Positions 1 to 64,000 of a DNA stretch of 64,000 bases are shown in pieces. Position numbers and translations under genes: made by a program. The notes under the pieces are model-generated. The model did no database searches. It saw nothing but the letters and a program-made list of their open reading frames with translations, and had not been told where the DNA came from. Location: the NCBI GenBank assembly GCA_963817895.1, contig CAWFQB010000006.1, positions 288,001-352,000 of the forward strand, in the 5' to 3' direction. The DNA comes from an uncultured Chthonomonadaceae bacterium. GTDB lineage: Bacteria > Armatimonadota > Chthonomonadetes > Chthonomonadales > Chthonomonadaceae. Every line of letters begins with the position of its first letter. The stretch's first letter is position 1.

Positions 1-156
1 GGCAGTTTTAGGAGCGGCATGAAGGGACAGGGGAGCCGCCGTCTTCGTGTTTTGAAGGGTGGCAGTTGTCACGTCTTCGTTTTTGCTACAGCCCGTCAGC
101 AGGGGCAGGGTGGCGGAAAGAGCAAGGGCGGCGCAGGCAGCGCGTTTAGCGTTCAT
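1..156 (-). CDS. Lipoprotein, 5' part only (runs off the window)
   Basis: Manual translation MNAKRAACAALALSATLPLLTGCSKNED with lipobox LTGC and a GGAGG RBS upstream; not in the ORF track. Confidence 0.7.
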   Translation of the reverse strand, partial: MNAKRAACAALALSATLPLLTGCSKNEDVTTATLQNTKTAAPLSLHAAPKTA

Positions 157-306
157 AAAGCAACCTCCAACAAGAGTTGTGTCGCTATCCGGTATAATTT
201 AGGACGGCGGCAGGTGATGTGTTGTTGTTTTGTTACGGTTGCGCCCCGGAAGGTTCAGGCGTTTGAAAAATAGTTTGTATCGACTCTGAAAGAGTGTAAG
301 CAGAGC

Positions 307-735
307 ATGAAAAGAGAGTGCCGCTATGGGGTGTTGAAGTCATCGTGGGGAGTATTTGTGCGCCTGACAGCAGAAGCAATCCCATTGTCAGAGTTCGAGC
401 GAGAAACAATCTCTCTTACGCCTGACATACATTACCATGCGGAGAGAATTTCTCATGAGGAGCGTGAGGCTGTCGAGAAGGGCTTGCTGCTCATCGCGGC
501 AAGCATACGCGCCACGATTTCAGCGCCCATTATGATCTGCCTTGTTGACATAGATTACAATCCATGTGATTACCAGCCGGAAGGAATTACCTGCGCAATG
601 ATGGAATGGTCTGCTCAAGAGTTCGGCTTCACGCCACCGACAATTCCTGTCTTCTATGATAAGGCAAGCAATTGCTACCATTTCAACTTTGAAGAAGCGA
701 AGCAGGCCGGGAACGCAGGTGGGAAATTTGAATGA
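307..735 (+). CDS. Hypothetical protein, possible orphan immunity protein
   Basis: 142 aa ORF, visibly AT-richer than neighbours; ATGA overlap with the next gene; Rhs remnant downstream. Confidence 0.6.
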   Translation: MKRECRYGVLKSSWGVFVRLTAEAIPLSEFERETISLTPDIHYHAERISHEEREAVEKGLLLIAASIRATISAPIMICLVDIDYNPCDYQPEGITCAMMEWSAQEFGFTPPTIPVFYDKASNCYHFNFEEAKQAGNAGGKFE

Positions 736-1100
736 AGCAAGGTTACTACATTGTCGTTCCAAATTTTGTGTCGTACATGTACCCGGATTATGATGTGGTA
801 TGCAGATGCTTATCGTGGCTCATTAAGAACTTTGAGCCAATCCTTAATTTGTGTGAGCAGGACTTTATGTTCAGTGTCATTCCTATCTGCTATATGGGCT
901 GCTACCCCGGTATTGGTTTTAATACCGAACAACCGCAGCAAAATGCCTCTGACCTCACTATATTGTCATTCGGTCTTGAAAGAGCCATCAACGCCTTCCT
1001 TTCTAAAGACGCATTGACGAGAATTGTAGAAGCCTCGAAAGACGGTCCGATTACCTGGCAAGAAGTATGTAGACAGCACAACATAGACCCTGATAATTGA
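732..1100 (+). CDS. Hypothetical protein, possible orphan immunity protein
   Basis: 122 aa AT-rich ORF translationally coupled to 307..735. Confidence 0.6.
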   Translation: MKQGYYIVVPNFVSYMYPDYDVVCRCLSWLIKNFEPILNLCEQDFMFSVIPICYMGCYPGIGFNTEQPQQNASDLTILSFGLERAINAFLSKDALTRIVEASKDGPITWQEVCRQHNIDPDN

Positions 1101-1105
1101 TGTAA

Positions 1106-1204
1106 GTGGGAACGGGAAGGTTCGTCAACCGCGACCCGATAGGACAGGCGGGCGGCCTGAACGTGTACGCCTACTGCCAGAACAATCCCGTCAACCACTT
1201 CTAA
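1106..1204 (+). pseudogene. RHS repeat-associated core fragment
   Basis: Translates to VGTGRFVNRDPIGQAGGLNVYAYCQNNPVNHF*, matching the Rhs core motif GRFxxxDPIGxxGGxNxYxYxxNNPVN and stopping just before DPxG. Confidence 0.85.
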
Positions 1205-1257
1205 ATGCGAAGATTCTCCCTGCTATGAAGAAGAAAACTTAAAAACGTAGAAAAGGT

Positions 1258-1287
1258 TTGACCGGAATTTGCCGTGTAGTGTATAAT
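1258..1287 (+). promoter_or_regulatory. sigma70-type promoter
   Basis: TTGACC-N18-TATAAT upstream of the CDS at 1546. Confidence 0.55.
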
Positions 1288-1392
1288 GACTACACCTTAC
1301 ACTTTATATGCGCTTGCTTCGCCTTCCTTACCTATGGATTCCTGCCTCTCAGGTGGCGCGCATTGTGTCAGGCACGTACAAGTTTACAAATG

Positions 1393-1526
1393 AGGGATTA
1401 GATATTAGGCATCAGGCATTAGAGGCTGAAACTAAGATTCGCAGACGTTTGCCAATCACGCGCGACGCGCGATAAACAATCACAACCAAATACCCCCTAA
1501 TGCCTGATGCCTAATATCTAATCCCT
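1393..1526. repeat. Perfect 30 bp inverted repeat made of heptamer units
   Basis: AGGGATT-AGATATT-AGGCATC-AGGCATT-AG at 1393-1422 and its reverse complement at 1497-1526. Confidence 0.9.
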
Positions 1527-1545
1527 ACTTCAAGGAGACCACCGC

Positions 1546-4500
1546 ATGAGTTTTGACGAACTCCCGTCGGACGCGCCTTTGCCCGCTTCACCAGCCGGCG
1601 AGAACGCCGCATCCGACCGGGAAGCGTCGGACAGGGATGCGCCGCCTTCCGCGCCCGCGCGCCGTCGCCGCGCGCCACGGACAGGGGCAGACGCAGCATC
1701 CCCCGAACCTGACACGACCAACGAACCCGCCGCGCGCGCAACCCGCCGCAGCCGACAACCCGCCGAAGAGGGGATAACAGAAGGGAAAAGGGAAAAGGGA
1801 AAAGGGAAAAGGGAAGAATCAAAGGCGGAAGACAGCCAACCGTCAGGCGAAAATACGAATGTCAATCCTGCGTCAACATCCCGGCGTCGGGCGGCAAAGC
1901 CTGCGCCGGTGAATGGCGTTGCCGATGCCGCGCCTGTTCTTCCAGCCGAGAGTGAGACAGCAAAGACGGATGCGCCTGCGCCCGCTTCACGCCGCCGTTC
2001 GCGGCGCAAGGATGGGGAACCTGCTGTTGTCGCAACGCCGGAATCTGCCCCTGTCGCAGAAGCCGCGCCGGAAACTGAAAACGCTTCCGCTGCTCCCGCC
2101 GATATTACGGACGACGCGCCTTCCGCGCCACCTGCCCGAACATCACGCCGGACTCGCGCCAGCGCGGGAGAGCAGGGGGCAGAAGAGGAAAAAGGGAAAA
2201 GGGAAAAGGGAAAAGGGAAGAGAAGACAGCAGACGCGCAGCCAGAAATCGAAAATCGAAAATCGAAAATCGAAAATCCCACACCGGGGCGGACGCGACGC
2301 AGGCGGGGCGGGGATGCGGATACTGCCGCGCCGAATGGTGAGGTTGTTTCTGCGCCCGACCTTGTGGCGGAGGTGGGCGGGGAACAGAACGGTACGGCCC
2401 CGGACGCGCTTTTGATTGATGTAGAGGGCGATCAAATAGTAACGTCTGCCGCCGACGCGCCGGATACGACAGCGCAGGCAGAGGATAGCGCGGCGGATTT
2501 GCAGGCGGCGCTGCCCGGAACTGTGGAAACCGAAGAGGAAGCGGACGATGCGGAAGTAGGCGAGGTCAGTGGCGACACAGCGGAAACGCGTAGCCGCAAA
2601 CGCCGCAATCGCCGCAACAACAAAGGACGCCGCGAACCCCGGAACGGAGAAGCGCAGGATACGCCCGCGCCGATTGCGAACGCGGCAGTGGCCGAACCCG
2701 AGACGGTTGCGGCTGACAGTTCCCGTAGCGGTTCCCGTTGTTGTGGAGGAGGAGGCGGAACCCATTGATTTGAGCGTGGGTACGCATCTGGTTGTACGTA
2801 ACGGCCTGCCGCGAATTCATATCAATGGCGCTCCGGTTCCGCCCGTGCTGTTTTTCGGCAACATGGAGGGCGCGAAGAACGCGCAGCGCGTCCTTTCGGA
2901 AGTGCGCCGCGCCGCCAAAGCGGGCGTACACCTGCATTCCACCCTCATCGAACTGCCCTGCCCGCTGACCGAAGCGCACTACGTTCTGGACGAGATAGAC
3001 GTTCGGCTTCGCGCCCTGCTGGATGCCGACCCGGACGGGTTTGTGATGCCGCGCCTCGTGTTTGTGCCTGCGCGTGGCTGGAAGCGCGAGTACGCGAGCG
3101 AAATCAGCGTGTATAACGACGGCACGAACGGCGACCCATCCCTGACAAGCGAACGGTTCTGGCAGGAGTGCGAACGCGCCCTGCACATGCTCATTGAACA
3201 TCTTCAGGGGCAGACATACGGCGAGCGCGTGTTCGCGTACCATCTGGAGCGAGGCGAATGGTTTCAGCCCGCCGATCAGGGGTATGACCGAAGCACGGCG
3301 AATCGCGACGCCTTCCGCGACTGGCTGCGCGAGAAATACCAGAACAGCCTGATTCTGCTTCGCGCCGCCTGGTACAATGGCGATGTGCAGTTCCACACCG
3401 CCGAGATTCCGCCCGATCTGGGCAAGCCCAATCCGCAACGCGCCTTTTACGAAACCCGGCGCGAACGCGGCATCATTGACTTCAACGAGTTCACGTCCGA
3501 AACAACGGCCAACCGGCTGGCGCAATTGGCGCGGACGGTGAAAAAAGCCTGCCACAACAATGCGCTTGTGTCCGTCTGCTACGGGTATACGCTGGAATTC
3601 GGACACGGATTCAGCGGGCATCTCGCCCTGAATCGCCTGCTTGCCAGTCCGCACGTAGATTTGATCTCCGGCCCGCCCTCCTATCTCGACCGCAAGCCGA
3701 CAGGGGCGGCTTCCCTTCCGGCTCCCGTCGACTCGCTGCGGCTGCACGGCAAACTATGGTTGTCCGAAGACGACACCAAAACCTATCTCGCGCCCGCGCA
3801 GCAGGACGCGGACGACTTTAACCCGCGCCTTGCGGACCGTTTCTCGACCGAGCAGGCGCAGGCGCGAGCCATAGGCCGCGCGCTTGCCACCAATACCGGC
3901 GTCGGCTGGATGGATTTATGGGGCGAAGGCTGGCTTGACGACGAGGGGTTCTGGGAGCGTATCGGCGGCTTTGCCAACCGCATGGCGCAGCAGGACAGGG
4001 CGACAACCGCAACCACAAGCCCCGATGTGGTTGTTCTCATAGATGAAAAAAGCCTGCTGCATGTTCAAAAGGGCGAACCGTTCTTCCGCAAGTTGACAAA
4101 CGGCCTGCGCGATATTTTGCAGCGGACGGGCATCAACTACGGACTATATCTGCAAAGCGATCTGCTGGACCCGGCTTTCCCCACGGATGCGCGTATGTAT
4201 CTGTTCCTCACGCCCTTTCGCCTGCCCGTCGAACAGCGGACGGCGATTCGCGAGAAATTACAGCGCGACAACAAAACGCTCGTCTGGCTGTACGCGCCGG
4301 GAGCCTGCGAGGAGCGGCCTTCGGGCGGAACCGGCATGGAGGATGTCGCAACCGCAACGGTCGGCCTTATTTTGCGGCAGCAGGCGTGGAATTCGGAAGT
4401 GGGTTCGCGCATTCTCGATCCCAACCATCTGCTGACGGAGCGGCTTGGCGGGCGCGACATCGGGGCGCGGGAACGGCTCAATCCGTCCTATTACGTGGAC

Positions 4501-5601
4501 GATCCGGGCGCGACGGTGGTTGCCGAGTATCACGCTTCGGGATTGCCGTCCATTGCCGCGCGCTCGTTCGGCAACTGGAAATCCGTGTTCGTGGGCGATC
4601 CCATTTTGCCGCTCGAACTGCTGCGCGGAATCTGCCGTTATGCGGGCGTTCCTGTCTATGTCACGGGCGGCGAGGATGTTGTTTCCATTGGCAACGGCTG
4701 GATAACCGTTCATGCCAGCCGGGACGGACAGCGAACCTTGCGCCTGCCGACCTCGCAATCCATCTATGACCTGCACGAGGGGCGAATCGTTGCCGAAAAC
4801 ACGCGCGACTATCGCTACTTTCTGCGCATGGGCATGACACGGACGTTTTGCATAGGGACGCGCGAACGCTTTGCCGCGCTTGGTCTGCCCAACCTCGAAA
4901 GCCCCGCGCGCGCCCGTCCCAACAATGAACGCCCGGAGCGAACCGAACGCGGGGAGCGTGGCGAGCGCGTTGAGCGCGCGGATACCGACATTGCGGAAAC
5001 GGTAAACAGCAGGGACAAGGCTGCGCAACAGGAACCGACCTCGGGCAACGGCAGAAATCTGCCTTTTGCCCGCATCTACCCGGCTCCTGAAGCAGCGGGA
5101 CGGGAAAATGCCCGCGAAATCGTGGAAACGCCGCCCGCGCCTGCCCCTGTTTTCAGCACGATAAAACCCAGCCTGACACCGGTAGAACCGCTTGGCAATC
5201 GCGCCGAACCGGATTTGCCCGCGCCGCAGGAGGAACCCCATCTGCTCCCGCCGCCCGAAGATGAAGACGACCTGCCCTCCTTTGAGCCGTTTCCCGCTCC
5301 CCGGACAGAGCCGCGTTCATCCGGGCTGACTTCAGCGCCTCCTTCCCTGCGGGATGATCTGGCGACGCTGAAGGCCGTTCTGGAGATGGAGATGCCCGAA
5401 CTGGAGGGCGATGACTCGCCTGCGCCGATGGCTCCCACGCTGTCGCTTCCCCGTGAGGGACTGCCGGGACTGGAAGCCGTACTCGGCCCGGACCTGCTCG
5501 CTAATCGCCGCCGCCGTCGCCGGGGCGGACGAGGACGCGGCCGCAAAGCGAATGGCGAGCTGGATACGGATACAGATGAGGATGGAACTGAAGAAAATTA
5601 G
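1546..5601 (+). CDS. GH42/beta-galactosidase-like protein with long disordered Arg/Pro/Glu-rich termini (2 frameshifts, about 2200 and 2717)
   Basis: GGAG RBS before 1546; ORFs 1546..2415, 2364..2768 and 2569..5601 join; motifs GEWF, DYD-like YDRS...AFRDWLREKY, SEDDT and a trimerisation-like domain; no signal peptide. Confidence 0.7.
1782..1815 (+). repeat. AGGGAAA heptamer tandem array inside the CDS
   Basis: About 5 units, encoding GKREKGKGKRE. Confidence 0.85.
2186..2277 (+). repeat. AGGGAAA array followed by an AAAATCG array inside the CDS
   Basis: AGGGAAA units at 2186-2219 and AAAATCG units at 2245-2277. Confidence 0.85.
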
Positions 5602-5755
5602 ACAGGATTAACAGGATTTTCAGGATTAACAGGATTGAAAATGATGGAGTAGTCTTCGGAAACCTACTCCATCAGGTTCAGCAAAAGAATCCCATTCGCC
5701 AATGTTTCTCGAAAATAATCCTGTTTAATCCTGAAAATCCTGTTAATCCTGTCTA
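5599..5755. repeat. About 38 bp inverted repeat of CAGGATTAA-type nonamers with an inner hairpin
   Basis: TAGACAGGATTAACAGGATTTTCAGGATTAA and its reverse complement at 5717-5755; inner stem TGATGGAGTAG/CTACTCCATCA. Confidence 0.9.
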
Positions 5756-6000
5756 TGAATGAGAAATTTATTATGGCAAGGCAGACACCGGGCAGCAAGC
5801 AGATGATCGCGTTTAAGATCGGGGCGCGGGCGCGTAAATTCGCGGTCGAGGGCTGCCCGATTGAGGGCTACGATTATCTGTACGGCTGCCTTGCCGACGC
5901 TAAAAAACGCGACGCGGAGTTGTACGCGCTGCTGCAAGCCGAGTCGGAGAAATTCGACCGGCGCATGGCCGCGCTGGATGCGGAAGAGGATGGGGAATAA
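5755..6000 (+). CDS. Hypothetical protein
   Basis: 81 aa ORF with typical codon usage (start may be 5773). Confidence 0.6.
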   Translation: MNEKFIMARQTPGSKQMIAFKIGARARKFAVEGCPIEGYDYLYGCLADAKKRDAELYALLQAESEKFDRRMAALDAEEDGE

Positions 6001-6053
6001 AATCGGTGTGTGGCGCGTAGAATGGTTTATCATGAATTGTAAGGAGAGAAGGG

Positions 6054-6953
6054 ATGCGTATTAGCCCCGGTGTCGCCCGAAGCGCGATTCTGCTCGCGTT
6101 GGTAACGGGAATTGCCTTACCCGCCGTTCGCGCCGATGCGCGACTGCACAGTGTCACATCCGCGCGGCAGACTCCCGAAGAGACGGCTTCGGGTACGGAA
6201 AACGCCACTATCAAGCCGGAAGTCGCCGCTCTGTTGAAAACGTCTACGGCTGTCTACGCGGCCATGAAATCGTATCGGCACAACTCTGAATACTTCAGCA
6301 AAACGCAGGACGCCGATAACGAAGTCCATAAAACCATCGTGTTCACCCTTGCGCTGGAACGCCCGAACAAATTCTGCTACAAGGCCGATGTGCCTGCGTT
6401 CGGCGCGGCGATTTGCGACGGCAAAACGTTCCTCAACTACCACCTTGATGGCGCTATAAGTGAGCGCGAACACACGTATTATACGAAAACCACCGCGCCT
6501 GTGAATTACAAGGGCATCAACATCGTGGATGATGTCACGTTTACGCACGGCAGTTACATGATCGCGTTGATGCTGCAAGGCAATGTGATGGCGGATAAGG
6601 ACGTGGAAGCGGGGCTGAAAAAAGCCACGCTCCACGCGAATGTAGAAGAAAACGGCAAAAAGTACGATGTGTTGAGCGTTCCGTTTCCGGGGCATATCGG
6701 GCCGGAATTCAAAACTCACAGTCTGCATTTCTATTTTGATACCGCTACGCATCTGCTGCATAAGGCGGTTGAGGACGTGCCTGCCGAGGAGAGCGATACC
6801 CACGCGCCCTACAAAATGCTGGAGATTATCGAGAACGTGCTGATTGACAAGCCAATGCCGCCCAATACTTTCGAGTACAAACTACCCAAAAATGCCCGTC
6901 AGGTAGTAGGGCTGCCGGTAAACGCTTCCCATTCCATCGCGGCGGGGCGTTAG
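6054..6953 (+). CDS. Secreted DUF2092/LolA-like protein
   Basis: Signal peptide; FTLALERPNKF and DGKTFLNY motifs; C-terminal FEYKLPKNA typical of LolA-fold proteins. Confidence 0.7.
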   Translation: MRISPGVARSAILLALVTGIALPAVRADARLHSVTSARQTPEETASGTENATIKPEVAALLKTSTAVYAAMKSYRHNSEYFSKTQDADNEVHKTIVFTLALERPNKFCYKADVPAFGAAICDGKTFLNYHLDGAISEREHTYYTKTTAPVNYKGINIVDDVTFTHGSYMIALMLQGNVMADKDVEAGLKKATLHANVEENGKKYDVLSVPFPGHIGPEFKTHSLHFYFDTATHLLHKAVEDVPAEESDTHAPYKMLEIIENVLIDKPMPPNTFEYKLPKNARQVVGLPVNASHSIAAGR

Positions 6954-6969
6954 CAGTGTGGAGAATACT

Positions 6970-7776
6970 ATGCGAATGAAATTTGCGTTTACGGCAGGTA
7001 TGCTGCTGGCATCAACTGCGCTTGCGGGAAGTTTTGCCAGTCGTATCAGCTTCGCGCAGGACGCTCCCCCCGCGCAAACCACCGCGCCCGCCAAACCGGA
7101 TGACAAACTCAAAATGGACGCGGAAGTGGCGGCTTTCTATAAGCAGATAACCGCCGCGTATCAGAATGTGAAGTCGTACCAGCATCTTGCCGTGTATACG
7201 CGGCAGAGGGCGACGCCGCAAGGCGACGAAAAGCTGGTACAGAAATTCACCCTCGCGCTGGAACGCCCCAACAAGTTTATCTTCAAAGCGGATAAGAGCG
7301 GCCTTGCCGCCGTTGCCAGTGACGGCAAGACCCTCCTCAACTATCGGCAGGGCGAAACCACGAGCGAGTACACCAAATCCGACGCTCCCGCGACAATCAA
7401 AGGCATCCGTCTGGTCGAAGACGTTCTTTTTGAGCCGCAGGCAACGTATCTGATCGCGCTTGCCCTACAGGGAGATGTTCTGGCCGACAAGGATATGGAT
7501 ACGATTCTCGCGCAGGCGAAAATGGGAGCGAAAACGCAGGAGAACGGCAAAGCGTGTCAAACCGTCGTCATTACCAACCCCAACGCGATTATGACCATTT
7601 ACGCGGATGCCGCCACGCGCCGGATCGTCAAAATCACGCAAAAGGCGACGCAAGTGGATGCTTCCGTGACGGAAGAGATTCAGGACGCGCAAATCAACAA
7701 GCCGGTAGACGCCGCTGTGTTCAAGTACACCCCTCCTGCTGAGGCAAAACTTGTCACCAAACTCACCGCCCCTTAA
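6970..7776 (+). CDS. Secreted DUF2092/LolA-like protein (tandem paralog)
   Basis: Signal peptide; FTLALERPNKF, SDGKTLLNY, FKYTPPAEAK. Confidence 0.7.
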   Translation: MRMKFAFTAGMLLASTALAGSFASRISFAQDAPPAQTTAPAKPDDKLKMDAEVAAFYKQITAAYQNVKSYQHLAVYTRQRATPQGDEKLVQKFTLALERPNKFIFKADKSGLAAVASDGKTLLNYRQGETTSEYTKSDAPATIKGIRLVEDVLFEPQATYLIALALQGDVLADKDMDTILAQAKMGAKTQENGKACQTVVITNPNAIMTIYADAATRRIVKITQKATQVDASVTEEIQDAQINKPVDAAVFKYTPPAEAKLVTKLTAP

Positions 7777-7814
7777 CCGGTGAACCAACAAAATAATCGC
7801 AACTCTGAGCGACA

Positions 7815-7858
7815 AAAAACTACCCGATGCCATGTAAAACAGGCGTCGGGCAGTTTTA
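7815..7858. terminator. Bidirectional intrinsic terminator
   Basis: AAAACTACCCGATGCC...GGCGTCGGGCAGTTTT hairpin between convergent genes. Confidence 0.65.
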
Positions 7859-7895
7859 GTTGTTGCCGTCTTTTATTTTACCGTGTTGTTTTCCG

Positions 7896-9284
7896 TTACT
7901 CGTGATGCAGGCGCGCGTGAGCAAGCTGCCATTGCTGCCGAACGGCATTGGGGGCGGTTCCGCCCTGTGAGCAGCGGACGGCCACGCTCGATTCAACCGT
8001 CAGCGCGGCAAGGGCATCTCCGGCGTTGGATTGCAGCAGGGGGGAGAAGCGGGCAAGGGCGGGCGCGTCCAACTGTTCCAGCGTGGTGTTATGCGATGTG
8101 CAGTAGCGCACCACTTCGCCGACAATATCGTGCGCGTCCCGAAACGGCAGACCCTGCCGTACCAGATAATCGGCCAAATCCGTTGCCGTCGAGAAATCGC
8201 CCTGCGTCGCCTGCCGCATCCGTTCGGTACGGAACTTCGCGGTTGCCAGTGTCTTCCGCATGGCGGGAATGACGAGGCGCAGCGTGTCAATGCCGTCGAA
8301 AAGCGGTTCTTTATCCTCCTGCATGTCCTTGTTGTAGGCGAGAGGCAGGCCCTTCATCAGCGTCAGCAGGGCCAGCAAATCGCCGTACACGCGCCCGGTC
8401 TTGCCCCGCGCCAGTTCTGCTACATCCGGGTTCTTCTTTTGCGGCATGATGCTGCTGCCTGTTGTCACGGCATCGTCGAGGGTGACAAAGCCGAATTCCG
8501 GGCTGTTCCATAGGATAATCTCTTCCGCCAGTCGCGACAGGTGCATCATCAGGATAGACGCGAATGCCAGAAATTCAATCGCGAAATCACGATCCGAAAC
8601 CGCGTCCAGACTGTTGGGAATGACGGACGCGAAATCCAACAGGTCGGTGGTTTGTTCGCGGTCAATGGGAAACCCGGTTCCCGCTAAAGCTCCGGCTCCG
8701 AGAGGACTGCGGTTGACGCGCCCCGCCAGATCGCTCAAGCGTTCGCGGTCCCGATCCAGCATCCAGAAATAGGCCAGCAGATGATGGGCGAGAACGATGG
8801 GCTGCGCGTGCTGCAAATGGGTATAGCCGGGCAGAACCGTGTCGAAATGCCGCTCGGACAGTTCCAACAACGTTTGCTGCAAATCGCGCAGTTCGTTTTC
8901 AATTTCGCCGCACTCGCCGCGCAGATACAAGCGCACATCCGTTGCTACCTGATCGTTGCGGCTGCGAGCCGTGTGCAGTTTGCCCGCCACGCTTCCAATC
9001 CGTTCGCGTAACAAGCCCTCCACAGCCGTATGCACGTCTTCTGCGTCGGGAGGCAATTCCACGCTTCCGCTTTCCAGCGCCTCGCGCAGAGATTTCAGTC
9101 CGATTACAATCTGTTCCGCTTCCGGTTGTTCGATAATGCCCGTTTCGCCGAGCATCTGCGCGTGGGCGATACTGCCCTGTATGTCGTGCCGCCACAATCG
9201 GGCGTCAAAAATCAGTGAATTGTTCAGACGCTCGATAAGTTCATCCGTCTTGCCCTCGAAACGCCCACCCCATAGTTTCCGCAT
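7896..9284 (-). CDS. argH: Argininosuccinate lyase
   Basis: LWGGRF, HTARSRNDQ, GYTHLQHAQP, GSSIMPQKKNPD, YNKDMQEDKE. Confidence 0.98.
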   Translation of the reverse strand: MRKLWGGRFEGKTDELIERLNNSLIFDARLWRHDIQGSIAHAQMLGETGIIEQPEAEQIVIGLKSLREALESGSVELPPDAEDVHTAVEGLLRERIGSVAGKLHTARSRNDQVATDVRLYLRGECGEIENELRDLQQTLLELSERHFDTVLPGYTHLQHAQPIVLAHHLLAYFWMLDRDRERLSDLAGRVNRSPLGAGALAGTGFPIDREQTTDLLDFASVIPNSLDAVSDRDFAIEFLAFASILMMHLSRLAEEIILWNSPEFGFVTLDDAVTTGSSIMPQKKNPDVAELARGKTGRVYGDLLALLTLMKGLPLAYNKDMQEDKEPLFDGIDTLRLVIPAMRKTLATAKFRTERMRQATQGDFSTATDLADYLVRQGLPFRDAHDIVGEVVRYCTSHNTTLEQLDAPALARFSPLLQSNAGDALAALTVESSVAVRCSQGGTAPNAVRQQWQLAHARLHHE

Positions 9285-9360
9285 AGCTTGTTTGCTTTCT
9301 CGTTTCCGGTGTTGCTGTGTCCGTTATGGTTCTTGTGCCGCGTTGTAGGCGCGGGCATAA

Positions 9361-9500
9361 GAGCCTATCCCATTAGGCCGGGTACAAAGAACGTACCCGT
9401 CTGAGTGGCCTTCGGCGTAGGGACATAACTTGTTATGTCCTCATACGAACTGTTATGTCCTCCTTCGGACGCAAATGCAATCGCCTGTTGGGATAGGCTC
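9361..9500. mobile_element. MITE (GAGCCTATCCC termini, TAA duplication) with a nested GTAG-REP
   Basis: TAA|GAGCCTATCCCA...TGGGATAGGCTC|TAA; near-identical to 53549-53650 except for an insertion at about 9416-9460. Confidence 0.75.
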
Positions 9501-9813
9501 TAAGCAGGGAATATACGCGCTATTATACCGTAAGACAGGCATCCGGCTGTGCAGGCGATAGAACAAAACTCTGTCCCTCCAGCGCAGCAGAAATACGGAA
9601 CATGGAGAGGGACTAATTCCGAGAGAGGGTCTGGTTCCAAATCGCGTGAATGACAAAATAGCTGTCGGAGGCATTGTTGTTTGAAATTTTTGTGAAGGTT
9701 GGAACGCGATGCCCGACAATATAGAACAGCAAATAACGCCTGTTTGCGCCTTTACCCTCTGAATTCAGCAATACCCGCGCTTTCAGTATTCTGCACAATA
9801 TCCTTTTTCAACA

Positions 9814-10668
9814 ATGGTGAGCGTTATGCCTTCGGAATCTGTACTCTATCTGCTGGAACCGGATACTGCGCGGCAGCAACGCTTGCAAAGCATCGGGCAG
9901 GCATGTCACTGCCGCGTACACGCCTCCGGTAATGCTGTCGGAGTCTTCGACCTGCTGCGCCGCGCCGGCCCGGATGTGGTCATTATAGGAAGCACACCTC
10001 CCTATGAGGACATTGCCGTCCTGTGCCGACAGATACGCGCGGATATTTATCTGCGGGCAAGCCAAATCCTGCTGTTGGGGGATGCCGCCGTACCCGCCAC
10101 GCTTTACCGTCTCGTGGATGATCTGATGCGGCCTGACGCGCCGGAAAGTGAGGTTGTGTTCCGGCTGCAAAACGGGATACGGCAGTCGCAATTACGCCAA
10201 CAGGCGATTGCCATTCAACAGGAACTGGAAAACTTTCGCGGACAGCAGGAGCAGGCGGGCGATTATATGACCGAAGCCACCACGCAGCTTGTGGAAATCG
10301 CCGCGCAATTGCAATCCGAAGTGGTTCACAGCGTGGAGCGGGAGGAGGAGAGCGTTCGCGCGGCGCAGGCGGATACGATTGCGCAGGCCGCCGCCGCGTT
10401 GCGCCACGAAATCAACAATCCTCTGTTTGCCATTGTGGGCAGCGCGGAAAGCGCGTTAAAACGACTGGAATCTATTAAGAACACGCCACAGCCGGACCTG
10501 ACGCCGATTGTCAGCGGTTGCGAACGTATACTGCGCGGCGCGGATCGAATTCAAAAAGTTGTTGAAGCGATTTCGGCAATGCTGACGCCGGCCACAACAG
10601 ACTACGTGCCGGGAGTTGCTATGCTGGACCTGACTAAAAATGCAAGCCCAGCTTCGCCTCCGTCTTGA
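9814..10668 (+). CDS. Receiver-like domain plus HisKA (DHp) protein, no ATPase domain
   Basis: N-terminal receiver-like pattern (PDVVIIG...LCRQIR), coiled coil, H-box LRHEINNPL. Confidence 0.7.
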   Translation: MVSVMPSESVLYLLEPDTARQQRLQSIGQACHCRVHASGNAVGVFDLLRRAGPDVVIIGSTPPYEDIAVLCRQIRADIYLRASQILLLGDAAVPATLYRLVDDLMRPDAPESEVVFRLQNGIRQSQLRQQAIAIQQELENFRGQQEQAGDYMTEATTQLVEIAAQLQSEVVHSVEREEESVRAAQADTIAQAAAALRHEINNPLFAIVGSAESALKRLESIKNTPQPDLTPIVSGCERILRGADRIQKVVEAISAMLTPATTDYVPGVAMLDLTKNASPASPPS

Positions 10669-12347
10669 TCTCCGTTTTGGAAGCGTCGCCGCCGAGCAGG
10701 GGGCGCGTCAGTTCGCCGTTGAGCATCAGGTCGAAGGCGGAACCGAGTTTGTGCTTGAAGCCGAGCAGATAGGTTCCCGTGCCGGCATTGGCGGCATCGA
10801 ACAAGCCCCTGCCCGCGAAATCCCGTGCTGAATATATCGTATCTGGTAAAATGCAGGTCTACGCCCACTTCCGATGTGCCGGACGAGCGGGACTTGTCGA
10901 AATCCTGATCCACGCCGATCTGCCCCCGCATCGTGAGAAATCCCCAGTCCGATTCCAGATTGAGCGTGTTGCGCTGCCCGTTCAGGATGCCGCCATTGGC
11001 TTCCGGGTTGAAGATAGTTCCGCCGCCGAGTTTCAGCCGTTTGGAGGGCGCGAAGTTGATTTTCAGGCCGTAGGTGTTACGCGCGTTCGGGTCGGGAGCA
11101 TCGTCGGCAAGCTGGTTGGCGCGGAACCGGGCGTCGCCATTCACTTCCAGATACCGCTGCGGTTTGGACGCGACGGAAAACAAGCCGACGGTTCGTTCCT
11201 GTTTGGCGTCGGCGGTGACCTGAACCCCGCCGGAAAGCTGCGTTTGCGCAAGGGGCAGACGCGGCAATTGAACGTTGGTTTCCGAATTCAGGTGGGCGCC
11301 ATCTTTGTCGAAGCGGTCTTCGATATGGGAGGTCACTTTGGTTTTCGCCAGCGCGGACAGTTCCAGCGCCACGTCGCCGTTTGCCAGCAAGGTTTGCGTC
11401 GGCGCGATTTTGGAGCCATTCGCGGGAACCGAAGTGGTTTGCTGAACGCCACTGGAAACCGTCACGCCCTTTGCGGGAGTGGTTCCCAATTTCGCGCCCA
11501 ATGTCTCCTGACCTGCGGCAATGCCGCTTTCATCGGATTGGGTAAACTGCGCCCCGGCGCGGGCATACGCCACGCTTAACTCCGTTTTGCCCATTTTCGC
11601 TTGCTGCGCGAGGGATATGCCGCCCCTGTCCATCCAATCGCCGCCCTGCAAATCCATGAACAGGCGGCTGTCGAGTTGTGAGACGAGGAAAGAGGTTCGC
11701 AGAAGCGGCGTACTCCCCGTCCATTGCAGCGCGTTGATGCCGAACTGCGAACTCGCGGCAGAGGTGGCAGGCGGCGCGTTGACGTTTGCCGCCTCATCCC
11801 GCAACTGCGTTCGCAAACGCAGGCGGTTTTTCCCTTTGTTGAGCAAATCCCAGTGCATCAGATGGGTTTCGGGCGCGCTGCGAACGGCATCCGGCGTGTT
11901 TGCGGAGTAGGCGATGCGAACGGTCGTTGCGGCAGACAGGGGAAACGCGAATCGGATGATTCCCGCCGCGCTGTCCATCACATAATCAATGTCGCGCTGC
12001 AAGGCGCGTCCATCGCAGTCTACGGTTTCGGTGTTGGCCCGCGATTTTTTCCATGAGAGCGTATACGGCCCCTCCGATTTCCGTCCGAAAAGCACGTCCG
12101 TCTGGATGCCGCCAATCGCGTCGAAATGCGACAACGTACCCGTCTGGTTCAGTTCTCCGAGGGGCGTGGAGGGCAGCGGGGAAGCCACATTGAAAACGGA
12201 AAATAGTGGGCTGTTGGAAACCGCCTGCGCGTGGCCTGCCGCATCTGCCAGACACAAAACTGTTACTGGCAGCGCGAGGCGCAACAGGCGCGGCAGGATA
12301 CGCCGCGCTGAATTCAAAAAGACGCGATAAGGGTGTAAATAGGGCAT
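10634..12347 (-). CDS. Putative outer-membrane/secreted beta-rich protein (frameshift near 10800)
   Basis: Signal-like N-terminus ending AGHAQ; alternating beta-strand pattern; shifted frame ends IKTEAKLGLHF* (terminal Phe); start uncertain. Confidence 0.55.
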
Positions 12348-12842
12348 GGGTGGGATGGCAACGGATTTGCCTGCCGCAATCAGAGTCATGACGGCGTGTT
12401 CTCCTGCGCGAAGCGCGAGCAGGGCGGGATATGCCACTGCTGTATCATTTGCTACTACGTTGGTTAGACAACTCTGTGACTCGCGTGTTACCAAAAATTT
12501 ATGGCAGCCGCAAATGGTATCCCAATCCTCATAATGCCTTCATAATCGTGGGAACATTCCTGACCTCCGACTCATCCTACGCCAAAGAACACGCCGGTAT
12601 TTCCTCCGACCTCTCACGAAGCGGACAACACGCGCCGATAATCCAGACACGTTACGCGCAGGCAGTCCATTCTTCCTGCGAAAAACGAAATTATCGGCGG
12701 TCAGCGGTTGCAGGGGCGTAGGCGCGACACGAGCGGGCTTCGTGAATTGCCGCGTTTTGCGCAGGGCGGATGAAGAAGTATTCGCGCATTGCGGACTGCC
12801 ATTCAAACTTAATCTACTATCCACCATTTTGGGGTTAAACTA

Positions 12843-13046
12843 ATGAAAAATGAAGATACCAAATTGCGCATTGTCCGCCTGCTGGAGCCGTCTTTGTGTC
12901 TCTCCTGCCGCCATGCCGCCATTGCAACTGTAGAAATGGCGAACGGCAACAGCCGCCGGATGCTGCATTGCAAGCGCCTCGACTGCGACAACTGGCAGAC
13001 CGAAGAGTCCGAGGAGACGCCGAGCCACATTTACGACGGCAGTTAG
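12843..13046 (+). CDS. Small Cys-rich putative Zn-binding protein
   Basis: 67 aa, CLSC...CKRLDCDNW. Confidence 0.65.
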   Translation: MKNEDTKLRIVRLLEPSLCLSCRHAAIATVEMANGNSRRMLHCKRLDCDNWQTEESEETPSHIYDGS

Positions 13047-13314
13047 TTGGCAAGGGTGTTCGGTGTTGGGTATTCGGTGTTCGGCGGATTCGTATTTGTA
13101 TTGGGGGCGGCGCGTACATTCTCAATCAACAGAATATTTCTAAAATCTTGCGCGTTATTTGTAAAGATGAACGCGGGCAGCCTGAATGTGGGCTGCCCGC
13201 GTTTGCTTTGGGTGTTGTTCGCGTGTTGAAAGTGGGAAGGGAAAAGCGTTGCAGATGTCGAATAGCAGGGCAGTCAACGAAATCAAGTCTAATTCTTAGC
13301 GAGTGAGGTTTGCA

Positions 13315-14130
13315 ATGCGCGTTCAACTCTGGTGCGATATGGAGGGCGTGGCCGGCATTTCCGTATGGGAGCAGGTCAACGGGGGTGGAGTGTTGTACGA
13401 GGAGGGGCGACGCCTGTACACACAGGAGATCAATGCGGCGGTGCGCGGCTGCAAGCGGGCGGGCGCGACAGAAATTATCGTCGTAGATGGACATGGCGCG
13501 GGCGGGGCGTGGAGTTTCAAAAGCCTCATCCCCGAACTGCTCGAATCGGGCGCGGAGTACGTGCTTGGCTATGCGTGGGCGCGTTACATCGAACCTTTGA
13601 AATCGGGATGTGACGCCGCGCTGTTTGTCGGGGCGCACGCGATGGCGGGAACGCCGGACGGCATTTTGTGCCACACGGTTTCCTCACAGGCATGGTACAA
13701 CGCCTATATCAACGAAACACTGGTTGGCGAATCGGGCATTATAGCGGCGATTTGCGGCGACTTTGATTGCCCGTGCGTATTTGTATCGGGAGACACGGCA
13801 ACGTGTAAAGAAGTTCAGGCGCTGCTCGGCCCGCAAGTCGTGACCGCGCCCGTGAAAGTCGGATTGACCCGCTTCAGTGCGCGCCACAAACCCGCCAATG
13901 ACGCCTGCAGCCTGATTGAAGGCCGCGTATACAGCGCTCTGACCATGCGCAACTGGCCCAAACCGCTCAAATTCACCGGCCCCGTCGAGTTCAAGGTAGA
14001 ACTCGCGTCGCCGGATCGCGCGTCGGAATGGGCAGGCAAACCCGGCGTGGAGATTGTCAACCCGCGCCTCGTCGTGTCGCGCGGCGAAACCTTCTGGCAG
14101 GCATGGGATCAATTTTGGGTCAAAGCGTAA
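13315..14130 (+). CDS. dppA: M55 family D-aminopeptidase (DppA-like)
   Basis: DMEGVAG, VDGHG, GAHAMAGT...LCHT, GESGI, VSGD. Confidence 0.9.
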   Translation: MRVQLWCDMEGVAGISVWEQVNGGGVLYEEGRRLYTQEINAAVRGCKRAGATEIIVVDGHGAGGAWSFKSLIPELLESGAEYVLGYAWARYIEPLKSGCDAALFVGAHAMAGTPDGILCHTVSSQAWYNAYINETLVGESGIIAAICGDFDCPCVFVSGDTATCKEVQALLGPQVVTAPVKVGLTRFSARHKPANDACSLIEGRVYSALTMRNWPKPLKFTGPVEFKVELASPDRASEWAGKPGVEIVNPRLVVSRGETFWQAWDQFWVKA

Positions 14131-14199
14131 GCGTACTTCCATACGCGCGCAACTTCATACCGTAGAAGGGCGTCTTTTCAACCGAAAGGCAGGTCAAAA

Positions 14200-14928
14200 A
14201 TGACACAAGACAATCGCATCATCGTTGCGCTGGATGTGGATACGGCGGAAAAAGCCGTTCAGTTGGTGACGCAATTGAAAGACCATGTGGGCGTGTTCAA
14301 GGTGGGGCTGGAACTGGTCAATGCGGCGGGATTGGGCATTTTCGACGCGTTGCGGCAGGCGGGCGCGGAACGCTTCTTTTATGACGCCAAACTGCACGAC
14401 ATTCCCAACACGGTTGCGGGAGCCATGCGGGGCATCGGCAATATGGGCGTGTGGTGCGTCACGGTACATGCGAGTGGCGGCTCGGCGATGCTGAAGGCGG
14501 CGGTGGAAGCGTCGCGCGCGACGGCGGAACACAGCGGGCAGCCTGCGCCCAAAATTTTAGCGGTGACAGTGCTGACCAGTATCAGCGCAACCGTATTGAG
14601 GTGCGAACTGGAAGTCGGTACACCCCTGCAAGAACATGTAGCGCATCTGGCGCAGATGGCGTATGCGGCAGGCTGCGATGGCGTGATTGCCGCGCCGCAG
14701 GAGATTGAAACCATTCGTGACGAAGTTGACGACCCCAATTTTCTGATTGTCACTCCGGGCGTTCGCCCGGCAGGTTCGGCAGTGGGTGATCAGGCGCGCG
14801 TAATGACGCCGGGAGAAGCCATCCGGCGCGGCGCGAATTACCTTGTTATCGGGCGGCCCATCGTGGCGGCGGATGATCCTGTGGAAGCCGCGCAACGCAT
14901 CAATGCGGAGATTGCGGCGGCATTGTAA
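14200..14928 (+). CDS. pyrF: Orotidine-5'-phosphate decarboxylase
   Basis: IVALD, KVGLEL, DAKLHDIPNTV, VTVLTS, VTPGVRP, DQAR, VIGRPI. Confidence 0.98.
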   Translation: MTQDNRIIVALDVDTAEKAVQLVTQLKDHVGVFKVGLELVNAAGLGIFDALRQAGAERFFYDAKLHDIPNTVAGAMRGIGNMGVWCVTVHASGGSAMLKAAVEASRATAEHSGQPAPKILAVTVLTSISATVLRCELEVGTPLQEHVAHLAQMAYAAGCDGVIAAPQEIETIRDEVDDPNFLIVTPGVRPAGSAVGDQARVMTPGEAIRRGANYLVIGRPIVAADDPVEAAQRINAEIAAAL

Positions 14929-14933
14929 CTGTC

Positions 14934-15076
14934 TTGAACCATGATCAGGCATGATTTAGATGATTAACATGATTGAGGAGGCGCGTTTCTCAAACGCTTC
15001 CTCTAATCACACGGATAAGACTTCTGGTGGCGCATCATCATGGCAATCATCTAAATCATGCCTGATCATGGTTCAA
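14934..15076. repeat. Perfect 32 bp inverted repeat of ATGAT-containing nonamers with an inner hairpin
   Basis: TTGAACCATGATCAGGCATGATTTAGATGATT at 14934-14965 and its reverse complement at 15045-15076. Confidence 0.9.
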
Positions 15077-15097
15077 ACAATCCTGAAACTTAAAACT

Positions 15098-17938
15098 ATG
15101 GTCAAATCTTATCTACGTTTGTTGATCGGCTGCCTTGCTGCTGTTGGCGTGTTGGGAATTGCCCGCGCGCAGGCGAAGAAGGAAGAGGTCAAGGCGGTTC
15201 CCGGCCCCGGCTCTACGTATTCGCTGAACCCGGTGACGCCGGTTCCCGGCGCGGTTCCGCTGCCTTATGGCTTGCAGCTAATGGCGCGTTTCGATCTGCT
15301 GCCTGTGTTACGCGATACCCGTTGCTTTCAGGATTCGAGTTATGATCCGGGTGGAGGCAATGGCGATGCCGACCATTACTTTAAGAAGGAAGGCAACAAA
15401 GCGATACTGGCCGACATCAAAGGGCCGGGGTGCATTTATCGCTTCTGGTCCGCCAATGCCGCCGGACATTTGAAAATTTTCTTCGATGGCGAGGACACGC
15501 CGCGTATTGACTGCCCGATGCAGGATTTGTTTACGGGCAAAGTGGCTCCGTTTGTGGAACCCGTTGTCGGGCATCGAAGCGGCGGGTGGTACTGCTTCTT
15601 CCCCATGCCGTTCCAGAAAGCCTGCCGCGTGGAAGTAACCGATCCGGGCGGATTGTACTACCATGTCCAGTATCAGCGGTTTCCCGACAATCAAACCGTT
15701 CGCACATTTACCCGCGAACTCACGAATGAAGACAAAGACGCCCTGCAAGTGGTGCTGGCGCAGTGGCGGAATTTAGGCGGGAACCCGTACACGGCGCAAC
15801 TGACCAATTATCGGGACGTGAAGGCCAGAACGCAATCCGTGTCGGGAATTACGCGGGTGGAAGCGGGACAAACGAAAGTTCTCACGACCCTGAACGGCGC
15901 GGGCGAAGTGACCGGCCTGCATCTCGCGGTTGTGCCTGCGGATCGGCAAAGCCTGCGGCAAACGCTGCTGCGCGTGTATTGGGACGGAGCGACAAAACCC
16001 GCCATTGAATCGCCTGTCGGAGATTTTTTCGGCGTGGGATTTGGCGATCACCGCATCAATTCCCTGCCTACCGCGATGCGCGATTCGGGCTATTCCTGTT
16101 ACTGGCCCATGCCGTTTGCGCGATCCGCGCGGTTTGAACTGGTCAACACGGGCAAAACGGCTTTAAGTCTGGTCTCTTACCGCATTGAATCGGAAAAATT
16201 AAGCAAATTGCCGGAAGGGTTGGGCTATTTCCATGCGCAGTGGCATCGGCAGACAACCGTTGCGGGCGAGTATTTCCATATTCTGGAAGTAAAAGGGCGT
16301 GGGCATTACGTCGGGGAGCATACCGACATGCAGGGGGACAGGGGCATCGGGTATCTGGAGGGCGACGAAAAGGTGTACGTGGATGGCGAAACCTTCCCCT
16401 CTATCTATGGAACTGGCACGGAAGACTTTTATACGGGCGGCTGGTACTTCGATCAGGGCGTGTTCAATGTGGCGTATCATGGCGCGACCATCAAGGAAGA
16501 CAATATTTCCCGCGTATCCGCGTACCGATTCCAGATTCAGGACTGCGTACCCTTCCGGCATGATTTCAAAATAGATATTGAACACGGCGGCATGAACGAT
16601 TATCCGGGGGCCGTATACAGTTGCGTGGCGTACTGGTATCAGGAGGAGACCACGCACGATTGGTCGCCCGTAGACATAAAGCAGTTGACGCCCACTTCTC
16701 TTATGGCCGAAAACGCGCAGGAGGCCGAGAACCTGACGTGGACGGGCGGCAGTACGCGCGTCATTTCGGACGACGCGCTTACGGTGGAAGCGAGTGGCGG
16801 CAAAGTGGCGGTTGTCAGTGGCGATCATCCCACAGCCGTATTCAGCGCGAAAAAAGATGACAACTATACTGTTCGGCTTTCCACCCTGAACCTGCCGGAT
16901 GCCGCCCGAACCGTCAATATGAGCGTGGACGGCAGCCCCGCCAAAACGCTTACGCTCCCCGTTGCGGCAATGGGCGCGGGTGGCGGACGCGCGGAAGTTT
17001 CTACGTTTGTGCGCTTGAAACCGGGAACGCACCAGTTGGTATTGGACATGCCGAACGGCGGGCGAACGTATGTTGATTATCTGCGTCTTGACCCTAGCCA
17101 CAAGGAGAACGGCGTTGTGGAGGGCGAGTCGCTGCTGGAAAAACTGACGGGGCATGACAAAGTAAGCGTCAGTTTGATAGACGCGCGTTCGGAATACAGC
17201 GGCGGAAGCGCGATGCGCTGGCTGCCCGCAAACGAGAAAGAGTTCCTCGCCCTGCCCGTTCAGGTGACGCAGGAAGCGGATTATACCGTCGAATTGGCGG
17301 TAGACGCAACGGATTCTACGCCAACATGGGTTTTGCAGGGCGACGATAAACAGGCGCAAACGGCAACCCTTCTCCCCAACGCGAAAGGTGTGGAGAAGTT
17401 GCGTTTTTCAGCCCCGATGCACTTGAAACCGGGGCAGCATAATCTGGTGCTGACGGGTATGGGCGCGAAGCCAACCCTGACGCTGGATTATCTGCGCCTT
17501 GTCCGCCAAAAATACCGCAACGCTGTGGACGCCGAAAGTCTGAAAGTGGTGGAGTCCAAAGACGGCAACACGGACACGCAGGATATGAAAGGTTTCGGCC
17601 CGAATTGGAGCGGTGACACGCAACTCTGGTTTCACGGCCAGAAACCGGGTTCGCAGGTGACGCTGGAATTGCCCGTCACTTCTGATGGCAAAGTGAACTT
17701 CGTCGTTTACCTGACGACGGCCAAAGATTACGGCATCGTGCAGACGTTGGTAGACGGCAAAGAAATCGGCAGCCCGGTTGACTGCTACTCAACAGAAGTA
17801 AAAGCCAAAGGCCGTCTGGAACTGGGAATGTTGGATTTGACGGCGGGTACGCACAAAGTCACTTTCCGCGTCACAGGCAAAAACGCGGCAGGTTCCGGCT
17901 ATCTGGTCGGTATAGACGCGATTGGCTTGGAGAAGTGA
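15098..17938 (+). CDS. Secreted DUF2961 (GH172-like) protein with C-terminal CBM-like repeats
   Basis: Signal peptide; LRVYWDG...PVGDFFG, EGDEKVYVDGE, GTGTEDFYTGGWYF, IEHG; three EAE/DYLRL-type jelly-roll-like modules. Confidence 0.85.
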   Translation: MVKSYLRLLIGCLAAVGVLGIARAQAKKEEVKAVPGPGSTYSLNPVTPVPGAVPLPYGLQLMARFDLLPVLRDTRCFQDSSYDPGGGNGDADHYFKKEGNKAILADIKGPGCIYRFWSANAAGHLKIFFDGEDTPRIDCPMQDLFTGKVAPFVEPVVGHRSGGWYCFFPMPFQKACRVEVTDPGGLYYHVQYQRFPDNQTVRTFTRELTNEDKDALQVVLAQWRNLGGNPYTAQLTNYRDVKARTQSVSGITRVEAGQTKVLTTLNGAGEVTGLHLAVVPADRQSLRQTLLRVYWDGATKPAIESPVGDFFGVGFGDHRINSLPTAMRDSGYSCYWPMPFARSARFELVNTGKTALSLVSYRIESEKLSKLPEGLGYFHAQWHRQTTVAGEYFHILEVKGRGHYVGEHTDMQGDRGIGYLEGDEKVYVDGETFPSIYGTGTEDFYTGGWYFDQGVFNVAYHGATIKEDNISRVSAYRFQIQDCVPFRHDFKIDIEHGGMNDYPGAVYSCVAYWYQEETTHDWSPVDIKQLTPTSLMAENAQEAENLTWTGGSTRVISDDALTVEASGGKVAVVSGDHPTAVFSAKKDDNYTVRLSTLNLPDAARTVNMSVDGSPAKTLTLPVAAMGAGGGRAEVSTFVRLKPGTHQLVLDMPNGGRTYVDYLRLDPSHKENGVVEGESLLEKLTGHDKVSVSLIDARSEYSGGSAMRWLPANEKEFLALPVQVTQEADYTVELAVDATDSTPTWVLQGDDKQAQTATLLPNAKGVEKLRFSAPMHLKPGQHNLVLTGMGAKPTLTLDYLRLVRQKYRNAVDAESLKVVESKDGNTDTQDMKGFGPNWSGDTQLWFHGQKPGSQVTLELPVTSDGKVNFVVYLTTAKDYGIVQTLVDGKEIGSPVDCYSTEVKAKGRLELGMLDLTAGTHKVTFRVTGKNAAGSGYLVGIDAIGLEK

Positions 17939-18002
17939 AAGTGAAGAGTGAGAGTGAGAGAAAATGCGTAGTTACTCTCGCTCTCCACTCTCACTCTCAC
18001 TT
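17933..18002. repeat. Imperfect inverted repeat of GTGAGA-type units
   Basis: AAGTGAAAGTGAAGAGTGAGAGTGAGAG...CTCTCGCTCTCCACTCTCACTCTCACTT. Confidence 0.75.
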
Positions 18003-18020
18003 AAAAAAGGAGTTGTTTCG

Positions 18021-18503
18021 TTGAGCGTATTGTTGAAAACACGCGAGGATACGCTGGCGTTCGGCAAGGCATTGGGAAGTCTGCTGCGTTCAGGAGATGT
18101 GGTTGCGCTGATTGGCGATCTGGGCGCGGGCAAGACCACGTTGACGCAGGGAATCGCGCAGGGCATGGGCATTGTGGAGCGGGTGACAAGTCCGACATTT
18201 ACGCTCGTGCAGGAGTATGGACGCGCCACGCCCCTGTTTCATTTCGACCCGTACCGTCTGGAACGCCCGGAAGATATGACCGACTTCGGTTTTGAGGAGT
18301 ATCTGGAACGGGGCGGAATTGTGGTTGTGGAATGGGCGGACAAGATTGCCGCGCTGCTGCCGGAGGAACGGCTGACGCTTACATTAGAAGAAGCGGGAGA
18401 GAGTGACCCTGACGCGGACGCGGATTCTATTCCGCGCTTGTTGAGAATGGAAGCAATGGGATTGCGGTACGAAGAATTGATGAATTGTTTGCCTTTGGCT
18501 TGA
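18021..18503 (+). CDS. tsaE: tRNA threonylcarbamoyladenosine biosynthesis ATPase
   Basis: GDLGAGKTT, VTSPTFTLV, HFDPYRL, VVEWA; TTG start after AGGAG. Confidence 0.95.
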   Translation: MSVLLKTREDTLAFGKALGSLLRSGDVVALIGDLGAGKTTLTQGIAQGMGIVERVTSPTFTLVQEYGRATPLFHFDPYRLERPEDMTDFGFEEYLERGGIVVVEWADKIAALLPEERLTLTLEEAGESDPDADADSIPRLLRMEAMGLRYEELMNCLPLA

Positions 18504-18512
18504 TAAAAATCT

Positions 18513-19277
18513 GTGCAGAATAAATCAGACAGAAATTTGATACTGGCGATGGAAACATCCGGCGACGTGTGCAGCGTGGCCGCGCAGCGTGACGGGCAGT
18601 TGGCAGCGGAACATACTTTTCGGCACAACATGCGTCTGTCGGAGCGATTGTTCGGGGAGATTGAGGGCGTCTTAAACGATGCGGACGCGAAATTGGAAGA
18701 CGTGACGGCGTTTGCCGTTGGCATCGGGCCGGGTTCGTTTACGGGTACGCGCATCGGCGTGATGACGATGAAAACGCTGGCGGAAGCGCGACGCAAACCG
18801 CTGTATGGCATCAACAGTTTGGAAGCCATTGCCGCCGCGTATCAGGGTTTGGAAGTGGTATTGGTTGTGCCGCTGCTGCCATGTCGAACGGGCGTCGTGT
18901 TTACGGGCGGGTACAACGTGGATGAAGCCGCGCCCCTTGCCGTGATTGCCCCTGCCGCGTTGACGCCGGAAGAGATGGCCGCGCGGCTTGCGGAACTGGA
19001 TCGCAGGCATATCGTGTTATGCGGTCCGGCTATGCCGAAGCATCGGGACGAGTTGTTTACACGGCTGTCGGAACAGGGCAAACGCGCTTCCTGTGGATTG
19101 GCTTCTATTCCGCAGTCGGCGCAGCTAGCGCGATTGGCAGGTCTACGAATAGCGGACGGGGATACCGGCGACGATCCGGTTGAACTTGTGCCGCTGTATA
19201 TCGCGCCCCCGCCCATCAGCCAGCCCAAACCGGAAAATCGTTCGCCCGTTCAAAACAGGGAAACAGAGCAAAGATAG
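18513..19277 (+). CDS. tsaB: tRNA threonylcarbamoyladenosine biosynthesis protein
   Basis: LAMETS, GIGPGSFTGTRIG, LVPLYI; adjacent to tsaE. Confidence 0.95.
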   Translation: MQNKSDRNLILAMETSGDVCSVAAQRDGQLAAEHTFRHNMRLSERLFGEIEGVLNDADAKLEDVTAFAVGIGPGSFTGTRIGVMTMKTLAEARRKPLYGINSLEAIAAAYQGLEVVLVVPLLPCRTGVVFTGGYNVDEAAPLAVIAPAALTPEEMAARLAELDRRHIVLCGPAMPKHRDELFTRLSEQGKRASCGLASIPQSAQLARLAGLRIADGDTGDDPVELVPLYIAPPPISQPKPENRSPVQNRETEQR

Positions 19278-19304
19278 CAAGTTACGTCTTTGCAGGAGCG
19301 TGTT

Positions 19305-20509
19305 ATGCAGTTTGCTGCCGCATTGAGCCGACGGAGGGATACGGACGAGGCCACGCAGGAAGTGATTGCCTCGCTGCGTCGGCAATTGTCCGGTTCCATA
19401 GATTTATTGACCGTTTTCTTTACGGGCGAGCATCAGGAACGGGCCGCGCAAATCGCGCAGCAAATCCGTCAGGCGCTTAATCCGCGCGTGTTGATTGGGT
19501 GCAGCGCGGAGGGCGTGATTGGCGGTGACCGGGAAGTGGAGCGCGAACCGGGGTTGAGCGCGTTGGCAGGAAATTTGCCGGGCGTGATTTTGACGCCGTT
19601 TCAGATCAATTATGTGGAGTGGGATTACGTGTTGGAGGAGTCGGGGCGAACCCTGCGCCGTCGCGTGGGCGTTCGGCGCGACACGGTTCCCGGTGATGAG
19701 GACGAAACTCGCGCGTATCTGCTGTTTGGCGACCCGTTTACCACGCCCATTATCGAACTGATGCAGGCTCTGGATTCTATGGGGGAGCGCGAACCGTTGG
19801 CGGCATGGCGAGCAGCGGCGACCAACCCGGTCAAAATGTGCTGCTGCTCAACGACCAGACGTTTGACGATGGCGTTGTGGGCGTTCGGATTGCCGGGAAT
19901 GTGCGCGTGGATTCGGTTGTCAGTCAGGGCTGCCGCCCGCTTGGCGAAACCCTGCTGGTGACAAAGGCCGAGGAGCAGGTGATTCACACGCTGGGTGGCA
20001 AGCCCGCGCTGGAAGCCGCGCAGAATACATTCAGTGAATTGTCGGACGAAGAGCAGGAACAGGTTCAGAACGGTTCGCTGTTTTTAGGCATTGTCACCAA
20101 CGAATATCAGGACCGCTTCGACCGGGGCGACTTTTTGATACGGGGCGTATTCGGCGTTGACCCCGATTCAGGTTCGCTCGTCATTGGCGAAGAGGTGCAG
20201 GCGGGACAGACGGTGCAGTTCCACATTCAGGATGCCCAAACCGCCGACGAAGACCTGCGCCTGCTGATGCGCCGTTCCGCAACCCACGACTCGCCCCCGA
20301 TGGGCGGGCTGGTATTCAGTTGTAACGGCAGGGGCGCGCGGATGTTCGACCTGCCCAACCATGACGTGCGCGGCGTCCTCGAAGTCGTCCCCGAAACGCC
20401 GCTTGCCGGATTTTTCGCAGCCGGTGAACTTGGCCCCATTGGCGGCAAAAGTTTTCTGCACGGTCAAACCGCAAGCATTGTCCTCTTCCGTTCCAGCCTC
20501 AAAGCGTGA
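19305..20509 (+). CDS. FIST signal-transduction domain protein (frameshift near 19790)
   Basis: GCSAEGVIG, FGDPF, VSQGCRPLG, FSCNGRG, GFFAAGELGP. Confidence 0.88.
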
Positions 20510-20621
20510 AACAGATGAACACGGATCAGCAGACCCTTCAAGACGGCAACCCAAAATCACATCGTTATCCATTCGGACGGCGCTATTCCGGCCTACCTGA
20601 TTGCTCGTATAAGGAAACATT

Positions 20622-21914
20622 ATGACTTTGATAGATGTGCAGGCGGAACGACGGAAATTTTCTTCTTTGTCGCAAACATGGGAGGGGCAGCCCGCCGTTT
20701 TCTTTGACAATCCGGGCGGAACGCAGGTTCCTGACAGCGTAATTGACGCGACCGCGCGCTATTACCGCGAACAAAACGCCAATGTCGGGGGCGCGTTCCC
20801 GACGAGTAAGCGGACGGATGATGTTGTCACGCGGGCGCGGCAGGACATGGCAGACCTGCTCAACGCCGCAAGCCCGCATGAAATCGTGTTCGGCGCGAAC
20901 ATGACCACGCTGACGTTTCATCTGGCGCGTTCGATTGCGGATACCATTCAGGCGGGGGATGAGATTGTCGTCACTAATCTGGATCACGACGCCAATGTCG
21001 CGCCCTGGACGGACTTAAAGGCGCAGGGCGCGGTCGTGAAAATCGTGGATATTGACACCAATGATTGTACGCTTCCACTTGCAAACGTACAAAGCGCCTT
21101 ATCGGAACGGACGAAACTGGTGGCGATTACTCACGCTTCCAATGCGGTCGGCACGGTTCCCGACGTGGCGGCGATTATCCGCATGGCGCATGAAGCGGGC
21201 GCGCTCGTGTTTGTGGATGCGGTTCAGTTCGCGCCGCACGGCCCCATTGATGTGCAGGCGCTGGACTGTGATTTTCTCGCCTGCTCCGCATACAAGTTCT
21301 TCGGCCCGCATGTGGGTATCTTGTACGGCAAATCCGAACATCTGGAACGGCTGACGCCGCATAAGGTGCGCCCCTCCAAAAACGCCATTCCGTACCGTTG
21401 GGAAACGGGTACGCTCAATCACGAAGGATTGGCGGGCGTTTCGGGAGCCGTGCAGTATCTTTCCACCCTGACGCAGACGGCGAATGAAAACGCCGACAAC
21501 GAAGATATGAAGAACATTGCTGTCGGGGAACCGCATCACAAACATCGTCGGCACGAGACACTGGGCAAAGCGATGCAGATGGTGAAGGCGTATGAGGAGA
21601 CGCTTTCCGGCTACCTGTTGGAACGCCTGAAAACGCTGGACGACATCACGCTGTACGGCATTGCGGACCCGAACCGGCTTGCGGAGCGCGTGCCGACATT
21701 CGCCTTTACCTGGCCGCGCCTGTCGCCACGATCTACCGTAGAGCATCTGGCGCGGCACGGAATAGCCGCCTGGTCGGGCAACTACTATGCCCTGCGCCTG
21801 ATGGAAAAATTGGGGCTGGAAGCGGAGGGCGGCGCGGTTCGCATCGGTTTGGCGCACTACAACACAACCGAAGAGATTGACCGCTTGATTGTCGCGCTGC
21901 ATGAAGTTTCGTAG
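20622..21914 (+). CDS. Cysteine desulfurase-like class V aminotransferase
   Basis: FDNPGGTQVP, LDHDANVAPW, VDAVQFAPH, CSAYKFFGPH, RIGLAHYNT. Confidence 0.92.
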   Translation: MTLIDVQAERRKFSSLSQTWEGQPAVFFDNPGGTQVPDSVIDATARYYREQNANVGGAFPTSKRTDDVVTRARQDMADLLNAASPHEIVFGANMTTLTFHLARSIADTIQAGDEIVVTNLDHDANVAPWTDLKAQGAVVKIVDIDTNDCTLPLANVQSALSERTKLVAITHASNAVGTVPDVAAIIRMAHEAGALVFVDAVQFAPHGPIDVQALDCDFLACSAYKFFGPHVGILYGKSEHLERLTPHKVRPSKNAIPYRWETGTLNHEGLAGVSGAVQYLSTLTQTANENADNEDMKNIAVGEPHHKHRRHETLGKAMQMVKAYEETLSGYLLERLKTLDDITLYGIADPNRLAERVPTFAFTWPRLSPRSTVEHLARHGIAAWSGNYYALRLMEKLGLEAEGGAVRIGLAHYNTTEEIDRLIVALHEVS

Positions 21915-21944
21915 CGTATCGTGAACAGGCGTAAAGGACACAAT

Positions 21945-22393
21945 ATGAAGGTGAACGGCAATAAACCGACGCGCATCGTCACAAATGGCGAATTTGTGCG
22001 AGAACACAGCAAACGCGCGGGCCTGCGCGGATGGGGATTATTGTTGTTTACATTGGGTTCTCTTTTGTGGTGTTTGCTATACTTGTGATAATCGCGGCGG
22101 TCATGGACGAACACCGCGTTATATACGAAGCATTCCTGGGCATTTGCTTTAACGCCACGATGGCGTATCTTTTGTTTCGACAGAGCAATGTTAATATGCG
22201 ACAGGCGGAACAGATTTAGCCTGGCATTCCCCTTTCGCGCGTGAACACCGCGCATTTGCCGGCTGTGGGCAGCCTGGTACGCGCTTCGCAGGAAACTGCG
22301 GATGTGCAGAAGACTGTACTTCTGCGTGGGGCAATGGAAGAGCAGAATACGCCTAAAGAACAGCTTGTCAGGCCGTCAGGAATACAGGAGTGA
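21945..22393 (+). pseudogene. Disrupted small membrane protein (frameshift plus in-frame TAG at 22217)
   Basis: RBS plus ATG at 21945, two hydrophobic segments; frame continues past the stop to LVRASQE...LLRGA...TPKEQLVRP...*. Confidence 0.5.
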
Positions 22394-22516
22394 CTTATGA
22401 ATGGCTGGCTTTGGCTTATCGTTGACCTTGCCATAACGCTGCTGTTAAGCGAATTGTACAACTGGTTTTTCAAAGATTAATTTTCGGGTGAAGTACGCCG
22501 GAGAATTGGGGCTGAA

Positions 22517-24463
22517 ATGAGATTTGCGATTCTTATGATCTGTATGCTGTTAGCGCTGGCGGGGAACGCGCGGGCGGCGGAACAGAAAATTGTGCTAACG
22601 CCCGAAATGGTTATCAATGAGACGGGGCTTGGCGACGCGGCTTTGCTGGTGGATGAGCAGGCGCAAGTGGGCGACCCGGCGAACGGCAAGGGGCAGGCTC
22701 CGGGCAAGCCGTTCTTTCCGGGTTGGACGGCCTGGTACTATCCCGCGCATGTTGTGATTGATCTTGGCGTAAAGCATCATGTTACGCGCGTGTTTCTGTA
22801 CAACGAAACGGGACAGAACGAACTTGTAATTTCATCGGGAACCCCCGTCGCGTGGAAACCGCAGAATGTTACCCTTGACGGCTATCGCAATTGGAAGCCG
22901 TTCATGATAGGAGCGGATACGCGCTATTTGCGGATTACGCTGCTGCGTCCCACGTCCCTGCCAGAAATCGTTGTTTATGGCGAACGGCTGCCGGGGCAGA
23001 ATACAGTCGCCTCGCCGTTGCCGCGCAGTGTTCGGACGGCCCCGCTCATGGAAAAGTTTATCGGCGCGAATGTGTTTATTGACGATCCGTTAGACAAAAT
23101 CGCCACGCCTATCGGATTTGCGCGGGAGTACCATTCGTGGGGCTGGGATGTGGAAAACGCCGACCATCTCACGCGCTTTCAGCCGAGCGCGGCGGCAGGG
23201 GGCAATTCGTGGTTTTTTGATGATTATTACGCGAAACTGAGGGCGCGAAGCGTGGATGTATGCCCCGCGATGCAGGGATTGGCGACGGCCTTTTATCCCG
23301 GCGCGGACGTGGACCACAAGCCCGTAGACAAGGGCAAGAATACTGAAGACCCTGCCTCGTATACCCGTCATGCCGCGCATATGTTTCAGATGGCGGCTCG
23401 TTACGGCCATCACGCCGTTGGGGATAATAAACTCACGCTCGCGCCCGGTCAACCCCGCAAAAGCGGGCTGGGCGCATTGGATTACCTTGAAAACTGGAAC
23501 GAGCCGGACAAAACGTGGCGGGGACGAGAGGGACTGTTCACGCCGTATGAACTGGCGGCGATGTCGAGCGCGGACTACGACGGCGATCAGGGCAGGATGG
23601 GCGCGAATGTGGGCGTTAAGCAGGCCGACCCGAAGATGCAGCTTGTGTTGGGCGGACTGGCGGGTTTGAATCTCGACTATATACGCGCCATGAAATTGTG
23701 GGCCGACACGCGCAGGGGCGGCAGTTTCCCCGCCGACGCGCTGAATTTGCACCACTATTCCAGTACGGGAAATGAGCAGGGATTTCAGCCCAATGGAAGC
23801 GGCATCAGCCCGGAAGCCGATCATCTCAAAGAGAAGATGGCGCAAATCGCTGCCTGGCGTGACCGCAACTTGCCGGATAAGCAGTTATGGGTGACGGAAT
23901 TCGGTTATGACACCAACCCGAAATCTCCTCTTCACGCTCCCGCTATTGGAACCCTCTCCGCCGAGCAGGTGCAGGGCGCGTGGCTGATTCGCAGTTATCT
24001 CGCGCTTGCGGCGGCAGGCGTAGATCGAGCGGCAATGTTCATGCTGCGGGATGTGAAGTCGGATGGGGGCGGCGTGTTCGAGACGTGCGGGCTGGTGACG
24101 GAAAAGGGCAAATGGGAGCCGAAGCCCTCGTGGTACTATATTGCGACATTAAAGCATCATCTGACGGGGATGCGTTATACGGGCGAAGTGGCTTCAGGCA
24201 GGCCGGATGTGCTGATTTACCGGTTTCAGGGCGCGAAAAAAGGAACAAGCGTATGCGCCGTCTGGTGTCCGACCAGTGAAGACAAGCATGTGGCAAACTA
24301 TCGTTTCCCGCAAAAGGTTGACAATGCAACACAAGTCACGCTCATCAACGGCAAAACGGAAGGAAGCAGCCAACCCGTGCAGAGCGCGAACGGCGCACTA
24401 TCCCTTACCGTCAGCGAAACGCCGATCTTGCTGCGCGTCACGGAAGCCAGGCGCGGTTTGTAG
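22517..24463 (+). CDS. Secreted clan GH-A glycoside hydrolase with an N-terminal discoidin-like domain
   Basis: Signal peptide; VIDLG...TRYLRI; ENWNEPD (acid/base) and WVTEFGY (nucleophile). Confidence 0.85.
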   Translation: MRFAILMICMLLALAGNARAAEQKIVLTPEMVINETGLGDAALLVDEQAQVGDPANGKGQAPGKPFFPGWTAWYYPAHVVIDLGVKHHVTRVFLYNETGQNELVISSGTPVAWKPQNVTLDGYRNWKPFMIGADTRYLRITLLRPTSLPEIVVYGERLPGQNTVASPLPRSVRTAPLMEKFIGANVFIDDPLDKIATPIGFAREYHSWGWDVENADHLTRFQPSAAAGGNSWFFDDYYAKLRARSVDVCPAMQGLATAFYPGADVDHKPVDKGKNTEDPASYTRHAAHMFQMAARYGHHAVGDNKLTLAPGQPRKSGLGALDYLENWNEPDKTWRGREGLFTPYELAAMSSADYDGDQGRMGANVGVKQADPKMQLVLGGLAGLNLDYIRAMKLWADTRRGGSFPADALNLHHYSSTGNEQGFQPNGSGISPEADHLKEKMAQIAAWRDRNLPDKQLWVTEFGYDTNPKSPLHAPAIGTLSAEQVQGAWLIRSYLALAAAGVDRAAMFMLRDVKSDGGGVFETCGLVTEKGKWEPKPSWYYIATLKHHLTGMRYTGEVASGRPDVLIYRFQGAKKGTSVCAVWCPTSEDKHVANYRFPQKVDNATQVTLINGKTEGSSQPVQSANGALSLTVSETPILLRVTEARRGL

Positions 24464-24651
24464 GGACACAACTTGCCAGGGGTTGAAAACCTCTGTCTAC
24501 ATGGCCTACGGCCAAGCGTCCTTCGGATGCGAATTTATCTTTAACAAGGTTTTGCGTCCGAAGGACGCTTGGCCGTAGGCCACTCAGACGGGTACGTTCT
24601 CTGTACCCGGCCTATTGGGACGCCACTCAGACGGGTTAGGCAATACCCGGC
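24460..24651. repeat. Composite repeat: REP fragment plus inverted MITE-internal modules
   Basis: GTAGGGACACAAC; inverted repeat TGGCCTACGGCCAAGCGTCCTTCGGA/TCCGAAGGACGCTTGGCCGTAGGCCA; reverse copy of the 53549 MITE left half. Confidence 0.8.
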
Positions 24652-24709
24652 AACAATGTGTCCGGTAGTGAAGGTTTTATTTATACCAATATTAAGGGAG
24701 TTGCTGCTG

Positions 24710-27700
24710 TCAGGGCAGGCGTTCTAATGGGATGCCGCCCTGCGCGGGGTATTTGCCGCGCCAGCGGGGTGTGCCATCGGGCAGAGGAATGGTTTGAAAA
24801 CCGTCGGGCAGGCGAAGCGATTTCAGGCCGCTGCCCTGAAGCGTCACCTGCTTATCAATAAGAATCGAATAATATGTCAATGCTTGCTTCCGGCGTTGGT
24901 TGCGCATCTCCTGCCGACCTTGCTGCCGGTACATGAAGGTTCATTACGCCGACTGCGCCGGACAGGGGCGCAAGCAGGGAAAAACCGTCGCCGATTATGC
25001 CGTTGTGCCATAACGCGCCATCCAGTACTTGTGCCGCGCCGAATACCGAGGGCATTACGCCGGTCGGGACGGGCGGAAAATTTTGGAGGTAGTTTTCCGA
25101 GAACTCTCCGGCAAGAGTGGTATCGCGCAGGGCGGCTTCAGCCATCAGCGCGGCCTCGTCCGGTGTGCCGTACTGCCAGATACCGCGCTGCGTAAAGTTG
25201 TACTTGGGAAACCCGGCCAACTGCCCGATGAGAAACGGCGTATCGCGATTTACGGACGCGCGGAACAGGCGCAAAAACGTGTCGCGTTCGCCAACGGTCA
25301 GCAGGGCAGGCGGCAGAACCAGTCCCTGCAAGTTCCACGAGCGATCCGGCTCCTCGCGCTTGCCGGTAGATGAACGAAACAGGCGGTACGTATGTTCGCT
25401 GACCGCGTCGTTGCGTGTCCAAAACCATGCGTGGTAATTGGAAGCAAGCGCGTTGAGTTGCGTTTGCCAGAAGGCGGCTTCATCGGGCAGGTTCAGCGCG
25501 TTCGTGATACGTTGCGCATACTGCATGTCCATCAGGGCGTGAACCACGAATTCGGAATCTTTTTCATCCGGGGGCGTCGCGCCTTTGTACAGCCAGCGGG
25601 GATTGGTGGCTTTCCACAGGAGCAGGCGCTTCAGGGCGGGGTAGATTTTGCGCCAGCCGCGCTTTGTCGCCCGTTTCCGAATAAAGAACCCAGGCGGTTT
25701 GGGCATGGCGCGACGGCAGGCCCTCTCCTCCCAACGAACCATCCGACGCGACGAAAGACAGCAATCCCTCATACGCTTGCCAGGCTGTTTCGGGCGCGAC
25801 GCGGGCCATGAACTGCATGGCAATAAAACTTTCCCACTGCGAAGAGGGGCGGGCATGAACCGCGCCCTCGTCCCACAAAGAGGCTTTGCCGCACGGCATC
25901 TGCGGGTACGCGAACCCATTTTCCGGTTGCGGGGGCAGGATATTGGCGAACAGGAAAACCCACGCCCTGTAGTACGTTCGACGTATCGCTTCAGCCGTCG
26001 CGCCCCGCGCGTCCAGCGTATGCAGGGTAAAGTCAAGCGGGTGGGGTACGCGGTTCAGGCGTTGGTTCCACGCTGTGGCCTGCGCGTCCAGGGCGGAAGT
26101 AACCCCCTGCGGCGTTGTAAATGGCGATACAGATGTCATCAATTCCGCGATTTGCGCGGGCGCGTTTTCAGATGTGGGCGCGAACCGCGCCGCAACAATG
26201 ATGTCATCACCCGTTTGCGCGTTATCAAATGTCAGCGCCCACGAACCATTTGCGGGTACGGTCGGCAAGCCGTTCCGCCCCACCAGACGCTCAATTTCGG
26301 ACGCGAATCTGCCAAGCCAACGCGCTACGCGGCTAACAGCAATTACGGCGCGATAGCCTTCCCCCTCCACAATCAACATTCGGCGCGTGTCGTCCCACCG
26401 CGCCGTTCCCGCCCCTATTTGCCCGGATAAAACCAATGATTGCGCGTTGGCCCGACGAACATGCAGTTTCTGAACGACCGTCTGCGCATCGGCAAGCCCA
26501 ACAACACTCTCTACCTGCATATCGCCATCGGCTGTACGCGCCTGCGTCGTAATTTGGTGTGGGAACCAGAGGGTTTCCTGTGGCGTCAGGGCGGGAATGG
26601 TATCGCGGGTTCCGGCAAAGCGCAGGCCGCTCACGGTGACGGAACTGTTGTTGATGCCGATAGCAAAGAGAATGAGTTTGAACGCGCGCTTCCCGCGCCA
26701 GCCGGTAAGCGTACGTAGATCGTAGCAGAAGTTGCCCGTCTGCGATGTATCGGCCTGAATGTAGGTGTCTGCGGCCTGCTGTCCCGAATTCACTTTCAGC
26801 GCCCATTGTCCTGCGCAGCGTGGAACCTGTACCAGCAGAAAGGGTGTTTTATCCAGGTCTACGGTCGTGTCTGTTGTCAGCGACCCGAAAGAACCACTCA
26901 GGACTGAAAACCGCATTTGTCCGTTCACGAATCGCGCTGCCGCCCGCTCTGCTGTCCAGCGCGTTGACGCGGCGGGCGTAAAGTCGGCGGCAGGGCCGCT
27001 TGTAACCGAAACGGGCGGCGCGTTCTGCGCGTTTGTTTGCCATGCCCAGAAGCGCGGCAGGCGAACAGGCGTTTCCCCGACATAATAAGCAATATTGAGA
27101 GGAAGCGAGGGGGCGAGAGCAGGCGGTACGGCAGGCGCGGACGACATCGTAGGATTGATAACAAGGCGGCTGTCGGGCAGACTGAGCCAGCGTGGAGTCG
27201 TAATACGCTCCCGAAGCGTGTCGCAGGTGACAATCTGCGCCTCGAAGCCGGTTGTGGGTACGAATTGCTGCGAACGTCCAAACACGGCCTGCATGCCCTG
27301 TACGCCGACTGCAGGCCAGCCGACATGAAGCAGAGCAGGGTCTTCCAGAGAATACGCGATGTGCCACACCGCCGCCCCAGTGGAGTTAAATACGTCGGCG
27401 GAAATGCGATTTTGCGCAAGCGTGACGCGCAGGCGGTACTCGGTATTCCACTTCCAATCGAGCGGCTGCCCGGAATGTTCGAGAACATGCAGGGTTTGCT
27501 CGCCGACGCCCTGCCCATCCCGTAACAGCGTGAGTTCCGCATAGCGATGGGCATTGTCGGGGCTTTCCACGAGCGCAAGTCGCCAGTAGTTTGCCAGATC
27601 GCGGTACAGGCACAGCCCGCCCGCGCTCCAGCTTGCGCCAATACATTTTGTCGGCGTGAGCGTGGTTTCCAGTGTTTGCAGTTGGGCGAACCGCGCATCT

Positions 27701-27915
27701 TCTGCAACGGCAAACCCGCGCGCGGTTTCCGACACTTCGCCAATCAGGTTATCCTGCGCTCCTTCAGGTTTGACGCGCCAGATTCCGCCCGCCGAACGCC
27801 ACTGCTTCAGAACAGGATGAAAGTCAAGCACCGGAATGGCTTTCTCCTGCGCCCCTGCCGCCAGAGACATGCCTCCCATCCAGAGCATCAGACAAGCGTA
27901 TAGATATACGCGCAC
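24710..27915 (-). CDS. Large secreted carbohydrate-active protein, probable (alpha/alpha)6 GH63/trehalase-like C-domain (frameshifts)
   Basis: GGAGG RBS plus GTG, signal peptide, N-terminal beta-sandwich domains; ORFs 25564..27948, 24855..26036 and 24710..24934 join; QWESF and GEFSENY motifs. Confidence 0.55.
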
Positions 27916-27957
27916 ATTCAGCCTCCCTTTCCACATCAGCGTGAACACTATCCGCGT

Positions 27958-28765
27958 TTATTCGCGTTCATTCGCGGCTAAAAACCGCAGGGGGTGAAGA
28001 GCGGAAACCAGGCCGTGTTCAAAGCATTTCTGCTGATAGGTTCTCAGTCCCTCCATCTGATCGGGAGTCAGGTCGTAGTTCATGACGTGGATGAGGTAGT
28101 CAAGGCAGCGGTCGAGCGGCAGGTTCATGCGATCCGCCCATTTCGCGGCCAGTTCTTCCAGACGGGCTAATCCCCATATTTTCGCAGTGGTAAGAACGCC
28201 GCGTCATCTCTTTGGAAGCGCGATCCTCGCGGGCAAGCCAGCAGGCGTACACAAACGGCAGGCCGGTCAGGTCATGCCAGCCCTGTCCGAGATCGTAAAC
28301 GACGGTTCCCGGCATCAAATCGAACAGTTTCAAATCCCCGATAATCAGTCCCGCGTCGTATTCCGAAAGCATGGCTTCCAAATCCGGCGCATGATGAACG
28401 TACCGGGGCGACAGGCCGAACGACTCGCTTAGTAGAATTTGCAGCAGGGCGTTGGAGGTCAGGCTGCTGGTATCCAGCGCGACGGTTTGAATTTGCGCAA
28501 GGGGTACGCGGGAAAACAGCCGGACGCTTTTCACGGCGCTATAGGCGGAAATGCTGATGCCGGGAATAATGACCAATTCGGGGTTTTGCAACGCCTCAAA
28601 AATGCTGACATTCGCCACATCCAGTTCGTCCGCTCGCAACTGTTCCGCAAGGCGGGAGGGGACAGCATAGGTGAGCGCGGCATTGGAGTCACATTCGGGA
28701 CTGTGAAACCAGTCTACCTGCGGCTTTGCATTCAAATAAGGCACACTGCCGATTCGCATCATCAC
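27958..28765 (-). CDS. mqnA: Chorismate dehydratase, futalosine pathway (frameshift near 28200)
   Basis: IGSVPYLN, VPSRLA, VKSVRLFS, SLTSNALL, LIIGD, DLGQGWHDLTGLPFVYA. Confidence 0.9.
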
Positions 28766-29643
28766 CGCCCATTATGGAACAAAACATCCAACAGCACAAA
28801 TACAAACAGACTGACGCTGACCCAGCCGTTCAGGGTGAAAAAGGCCAGATTGATACGGGAAAGATCGTTGGGTTTGACAAGGCTTTGTTCCCATGCGATA
28901 AGAGCGGCGGCGATCCCGATGCCGATGAAAGCAAGCAGATGCAGGCCGGAAAGAACGGCAACCACAATCAGCAGGCTGATGGCGGCAAGGTGCATCAGGC
29001 GCGAGACTAGCAGGGCATTGGCTTTGCCTAACCGCTTGGGAAGCGAAAACAGGGAAGAGTTGCAGTCGTAATCGTAATCCTGAAGCGCGTAAATGATGTC
29101 GAAGCCGCCAATCCACAGCATCACGGTTGCGCCGAGCAGAAGCGGAACCGTGTCGAGCCGTCCCATGACGGCAATCCACGCGCCGATAGGGGCAATGCCG
29201 ATGGCGAAGCCGAGAAACAGGTGACACAGACTGGTAAAGCGTTTGGTGTAGGAGTAGCCAAGCACGGCGAAAAGGGCAATCGGTGACAGCAGCAGGCAAA
29301 GCGGATTCAGTTTCCACGCGGCGAATTCAAAAAGGCCGATGCTGATAGCCAGAAACGCCCACACCTGCCCGGGTGACAGGAGGCCGGCGGGAATATGGCG
29401 CGTAGCGGTGCGCGGATTGGCGCGGTCAATCTCTGCATCGGCAAGACGATTGAAGGCCATCGCCGCGCTCCGCGCCCCGACCATAGCCACAATAATCCAC
29501 AGCAGCGTACCGGCCTGCAAGCCGTTCAGGGCATGTCGCGCCGCCAGCAAAGCCGCAATCAGCGCGAACGGCATGGCGAATATCGTATGCTCGAACTTCA
29601 CCATGTCCAGAACCATGCGGGTTTTTTTCCAGACGCCGACCAT
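28762..29643 (-). CDS. mqnP: UbiA-family prenyltransferase (MqnP-like)
   Basis: KFEHTIFAMPFA, ARSAAMAFNRLAD..ID..NPRT, YSYTKRFT, GFDIIYALQD. Confidence 0.9.
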   Translation of the reverse strand: MVGVWKKTRMVLDMVKFEHTIFAMPFALIAALLAARHALNGLQAGTLLWIIVAMVGARSAAMAFNRLADAEIDRANPRTATRHIPAGLLSPGQVWAFLAISIGLFEFAAWKLNPLCLLLSPIALFAVLGYSYTKRFTSLCHLFLGFAIGIAPIGAWIAVMGRLDTVPLLLGATVMLWIGGFDIIYALQDYDYDCNSSLFSLPKRLGKANALLVSRLMHLAAISLLIVVAVLSGLHLLAFIGIGIAAALIAWEQSLVKPNDLSRINLAFFTLNGWVSVSLFVFVLLDVLFHNGR

Positions 29644-30269
29644 TACCGCTCCTCATCATATTGCCATTGTGGAGTAAGCTGTTGTTCGATGCCCAACTGC
29701 TGCAAGATGCGAGCCACGAGAAAATCTACAAGGTCGTCAATGGTTTGCGGCTTGTGGTAGAAACCGGGCGCGGCGGGCAGAATGGTGGCTCCGGCTTCGG
29801 CAAGCTGCGTCATGTTGCGCAAATGCACCAGGTTCCAGGGCGTTTCGCGCGGAACCAGAATCAGCGGGCGGCGTTCCTTCAGGCACACATCAGCAGAACG
29901 GGTAATCAGGTCGTCGCTGATGCCGTGCGCGATACGGGCGGCGGTTCCCATCGAACACGGCACAATCACCATGCCATCATGCCGAAACGACCCGCTGGCG
30001 GGCGGCGAAAAGTAGTCTTTCTTATTCACAATCCGAATCACGTCACTGTCAAAGCCGAGCAAGGATTTCGCCGTTACGCTTTGCGCCGTAATGCCGCGTC
30101 CCGTTTCCACGCCGATCACCTGATACGCCTGATCCGAAAGCGCGACATAAATTTCCGAATAGTGACGAACGGCTTCCTGCAAAAAGCGCAGCGCATACGG
30201 CGCTCCACTCGCCCCCGTAATGGCAACCACCAATCTTCCGGTACTCGCTCTATTTGTCGCAACAGGCAT
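29643..30269 (-). CDS. ubiX: Flavin prenyltransferase
   Basis: AITGASG, ASGSF, PCSMGT, RSADVCLKERRPLILVPRETP, PGFYHKP. Confidence 0.96.
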   Translation of the reverse strand: MPVATNRASTGRLVVAITGASGAPYALRFLQEAVRHYSEIYVALSDQAYQVIGVETGRGITAQSVTAKSLLGFDSDVIRIVNKKDYFSPPASGSFRHDGMVIVPCSMGTAARIAHGISDDLITRSADVCLKERRPLILVPRETPWNLVHLRNMTQLAEAGATILPAAPGFYHKPQTIDDLVDFLVARILQQLGIEQQLTPQWQYDEER

Positions 30270-30293
30270 AAAGTTAAAACCAATCACCAACCA

Positions 30294-30992
30294 CTAACCA
30301 CCAGCCACCAAGTTCGTCGCTGTCCAGAAGCGGGCGCAGGGCGGGCAGCAGCAGAAGTAGGGGCCGCGCGTTCGCGTGGGCAGGGTTTGCGCCTGACAGC
30401 CTAAGAACTGTCGAACCACGCGCATACCGTTGGGCTGCATCATCAGGGCTTCCAGCCCTTCGCGCAATAAAATGGTATCGTGCGGTTGCAGGTTGCGCTC
30501 ACAGTCCTGCCGCGTAAACAGGGCGCGGCTTAATATGATACCTGCCGGGTCGCGGCGTATCGGGTCGAGAGCGCGAACGGCTCCCGCGTACATCGCCATA
30601 TAGGTGTGCGGGTGCGGATAGTGGCGACCGGGCAACTGCGCCGTGCATTGAATTTTCATTGCGGCGAACAGGGTATAGTTCGGTTGCATATATGCGCAGG
30701 CTTCTTCGTACACTTCGCGGGCAAGGGCTTCGTCTCGCGTCTCCCCGGCTTCCAGACGCCCGCCCGGAAAGCCGAAGATGCCTTTGCGGTCACACACGAC
30801 AAGAACCCGCCCACCGTGAAAGGCGACGATATGCACAGATGTTGTCGGCGCGTCGTCCGGCAACTCGGCGCAACGAAAGGCCGTCAGGCGGACAGGTTGC
30901 GCGCCCCAGTGCATGGCGACATCGAACAATAGATTGCCGCAAATGTCGAAAAATGCGGTATGCGGTTGTTGCGTTGGATCATCCTCTCCCAC
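30294..30992 (-). CDS. NUDIX hydrolase
   Basis: Nudix box PGGRLEAGETRDEALAREVYEEA. Confidence 0.88.
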   Translation of the reverse strand: MGEDDPTQQPHTAFFDICGNLLFDVAMHWGAQPVRLTAFRCAELPDDAPTTSVHIVAFHGGRVLVVCDRKGIFGFPGGRLEAGETRDEALAREVYEEACAYMQPNYTLFAAMKIQCTAQLPGRHYPHPHTYMAMYAGAVRALDPIRRDPAGIILSRALFTRQDCERNLQPHDTILLREGLEALMMQPNGMRVVRQFLGCQAQTLPTRTRGPYFCCCPPCARFWTATNLVAGG

Positions 30993-31114
30993 GATGTTGC
31001 TCCAGACTACGCGAGGATCGTATACTGTTTAGATAGGTTCTCTTCTATTGTACCAAACAAAACTCCATCCGGCAAACGGTCGCTACATCGCGCAATTCTG
31101 CCGCAAACATGTAG

Positions 31115-31255
31115 AACTATTCACCACCAAGTCACCAGGAACACCAAGTAAAGAATAACAGGAAAGATAGCCGCAAATCTACAATGCAAAAACACAAACT
31201 CCGCATCTGACAATTTCTCTTCTTGGTGTTCCTGGCGTCTTGGTGGTGAATAGTT
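31115..31255. repeat. 34 bp inverted repeat (2 mismatches) of CACCAAG-containing nonamers
   Basis: AACTATTCACCACCAAGTCACCAGGAACACCAAG at 31115-31148 versus 31222-31255. Confidence 0.88.
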
Positions 31256-32715
31256 TAGATTCCTAATTTACTCCACATGGCATCAACCCGCGCTTTTACT
31301 TCGGGGGTCATGGTGATGACGTCGGGCCACTCGCGGTCGAAACCTTCGGCGGGCAGTTTGCGGGTGCAGTCGAAGCCGATTTTAGAGCCGAAACCGAGGG
31401 AACGGCTGGCGTGGTCGAGAACGTCAACCGGGCCGCGCACAAGCTGCATGTCGCGTTCGGGGTCAATGTTGTTGCCCAATCGCCATAAACACTCCTTTAC
31501 GTTCTGTACATCTACATCGGCATCAAACACAAAAATCATTTTCGTAAACATTGCCTGTCCCAATCCCCACAGGGCATGCATCACTTTGAAGGCGTGGCCG
31601 GGATAGCGCTTTTTAATGGAAATCAGAGCGATGTTGTGGAAAATTCCCTCGACGGGCAGGTTCATATCTACCACTTCCGGCAGGGTCAGGCGCAGCAGGG
31701 GCAGGAACAGTCGCTCTGTCGCTTTGCCTAACCAGCCGTCCTCCATCGGTGGGGGACCGACAATGGTGCAGGGATAAACCGGATTGCGCCTGTGCGTAAT
31801 CGCCGTGACATGAACAACCGGGTACATGTCGGCAAGGGAGTAGTAGCCCGTATGGTCGCCGAATGGCCCTTCCATGCGGCGCTCGGTCGGGTCAATCTGT
31901 CCTTCAATCACGAACTCGGCGTCTTCGGGAACTTCGAGGTCTACGGTTTTGGCTTTTACCAGATGCACGGGACTTTTACGCAGAAAGCCCGCGAACAGCA
32001 TCTCGTCAATACCGGGCGGCAGGGGCGCGGTTGCGGAATACGTAATCGCCGGATCGCCGCCAAGCACAATCGCCACGTCAATCTTCTGCTTTTTCGCCTC
32101 GTAACCCCGCGCGTGTTCCGCGCCAACTTTGTGCATTTGCCAGTGCATTCCGGTCGTGCGCTTGTCGAACACCTGAACGCGGTACATGCCGACGTTGCGC
32201 TTGCCGGTATTCGGGTCGTTGGTGAACACGAGGGGCAGGGTAATGTAGCGTCCGCCATCTTCAGGCCAGCAGTGCAGGATAGGAATTTTGTCCAGATCAA
32301 CATCGTCGCCAATCTGTACCACTTCCTGACACCTGCCGCTGCCTTTGTCGTGGCGGGGAGGCACTTTGAGCAGGGTTTGCAGTTTGGGCCAGAACTCGCG
32401 GGCGGCCCCAAGCAGGCCACCGGAAGGAACTTCCGGCTTCAGCAGGTCTTCAATCTCGCAGGCGATGTCTTCTATGTCGGGAACGCCAAGCGCCATGCTC
32501 ATGCGTTTGCGTGAACCGAACACATTGATAGCCAGCGGAAATTTTTTGCCGGTGGGATGCTCGAACAGCAGGGCGGGACCACCGTCCGGCATTTTCATCA
32601 CGCGATCCGCTACTTCGGTAATCTCCAGATAGGGATCAACGGGTACGCTGATGCGCTTGAGTTCGCCCTCGCGTTCCAGTTTATTCAAAAAATCCTGAAA
32701 GTCGGCGTAAGCCAT
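31255..32715 (-). CDS. ubiD: UbiD-family decarboxylase (menaquinone biosynthesis, MqnL-like)
   Basis: GPALLFE, WPEDGGRYIT, NVGMYR, EGPFGDHTGYY, GPPPMED. Confidence 0.95.
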   Translation of the reverse strand: MAYADFQDFLNKLEREGELKRISVPVDPYLEITEVADRVMKMPDGGPALLFEHPTGKKFPLAINVFGSRKRMSMALGVPDIEDIACEIEDLLKPEVPSGGLLGAAREFWPKLQTLLKVPPRHDKGSGRCQEVVQIGDDVDLDKIPILHCWPEDGGRYITLPLVFTNDPNTGKRNVGMYRVQVFDKRTTGMHWQMHKVGAEHARGYEAKKQKIDVAIVLGGDPAITYSATAPLPPGIDEMLFAGFLRKSPVHLVKAKTVDLEVPEDAEFVIEGQIDPTERRMEGPFGDHTGYYSLADMYPVVHVTAITHRRNPVYPCTIVGPPPMEDGWLGKATERLFLPLLRLTLPEVVDMNLPVEGIFHNIALISIKKRYPGHAFKVMHALWGLGQAMFTKMIFVFDADVDVQNVKECLWRLGNNIDPERDMQLVRGPVDVLDHASRSLGFGSKIGFDCTRKLPAEGFDREWPDVITMTPEVKARVDAMWSKLGI

Positions 32716-32749
32716 ATTGCCTGCTTCCTGCGACGAATACAAATATGAG

Positions 32750-32980
32750 TAGCCGCGAATGAACGCGAATATTTAGTAACTCTGATGAATGGTTAGTATG
32801 AGGTACACAGCGCAAATTCGCTCGATCCACAAACATTACTGTACAGTAATGAACTGCTTCTTGTTCAGAGTATACCTTTGCGCGCACAGGAAGTCAATGT
32901 AACTCAGGCACTTTGCGCAAAATTTCACAAACTTTTATATGGACTCCTCATTCGCGTTTATTCGCGTTCATTAGCGGCTA
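32750..32980. repeat. Inverted repeat of CGCGAATGAA-type units; another arm copy at 27951-27980
   Basis: TAGCCGCGAATGAACGCGAATA at 32750-32771 versus TATTCGCGTTCATTAGCGGCTA at 32959-32980. Confidence 0.85.
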
Positions 32981-32995
32981 ACTCTCCTCTGTATT

Positions 32996-33430
32996 TCAGG
33001 CAGAAGACGCGGTTTTTTTGCTGCGCGGGGCGCTTCTGCCGCTTCCGCCTTTAGAACCGTTGTTGTCGTACTGGCCGAGGAAGAGGATGCAGAAGAGGAA
33101 CGGGAGGGCGTGAACGATCAGGCCGATGGGATCGGCAATCGCGCCTTTGCCGAGCGCAAGGCCCACGCCATCCAACGTGAGAAGAAAGAGAATCTGCGCT
33201 CCGGCGAGAAAGCGGGGATTCCAGCCGGCCAGAACGCCAAAGGCAAGCATCACCTCCACGCAGCCGATGCCGCGCTGAAGGTTCAGGGGGGCGAACGAGG
33301 AACGCGCAAAAACCGCCGCCAGTACGCGCAGGTCGTCGTGGTTTTGATTATAGAGTTTCAGCCACAACCCCTCGTACAGCCACGTCATGGCGACAAGGAA
33401 ACGGGCAAACAGCGTCAGATTACGATTTAT
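32996..33430 (-). CDS. DoxX-like membrane protein
   Basis: WLYEGLWLKL, IGCVEV, DPIGLIV; multiple hydrophobic segments; RBS points to an ATA at 33430 (first ATG at 33388). Confidence 0.65.
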   Translation of the reverse strand: MNRNLTLFARFLVAMTWLYEGLWLKLYNQNHDDLRVLAAVFARSSFAPLNLQRGIGCVEVMLAFGVLAGWNPRFLAGAQILFLLTLDGVGLALGKGAIADPIGLIVHALPFLFCILFLGQYDNNGSKGGSGRSAPRSKKTASSA

Positions 33431-33529
33431 AGAGCCTCCGGATTCTCAGCGCGTTGCGGCTTGTTATGCAAACGATTATACCGCAATCACGCTGGAACCC
33501 GGCTGAACAGGCAATCATATCCGCGCGTT

Positions 33530-35095
33530 TTACGGTTCAGGCGCGTTCCACATATCCGGCTTGAGATAAAGAGTGCCTTTGAACGCGGGCGCGTCTCGTA
33601 GCGGAATTGTGAACTCGCCGCGAACAGGGTCCAGTGTTGCGGTAGGCCAGTCAGCATCAGTGGCTGGCTGCTCTTCAGAAAGCCAGTGGTACTGTAGAAT
33701 GTCCTTCGGCAATGGAATGTCAGCGCCCGGATTGGCCGTCGCCTGATCGTTCCATGCCTGTAAACTCGTGGAGTTGACCTGAACTTCCAGCGTTTCACTG
33801 TAGATCGGGCGCCCCGGATATTCGCGCGACCAGAGTAGAATTTGGTCAACCCGGTGTTCGGCAACGCGAAAGGACAGCAGGAAACGAAGCTGCCCAATTT
33901 CCGAAAGCAGGGAATTGAGGAAGGCAGTATGCAGTTCGAGTTTTTGGGTCACAGCGTCGGGTTTGCGGCGGATCGCGTTTTCACAGGGGTCTTCCCGGCG
34001 CTCATGGAGGAAAACGCCTGTATTGCGCACGGACAGTCGAAATTCAAAGGTATAAAAATCGTTCTTATCCAGCAAGTCCGCGCCGGGAATTGTAATATCA
34101 TCCAGTGAAATCACGACTTTGGTATCGCCGAACAGGAACCGCTGAATATTTTCGTAGCTTTCGTAGCTGTTGACAATGCCTCGTACTCCAGAATGGGCGC
34201 GATGCACATTCGCGGTATAGGCTCCCTCGATGGAAGCCTTTTCCTGTTTCACAAGCCCGTCACTATGATTGCCTGTGATCTTCTGAATCAGGGGATCATA
34301 AGAGTGGTAGTCGCTGCCGATCAGACAAAAGCAACGCTCCGGGGGAAAGTGGCCGTCAAGACTATTGACAGGCGCGTTATCGGACAGTTTCAGATATTCG
34401 CGAATCATATCCGGGTTGAAGCGACTCGTTTGGGCGGGGTTGAAGGTTGAGGTGACATAGTTCTCAAACCAATCCGGTATCAGGCCAAGATCAATGCCGC
34501 CGTTGGGCGACGCAATGGTGACGAGCCGATGTATAATGGATTTCGGATCCACGCCTTCAGCCGGCAAAATATTCTGTAGCAGAGTGCGGCAGACGAGACC
34601 ACCCATCGAATGTGCAATCAAGATAACCTTGAAGTTGGTCATGTCTATGCCCATATCCGTAAACGCCTGCCGCATGTCGGTGTTGATGAGTGTCCATAGA
34701 TCAGTAGCGTGTTTGTCAATGGAACGTACTTTCCCTTGCAGGAAGTCTGTGTCGTAAAAGCGGCTGATCCAGATGCTCCGCGTCGGATTGAGATTTCCGC
34801 GCCGAAATTTACTGCGCGTGGAGGCGAGACTCAGTCCGCCATGTGTAGCATCCACATAATCATATTCTTTGATGAAGCGAATCAACTGGCTCTCGAAAAG
34901 GTCCAGCGCGACACGGTCGGAAGGATCTTGATTGGGCGATTTCGGACGCGTCTCAACCGATGTTTCGGCGTAGCCGTAATAGAGGTCGTGGAAGTTGTCG
35001 TCGCGGGATTTGCCTGTTGGCGCAAACCCGCGCACATAGACGATGGGATAACAGGGAGATTCAAAAGTTGTTGTTGTTTCTGCAATTGCTGTCAT
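33530..35095 (-). CDS. Alpha/beta hydrolase (PGAP1/lipase-like)
   Basis: PIVYVRGF, IAHSMGGLVCR nucleophile elbow, TIASPNGG, SDGLV, RAHSG. Confidence 0.85.
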   Translation of the reverse strand: MTAIAETTTTFESPCYPIVYVRGFAPTGKSRDDNFHDLYYGYAETSVETRPKSPNQDPSDRVALDLFESQLIRFIKEYDYVDATHGGLSLASTRSKFRRGNLNPTRSIWISRFYDTDFLQGKVRSIDKHATDLWTLINTDMRQAFTDMGIDMTNFKVILIAHSMGGLVCRTLLQNILPAEGVDPKSIIHRLVTIASPNGGIDLGLIPDWFENYVTSTFNPAQTSRFNPDMIREYLKLSDNAPVNSLDGHFPPERCFCLIGSDYHSYDPLIQKITGNHSDGLVKQEKASIEGAYTANVHRAHSGVRGIVNSYESYENIQRFLFGDTKVVISLDDITIPGADLLDKNDFYTFEFRLSVRNTGVFLHERREDPCENAIRRKPDAVTQKLELHTAFLNSLLSEIGQLRFLLSFRVAEHRVDQILLWSREYPGRPIYSETLEVQVNSTSLQAWNDQATANPGADIPLPKDILQYHWLSEEQPATDADWPTATLDPVRGEFTIPLRDAPAFKGTLYLKPDMWNAPEP

Positions 35096-35113
35096 GGCGT
35101 ACAACCTCTTTTA

Positions 35114-35208
35114 GAGCCTATCCCGATAGGGTCATCTTCTCCCAAAGTTGGGAGAAGATGTATGTCCACAAGTGGACGCGCGGGTTGAGGGCCAATTGGG
35201 ATAGGCTC
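35114..35208. mobile_element. MITE with GAGCCTATCCC termini and a different interior
   Basis: TA|GAGCCTATCCCGAT...ATTGGGATAGGCTC|TA; interior CTTCTCCCAAAGTTGGGAGAAG hairpin. Confidence 0.7.
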
Positions 35209-35429
35209 TAAAACGGAAATATAGTCTAAGATTGCATTATATTCGGACGTTACAAACAAATAACCTTCTGCAATTTCAACATTTCCACTTTTGTATGGTT
35301 CTTTTTTTGAAATATTGTCGGCGCAATATTCGCGGTCAATACCGCGTAAACCAATAACGCCTTTGCTTTGAGACAACGAACGCGCATTTAATCGTATAGA
35401 TGGGCAAAACAACTAGAGGAGAGCAGGCG

Positions 35430-36386
35430 ATGGAGTATACGACACTGGGACGGACGGGGCTGCGGGTAAGCCGAATGGGATTGGGATGCGGCGGGCATAG
35501 CCGGTTGGGACTGGCGACCGGCAACACGGCAAGCGAAGCCGAAAACGTGGTTCGGGAAGCCCTGTCGCTCGGCATCAATTTCATAGATACAGCCGAGTCC
35601 TATGGAACCGAAGATGTGGTGGGACGCGCTCTGGCGGACGGGATGCGCGAACAGGCAGTGCTTTCCACCAAAGCGGGCGTTGGCTGGCAGGGGCGAAACG
35701 CGACCGGACCGGAAATGGTCAAGCGCGTCCATGCCAGTTTACAGCGGCTGCGGACGGACTATATTGATGTATTTCATCTGCACGGCGTAGCGCGGGAGGA
35801 GTATCTGTACGCCTCGCAGGAACTGCTGCCCACCCTGCAAGATTTACAGGCGGCGGGCAAAATTCGGCACATCGGCATCACGGAAGGATTTATTTCGGAT
35901 ACCAGGCATCGGATGCTGTCCCGCGCGCTGGAAGACGACTGCTGGGATGTGGTGATGGTGGGTTTCAATCTGCTGAATCAGTCCGCTCGTGAGCGGATAT
36001 TGACGGTGACGCAGGAGCAGAACATCGGTACACTATGCATGTTCGCCGTGCGCCGCGCTCTGAGCCAACCGGAAGCCCTGCGCGAACTCCTGCGCGGACT
36101 TGTCGCCGACAAACTGGTGAACGAATCAGAATTGGAGGGATTGGCAAACGAGGCGGTAAATCCGCTTGGGTTCGCGCTGAAAGAGGGTGGGGCGACGAGC
36201 ATCCCCGAAGCCGCGTATCTGTTTTGCCGGTGGGAACCGGGCATAGATGTCACCCTGTCGGGAACGGGGAGCGTGGAACATCTGCGCGAAAACGTTACGG
36301 CCCTGAACAGCCCGCCGCTTTCGCCCCAAATCACCGAACGCCTGAAGAAGATATTTGCCCATGTGGATACCGTGTCGGGAAACTAA
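35430..36386 (+). CDS. Aldo/keto reductase
   Basis: YTTLGRTGLRVSRMGLG, GINFIDTAESYG, SLQRLRTDYID, GKIRHIG. Confidence 0.93.
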   Translation: MEYTTLGRTGLRVSRMGLGCGGHSRLGLATGNTASEAENVVREALSLGINFIDTAESYGTEDVVGRALADGMREQAVLSTKAGVGWQGRNATGPEMVKRVHASLQRLRTDYIDVFHLHGVAREEYLYASQELLPTLQDLQAAGKIRHIGITEGFISDTRHRMLSRALEDDCWDVVMVGFNLLNQSARERILTVTQEQNIGTLCMFAVRRALSQPEALRELLRGLVADKLVNESELEGLANEAVNPLGFALKEGGATSIPEAAYLFCRWEPGIDVTLSGTGSVEHLRENVTALNSPPLSPQITERLKKIFAHVDTVSGN

Positions 36387-36387
36387 C

Positions 36388-37324
36388 ATGGACTCTGAGC
36401 GATTAGAATTAACGGAACAGTTCACCCACACTATCGAAGGCGTCTTCAAGGAGCGGGGAACTTTGTGGCTGCTAAATCTGCCTGCGTTGTTGGCGGATTG
36501 CGCGAAACATTGGACATTGACGATACTGCCGCCGTTTCCCAATTTGTCGTTTAATTATGTCGCGCCTGTAATGTGTTCGGATGGCTCGAAAGCGGTGTTG
36601 AAAGTGGGTGTTCCGCATAAGGAACTCTGGTCGGAGATGGAAGCCTTGCGGGTGTTCGGGGGCAGGGGCAGTGTCCGGTTGCTGGAAACGGATGGCGATA
36701 GGGGCGCGATGCTGTTGGAGCGTTTGAAGCCCGGAACGCCCCTGACAACGCTTGCCGATGAAGTCCATGATGCGCAGGCGACTTCAATTGCCGCAGATGT
36801 TATGCGCAAACTATGGCATCCGGTTCCTCCACAACACAATTTTCCTTCCGTTGCGGATTGGGCGCAGGGCATGAAAAGAATGAGGACGCATTTCGATGGC
36901 GGCGTTGGCCCGTTTCCTGTCGCGCTGGTAGAGGAAGCCGAAACCCTGTTTTTAGAACTGCTTGCGTCTTCCGCTTCGCCTGTGCTGCTGCATGGCGATT
37001 TGCACCACGATAACATTCTGGAAACTGAAAATGGAGATCTGGCTGGCGATTGATCCCAAAGGGCTGATTGGCGAACCCGCGTATGAGGTGGGCGCAATCC
37101 TGCGAAATCTATGGCCGTCTCGCCACGCGATCCACAATCCGCGGCAAATGCTGAAACGCCGGGTATATCAGCTTGCCGAAGAACTGGAATTGGAGATGGC
37201 GCGGGTACGCGGTTGGGGCGTGGCGCAGGCGGTATTGTCCGCGTGGTGGAGCGTAGAGGATGGGGATGACGGCTGGCAGGACACGATAACAGTGGCGCAA
37301 TGGCTTGCGGATATAAAAGCATAA
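36388..37324 (+). CDS. APH(6)/hydroxyurea phosphotransferase family kinase (frameshift near 37030)
   Basis: AVLKVG, AMLLERL, LLHGDLHHDNIL, WLAIDPKGLIGEPAYE. Confidence 0.88.
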
Positions 37325-37495
37325 GCGATTTGGAAGCAGGAAGGTAGAAGAGATTGTATAAAGTTTGGACTACGCTCATCCGAACATAAAACAACTAAAA
37401 ACTATCATAAATGCCTTTGCGACGCGCTTTCTGAAAACTGCATTCCTTGTGTTTGCGGCAGGCGCGGCCTTGCAGGTTGAAAATACAACAAAACT

Positions 37496-40067
37496 ATGCC
37501 AGCTATATCTGTTCCTGCACCCGACAACGAGACCAAGCGCATTGCCGCGCTTCTACAATATGCGGTACTGGATTCTCTGCCGGAACAGGCGTTCGACGAT
37601 CTCACCCAACTGGCGGCTGACATTTGCGGCGTACCGATAAGCCTTGTCAGTCTGGTAGATTTGCGCCGACAGTGGTTTAAGTCTTGTTTCGGTATAGACA
37701 TAAGCGAGACACCGCGCGAACTTGCTTTTTGCGCCCATACTATCCTGCAACGCGACATCCTGGAGGTTCCTAATACTTTAGAAGACCCGCGTTTCGCCGA
37801 CCACCCGTTCGTGATTGCCGGTCCGAATATTCGCTTCTATGCCGGAGCGCCGCTTGTGACCCCGGAAGGCTATGCACTGGGAACGCTGTGCGTGGTAGAC
37901 TGCTGTGCCGCGTCATCTTACGCCTTATCAACGCAACGCCATGCAAACCCTTGCGCGGCAGGTAATGGCGCAACTGGAACTACGGCGGCAACTTAACGAA
38001 GTACAGCAGGCGAACAACCGTTTTAGCGCGATTCAGGAGCGATACGCGCTGGCGATGCAAGGCTCACAGGATGGCTTGTGGGATTGGGACATTCGTACCG
38101 GGAACGTCTACTTTTCATCCCGATGGAAAAGCATGATCGGCTACGAGGAGCATGAGTTCCCCAACCATATAGACGCCTGGATGAACCACCTGCACCCGGA
38201 GGATAAAGATCGAGTAGACGCTAATCTTCAGGCTTATTTTGGACAGCCCGATTCCATTTACGAGGTGGAGTTCCGGCTGCGCTGCAAAGACAATTCCTAT
38301 CGCTGGGTGCTGGCAAGGGGCGCGGCCATGTGGGACAGCGAGGGGAAGACCGTACCGCATGGCAGGTTCCCACACGGATATAACCGCCCGACGCGAAGCC
38401 GAGCAGAAACTTTTGCAAAGCCGACATTTCATCCAGAGCGTTGCCGAAGCCTCCCCGAACATCTTGTATGTTTATGATCTTGTGGAGTGTTGCAATGTTT
38501 ATTCCAACCGGCAAGTCGGCGTAACTCTGGGTTATTCCCCGGAAGCCATTCAGCAAATGGGCGCAGGATTTTCTGCCGCGGTGGCACACCCGGAGGATTT
38601 ATCGCGTTTTGCCGCTTATTATGCCTCATTCGCCGTTGCTGAGGATGGCGGCATTATCGAAAACGAGTATCGTATGCGCCACGCGGACGGAACCTGGCGC
38701 TGGCTGCACAGCCGCGATACTGTTTTTAACCGCGCAAAAGACGGATCACCGAAGCAGATCATGGGAACGGCGCAGGATATAACCGCGCAGAAAACATATG
38801 AGCAGCAGATCGAAGCGCAAATCGCGCAGGTAAATGAAGCCAACGCGAAACTCCATGCGCTGGCGACAACGGACGGGCTGACCGGGCTGAAAAACCATCG
38901 CGCTTTTCAGGAGTGGCTGCATGTCGCTTTTGAGCAGCACCGGGAGCAAGATCGGCGCTGTCCCTGCTGCTTTTGGATGTGGATAAATTCAAGCAGTTCA
39001 ATGATACGTTCGGGCATCCCGCCGGGGATGGCGCGCTGAAACAGGTGGCGCAGATACTACAGTCACAGGCGCGTTTGTCCGGCGTGGATCGCTCCTCCGA
39101 CCTCGTGGCGCGTTACGGAGGAGAAGAGTTCGTGGTTGTTCTGCCTCAGACGGATGCGGCGGGCGCAAGAAAAGTGGCGGAACGGCTGCGCAGGGCGGTA
39201 GAAAAGGCTGACTGGAAGGAACGCGCGATTACCGTAAGCATTGGCATTGCCACGATTCAAGCGGCCACCGCCGACACCTCCGAACTGATTTCCGAAGCGG
39301 ATAAGGCGCTGTATGAAGCCAAACAGCAGGGCCGTAACTGCGCCCGCCATGCCGACGATTTCGAGGGGGATATGCTTTTCGGCGGACGCAACGCCACCCC
39401 GTATACCGATCTGATCCTGACGATTCTGGAATCGCAGCAGGGGACGCTTCTTTCCGGAACGGACAGCATCAAGGAGATGATGTGGCAATCGTATGACGCG
39501 ACGGTTCAGAGTTGGTCCCGGCTTCTGGACAGGCGCGACAAGGAGACGGAGGGGCATAGCGAGCGCGTGACGGATTTGGCTGTCCGGCTGGCGCAAAGCA
39601 TCGGCATGAATGAAGAGGAGCTGCTGTATATTAAATGGGGCGCGCGGCTGCACGACATTGGCAAGATGGGTGTGCCGGATCGTATTCTGCTCAAACCCGG
39701 CGCGCTGACCGAGGAGGAGTGGAGTATCATGCGAATGCATCCCGGCATTGCGCATGAAATCCTTTCGCCCATCACCTTTTTACGTCCCGCGCTCGATATT
39801 CCCTACTGCCATCACGAGAAATGGGACGGCACGGGTTATCCGCGGGGCTTGAAAGGGGACGAGATACCCCTCGCGGCCCGCTTATTTGCCGTAATTGATG
39901 TATACGACGCCTTACGTTCCGACCGTCCCTATCGCAAAGGCTGGCCGGAAACCAGAGTGCGCAAGTATTTGCAGGAGCAGGCCGGAACGCATTTTGACCC
40001 CAGAGCGGTTCGCGCCTTCCTGCGTATTCTGCGCAAGCCAAAACAATCGGTCAAAATAGCCGCATAA
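37496..40067 (+). CDS. GAF-PAS-PAS-GGDEF-HD-GYP signalling protein (3 frameshifts)
   Basis: GAF ([17 protein letters not shown]), PAS ([12 protein letters not shown]), DGLTGLKN...[14 protein letters not shown]...[11 protein letters not shown]. Confidence 0.9.
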
Positions 40068-40207
40068 CAACCCTCCCATAATTGTCCCCGGTTCGCAAAT
40101 TGAACAACCCGTATGTTGTCCGCTTGCTTTCATCCTCCTGAACTGCTATAATGAAGAGGGAAAACGAGAACGTATATTCTTGCTCTTCCCTGAAATGAGG
40201 AGCTTTT

Positions 40208-41458
40208 ATGGCGCGTTCGGTTCGGGTGATGCACTTTGCGGATACGCATTTTGGCGTGGAATTGTACGGGCGGCTGGACCCGGATACGGGTCTGAACTCG
40301 CGCCTGAAGGATTTCAAGCAGTCGCTGCTCAAGGCGATTGATCTTGCGCTGGAAGCCGATATTGATCTGGCCGTTTTTGCCGGGGATGCGTACAAAACCC
40401 GCGATCCGCGCCAGACGGATCAGCGCGAGTTTGCCGATTGTATCCGCCGCCTTACGACAAACAACATTCCCGTCGTGATGATCGCGGGCAACCATGATAT
40501 GCCCGCTGTGCGCGGACGCGCCAACGCGGTGGAGATTTACCATACGCTGGGCGTGGAAAACGTGCATGTGCTGCGCAAGCCGGAAAGCCTTCTGGTGCAT
40601 ACCCGCGCCGGACAGGTTCGCGTGGCCGCCATGCCCTACCTGATAAAAGGCTACTCCATCGCCCGTGACGAGTTTCTGAACAAGACGCTGGACGAAACCC
40701 GCCTGCTGCTGGAACAAAAGTACACGGATTATCTCGCGCTGCTTGCCGACGAGGTACGCGAAGCCAATGACGATATACCCACTATCCTGCTCGGACACTT
40801 TTGGGCCAATGGCGCGAAACTGTCTACGTGGCAGGAGGGCTATTTCACAATGGGCGAACCGAAAGTCGCCCTTGCCAGTCTGACCGACCCGGCTTTCGAT
40901 TACGTCGCATTGGGACACATCCACAAACATCAAGATTTGAATAAAAACGGCCAGCCGCATGTCGTGTATTCCGGCAGCCCGGATCGCATTGACTTCGGCG
41001 AAAAAGACGAGCGCAAGGGTTTTGTGCTGGTAGATTTATACAAAGGCGGCGCGGACTACAAATTTATTCCCGTTGACGAGGGGCGCGAACTGCTGGAAAT
41101 CGAAGTGGACGCGGAAGGGGACGACCCGACCGAAAAAATTGTCGCGGAAGTGAAGCGTCATTCGCTGCGCAACAACATCGTCAAACTGACCTACAAAATT
41201 GACCATTCCAAATTGCCGCAAATCCGCGAACGCGACATCCGCGACGCGCTGGCTCCCGCGTTCATGGTGGTGTCCATCAGCCGTAAAGTGCAGCGCCAGG
41301 ATCGGGAACGGGGCCGCGCCTTCACGGAAAGCATCAGCCCCCGCGAAGCCCTGAACCTGTATATTGACGGCAACGAAAAACTAAAACCCCGCAAAGAAGA
41401 CCTTCTCGCCTGCGCCGAACCCCTGTTCAAGGAGTTGGCGGAGGAGGAAGGGTACTGA
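40208..41458 (+). CDS. sbcD: SbcCD nuclease subunit D (Mre11-like)
   Basis: HFADTHFG, FAGD, AGNHD, DYVALGHIH, YSGSP. Confidence 0.93.
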   Translation: MARSVRVMHFADTHFGVELYGRLDPDTGLNSRLKDFKQSLLKAIDLALEADIDLAVFAGDAYKTRDPRQTDQREFADCIRRLTTNNIPVVMIAGNHDMPAVRGRANAVEIYHTLGVENVHVLRKPESLLVHTRAGQVRVAAMPYLIKGYSIARDEFLNKTLDETRLLLEQKYTDYLALLADEVREANDDIPTILLGHFWANGAKLSTWQEGYFTMGEPKVALASLTDPAFDYVALGHIHKHQDLNKNGQPHVVYSGSPDRIDFGEKDERKGFVLVDLYKGGADYKFIPVDEGRELLEIEVDAEGDDPTEKIVAEVKRHSLRNNIVKLTYKIDHSKLPQIRERDIRDALAPAFMVVSISRKVQRQDRERGRAFTESISPREALNLYIDGNEKLKPRKEDLLACAEPLFKELAEEEGY

Positions 41459-41470
41459 CTCCTTTTTACT

Positions 41471-44032
41471 ATGATTCCCATCAAACTGACGCTGAAAAAC
41501 TTTATGAGCTACGGGGCGGAACCCGTGACGCTTGCCGTTTGAGGGGCTGCATGTCGCCTGTCTGTCGGGGGACAACGGCAACGGCAAGTCCGCCCTTCTG
41601 GACGCCATGACGTGGGCGTTGTGGGATAAAACCCGTGCGCCGAGCAAGGATGATGTGATTCGGGTGGGCGCGGACGAGGTGGAGGTTCGCTTTGAGTTTG
41701 AGTTGAGCGGGCAGTTTTATCGCGTTACCAAAAAGCGGCGGCGGGGCAAAGCGACGGGCAGCGAGTGGACGCTGGCGCAGCGCGACAGCAAGGGCGATTA
41801 CACGTCTATCGGCGGCAACTCGCAAAAGGAAGTGGGCAGGCAGATCGTCACCCTGCTCAGTATGGAGTACGAGACGTTTCTCAATTCCGCGTACTTGCAG
41901 CAGGGACACGCCGACGAGTTTACGCGCCAATCGCCGGATAAGCGCAAGCAGATATTGGGCGAAATTCTGGGGTTGGAACGCTACACGCGACTGGAAGAAA
42001 AAGCGCGGGAACGCCTGAAAGAGCGCAAGGAAGCCGTCGAAGAACTGGAAATGCAGATTCGCCTGCTTGATTCCGAGATTTCAAACCTGCCGCAGTATGA
42101 GGAGCAACTGGAGCAGACGCGGGTTCGGCTGGATGAGGTCACATCGCTGGTGGAGAAGCAGGAGGCCGTTACTGCGAGCCTGCGGGAGCGCAAGGCGCAG
42201 TTGGACGCGCTGGCGGGGCAGATGGAGCAGGCGCGAAACGTCGTGCTGCGCATACAGGAAGACATCAAGTTACGCGAGGCCGAGCGGTGCAATCAACTGG
42301 CGCAGATGGAGCGGCTCCAAAAAACAATGGCGCAGAAAGACGCCATTGCGGGCGATTACGCGCAGCTGGAAAACGCCGTCAAACGGCGTGACCTGCTGGA
42401 ACCGGAAATCGAAGCCTTCAACAAAGCCAATACGGATTTGCGAACGGTTATCGGCGTGATTGACGGCATGGAAAAGGAACTGCGCGGCGAAATCCGCCTG
42501 TTCGAGAACAAAGTTCAAACGGCAGACGAGCGCAGCCGCGAACGCGCCAAACTGGAAACGCAGGCGCAAACCCTGCGCGACGGGCTGGCGGACATGCAAA
42601 GCATCGAGGCCGAACTGATCCGCGCCCTTGCCGAGCAGGAGGCAACGCAGCAGGCGTTTGCCGACCTGAGCGCGCGCAACAAAGAACTGGCCGCCGCGAT
42701 TGTGGAACTGGATGAGGTGCTGGAACTGCTGGCAGGCCCCCGCGCCGCGTGTCCCGTTTGCGAAAGCGACCTGAGCGGCGCAAAGCGCGAGAACGTTCTG
42801 GCCCGACAGCAGGCGAAAAAAGCGCAGATGCTGGCTGGAGCAGAAGCGGGTGAAGCAGCAGGGCGGCGCGAAAAAGCAGGCCTTGACTGTGGTTCAGGAG
42901 CAGGCTGCCGCGCTGACAAAACAGCGGGATGAACAGACGCTTCGCGCCAATCGCCTCCGCGATCTTACCGCCCGACTGGAAACGTATGCGCAGGCTCTGC
43001 CGGAACTGGAAGCCGCCCGCAAAAATCTGGACGCTCTGCAAACAAAACTGGCGCAGAACGATTTTGCCGCCCCGCAACGGATACAGCGGCAGCGATTGGA
43101 TCGGGAATTGGAACGCCTGAAACTGGCCCGGTCCGAGTACGAGGTCGTCAAGCAGCAGATTGCAAGACTGGAACCGAGCCGCAAGCGTATTCAGGAGTTG
43201 GAGCAGGCCGCAGTTCGCGCTGCCGCAAACCATGCAGGATATTGCCCGCGTGGAGCAGGTTCTGACCGGGAAAAATAAGGAACGGCAGGAAGCGGAAACC
43301 CGTCGAAATGAACTACAGGAGCGGTTGGGGCAGTACGAAGAGGTGAAGCGGCAGGCTGCGGTTGCCGAATCAGATTTTGCCCGCTTGCAGCAGGAACTCA
43401 ACGGCCTGAAAGTGGCGGAGGGGAGTTTCGTCAAGTTCATCGCCAATTGCGCGGGCGCGGCGGCGCAGAAAAAAGAGCGCGATAAAGAGCGGATTAAAGC
43501 CGATGATGAGAAGCGTCTGTATACCGCGTTGGCAAACGCTTTCGGGCGCAAGGGCGTACAGGCGTTGATTATCGAGAACGCCATTCCCGAACTTCAGGAC
43601 GAAACCAATACCCTGCTGGCGAAAATTACCGACAACGCTATGCAGGTGATGTTCCACACCACAAAAATCCTGAAAACCTCGAAAGAAGAAGCGGAAACGC
43701 TCGACATTGAAGTAATGGATGATTTAGGTTCGCGCCCCTATGAGATGTTCAGCGGCGGCGAAGCGTTCCGGGTCAATTTTGCCATACGTATCGCCCTGTC
43801 GCGCTTGCTGGCGCGGCGTTCGGGAGCCAAACTGCAAACCCTGATTCTGGATGAGGGCTTCGGTTCGCAGGACGGCAAGGGCCGCGAAAAATTGATTGAA
43901 GCCATTGACGGCATCAAGGAAGATTTTGAGAAGATTTTGGTCATTACTCATGTGGACGAAATGAAAGACGCTTTCACGCACCGCATCGAAGTGACCAAAG
44001 ACGCGAACGGTTCGCACGTTCATGTGATGTAG
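41471..44032 (+). CDS. sbcC: SbcC/Rad50 SMC-family ATPase (about 3 frameshifts)
   Basis: LKNFMSY, Walker A GDNGNGKS, Q-loop YLQQG, zinc hook CPVC, signature FSGGE, Walker B LILDEG, VITH. Confidence 0.92.
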
Positions 44033-44070
44033 GTATACAGGATAACCCAAAAAGGATATGGAGGCAAAGC

Positions 44071-44326
44071 ATGGCCGAAAATTCACCGGCTGGAAAACAG
44101 CGATAGGGAAGACACAGCGGATACCTTACATACGCTGCTCGAATCCTGCGACGCGCCTGCCTGCGTTGAGGAAGACACCAATGTACGCTCAACGCGTTTT
44201 CACGAGTTGGTGGATAAAGAGTTTTTGGGTGTCCTGACTTTGGAAGAAACAAAGGAACTCGACGTGCTGACACAATGGCGCGATGACCAGAAAGCGGCCT
44301 TCTACCGGAATATAGCCGTTGGATAG
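44071..44326 (+). CDS. Small acidic helical protein, putative antitoxin-like partner (frameshift in A-run near 44080)
   Basis: GGAGG RBS plus ATG; shifted frame reads IHRLENSD...RFHELVDKEFLGVLTLEETKELDVL...G*; absent from the ORF track. Confidence 0.5.
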
Positions 44327-44347
44327 GAAACGGAGTAACAGGCTTAT

Positions 44348-44848
44348 ATGGGACGCTTTGAACGGACGAAGCCGATTCCTGATGTTGCCGGAACGAAGTA
44401 TGACCGATTTCAAGAGTATGTCCGTTCCGATTTTGAGCAATGTTGCGCTTACTGCTATCTACATGAGGATCATATTGGCGGACATCGGCATTTTGAAATA
44501 GACCATTTTTGCCCGCGTAAGCCCTGTCCTGACAAGATAGATGATTTTTATAACCTGTACTGGTGCTGTCATGGGTGTAACAAGCCCGGTTGTAAACACG
44601 CGCACTGGCCGAGCGCGGAACTAATTGCATTGGGCTACGGGTTTGTTGACCTGTGTGAAGACCATTTTGAAGATCATTACTCGCTGATGCCGGATGGCAC
44701 ACTGAACGCCCTTACCAAAAAGGCGGAGTATACTATTCGGCACATAGGGCTGAACTGTGTGGATTTGAAACGCCTGCGCGTTCGCTTGCAGCAGCAGAAG
44801 CAGCGCATGGATACCGGGTATCCCGTAAACCAGCAGGCGAAGGAATAG
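44348..44848 (+). CDS. HNH endonuclease
   Basis: CAYC...FEIDHFCP...NLYWCCHGCN. Confidence 0.88.
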   Translation: MGRFERTKPIPDVAGTKYDRFQEYVRSDFEQCCAYCYLHEDHIGGHRHFEIDHFCPRKPCPDKIDDFYNLYWCCHGCNKPGCKHAHWPSAELIALGYGFVDLCEDHFEDHYSLMPDGTLNALTKKAEYTIRHIGLNCVDLKRLRVRLQQQKQRMDTGYPVNQQAKE

Positions 44849-44860
44849 TGAGGTTGAAGT

Positions 44861-45172
44861 ATGAGCAATGCAACAATGGCCCCCGAACGCACCACGACAA
44901 TTTTGCCGGACTTGGATGACCGGCGATTGGATGACGCGAACGGCAGCGGCTATATCGTAATCGTGTATGACAACGACAAGAACACCTGGGATCAGGTCAC
45001 CGGCATATTAATGAAGGCAACCGCCTGTACGCTGGAAGAGGCCGAGATTGAGACGTGGGAAGTGGACAATCTTGGCAAGTCCGTCGTGCATCACGGCAGC
45101 GAACCGGAGTGTGAACGGGCGGCGAGCATCATTCGCACGATTGGTATTCGGGTTGAAGTGGTAGAGGAGTAA
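44861..45172 (+). CDS. clpS: ATP-dependent Clp protease adaptor
   Basis: VIVYDNDKNTWDQV, WEVDNLGKSVV. Confidence 0.8.
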   Translation: MSNATMAPERTTTILPDLDDRRLDDANGSGYIVIVYDNDKNTWDQVTGILMKATACTLEEAEIETWEVDNLGKSVVHHGSEPECERAASIIRTIGIRVEVVEE

Positions 45173-45187
45173 CAGTCTTAAGCCGTT

Positions 45188-47967
45188 ATGTTTTCTATTC
45201 CCCGCGCTTCCAATCCCTATCTGGCGATGTTTGCCTCCCTGTCAACTTCGGCGGATACCGCCGCCTGCCTGCAAGCGGAACGTGCCAAACTGCTCGGACT
45301 GTTGCGCCGCGCGCCAGGGCAGGAGGACGCGCATGACCATCGCGCGGAATTGGGAATGCATCTGTGCCATGTCCTGAGCGATCTGGTGGACGCTTTTCTG
45401 TCGCGCCTGCTGGCCCTGTCCTGCCTCCGGGTGGGCGTGGAAGTGTGCGCTCCCTCCCTTGCCCTGATCGCGACCGGCGGCTACGGACGGCGCGAACTGT
45501 GTCCCTTTTCAGATATTGACCTCACGTTCGTTCCCCTGCGCGAATCCGACCCTCGTACCGACCGGCTGATACGCGACATGTTTACGCAAATCATGGACGT
45601 GTGCATCGGCAAATGCGGGCTGAAAGTGGGGTACGGCTATCGCCTATTGGAGGATTGCGTCGCGCTGGATCACCAGACGGCAAGCGGACTTTTGGATGCC
45701 CGCTTGATTGCGGGAAACGAGCGCCTGTTCATTCAACTGGAAGACGCGTTTTGGGCCGGCTTCAATTCAACGGAATTTATTTTTGACAAGCTGGCGGAAC
45801 GGCGGCAGGCGCTCGCGAAATGGGGACACCTGCCGCGCATTGTAGAGCCGCAACTGAAAGAGGGCGCGGGGGGATTGCGCGACATTCATACGGCGTTGTG
45901 GCTGGTGCAGGCGCGGGAAAACCTTGCCGCTGCCCGGATGCGGGGGGCGCGGGGTTTGGAAGTGATGCAGCGGGCGGAGTACTCAAGCGGGGAAGAGGCG
46001 CAGCGATTGGGCGAAGCGCGCGAAAAATTATTGCAGGCGCGTAATCTGCTGCACGGTTTGAGCGGCGCGGCGCGTGATTTGCTGGTACGCACCCGGCAGG
46101 AAGAGATTGCCGAGCATCTGGGCTACGACAGCGAGGAACAAAATCGCAATTCGCCGCCCGTCGAGCGGTTTATGGCGGATTTGTATCCGCATCTGGCCTT
46201 CGCGCGGCGTATGGCGGAACATACCATGCAGCGCGTGGAAAACAGCCGCCTGATGCTGGGCATCGGGTTGGACTGCCGACGAAAACGAATCGTACCCGCA
46301 AACGGCGCGCTGGAAACCGAAGACCCGACGTGGCTGCTGTGGGCCTGCGAACTGGCGCAAAAATATGATTTACAGTTCCACTACCGGCTGGAACAGGCTT
46401 GCGCCGACCTGCTGGATATTCACCCCGAAGTGCCGCAGCCGCTTGTCGCCGCGACAGGTTTTTACCCGAATCTTGAGCAAAACCGGCAAAATCGCGCCTA
46501 TCGTTCAGCGAATGGCCGAATTGGGAATACTGGGCTGGTTTGTGCCGGAATTCGCCCGAATCATGGACTTGATTCCGTATGACCCTTCGCATGAGTATAC
46601 GGTCGGGCAGCATACCCTGCGCATCCTGCACTATCTGGATCAAATTGCCGATACGCGGGAAAACGATGCTCTGGCGCGGCAGGCGGGCGAAGAGTGGCCG
46701 GACATGCGGCGCGTTCTGAAGGAATTGGGGCATCCTGAACAACTGATGCTTGCCGTACTGCTGCACGACTGCGGCAAGTCCCTGCCCGGTGGAACGCACA
46801 TGGATGTGGGCGCGGAACTGGCGGAGCGGGTCTGTCGAGCGATTGGGGTGGAGCGCGAACGCGACGGCCAATGTGGTTTTTCTGGTGCGGCATCATCTGC
46901 TAATGGCGGAAACTTCGCGCTGGCGCGATCTGAATTTGAACGAGACGATTGAGAATTTCGCGCGGATTGTAGACGATACCGACCGATTAGATATGCTGTA
47001 CCTGCTCACGTATGCGGACACGCGGGCGGTGGGCGAAAACGTGTGGTCACAGGTAAACGGGCGGTTTTTGCACGAATTATGGCGGCGAACGTCCGAGGCT
47101 TTGAACGAACAATCAGGTACGGGTGTGGATGAGGAGCGCCTTGCGCGAACGCGAAAGCGGATGGTCAGGGAATTGAAACTGGACAACCTGCCGGAAGAGG
47201 AGGTTACGGAACATGTTCAGGCCATGCCGCCGCACTATCTGCTGAACCAGAATCTGGATCGTATCGCGCAGCACATCGGCATGGTGCGCCGGGTACGTCA
47301 GGGCGAAAGCGTGGTGGATTTCTACGACGCCCGCGACGCTACCTACACGGAATTGACTGTGTGCGCTCTGGACGACCCGCAGCCGGGACTGCTTGCCAAA
47401 ATCGCCGCCGTGCTGTATGCGGGAGAATTGACGGTTCACAGCGCGCAGGTGTTTACCCGCTTCGGGGAACGGGATCGTATCGCGCTGGATACCCTGTGGG
47501 TAGATTTTAGGGGACGGCAATTGTCAGCGGGCAAGCAGAGCGAAATCGCTTCTTGGCTTGGCTCAGTATTGCGCGGCGAGTTGTCGGTAAAAGAGATACT
47601 GAAAAAGCGGCGTGGAACCAACCGCGCGCCTGCCACTCTTTCCCCCTACCTGCCGTTATCGGGAACAAGCGCGGCCCCTTCTGTGACGCCTCCCGTCCAT
47701 TCAGGCCGCGCGGCCAGTGTGCTGGCGGTTCGCAACGATGTGTCGAGTTCCCTGACCCTGATTGAGATTGAAGACCCGGATGTACCCGGCGGGCTGTTTT
47801 GGACAAGTCAGGCACTGGCAGAGTTGGGCTGGGACATACAAAGCGCGCGCGTGAGCGTGTGGCACGGAATGGCGCGGGCCTCGTTTTACGTGGCGGGAGC
47901 GCGGGCTTTGTCGGAAGCCGAAACCCGCGAACGGCTTACAAAAGCGCTGTCGGAAACGATTTCTTGA
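45188..47967 (+). CDS. glnD: [protein-PII] uridylyltransferase (2 frameshifts)
   Basis: ATGGYGRRELCPFSDIDL, LKEGAGGLRDIH, HEYTVGQHT, LLHDCGK, C-terminal ACT domains. Confidence 0.92.
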
Positions 47968-47992
47968 CAGGGACGCAAAACGGTATTATACT
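47964..47992 (+). promoter_or_regulatory. sigma70-type promoter
   Basis: TTGACA-N17-TATACT. Confidence 0.65.
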
Positions 47993-48077
47993 GAAATCAG
48001 GGGCAGGCGTAAATCGCTTTGCCGCTGAGCCAAAAGCCATTTTTTTGTGCGCCGCAAGGCGAGGAGGTTGGTGACTT

Positions 48078-48506
48078 ATGAAGCGAGGTTTTAGCGCTTC
48101 CACGTTTATTCTTGTCGCGCTGCTGTTGAGCGTGTTGTATGGGGTCGGAAAGTATGTCAATCCCCCGACGAAAGGGGGGCATGACGACCATGATGAGGAG
48201 AAACCTGCGCCCACGCAGGCAACCGCCCAAGCCAAACCTATGACGCCTCCCGGCAAACCGTCTGCGCCCACGCAGGCGGCGGCTAACGGAAAGCAGCCAA
48301 TACCGTCAAAACCGGGCGAGCCGAAAATGAACGCGGGAGCGCCGACTTCCGGTGGGGCAATGGGCGACCCGAAAATGGCGGGGATTCCGCGTAAACCGCC
48401 GGGAGCGCATCCCCCGGCCCCCAAGTCGGATGGCATGGACGCCTCCTACTGGCAGGAACACAATATGGGCGCGGTCACGGTAAAGCCAGATGCCGCCGCG
48501 CATTAA
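48078..48506 (+). CDS. Membrane-anchored Pro-rich hypothetical protein
   Basis: GGAGG RBS, N-terminal hydrophobic helix, HDDHDEE, low-complexity tail. Confidence 0.65.
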   Translation: MKRGFSASTFILVALLLSVLYGVGKYVNPPTKGGHDDHDEEKPAPTQATAQAKPMTPPGKPSAPTQAAANGKQPIPSKPGEPKMNAGAPTSGGAMGDPKMAGIPRKPPGAHPPAPKSDGMDASYWQEHNMGAVTVKPDAAAH

Positions 48507-48523
48507 GCAACTCTTTGCAAGTA

Positions 48524-48568
48524 GCCCTCAACCCCTGACCCCTTCTCCCGAAATTTGGGAGAAGGGGA
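48524..48568. repeat. CCCTCAACCCC...TTCTCCC/GGGAGAA REP-like hairpin
   Basis: Related to the interior of the 35114 MITE and to the 50776 repeats. Confidence 0.65.
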
Positions 48569-48609
48569 ACTTATAGGAAATTGAAGCGCGACCACGCAAG
48601 TTGGGCGTT

Positions 48610-48643
48610 TGCCCGCGTCTATAAGCATAGATAGACGCGGGCA
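48610..48643. terminator. Stem-loop, probable terminator
   Basis: TGCCCGCGTCTAT-N8-ATAGACGCGGGCA. Confidence 0.6.
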
Positions 48644-49018
48644 TTGTTATAACTTTATTCCGCTTTCAGGACATTTGCAACTTTTTACCGGCAAAAGTCG
48701 CGTTTTTCCAGAATCCCACTTGACAAGACTTTCGGATTATGCTAGAGTATTCCTACCACCAAAAATCCACACGCTTGCAGCATGTTTGCAGCATTGATTA
48801 CCTCACCTAGTTGTCAGGTCGCATTGGAACTACCCTGAATTAAAAATCGGCAGTGACGCTATAATGTCACAGACTCATGCCATAGCGCTACATACAGGTT
48901 CGGCAATTTGCCTGTTCCATCGCGTTTCGTTTTGCTTCGTTCCGTCCTGAGTTTTTTATTCACAAATTTGTACTGAATGTTCATCATTCAACGTTTCGTC
49001 ATTATCAAAGGAGGCGAC

Positions 49019-50768
49019 ATGAAGAGAATGGCTTGCGCGCTCGCGCTGACTGCGGGTGTAGGCTTGGTAGCAGGGACAACCGCCACTGCCGCGTTTGCGG
49101 AAACGGTTGTTACGCCCGCTGCGAGCGGTTTATCCCTGACAGTCAACACGGTGGGAACCATCCCCTCAGACGCTCCCCTGACGCTGGATGTCCGCTTTGA
49201 AGGTGGCAGCCTGCGCTTTGTGGAACTGCTGATTGATGGCGTCACGGTCAAGAAGAAGAATCTTGCCACGCGCGTCAAATCGGGGCATCTGGAGTTCCAG
49301 ATGGAAGCGGGCCTGCTTGCCGAGGGGGCGCATGAAATTCTCATCAAAGCGCAGGATGCGGACGGCAATACGGCGACAACCACCACGCAGGTCAAAGTGG
49401 TTGCGGGCGCGTCCGGGCTGGTGAAGTTCGAGTTCCCGCGCAACAAAGCGATGGTACAGGGCGTTGTGCCGCTGGAAATCAAGCTGGACGCTTCCATTCA
49501 CAACCCGTATGTGAGTTTCTTCATTGATGACGTGTTTCTGTCGCTGACCAACTACGCGCCTTTCAGCGTGAACTGGGACAGCGCGAAGGTTACAAACGGC
49601 CAGCACACGGTCAGCGTAGAGGTGTACGATGGCGACACGCTTGCCAAAGTGAAGGCCGACCAGTATGCAGATCACCGTCAACAATCCGGGCGGTTTGACA
49701 AATCGCCAGAAAGACATACAGGATTTGGGCAAGAAGCTCCGCTGATCCCGTCCATGCCGTCACGCAGGGAATTCGGGAAGCTGTAGACGCAAGCCGTTAC
49801 AGCGCCGATCCCCGCGCCAACCTGTCTTTCCATGCCCCGGATGAGATGGTGTCCCGCCTGATGGCCCCGCCCGCCAATACCACACTCCTGCGCTCCCCTG
49901 CAACGCTCTCTTCCGCTTTGGGCAGCAGCCTGAATTCCACCCCCGCGAACGCGCCGAAAGTTTCCCCGCTCACGCCGCGCGGCAAGGCTGCCGAACTGCT
50001 TCCCGTCCCGACAAACACGAGTGAAAAGTCTGCCGTGAAGCCGAACGCGTTCGCCAACATTGACCGCATAGCAAACAACGCCGACAAGTCCCGCGTGAAA
50101 GTGGTCAAGCCCGGACTGATGGGCATCGTCGCCCTGCCGGGTGAGTTCACCGCCCTTCGCGCCCCGGTTGCCATGACCGGCGACTGGCCCCCATCACCCT
50201 CCGCCCGCGCCGCGCCGGCAACATGGCCGCGCGCCCTGCGCTTACAATGGATACCGTCTCGGCGTCCGTCACCACCTCCGAAGCGCCTCGCAACGTAATT
50301 CACGCGCGTCCGCTTGCCCCCGCCGCAGACAACCTCACTGCACCCGTCGCGCCCATCAAGATCGCGCGCAGCAACATGCCGCTGCTCGGACCGGGCGCAA
50401 TTCGGGGCAAGGGGCGCACCATGCAGGTGGCGTTCGACAATACCCGCATCGCGTTTGATGTGCAGCCCCGCGTGGAGCATGGGATGCCGCTTGCGCCGTT
50501 CCGCCAGATATTCGAGCATACGGGCGGCACGATCCAGTGGTTCAACCAGTCTAAAACCCTGCGCGCGTTCAACAGCACGAGAGAAATCGAGTTCAAGGTG
50601 GGCGAGGACGAGGCGAAGGTCAACAACCAGACGGTGAAAATGGAAGCGAAAACCTATCTGGAAAAGGGCCGCACGATTGTCCCGCTCTCATTCGTCCGCG
50701 ACGCGCTGGATGTCAAAGTGTCCTATGACGCCGCAACCGGCCATCTGCGCATCGAAAGCAAGAAGTAA
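49019..50768 (+). CDS. Secreted protein with Ig-like domains and a C-terminal copper-amine-oxidase N-terminal (stalk) domain (frameshifts)
   Basis: AGGAGG RBS, signal peptide, APFSVNWDSAKVTNGQHTV, PLAPFRQIFE...GRTIVPLSFVRDAL. Confidence 0.8.
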
Positions 50769-50775
50769 GCGTTTT

Positions 50776-50966
50776 ACCTCACCCCAACCCCTCTCCTTGC
50801 CGCGCAACGCGCTAGGAGAGGGGCTTTTTTGCTTGCCAGTTCTGGTGAAAAGAGGCATATTACTACACGTTTAACGCGCAATACTGGAATGTGAACGAAA
50901 GTAAAACAACTAAAATAGCCCCTCTCCTAGCGCGTTGCGCGGCAAGGAGAGGGGTTGGGGTGAGGT
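50776..50966. repeat. Perfect 50 bp inverted pair of REP-like hairpins
   Basis: ACCTCACCCCAACCCCTCTCCTTGCCGCGCAACGCGCTAGGAGAGGGGCT at 50776-50825, inverted at 50917-50966. Confidence 0.92.
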
Positions 50967-50970
50967 GAAT

Positions 50971-53518
50971 TCAACGGGTGGTGTTTCCCGTTGTGTACAG
51001 GGTGAAATGCCGGCCCCACAGTGGATCGTCTTTTTTGATGGTTTTCGTGACGCCCTTGCGGGTTTCCTGAACAATGATGGGAAACGGTTTGTTGGTAAAG
51101 CAGACTTCGGCGAACGTAATGGCGGCGTCTGCGTTGTCAATGACGAACATCGGGGCGCGTTCGCTGTCGCCAACGGAGTAGCTGAACCCGCCCAACAGTT
51201 CCGTTTTGCTGCCGTGTTTCAAATCGAGAAGCGGGCCGCCGCCTTCGGTTTTGAGGCCGAGTATCCATGCGGTTCCACCATCGTTTTCGATGTGAACGCC
51301 GTCGCCTTCGGGGTTGAACTGCCGCGCCCACAAATGCTGGTTTTTGAAGTGGAAGTAGCGCCCGACCACATCTTCAATAAACACGTCCCCGTCCCTTGCG
51401 GCCCCGTCCGGTACGCTTCCGCGCCCTGAAAGTTGATGGCAAGCCGCTGCATGACCAGAGCGCGACTGGCGTTATGTTCCATGAAGAAATAGGGGCCGCT
51501 GGAAAAGTCGGTGCTGATGCCTTCGATGGAGACAATCGGCGCGGCGCCGTCTGTCAAATCGGAACATCGGCTGCTTATGCGTTTTGAGCGGGGTTTCGAC
51601 TGATCAGATAGGCGCGGCAGCCGATAATTCGCCGCACATTGCCGCGAATGATAATGGTTTTGTCTATGCGATAGCCGCCGCGTGGCAGATAGATGGTTGT
51701 CGCGCCCGAATCAATGGCTTTCTGAATGGCGTCGCTGGCAAAGTCGTAACTGTCAGGCGTGATGCCGAATTTGGATGGCCCTGACCATTGGTTAAGCGCG
51801 TCCCAGGGCAGTTCGGGCGTTTCGCGTATGGGCAGGCGCAGCCCTGTGCCGGGAGTGCCGAACAGGCTGGCAGTCGGCCTGGTGGCGTATTGCTCTATGG
51901 GGACATTGGGCGCGGTGATGATCCGCGTTTGCGCGCCCGTGCCGCTGTTGAGGAGAGCGCGATAACCGGACTGGCGCAGGTTGCGGGCGAAGCAGGCGGA
52001 ACGGATTTCGACGGCGGCGATTTTGGATGCGTTGCCCGTACCCTCGAAACGGCTATCGAGCAGGGTGGTAAAACCGCCGCCCGCGTACAGGCCGGGAACC
52101 TCGTTGACGCTGCGCAGGTCGCGAATCGTACAGGGTTGTCCATCGTTGCGAACCCCGTATTTATTCTGATGTTCGACAGTGATATGTTCCAGAGTTTCGC
52201 TGGCGACGCTGGTAGCGACGTGGATGCCGATGTCGAACCCGACGACTTTGACGCGCTTGATAAGGCACGGCCCCTGTTCGTCCGTATACCCCATGTCCAG
52301 ACCGATAGCGCCCTGCCCATCTCCCGAATACTAAATCCACGTCCCACATCCCGCCCTGATTGTTGGCGATGAACTGCGCCCCACACGCGCCCGGATTGCC
52401 GAGCCCGTATCTATGGTCAGGTTGTGGATTTCGTTGCTGAAACGCTGCGCGGGCGCGTGGCCTGTATACACAACGCCCTGCGGTTTACGCGGATTGTCGA
52501 AGCCGGGGCAGTTATCTTTCAGTTTGAGAACCGCGCCGGATTTGCTTTGTCCCTGCAAGACGGTGTTGCGCTGCTGTCCCTCGTTGCCGCCCCATCGCAG
52601 CGTGTTGGACACCAGATACACGCCATTGGGCAGATAGATAATGGCGTTGCGTTCCGGGTAATCGCTGAACGCTTTTTGTATGGCAGCCGTATCATCGGTC
52701 ACGCCGTCGCCTTTGGCATTGTAAGGCGCTTTGGTTACATCCACGATTCCGGCGTCCGAGGGGTAAACAATGTTTTCCCTGCCCGGTAGTGATATGCTGG
52801 AAGGAACCATAACGTAAACCGGGCGCGGATATTTGGGTTTCCAGACAACGGGTTGGGGCAGGGCGGCTTTCACGTCGGCGTTGGAAAAACGCACTTCCGA
52901 TAGCCCGGATTGTTCGCCGCCCCGATAGTTGCTTTTAATCTGCCACTTGAAATACCGCGCCCGAACGGTCTTGTCGAACGCGACCGCTTCGCCGCGCTCG
53001 TCTTCCATGCCCGATGCCATGCGTAGCGTGAACGTCCCAACGGGCAAAAAGGTCTTGTTGTCCGAAGACGCGGAAATCGCCACTTCCCGAACGCCCCGCG
53101 TGTTCCATCCGCCCGCCTCGTTGTAGTTCCACACATAAACGCCGTTGACGCCATACGCTTTTCCCAAATCGAACAGCAGCCATGAATTGGCGTCGCCATT
53201 CCACATGCAGTTGCCATCCGCGCCGACGTTGTTGGTATGAATATACACGCCGCTTCCGGGCTTTGTTTCGCCCCATCCGCTGCCGTCAATCAGCTTGTTA
53301 GGCGTTCGTCCCGCGCCCTCCTGCGAACTGGAGGCTCTGGCGTCTACGGGCGTGATAAACGCGCCGAGGGACTGTGTTGGTGGCTGGTGACTGGTGGTTG
53401 GTGACTGGGGTTCGGTATTAGGAGGCGTGGCTGTTTGGGGATGCGCAACGTGTGAAACCCCAATGGCGGAAAGCAGGGTCAAGAGGGACGCAAGGCAAAA
53501 TAGATTGGTTTTGGACAT
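50971..53518 (-). CDS. Secreted discoidin plus pectate-lyase-3/GH55-like beta-helix protein (several frameshifts)
   Basis: Signal peptide; WLLFDLG...VWNYNE; YNAKGDGVTDDTAAIQKA, IYLPNGVY and a second DAIQKAID...IYLPRGGY. Confidence 0.82.
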
Positions 53519-53548
53519 GTCCGTCCTCGCATGATGGCATTAAGTTAA

Positions 53549-53650
53549 GAGCCTATCCCAATAGGCCGGGTACAAAGAACGTACCCGTCTGAGTGGCCTA
53601 CGGCCAAGCGTCCTTCGGACGCAAATGCAATCGCCTATTGCGATAGGCTC
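53549..53650. mobile_element. MITE (GAGCCTATC termini, TAA duplication)
   Basis: TAA|GAGCCTATCCCAATAGG...CCTATTGCGATAGGCTC|TAA. Confidence 0.78.
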
Positions 53651-53677
53651 TAAGGTAACTACCTTCAAACCAGAGTT

Positions 53678-53805
53678 CGTAGGGACACAACATGTTGTGT
53701 CCGCATTGGCGGAATTGTGTCCACATCAGCGCGATTGTGTCCGCATTGCGGACTACGGGAGAGGACACAATACCGGGAGAGAATACAACATGTTGTGTCC
53801 CTACG
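53678..53805. repeat. Inverted pair of GTAG-type REPs (REPIN-like)
   Basis: CGTAGGGACACAACATGTTGTGTCC at 53678-53702 and GAATACAACATGTTGTGTCCCTACG at 53781-53805. Confidence 0.85.
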
Positions 53806-53836
53806 AGTTTTCTTGTGAACAATGACACGTTGTTGG

Positions 53837-54229
53837 CTATTTTTTGTCCGCGCCGGCGGTTGGAGCAGGCGTGGAAGCGGGCGCAGGAGTGGCAGGTTTC
53901 TCTACAGCCTTGCCGTCGGATTTGTTGTCAGCGGATTTGCTGTCGGCAGGTTCGCTTTTGGTTTCGGAACCGGGCTTGTCGGAACTGTTCTTGTCAACGC
54001 TGCCCTTTTCCGTTTCCGCCTTTTCCGCTTTGGCGCTGTCGCTGGTGTCGGGCTTGCGCGAGTCGTTGATGTACCAGCCGGAACCCTTGAACACGATGCC
54101 GACAGGATACAGCAGACGGATCACTTTGCTGCCACATTCGGGGCAGATTTCAATCGGATCGTCTTTCATCGCCTGAAAAACAGAAAATTCATGCTTACAT
54201 TCGGTACACTGATAGCCATAAGTCGGCAA
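53837..54229 (-). CDS. FmdB-family zinc-ribbon protein
   Basis: PTYGYQCTEC...CPECG...GIVFKGSGWYIND, low-complexity tail; probable TTG start. Confidence 0.9.
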   Translation of the reverse strand: MPTYGYQCTECKHEFSVFQAMKDDPIEICPECGSKVIRLLYPVGIVFKGSGWYINDSRKPDTSDSAKAEKAETEKGSVDKNSSDKPGSETKSEPADSKSADNKSDGKAVEKPATPAPASTPAPTAGADKK

Positions 54230-54290
54230 GGGAATCACCTCACAATTGTATTTGACGTTTCTCTGCCTGTATTATACCGCGTTGGGGGCT

Positions 54291-54704
54291 ATGCTGCGCG
54301 AACGCGCGGCAAATGGAAAAGGAACCGCATTGGGTACGAAAATCGCATTGCTTGTGCTGATGGCTGTTTGTGGCGGTGGGTGGGGCTATGTGGCCTGGAT
54401 GAAGCGGCGTCTGGATGTTGCGCTCAAAATGTTGGAAGAGCAGAAGACCCGGCAGCGCAGTCTGTCCGCGTCCTATGGCCGCATTACGGAACAATGGTTT
54501 CCCCTGATGGACAAGTACCCGTATGATTCCGCCAATTTCCGTTTTCTCGGCACGCCCGTAGATGGCGTTCAGTTCGAGGAAGACAGGATCGTATTCATCG
54601 AGTTTAAGTCCAACCGCTCGGAACTCTCTTCGGCGCAAAAGAAATTGAAGAAAATGGTCGAGTCGGGCAAGGTGACGTGGGAGGAGTTTCATTTCAATGA
54701 GTGA
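54291..54704 (+). CDS. Holliday-junction-resolvase-like PD-(D/E)xK endonuclease with an N-terminal membrane helix
   Basis: GRITEQWFP, FRFLGTPVDGVQF, FIEFKS...LSSAQ. Confidence 0.8.
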   Translation: MLRERAANGKGTALGTKIALLVLMAVCGGGWGYVAWMKRRLDVALKMLEEQKTRQRSLSASYGRITEQWFPLMDKYPYDSANFRFLGTPVDGVQFEEDRIVFIEFKSNRSELSSAQKKLKKMVESGKVTWEEFHFNE

Positions 54705-55980
54705 GGAGAAGATAGGGAAAAGGGAAGAGGGAAAAGGGAAAAGAGGGAGCGCTACTTTGCATGATGGAAACGAGACGGAAGCGCAGTCTTCCTTTTCCCT
54801 TTTTCCTTTTCCCTCTTCCCTTCCCCTGCTTATTCTCGGGCTGATGTCCGGCACGTCCGTAGATGGGATTGACGCTGCGCTGGTGGAGTTTGCGGGTCAG
54901 GGCGATACATTGACGTGGAACTTGCGCGGGTTTTCGTGTGTCGCGTGGCCTGCGGAATTGCGGGGGCGATTCTGGATGCCTGCCGCCCGGATGCGCCGTT
55001 GCAAACGATTACCGCGCTCAATGTTCGGATTGGCGAGGAGTTTGCAGAGGCGGCGCGAATCGCGGCGGAAAACGCGGGCGTTGCGCTGTCCGACGTGGAT
55101 TGTATCGCTTCGCACGGGCAAACGGTATGGCATCAGCCAACTCCGTTTGACATTGCGGGCATGGCGGTGACGGGAACGCTGCAAATCGGGGAACCGAGCG
55201 TGATTGCCCAACGGACGGGCTGCGTGGTTGTGGCGGATTTTCGTCCGGCGGATATGGCGGCAGGCGGGCAGGGAGCGCCGCTTGTGCCGTTTGCCGATTA
55301 CGCGCTCTTCCATTCCGCGCAGGAAACCCGCGCAGTTCAGAACATCGGCGGCATCGCAAACGTGACGTATCTGCCGGCAAAGGGCGTATTGGAAGACGTA
55401 ATCGCGTTCGACACGGGGCCGGGAAATATGCTGCTGGACGCGCTGGCGCAAACGGTAAGCGAAGGCCATTTGAATTACGATGCAGAAGGCGGCATGGCGG
55501 CGCGGGGGCATGTCTGCGTTCCATTGCTCAACCGCTTTTTAGAGGACGATTATTTTGCCCTGCCGCCACCCAAAACAACGGGGCGCGAACGGTTCGGACA
55601 GGCTTACGCCGAGCGATTTTATCAGGAATCGCAAAAACATGGCTGCAAGAGTGACGACATTCTGGCAACGGCGACTCGCCTGACAGCGGAAATTATAGCC
55701 TGCGCTTATGCGGATTGGCTGCTGCCGCGTGGAAGGATTGACACGGTAATAGTCGGCGGTGGGGGCGTCCAAAATTTAACGCTGATGCGGCATTTGCGCG
55801 AACAGCTGCTGCCCGGCGCGTATCACCACTCATGCCGAATTTGGCCTGCCCGATGACGCTAAAGAAGCCGTCGCGTTCGCGCTGCTGGCGTATGAAACCC
55901 TGCATGGCCGCCCGTCAAACGCGCCTTCAGCAACAGGCGCAAAACAAGCGGTGATTTTAGGGAAGATTGTTTTGCCTTGA
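54697..55980 (+). CDS. anmK: Anhydro-N-acetylmuramic acid kinase (2 frameshifts)
   Basis: [60 protein letters not shown]. Confidence 0.95.
54714..54825. repeat. AGGGAAA heptamer inverted repeat within the anmK 5' end
   Basis: AGGGAAA-type units at 54714-54743 and TTTCCCT-type units at 54792-54825. Confidence 0.8.
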
Positions 55981-56006
55981 CAAACGCCTGCCGGGTAGAA
56001 TATAAT
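55977..56006 (+). promoter_or_regulatory. sigma70-type promoter for purA
   Basis: TTGACA-N18-TATAAT. Confidence 0.7.
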
Positions 56007-56193
56007 TGACAAAGTGGTTAGGCCAGGCCCTCAAATGGATAGCGCATGCTATCCATTTTGCGTTGAGGGACTCAGCAATCGCCTCCGAATCCCCTCTCAC
56101 GTCCATTCCTGATTTAAGCGGCTGTAGTTGCGCGCGGCTGTTTAGAATGGCGAACCTGGCGGAGGGAAAAGGGAGGAACGGACCGCCCCGAAG

Positions 56194-56253
56194 TGAAGGA
56201 TGAAGGAGGAAGGATGAAGGATGAATGGGTATTGTGCTTCATCCTTCATCCTT
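56194..56253. repeat. GAAGGAT heptamer inverted repeat
   Basis: TGAAGGATGAAGGAGGAAGGATGAAGGATGAA...TTCATCCTTCATCCTT. Confidence 0.8.
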
Positions 56254-56291
56254 TGAGCGGTTACGTCTCGTCCGGGGTAGGAGAGCGATAG

Positions 56292-57596
<1,305 letters not shown>

Positions 57597-57599
57597 TTG

Positions 57600-57667
57600 A
57601 CCTCACTGGGCGTTCACTTGTGGACATACTGCCTCTCCTAGCCGCGCAACGCGCTAGGAGAGGGGCT
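57600..57667. repeat. Variant copy of the 50776 REP-like hairpin, probably also the purA terminator
   Basis: CCTCTCCTAGCCGCGCAACGCGCTAGGAGAGGGGCT followed by a T-run. Confidence 0.8.
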
Positions 57668-57717
57668 TTTCCCTCTGGCGCGACCCGCGCTTTCTGTGGA
57701 GAGTTTAGAAAATGAGG

Positions 57718-57747
57718 TTGACAGATGAGCCAGATTTGGGGTAGCAT
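57718..57747 (+). promoter_or_regulatory. Probable tRNA promoter
   Basis: TTGACA-N18-TAGCAT. Confidence 0.5.
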
Positions 57748-57792
57748 AAAGGAGTGTGTAGGAAGCGCGGAAATAATATTTCGGGCTGATAC

Positions 57793-57868
57793 GAGAGCAT
57801 AGCTCAGTCGGTAGAGCAACGCCCTTTTAAGGCGTGGGCCCTGGGTTCGAGTCCCAGTGCTCTCACCA
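57793..57868 (+). tRNA. tRNA-Lys(UUU)
   Basis: 76 nt cloverleaf; acceptor GAGAGCA/TGCTCTC, anticodon arm ACGCC-CTTTTAA-GGCGT, TTCGA T-loop, encoded CCA. Confidence 0.97.
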
Positions 57869-57879
57869 TTGGAAACAAT

Positions 57880-57917
57880 CAGGAGCGGCATCAAGTGTTT
57901 ACTTGATGCCGCTCCTG
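57880..57917. terminator. Hairpin between the tRNA and the convergent PEP-CTERM gene
   Basis: CAGGAGCGGCATCAAGT-GTTT-ACTTGATGCCGCTCCTG. Confidence 0.75.
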
Positions 57918-57950
57918 TACGTTTGGAGGCTTACTTTGCCTGGGCAGAAT

Positions 57951-58538
57951 TCAGGCGGCGTTGCGGGCCTGTTTGCGGCGGCGCAGGAAGGCGGCTCCGG
58001 CGAGGCTCAGGCCGGTTAGGAGGGCGAGAGAGCCGGGTTCGGGCACGGCGGCAGGGCGGAAACTCGTCAGTGCCAACGGATTGCCACCTCCCTCAGCGGT
58101 TGCGATTGTTTTAGGGGAAATACCGCGAGGTGCGCCGGAACCGTTATTGCCAAACAGGTTGAAGTCACCAAAGTTGGACTGGCCCACCAACTCCTGCGAG
58201 AAGTCTACCGGCCCTGGCTCCAAGCTTAAGCGATACCCCCCGCCTGAGACGCTGGAAGCGGAACCATCGAAATCCGACAGGGTGAACGTACCATTTCCCG
58301 AAGTGGCTCCCGAAATGGTGAGTGTCAGCGCCGTAATGAAGTTGCTTCCTCTCTGAAAGTTAATACCCGGATTGTTGATGAGCGACTCATCGAGGGTAAC
58401 AGTCCCGGTTCCCACAGCGGAATTGCCGTTGGGCGCTCCTGAATAGGACAGGTCGAAGGTAGCAATCTGCGCGTGAGCAGTGGAAGCGTACAGGGCAAGA
58501 CAAGCAAAGCAGGCAAGAGCGAGTTTCGCAAAACGCAT
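57951..58538 (-). CDS. PEP-CTERM sorting-domain protein 1
   Basis: AAGGAG RBS, signal peptide ending AHAQ, VPEPGSLALL-hydrophobic helix-LRRRK. Confidence 0.93.
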   Translation of the reverse strand: MRFAKLALACFACLALYASTAHAQIATFDLSYSGAPNGNSAVGTGTVTLDESLINNPGINFQRGSNFITALTLTISGATSGNGTFTLSDFDGSASSVSGGGYRLSLEPGPVDFSQELVGQSNFGDFNLFGNNGSGAPRGISPKTIATAEGGGNPLALTSFRPAAVPEPGSLALLTGLSLAGAAFLRRRKQARNAA

Positions 58539-58620
58539 AAACAAAACTCCTTTGTGAGAAGGGATGAAAGCATACAGAAGCGGCGAGGGTATCCAAAAGA
58601 CTACCGTTACCTCTATGTAT

Positions 58621-58637
58621 TGCAAGATTCATGCCAA
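58621..58637 (-). promoter_or_regulatory. sigma54 -24/-12 promoter
   Basis: TTGGCATGAATCTTGCA on the minus strand (GG-N10-GC). Confidence 0.8.
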
Positions 58638-58899
58638 ACCGCCACTTTTGCGCCCTTTGCTCAATTATTTCTGCAAAATCCCGCATTTCGCCATTGGAGA
58701 AACATTTCAGCAGACACAAACTTACGCACACATGGGACTGTACAAACATGCGGCTTGTGGCTTTGGCAGGGAAGGGGATAGACTTGCGCCTGACTTTATG
58801 GAAGCACGAAGCCCCTGCAAGTCTCGCAACTCCTCCTCGGCGTATCAAGCCGTTACTTGATGCCGTTTGAGAAGGGAAATCCACGCAAATTCGCTGTTT

Positions 58900-58968
58900 T
58901 CAGTCGGTAGAGCAACGCCCTTTTAAGGCGTGGGCCCTGGGTTCGAGTCCCAGTGCTCTCACCATTGG
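58900..58968 (+). repeat. att-like perfect copy of tRNA-Lys from nt 12 to CCA+4
   Basis: Lacks the 5' acceptor strand; identical to 57804-57872. Confidence 0.93.
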
Positions 58969-58979
58969 TTGATAAGCGT

Positions 58980-59011
58980 GACGGGGTAGAGTATCCAACT
59001 CTACCCCGTCA
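58980..59011. terminator. Hairpin after the att copy
   Basis: TGACGGGGTAGAG...CTCTACCCCGTCA. Confidence 0.65.
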
Positions 59012-59093
59012 TTCGTTTGGGCAGAGTTTCAGACTCTAACGGGCAACGTCTCCGCGATAAAGTACGCTTACAACCCGATTGGAGAACCAAACG

Positions 59094-59880
59094 ATGCTTC
59101 TACACGATGCCGTCGCCGATTACCTGCGCTTCCTCAAACATGAGCAGACGCGCAACGGTGACCACCTTCCGCACCTATCAAAGCGGATTGAACAGTTTCC
59201 TGCGCTGGCTGACGGAAAACGGCCATGCCAACGCTTCTGCGTTCGACTTCAACGTTTCCACCCTGCGCCGCTATCTGTACTTTCACAGTGAGCGCGGTCT
59301 GCGGCCCCGGACGCTGCGCGGCAGGTTCCATCCTATCAAGGCGCTGGCGACCTTCCTTGTCAACAACGGAGCCATGCAAGCCGACCCGACCAAAGCCATT
59401 ACCCTGCCGAAGAAAGACTTGGCGCAACGCCTGACGGTCAGCACAGAAGAAGTCTGCGCCCTGCTGGACGCCTGCGAACGGGTTGCCGACTTGCAGCGCG
59501 TGGCAATGTACCGCGTCGTTCTTTCGGTTCTCATCTTCGGCGGGCTGCGCCGTCAGGAGTGCCTTGATCTGTGCGTAGCGGATTACGACGCCGGGGAGGG
59601 TTGCTTGATTGTGCAGCATGGCAAGGGCAACAAGCGGCGAACCGTGTACCTGTGCGATCAGGCGCGGCAATCCCTTGATGAATGGGTTGTGCTGCGTCCG
59701 AAGGGCAGTTCCCTCGACTGGCTGTTCCTGCTCGACAGAAGCCGCAGGGTAGGACAGGACGCGCTTGCAAACCTGTTGGAAGAAGTAAAAGCCATTGCGG
59801 GGTTGTGGGGCGCGACGAACACGGCAGTTCTGCGATACAGCCAGAAAGCCGCCGCCCTTGACTGCATGAAGCTGCTGTAA
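59094..59880 (+). pseudogene. XerC/D-like tyrosine integrase, C-terminally damaged (also a frameshift near 59150)
   Basis: SAM-like N-domain (DYLRFLK, TFRTYQSGL), GLRRQECLDL (catalytic R), HGKGNKRRTV (K); HxxR and LGH motifs absent. Confidence 0.85.
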
Positions 59881-60384
59881 GACAAACAAAGAGGGCTTAG
59901 GAGAACGCCAATTCCCCCAAGCCCCTCCCGATTGACACCGGGAAAAGTTCAAACATGAGAAGCCTGAACTGTTCCCATTCTACCCAATGGAAGGGAACCA
60001 AAACAATGCCTGCCTCGAAAATACCGCGCCCCTTGCGCCGTGCCGCCCGCTGGACCGACACGACGGCCTACGAAGTCACCGAAGCTGCAAAGATCAACAG
60101 CCTGCCCGATACGCCCCTCCCTTACGAACTGACACTTGCCGGGAGAGGCGAATACCTGCCGACACAGGGCAAGTTCAAAGAAGGAAGCCGTTCGCCTGTT
60201 CGCGCGCAGCTAATCGCTACCATCGCAAGACAGCCCGCAAGTCTCACCCCTTCCGGCCTGTACCAGAGTATCCCTGTGGACTCCGCAAAGTCCTGTGCGC
60301 GAAGGTTGACGTTCACAGGGCATAATAACGATGCGTGTAAAATAAATTACTGTATTTTCATGAAAGTATAGCAAAGCTAGCGGT

Positions 60385-60401
60385 TTGGCATGAATTATGC
60401 A
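60385..60401 (+). promoter_or_regulatory. sigma54 -24/-12 promoter
   Basis: TTGGCATGAATTATGCA (GG-N10-GC). Confidence 0.7.
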
Positions 60402-60625
60402 ATATGAGTTATAAATGGCAGCTTAATCTATGCCGAAATCCTGCTGCATTTCTCTGCGCCGTGGTCTTTTCAACTTGTAGGAGTTTTGTAGGAGTGTAAT
60501 GGCTATAATGTTCATGGCAGGGACGTCACAAACGATTTGACGCGCAGGAACATCCTTTTCGGCTATCTTCTGCCCTTCCTGATTATTGTGTTCTCACGAC
60601 ATGTTTTCACAAAGGAGATTTTCTC

Positions 60626-61408
60626 ATGCGCTACGGTAAACTAACGCTTGCATTTCTGCTCCTGGGCGGCTGCCTCTCTCATGCCGCGCAAGCCCAGTTC
60701 GTCTTCCCCAATCGCACCTCATCTTTCGATGTGACCTTCTCCAGTAACGACTTCTCCAACGCCAACGCCTTTTACCAGGTGACGCAAGACGCTTACTCAA
60801 CCAGTGGCCCTGCCACAGCTCCTGGCTATGGCATCAATCTAAAATCTGACCATTCGGGCTTGGCGTGGACAGGCTACGGGGGAACTGCTGTCTCCAACAT
60901 TGCGGAGACCTCGAACTTCGCCACGTCGGATCTGACCAGTGATGGAACCGTTGGCGGTTATACATTCAACTACAACACTCCCGAAGAAACCGGTTTTAAC
61001 AACAATGGGGGGTCGTTCGGCAATACCTGGATAGTTCGTCGAAACTTCGGCGGTCTCATTGGGCTGGAGTTTCAGGGTGGGGGAAGCGGCCTTATCGATG
61101 CCAACGGCTCTTATGCGCTAGATGTGTTGATCAACGGCGATTGGTCAAATCAGGGAACCGGGCCGCTCCAGACGGAATTTATTGGCATCAATCCCGCTTG
61201 GACCGTTGATACGAATTTTGTCTTCAATGGGACCAACACAGAATTCCGCGCACATGTCAGTCCCTACAACGCGCAGGACCCTAACCTGGACTTCATTCTT
61301 CACGGTACGGTAACCGTAACCCCTGAACCCTCCACGCTCGCCTTCCTGACCTGCTCTGCCCTGACCGGAGCCGCCTTCCTGCGCCGCCGCCGCAAAACAC
61401 GCGCGTAA
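60626..61408 (+). CDS. PEP-CTERM sorting-domain protein 2
   Basis: AAGGAG RBS, signal peptide ending AQAQ, TPEPSTLAFL-hydrophobic helix-LRRRRK. Confidence 0.93.
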   Translation: MRYGKLTLAFLLLGGCLSHAAQAQFVFPNRTSSFDVTFSSNDFSNANAFYQVTQDAYSTSGPATAPGYGINLKSDHSGLAWTGYGGTAVSNIAETSNFATSDLTSDGTVGGYTFNYNTPEETGFNNNGGSFGNTWIVRRNFGGLIGLEFQGGGSGLIDANGSYALDVLINGDWSNQGTGPLQTEFIGINPAWTVDTNFVFNGTNTEFRAHVSPYNAQDPNLDFILHGTVTVTPEPSTLAFLTCSALTGAAFLRRRRKTRA

Positions 61409-61444
61409 CGCCGCCTGAGCGTCACGCACAGCCAATGCAACAAA

Positions 61445-61481
61445 TCAGCCACAGCACCCGTCAAGGAGTTCTGTGGCTGAT
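61445..61481. terminator. Stem-loop after PEP-CTERM gene 2
   Basis: TCAGCCACAG...CTGTGGCTGA. Confidence 0.55.
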
Positions 61482-62100
61482 GTAGCTTTGGCACATATAT
61501 CCGCCGGTACATGTACCAGTGTCAGTAAAGAAAAGCCCCGCCTGTCGCAGAAAATACATCACGCGCAAAAAGACAGGTAGGACAACAAACATGGAGTACG
61601 AAGCTAGCCAGAACAACGCCCTTGCCGCCCTGCTGCGTGACACGCCCGCCGACACGCTGGACGCCATGCGCCTGCATCTGTTCCCGCCAACATTCAGGCC
61701 ATTCTAATCCACGCCGAACCACGCAGAACATCAAACGCCCCGCTCCATGTCACCTGACGCGAAACCGGGGCATATTCGCTGCACATCATGCAGACCGATG
61801 TACACATTAATATTTTAGATGAGGAACCGTGCGCCGACTGTTCACCCGAAGAATGGCGATAAGAGGCAGCGTACAGAATCATGGTTTTCTCCAATTGGAG
61901 AAAATTTCACGCAGACGCTTTTGAGCAACACTATTCAACGCACACCCTTCCAGCTTGCGCAATATTTCCGTAGTATCTATAATGGAATTGACTTTACCTG
62001 TGGAACTGCCCGGTCAAAGTCCCGCCTTTCGCGCCATCGGCCTAGAGCTTCCAACTCTTACCCGGCGAGCGTCAAGGTCATACACCCCGAATACAGCTTT

Positions 62101-62164
62101 TCAGTCGGTAGAGCAACGCCCTATTATGGCGTGGGTTCCAGCTTCGAGTTCCGGTGTTCTCACA
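62101..62164 (+). repeat. Degenerate att-like copy of the tRNA-Lys 3' part
   Basis: TCAGTCGGTAGAGCAACGCCCT exact, then mutated anticodon loop (CTATTAT), T arm and acceptor strand. Confidence 0.88.
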
Positions 62165-62245
62165 AACAAAATATAGGGAGCGGTGTCAGGTAAAAACTTG
62201 ACTCCGCTTTTGTACGTTTGGCAGATGCGTATGTACATGCAAAGG

Positions 62246-62912
62246 TCAGGCGGCGTTGCAGGCCTGTTTGCGACGGCGCAGCAAGGCGGCTCCGACTGCG
62301 CTCATACCCATAAGAAGGGCGATACTGCCGGGTTCGGGAACGGCGGTGGGTGTCACGACGATGTTGTCAAACTGATAGTAGTTACCACCAGAGCCAAAAA
62401 TTAACGGATGTGAGATTGGTGAAATCGCTGCCGAAGGGGAGAGTTTCGAGACTGTTGTTAGTTCCATGCGTGTAGGTCTTTGTCACCGTCGCGCCACCGG
62501 CCTTGTTGCCGGTGAAAATGACTGTCGCGCCCTGAGGCACAACAGATTGCAGAAGTACGTTGGCAAGATCAACGGAATTCAGGTTAAACAAATTGCCGTT
62601 GTTTTGTGTCAGTATCTTCGCGCTTATATCTGTAACGGTATAAAGCGCCACGGAACCAGTATAGTTATAGCCGATGCTGTTACCGTTAGGGGCAACGCTC
62701 TCGAGGGGATTAGTTTTGGAGGTGTTTGTGACGGTGAAGCCATTTTGGGTAACAGAAAAGCCCTGCGAATTGTCGCCGTCACTGTTAATGGGATTAGGAA
62801 GAGAGTTGAAGTCGAGCGTCACCTGGGCGTGGGCAGGAAGGGAGAAGAGGGACAACGCGCCAAGAGCGCAGGAACCAAACGCAGCAGCAAGGCCGGAATG
62901 GCGAGAACACAT
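62246..62912 (-). CDS. PEP-CTERM sorting-domain protein 3 (frameshift in homopolymer near 62398)
   Basis: AAGGAG RBS, signal ending AHAQ; ORFs 62382..62978 and 62246..62467 join; VPEPGSIALL...LRRRKQACNAA. Confidence 0.9.
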
Positions 62913-62990
62913 GAAAGTAACTCCTTTGGGAAAACAGGTGAAAGCAGAGAAGCAGTAGGGCATCCAAGAGACTACCATTACCTGTACTCT

Positions 62991-63007
62991 TGCAAGATTT
63001 ATGCCAA
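62991..63007 (-). promoter_or_regulatory. sigma54 -24/-12 promoter
   Basis: TTGGCATAAATCTTGCA on the minus strand. Confidence 0.8.
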
Positions 63008-63084
63008 CCGGCTACATTCACGCCAATTCCCTGTTAATTCCTGCAAAAATTCATGTTCCGCCAGTGGTTAAGAGATAATCGTCA

Positions 63085-63726
63085 CTACATTCGGAGAACG
63101 ATTGAACAATTTTCGCAAAGTTTGAGTTTCCCACGTTTACGACGGCGCAGGAGGGTGGCTCCGGTGAGGGTTAGGCCAGCGAGGAGGGCGCCAAAACCGG
63201 GTTCAGGGACTACAGCAAGGTTATCAACAAGATAACTCAAATCGTCGCCGTTTCGCTCCGCGCTGATAGTAATCGTTGCCGTGCTTGTGGGAGCCACAAA
63301 ATTCACGCTGAACGGTTTGTAGGCCGTGGAAGTGTTGTCGGCAAAAGGGCGCGCGAATTGCGAGATGAGAACCCCATTCACAGACACGCCGAAAGACAGG
63401 GCCATGAAACTTCCAAACTGAGGCTGATAACTGGCATAATCGCCTGAGAAGCGATAAGTATTGCCAACGGTGAAGCCAGACACTGTTTGAGAAAGGGTCG
63501 GGTCGGTGGCAACTTCACCAAACGCGTTGAGGCGGAAGGCTGCGCCAGGGTTGCCACCCGTGGTTTGCCGGAGGTTGTCAGCTCCGCTGGAAGTATATCC
63601 TCCGCCTGTGCCATTGCCGGGAACGTCTGTGTCGAACGTGCCGTTGACAAAAGTTTGCGCATGGGCCATTGGAGCCAGACACAAAAAACTTACCACAAGC
63701 AATGTTGTGTGGCGATTACAATTCAT
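63085..63726 (-). CDS. PEP-CTERM sorting-domain protein 4 (DUF642-like core possible)
   Basis: AGGAG RBS, signal ending AHAQ, FVNGTFD, VPEPGFGALL-hydrophobic helix-LRRRKR. Confidence 0.9.
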   Translation of the reverse strand: MNCNRHTTLLVVSFLCLAPMAHAQTFVNGTFDTDVPGNGTGGGYTSSGADNLRQTTGGNPGAAFRLNAFGEVATDPTLSQTVSGFTVGNTYRFSGDYASYQPQFGSFMALSFGVSVNGVLISQFARPFADNTSTAYKPFSVNFVAPTSTATITISAERNGDDLSYLVDNLAVVPEPGFGALLAGLTLTGATLLRRRKRGKLKLCENCSIVLRM

Positions 63727-63943
63727 AGCAGCCTCTCCTTCCAAACGAGCGCAATGCGTTTGCGGCATATTCAACCTACAGAGTTTCAGGCGCGCCTTTT
63801 TGTAGAACAACAGGCATAGAGCCACGAAAATAAGCGGTAGGTCTGTTAAAATTATGAGAATATCTCATAAAAACTACGCGAAATTAGAGATATGCGGGTA
63901 CGCTATAATCAAACTTCATGCGCATGAAGTTTCTCCTAACTTC

Positions 63944-63980
63944 GCGCCACAGGGCTTCAGGCTCCTGTGGCGCTTTTTTT
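63944..63980 (+). terminator. Intrinsic terminator
   Basis: GCGCCACAGG...CCTGTGGCGC followed by T7. Confidence 0.8.
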
Positions 63981-64000
63981 CTGACTTATGGGCCTTTGAA

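What the first reader, a model, noticed from the sequence alone, without database searches (positions are those of the whole stretch)
57793..63726. tRNA-Lys-anchored, age-ordered cassette array of PEP-CTERM surface-protein genes
Seen: the intact tRNA-Lys is followed by a perfect 69 bp copy of its 3' part (58900) and a decayed copy (62101), both starting at the same base. The only recognisable cargo is four PEP-CTERM genes and one damaged tyrosine integrase. The module after the tRNA and the module after the decayed copy share one layout: tRNA piece, homologous hairpin, reverse PEP-CTERM gene, homologous leader, sigma54 promoter. Established: tyrosine integrases duplicate tRNA 3' ends, and PEP-CTERM is the exosortase sorting signal. 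Inference: small surface-protein cassettes integrate repeatedly at one tRNA, newest nearest the tRNA, giving an integron-like way to vary the cell surface.
Basis: partly seen in the sequence, partly recalled or inferred. Interest (0 to 1): 0.85.

Follow-up and report, generated by a model that had tools for sequence, protein, structure and literature searches.

The report
Surface-protein cassettes stacked at tRNA-Lys
Small pieces of mobile DNA, each carrying a different cell-surface protein gene, are stacked behind a lysine tRNA gene of a soil bacterium, and they were likely put there by an integrase family that is predicted to cut tRNA genes at an unusual spot next to the D arm, which would let it hop between many different tRNAs.

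Summary
The repeats and genes are real. Two tRNA-bounded elements lie in tandem: a 1,096-bp integrase-less PEP-CTERM cassette and a 3,201-bp one with a broken XerC-like integrase. Two more PEP-CTERM genes lie beyond the last tRNA copy with no closing site. One sister genome is empty here and another holds a different cassette. The same leader-and-tail frame with unrelated middles sits at tRNA-Asp and tRNA-Phe, the latter with an intact integrase. This is tandem accretion of satellite-like integrative elements, a known kind; it is not an integron. The new part is the recombination site. Displaced tRNA copies start at nt 12-16. Paired copies of the D-arm motif, 7 bp apart, sit at fixed distances in both arms. 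Integrases 93% identical use tRNA-Pro and tRNA-Val. Together these point to a crossover at tRNA nt 25-31, outside the three catalogued sub-sites. That position is inferred, not shown; no circle or excision was seen. Outside this genus the family carries other cargo. This scan earlier noted tRNA cassette stacks and core-like arm sites on other DNA.

The parts
57793..57868 (+). tRNA-Lys(TTT), intact; left end (attL) of element E1. Proposed core site nt 18-38 = 57810-57830, proposed 7-bp overlap nt 25-31 = 57817-57823 (inferred)
57880..57917 (.). Hairpin: terminator-like on the minus strand and a dyad site (57887-57910) centred +78.5 bp from the proposed core
57951..58538 (-). PEP-CTERM gene 1 (195 aa; signal-like N-terminus read by eye, unique middle, sorting tail); only gene of E1 (unit 1,096 bp, no integrase)
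58539..58790 (.). Shared leader: RBS, sigma54 -24/-12 motif (58621-58636, minus strand), upstream conserved block, and an outward sigma70-like -35/-10 pair at 58755-58784 facing the tRNA copy (read by eye from the alignment; not found by the consensus scan)
58842..58864 (.). Dyad site of the E1 right arm, centred -63.5 bp from the proposed core; same motif as the hairpin at the E1 left end
   Evidence: (D16)
58900..58968 (+). Perfect copy of tRNA nt 12-76 plus 4 nt: junction of E1 and E2
58983..59042 (.). Two inverted pairs of the tRNA D-arm motif, each with a 7-bp spacer (58983-59007, 59018-59042); likely accessory integrase sites of E2
59094..59880 (+). Broken XerC-like tyrosine integrase without arm-binding domain: frameshift near 59147 (absent in a near-identical contig of run X2, depth 2) and loss of the part with HxxR and Tyr; 45% identical to the intact integrase at tRNA-Phe
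59872..60008 (.). Remnant shared with a prophage-like region on C7, the G002 tRNA-Phe element and metagenome element L232
60386..60401 (+). sigma54-like motif upstream of PEP-CTERM gene 2
   Evidence: (I7)
60626..61408 (+). PEP-CTERM gene 2 (260 aa), cargo of E2 (unit 3,201 bp), followed by a hairpin at 61446-61479
62039..62063 (.). Dyad site of the E2 right arm (7-bp spacer), centred -66 bp from the proposed core; homologous site in L232
62101..62165 (+). Decayed copy of tRNA nt 12-76 (54 of 65 identical, first 22 perfect): right end (attR) of E2
62174..62213 (.). Hairpin like the one behind the intact tRNA and behind tRNA-Lys of G001; dyad at 62182-62205
62246..62912 (-). PEP-CTERM gene 3, frameshifted (possibly an assembly indel); middle part 50% identical to a gene of G023; sigma54 motif at 62991-63006
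63085..63726 (-). PEP-CTERM gene 4 (213 aa), no sigma54 motif; middle part 47% identical to a gene on C9; no closing tRNA copy follows

Best explanation
The region is a stack of two small tRNA-bounded elements with PEP-CTERM cargo plus an older two-gene remnant, likely built by repeated site-specific integration into tRNA-Lys by an arm-less XerC-like integrase that is predicted to bind the D-arm motif (nt 18-24) and exchange strands at nt 25-31. Shown: the bounded units, variable content among relatives, the shared leader and tail around unrelated middles, the tRNA-linked integrase family, and dyad sites at fixed distances. Inferred: each element brings its own copy of tRNA nt 12-76, so the gene is rebuilt and the previous copy is pushed outwards, newest nearest the tRNA. 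E1 has no integrase and E2's is broken, so both would move only with an integrase supplied in trans or together with a neighbour. They are likely reduced forms of 11-15 kb relatives that carry a primase-helicase and resemble phage satellites, so transfer would be by helper phage or vesicle. The outward promoter in the right arm would drive the integrase on the circle and keep downstream tRNA genes transcribed after insertion. The cargo genes would be switched on by the host's sigma54 and anchored by its exosortases, and new middles would enter by homologous exchange between the conserved leader and tail.
For: Empty site in G001 (tRNA then about 800 bp then the gene that follows the block in G000) and a different cassette in G002 whose two ends match the E1 right end and the E2 left end. 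Same frame at tRNA-Asp (1,620-bp unit) and tRNA-Phe (4,511 bp, intact 348-aa integrase; 15.3 kb in G002). Of 86 PEP-CTERM genes, the six best matches to the E1 leader (E1 itself included) are five at these tRNAs and one in a prophage-like region; their middles give no pairwise BLASTP hit. 36 of 42 integrase loci have a tRNA gene or piece within 340 bp upstream, of 12 isotypes. Displaced 3' copies start at nt 12, 12, 12, 12, 12, 13, 15, 15, 12, 12 against the cognate tRNA of the same genome and at 12, 12, 12, 16 against non-cognate references; 5' pieces directly before an integrase end at alignment positions 30, 35, 38, 39, 43, 51, 66. Inverted D-arm half-sites with a 7-bp spacer occur in 7 of 33 flanks (0.8 expected, at most 4 in 200 shuffles; strict version 3 of 33 at spacer 7 and none at any other). 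Dyad centres lie at -63.5 to -66 (6 of 8 displaced copies) and +74 to +79 (6 of 9 Lys and 0 of 4 other sites). Integrases 93% identical over 184 aa sit at tRNA-Pro and tRNA-Val, which share nt 12-24 and differ at 25-38. 3 of 4 full-length relatives encode a D5-type primase-helicase. Three exosortase genes over the cut-off and an rpoN-like gene in three pieces are in the genome.
Against: No circle, excision junction or empty site in a population was seen; the runs found are contigs of relatives and none spans a junction. The only intact family integrase found in this 81% complete genome sits at tRNA-Phe and is 45% identical to the Lys type, and E1's dyads differ from E2's, so nothing shows that E1 can move now. 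One displaced copy (G002, tRNA-Lys CTT) starts at nt 27 and one element (G354) duplicates the whole tRNA; I read the first as set by an 18-kb upstream element that I did not characterise. The 5' pieces come from integrases only 35-47% identical and may be deletions. The half-site motif was noticed by eye before it was counted, the window is one of the 33 loci, 6- and 8-bp spacers score too (4 loci each), and E1's own dyads have 6-bp spacers; 11 of 31 flanks have no half-site. The hairpins behind the intact tRNA-Lys and tRNA-Asp resemble those of the empty genomes, so some dyads may be plain terminators. Only two same-genus genomes were available. PEP cargo was absent from the three full elements and two metagenome loci outside the genus.
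Confidence: 0.68

Rival explanations
1. Same stack of elements, but the crossover is in the D loop (nt 15-21), flanked by the D stem, as proposed for some Klebsiella islands.
For: All informative 3' copies but one start at nt 12-16, the D stem gives a natural dyad, and the decayed copy is perfect over nt 12-33. A D-loop sub-site is reported in 10.1101/2020.11.02.365908.
Against: The D-loop bases GGTA are part of the motif repeated in the arms, so they look like a bound sequence and not an overlap; 5' pieces run 10 or more bases further than this model needs.
Confidence: 0.17
2. Ordinary anticodon-loop integration with an unusually long identity block.
For: Most common sub-site (PMC4383910); four of seven 5' pieces include the whole loop; one displaced copy starts at nt 27.
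Against: Three 5' pieces end before or inside the loop (positions 30, 35, 38 of the alignment); the decayed copy has two mismatches in the loop yet none in nt 12-33; 15-20 extra bases kept on the left in 14 copies need explaining.
Confidence: 0.08
3. A dedicated integron-like system for surface variation: a resident integrase shuffles PEP-CTERM cassettes at one tRNA platform.
For: One-gene cassettes, variable content, a 1.1-kb minimal unit, and PEP cargo in all six bounded elements seen in the genus.
Against: The integrase is inside the elements, fails the IntI model, cassettes have their own promoters, three tRNAs are used, and outside the genus the cargo is restriction-modification or other genes.
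Confidence: 0.05
4. One old local duplication of tRNA piece, hairpin and PEP gene, or an assembly artefact for the perfect copy.
For: Modules 1 and 3 share layout and 72-81% identity; the assembly has many indels.
Against: The E1 leader and tail are closer to the tRNA-Asp and tRNA-Phe cassettes (tail 90-92%) than to gene 3 (78%); both flanks of the perfect copy match element ends in G002; independent contigs match gene 1 and the integrase.
Confidence: 0.02

Closest known systems
Tandem accretion of integrative elements and cis-mobilizable elements (CIMEs) (PMC5704250, passages read)
   Same: Elements in tandem at one site, decayed members without integrase that keep attL and attR.
   Different: No relaxase or conjugation genes were found here; target sub-site and cargo differ; mobilisation untested.
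Dehalococcoides ssrA genomic islands with rdhA cargo (PMC3146451, passages read)
   Same: Tandem islands bounded by repeats of the target gene, one gene family as repeated cargo, some without integration module, a distal cargo-rich region without boundaries.
   Different: Serine integrase module and a 20-bp repeat at one gene there; here a tyrosine integrase, a 65-bp repeat, several tRNAs, and surface proteins in a shared promoter-and-tail frame.
Tycheposons and PICI-like satellites (10.1101/2020.12.28.424599, passages read)
   Same: Tyrosine integrase plus primase or helicase plus cargo, partial tRNA copies between elements, newest next to the tRNA.
   Different: There each tRNA has its own integrase cluster and sites of about 40 nt; here near-identical integrases use different tRNAs and the copy begins at nt 12. 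No capsid or terminase hit; homology to tycheposon genes not tested.
tRNA integration sub-sites A, T and J (PMC4383910, passages read; Williams 2002 not held) and the D-loop sub-site in Klebsiella (10.1101/2020.11.02.365908, passages and section 11 read)
   Same: A tyrosine integrase splits a tRNA gene and the element restores it.
   Different: Identity blocks bracket nt 16-31, between the D loop and the anticodon loop; the Klebsiella D-loop cases involve P4-like integrases with an arm domain and mostly 5'-end islands.
Arm-less simple tyrosine integrases such as mycobacteriophage Brujita Int (recalled; paper not held; chain 5vfz hit at E 1.2e-12)
   Same: No arm-binding domain; extra core-like sites in the element arms (recalled).
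   Different: Distant in sequence (best solved relatives are XerA and XerD); different register on the tRNA.
PEP-CTERM/exosortase system with sigma54 leaders (PMC1569441, passages read)
   Same: Single-gene units with a sorting tail, long leader and -24/-12 motif; exosortases present.
   Different: Described there for Proteobacteria with no mention of mobile elements in the passages searched; here a subfamily rides on integrative elements.

Membership tests
Integron | IntI-type integrase | tested here: not met
   TIGR02249 34.8 bits against cut-off 265; XerC/XerD models score higher
Integron | Stationary integrase beside attI, promoterless cassettes read from Pc | tested here: not met
   Integrase lies inside tRNA-bounded units; three of four cargo genes have their own sigma54-like motif
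Integron | attC sites between cassettes | not tested
   No attC model was run; the repeats found between units are tRNA copies
CIME / tandem accretion | Unit bounded by attL- and attR-like direct repeats of the target gene | tested here: met
   E1 and E2; not met for genes 3 and 4
CIME / tandem accretion | No working integrase or transfer gene inside | tested here: met
   E1 has one gene; E2's integrase lacks HxxR and Tyr
CIME / tandem accretion | Empty site and different occupants in relatives | tested here: met
   G001 empty, G002 different cassette
CIME / tandem accretion | Excision or co-transfer with a neighbouring element | not testable with these tools
   Only contigs of relatives were found; none spans a junction
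Tycheposon / PICI-like satellite | Integrase plus primase or helicase replication module | tested here: inconclusive
   Absent from E1 and E2; D5-type primase-helicase in 3 of 4 full-length relatives, an AAA_25 protein in the fourth
Tycheposon / PICI-like satellite | Packaging genes or packaging in capsids or vesicles | tested here: inconclusive
   No capsid or terminase Pfam hit in 75 of 82 ORFs scanned; no close integrase relative among viral contigs, best 23-34%
tRNA sub-sites A, T, J | Identity block starts at the anticodon stem (A) or T arm (T, J) | tested here: not met
   14 of 15 informative displaced copies start at nt 12-16, one at nt 27
tRNA sub-sites A, T, J | Strand exchange mapped to the anticodon loop, T loop or 3' junction | not testable with these tools
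   Needs a recombination assay
PEP-CTERM/exosortase | C-terminal PEP-CTERM domain | tested here: met
   All four tails over the TIGR02595 cut-off
PEP-CTERM/exosortase | EpsH-family exosortase in the genome | tested here: met
   Three genes over the TIGR02602 cut-off
PEP-CTERM/exosortase | sigma54 motif with PrsR/PrsK regulators | tested here: inconclusive
   Motif before 19 of 86 genes against 0.8% of random windows; rpoN-like gene in three pieces under the cut-off; PrsR/PrsK not searched

The most novel reading that the evidence does not exclude
An Armatimonadota-wide family of arm-less XerC-like integrases reads the near-universal tRNA D-arm motif as one half-site and crosses over at nt 25-31, a fourth tRNA sub-site. 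Target choice then rests on a 7-bp overlap and not on the protein, so one integrase lineage hops among a dozen tRNA isotypes. In this genus the elements have shrunk to 1-kb vehicles that deliver a fixed sigma54 promoter and sorting tail around an exchangeable middle: a distributed, tRNA-docked system for swapping surface proteins.
Probability: 0.4. Interest if true: 0.75.

Novelty: new variant of a known kind. Interest (0 to 1): 0.58.

Why it matters
Island finders and integrase catalogues assume crossovers at the anticodon loop, T loop or 3' junction. A family that uses the stretch next to the D arm, and changes tRNA target with almost no change in the protein, would add a sub-site and offer a small integrase that may be retargeted through 7 bases, with a docking site present in many bacteria. 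It also gives a concrete route by which PEP-CTERM repertoires, large and mostly unexplained, turn over: whole expression units arrive on mobile elements and swap their middles. The stacking itself is ordinary island biology.

Tried and rejected
More tRNA copies beyond 64 kb: none within 20 kb. Integron reading: rejected. Rfam scan of 57600-64000: only the tRNA and its perfect copy, plus one match under its gathering score. The promoter and terminator scan was at chance level (4 and 7 found against 3.3 and 8.4) and is not used as evidence. Viral contigs: no close integrase relative and no match to the leader pattern. Sequencing runs: no RNA holder listed; two holders with small shares; no circle or empty-site joint. 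The metagenome pattern scan gave 3 loci, one an intact tRNA of another organism and two element ends; the pattern itself forces a start at nt 12, so these two were not counted for the boundary. The integrase tree is the quick version, many forks open, so no donor or order of events is claimed. The idea that several integrases break at the same codon by design was not supported: the sequences after the breaks are unrelated. Search of 1.84 billion representatives returned a graded series without context and set no family boundary. Paper searches with no paper holding all terms; two searches listed nothing on PEP-CTERM cassettes (listings only). Williams 2002, the TIGER paper and the Brujita paper were not held. 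Supplements of the bioRxiv Klebsiella preprint were not seen and may list D-arm-spanning repeats. No structure or complex was predicted.
Full report
Setting. The window is G000:C6:288001-352000, a 7.48-Mb, 14-contig, 81% complete genome. Its closest integrase relatives with a title are Chthonomonadaceae, Armatimonadota, so I place it there. Housekeeping genes next to the finding lie in several frames, so single frameshifts are not trusted.

Observation. tRNA-Lys(TTT) is at 57793-57868. Copies starting at tRNA nt 12 lie at 58900 (69 nt, 100%) and 62101 (54 of 65; first 22 perfect, chance 0.006). They cut the region into E1 (1,096 bp: hairpin, PEP-CTERM gene 1, leader), E2 (3,201 bp: broken integrase, remnant, PEP-CTERM gene 2) and an open-ended rest with genes 3 and 4. 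All four tails pass TIGR02595. No further copy lies within 20 kb. The gene that follows the block begins just past the window at about 64217 (an HD-GYP-like protein by my reading of its motifs).

Variation among relatives. In G001 (same genus, 97% complete) that gene follows tRNA-Lys after about 800 bp with no cassette. In G002 (same genus) tRNA-Lys carries one 3,078-bp unit with two other ORFs and a different PEP-CTERM gene; its left end matches the E2 left end (96% over 122 bp) and its right end the E1 right end (78% over 377 bp). The other tRNA-Lys loci fetched, from 11 contigs of other genera, show no PEP gene or copy in the DNA held; one has an integrase directly behind the tRNA. In run X1 a 343-base contig has 59 bases of tRNA-Lys, 109 other bases and then, reversed, the end of a gene 93% like gene 2, that is gene 2 in the position of gene 1; another contig is 97% like gene 1 with its leader. 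In run X2 three short contigs match the integrase region almost exactly and one lacks a base at 59147 (depth 2), so that frameshift may be an assembly error; the loss of the catalytic end (homology stops at profile position 242 of 325) is not explained that way.

The same frame elsewhere. The genome has 86 PEP-CTERM genes (95 motif hits, 9 dropped by rule); 19 have a sigma54 motif within 1.9 kb against 0.8% of random windows. Ranked by DNA similarity to the E1 leader, the top six are E1, two genes behind tRNA-Asp, one behind tRNA-Phe, one in a prophage-like region of C7, and gene 3. tRNA-Asp has a 1,620-bp unit closed by a perfect 65-nt copy and then a second open cassette; both sister genomes are empty there. 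tRNA-Phe has a 4,511-bp unit with an intact 348-aa integrase; G002 has a 15.3-kb unit at the same place with an 88% identical integrase and another PEP gene. The right ends align as RBS, sigma54 motif, conserved block, outward -35/-10 pair, then about 110 bp specific to the target tRNA. Tails are 86-92% identical among the top five, while the middles of 12 sequences give no pairwise BLASTP hit. This is the pattern expected if middles are exchanged between conserved flanks; that step is inferred.

The integrase family. It is XerC-like with only core-binding and catalytic domains; the best solved relatives are XerA and XerD. It was found in 13 of 41 relatives and 33 of 401 genomes of the phylum. 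36 of 42 loci have a tRNA gene or piece within 340 bp upstream, of 12 isotypes. Of four full-length elements with both ends (11.5-15.3 kb), three encode a D5-type primase-helicase; cargo includes restriction-modification genes, and only the same-genus one has a PEP gene. Two metagenome element ends at tRNA-Lys also lack PEP genes. So the vehicle is widespread and satellite-like, and the PEP cargo is, so far, a trait of this genus.

Where it cuts. Islander recognises three sub-sites: anticodon loop, T loop and T/acceptor junction (PMC4383910, passages). A Klebsiella preprint adds a D-loop case (10.1101/2020.11.02.365908, passages and section 11); an archaeal review notes sites that extend over the D loop (PMC8371274, passages). 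Here ten displaced copies checked against their own genome's tRNA start at nt 12 (seven), 13 (one) and 15 (two), and four checked against other references at 12, 12, 12, 16. One starts at nt 27 and one element repeats the whole gene. Seven 5' pieces that stand directly before an integrase end at alignment positions 30-66. If the family keeps one register, the overlap lies within nt 16-31. The flanks repeat the D-arm motif of nt 18-24: 36 hits against 8 expected in 31 loci, 20 loci with a hit. Inverted pairs of it peak at a 7-bp spacer: 7 of 33 loci against 0.8 expected, with 4 loci each at 6 and 8 bp; in the strict test 3 of 33 at 7 bp and none elsewhere (two sister loci, six without a tRNA and one distant locus were left out). 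In the window such pairs lie at both ends of E2 (58983, 59018, 62039). Laid on the tRNA, half-site plus 7 bp puts the overlap at nt 25-31, followed by the conserved CT of nt 32-33. Measured from there, dyads sit at -63.5 to -66 and +74 to +79 in G000, G002 and two metagenome contigs; the Asp site gave none under that filter. Two G017 integrases, 93% identical over 184 aa, sit at tRNA-Pro and tRNA-Val, which share 12 of 13 bases at nt 12-24 and differ beyond. The motif was spotted by eye before counting and kin are not independent, so I give this register about 0.6.

Mechanism. An incoming circle recombines with the intact tRNA, rebuilds it from its own copy of nt 12-76 and pushes the earlier copy outwards, as described for tycheposons (10.1101/2020.12.28.424599, passages), CIMEs (PMC5704250, passages) and Dehalococcoides ssrA islands with rdhA cargo (PMC3146451, passages). 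E2 came first and decayed; E1 came later without an integrase; genes 3 and 4 are older arrivals or residents whose boundary is gone. The age order is inferred from 100% against 83% identity; one T-stem change in the decayed copy is a compensating pair also seen in the G001 allele, so part of the gap is allelic. Expression by sigma54 and sorting by exosortase follow from PMC1569441 (passages) and from three exosortase genes and an rpoN-like gene in the genome; neither was tested.

Verdict. The stack is a new member of a known kind; the predicted D-arm-reading integrase with a crossover at nt 25-31 and the exchangeable surface-protein frame make it a new variant. Four paper searches with all terms required found nothing, but Williams 2002 and the TIGER paper could not be read, and PMC12884075 had no passage on the D arm. 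Earlier notes of this scan describe similar stacks and core-like arm sites on other DNA; a sequence look-up with the integrase found none.

Noticed in passing
L142:5062-19194 (G023:C4:843-857 kb): A head-to-tail array of about 15 PEP-CTERM-type genes with near-identical signal peptides, tails and spacers but different middles, with no tRNA or integrase in the 20 kb; one middle is 50% identical to gene 3 of the window.
   Followed up: partly
L002:5710-11480 (G000:C1:1541710-1547480): tRNA-Asp carries the same kind of stack: a 1,620-bp PEP cassette, a second open cassette, a TROVE/Ro60 gene in pieces and a third sigma54-led PEP gene.
   Followed up: yes
L003:7181-14044 (G000:C4:223181-230044): An 18-gene tRNA array whose tRNA-Phe hosts the element with the intact integrase and an IS transposase; in G001 the same place has a decayed tRNA-like stretch and a small ORF.
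   Followed up: partly
G000:C7:171000-190000 (L004, L147): Prophage-like region (methyltransferases, restriction-like genes, by my reading) that carries one PEP gene of the same frame without a tRNA copy.
   Followed up: partly
L235/L236 (G002:C63:27166 and 45226): An 18-kb element at tRNA-Lys(CTT) whose displaced copy starts at nt 27 and is followed by a family integrase: two integrase types may share one tRNA.
   Followed up: no
L094, L095, L105, L109, L110, L111, L122: Integrases preceded by only the 5' part of a tRNA, with no restored gene found in the DNA held: 5'-type or gene-damaging insertions.
   Followed up: partly
window 54697-57596: The genes upstream (anmK-like and purA-like by my reading) lie in several frames, a sign of many indel errors in this assembly.
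   Followed up: no
window 50773-50969 and 57632-57670: A 39-63 nt palindromic intergenic repeat in three copies, REP-like.
   Followed up: no
G000:C1:1406576-1406635 and C6:123899-123931: Other lone tRNA pieces: tRNA-Arg(CCG) from about nt 15, 1 Mb from its gene, and a 31-nt tRNA-Ser 3' end 1.4 kb behind its gene.
   Followed up: no
window 61887-61904: A palindrome around CTCCAATTGGAG recurs in these cassettes and at both ends of the G002 unit, about 200 bp before each tRNA copy in the window; it may be an activator or end-binding site.
   Followed up: no
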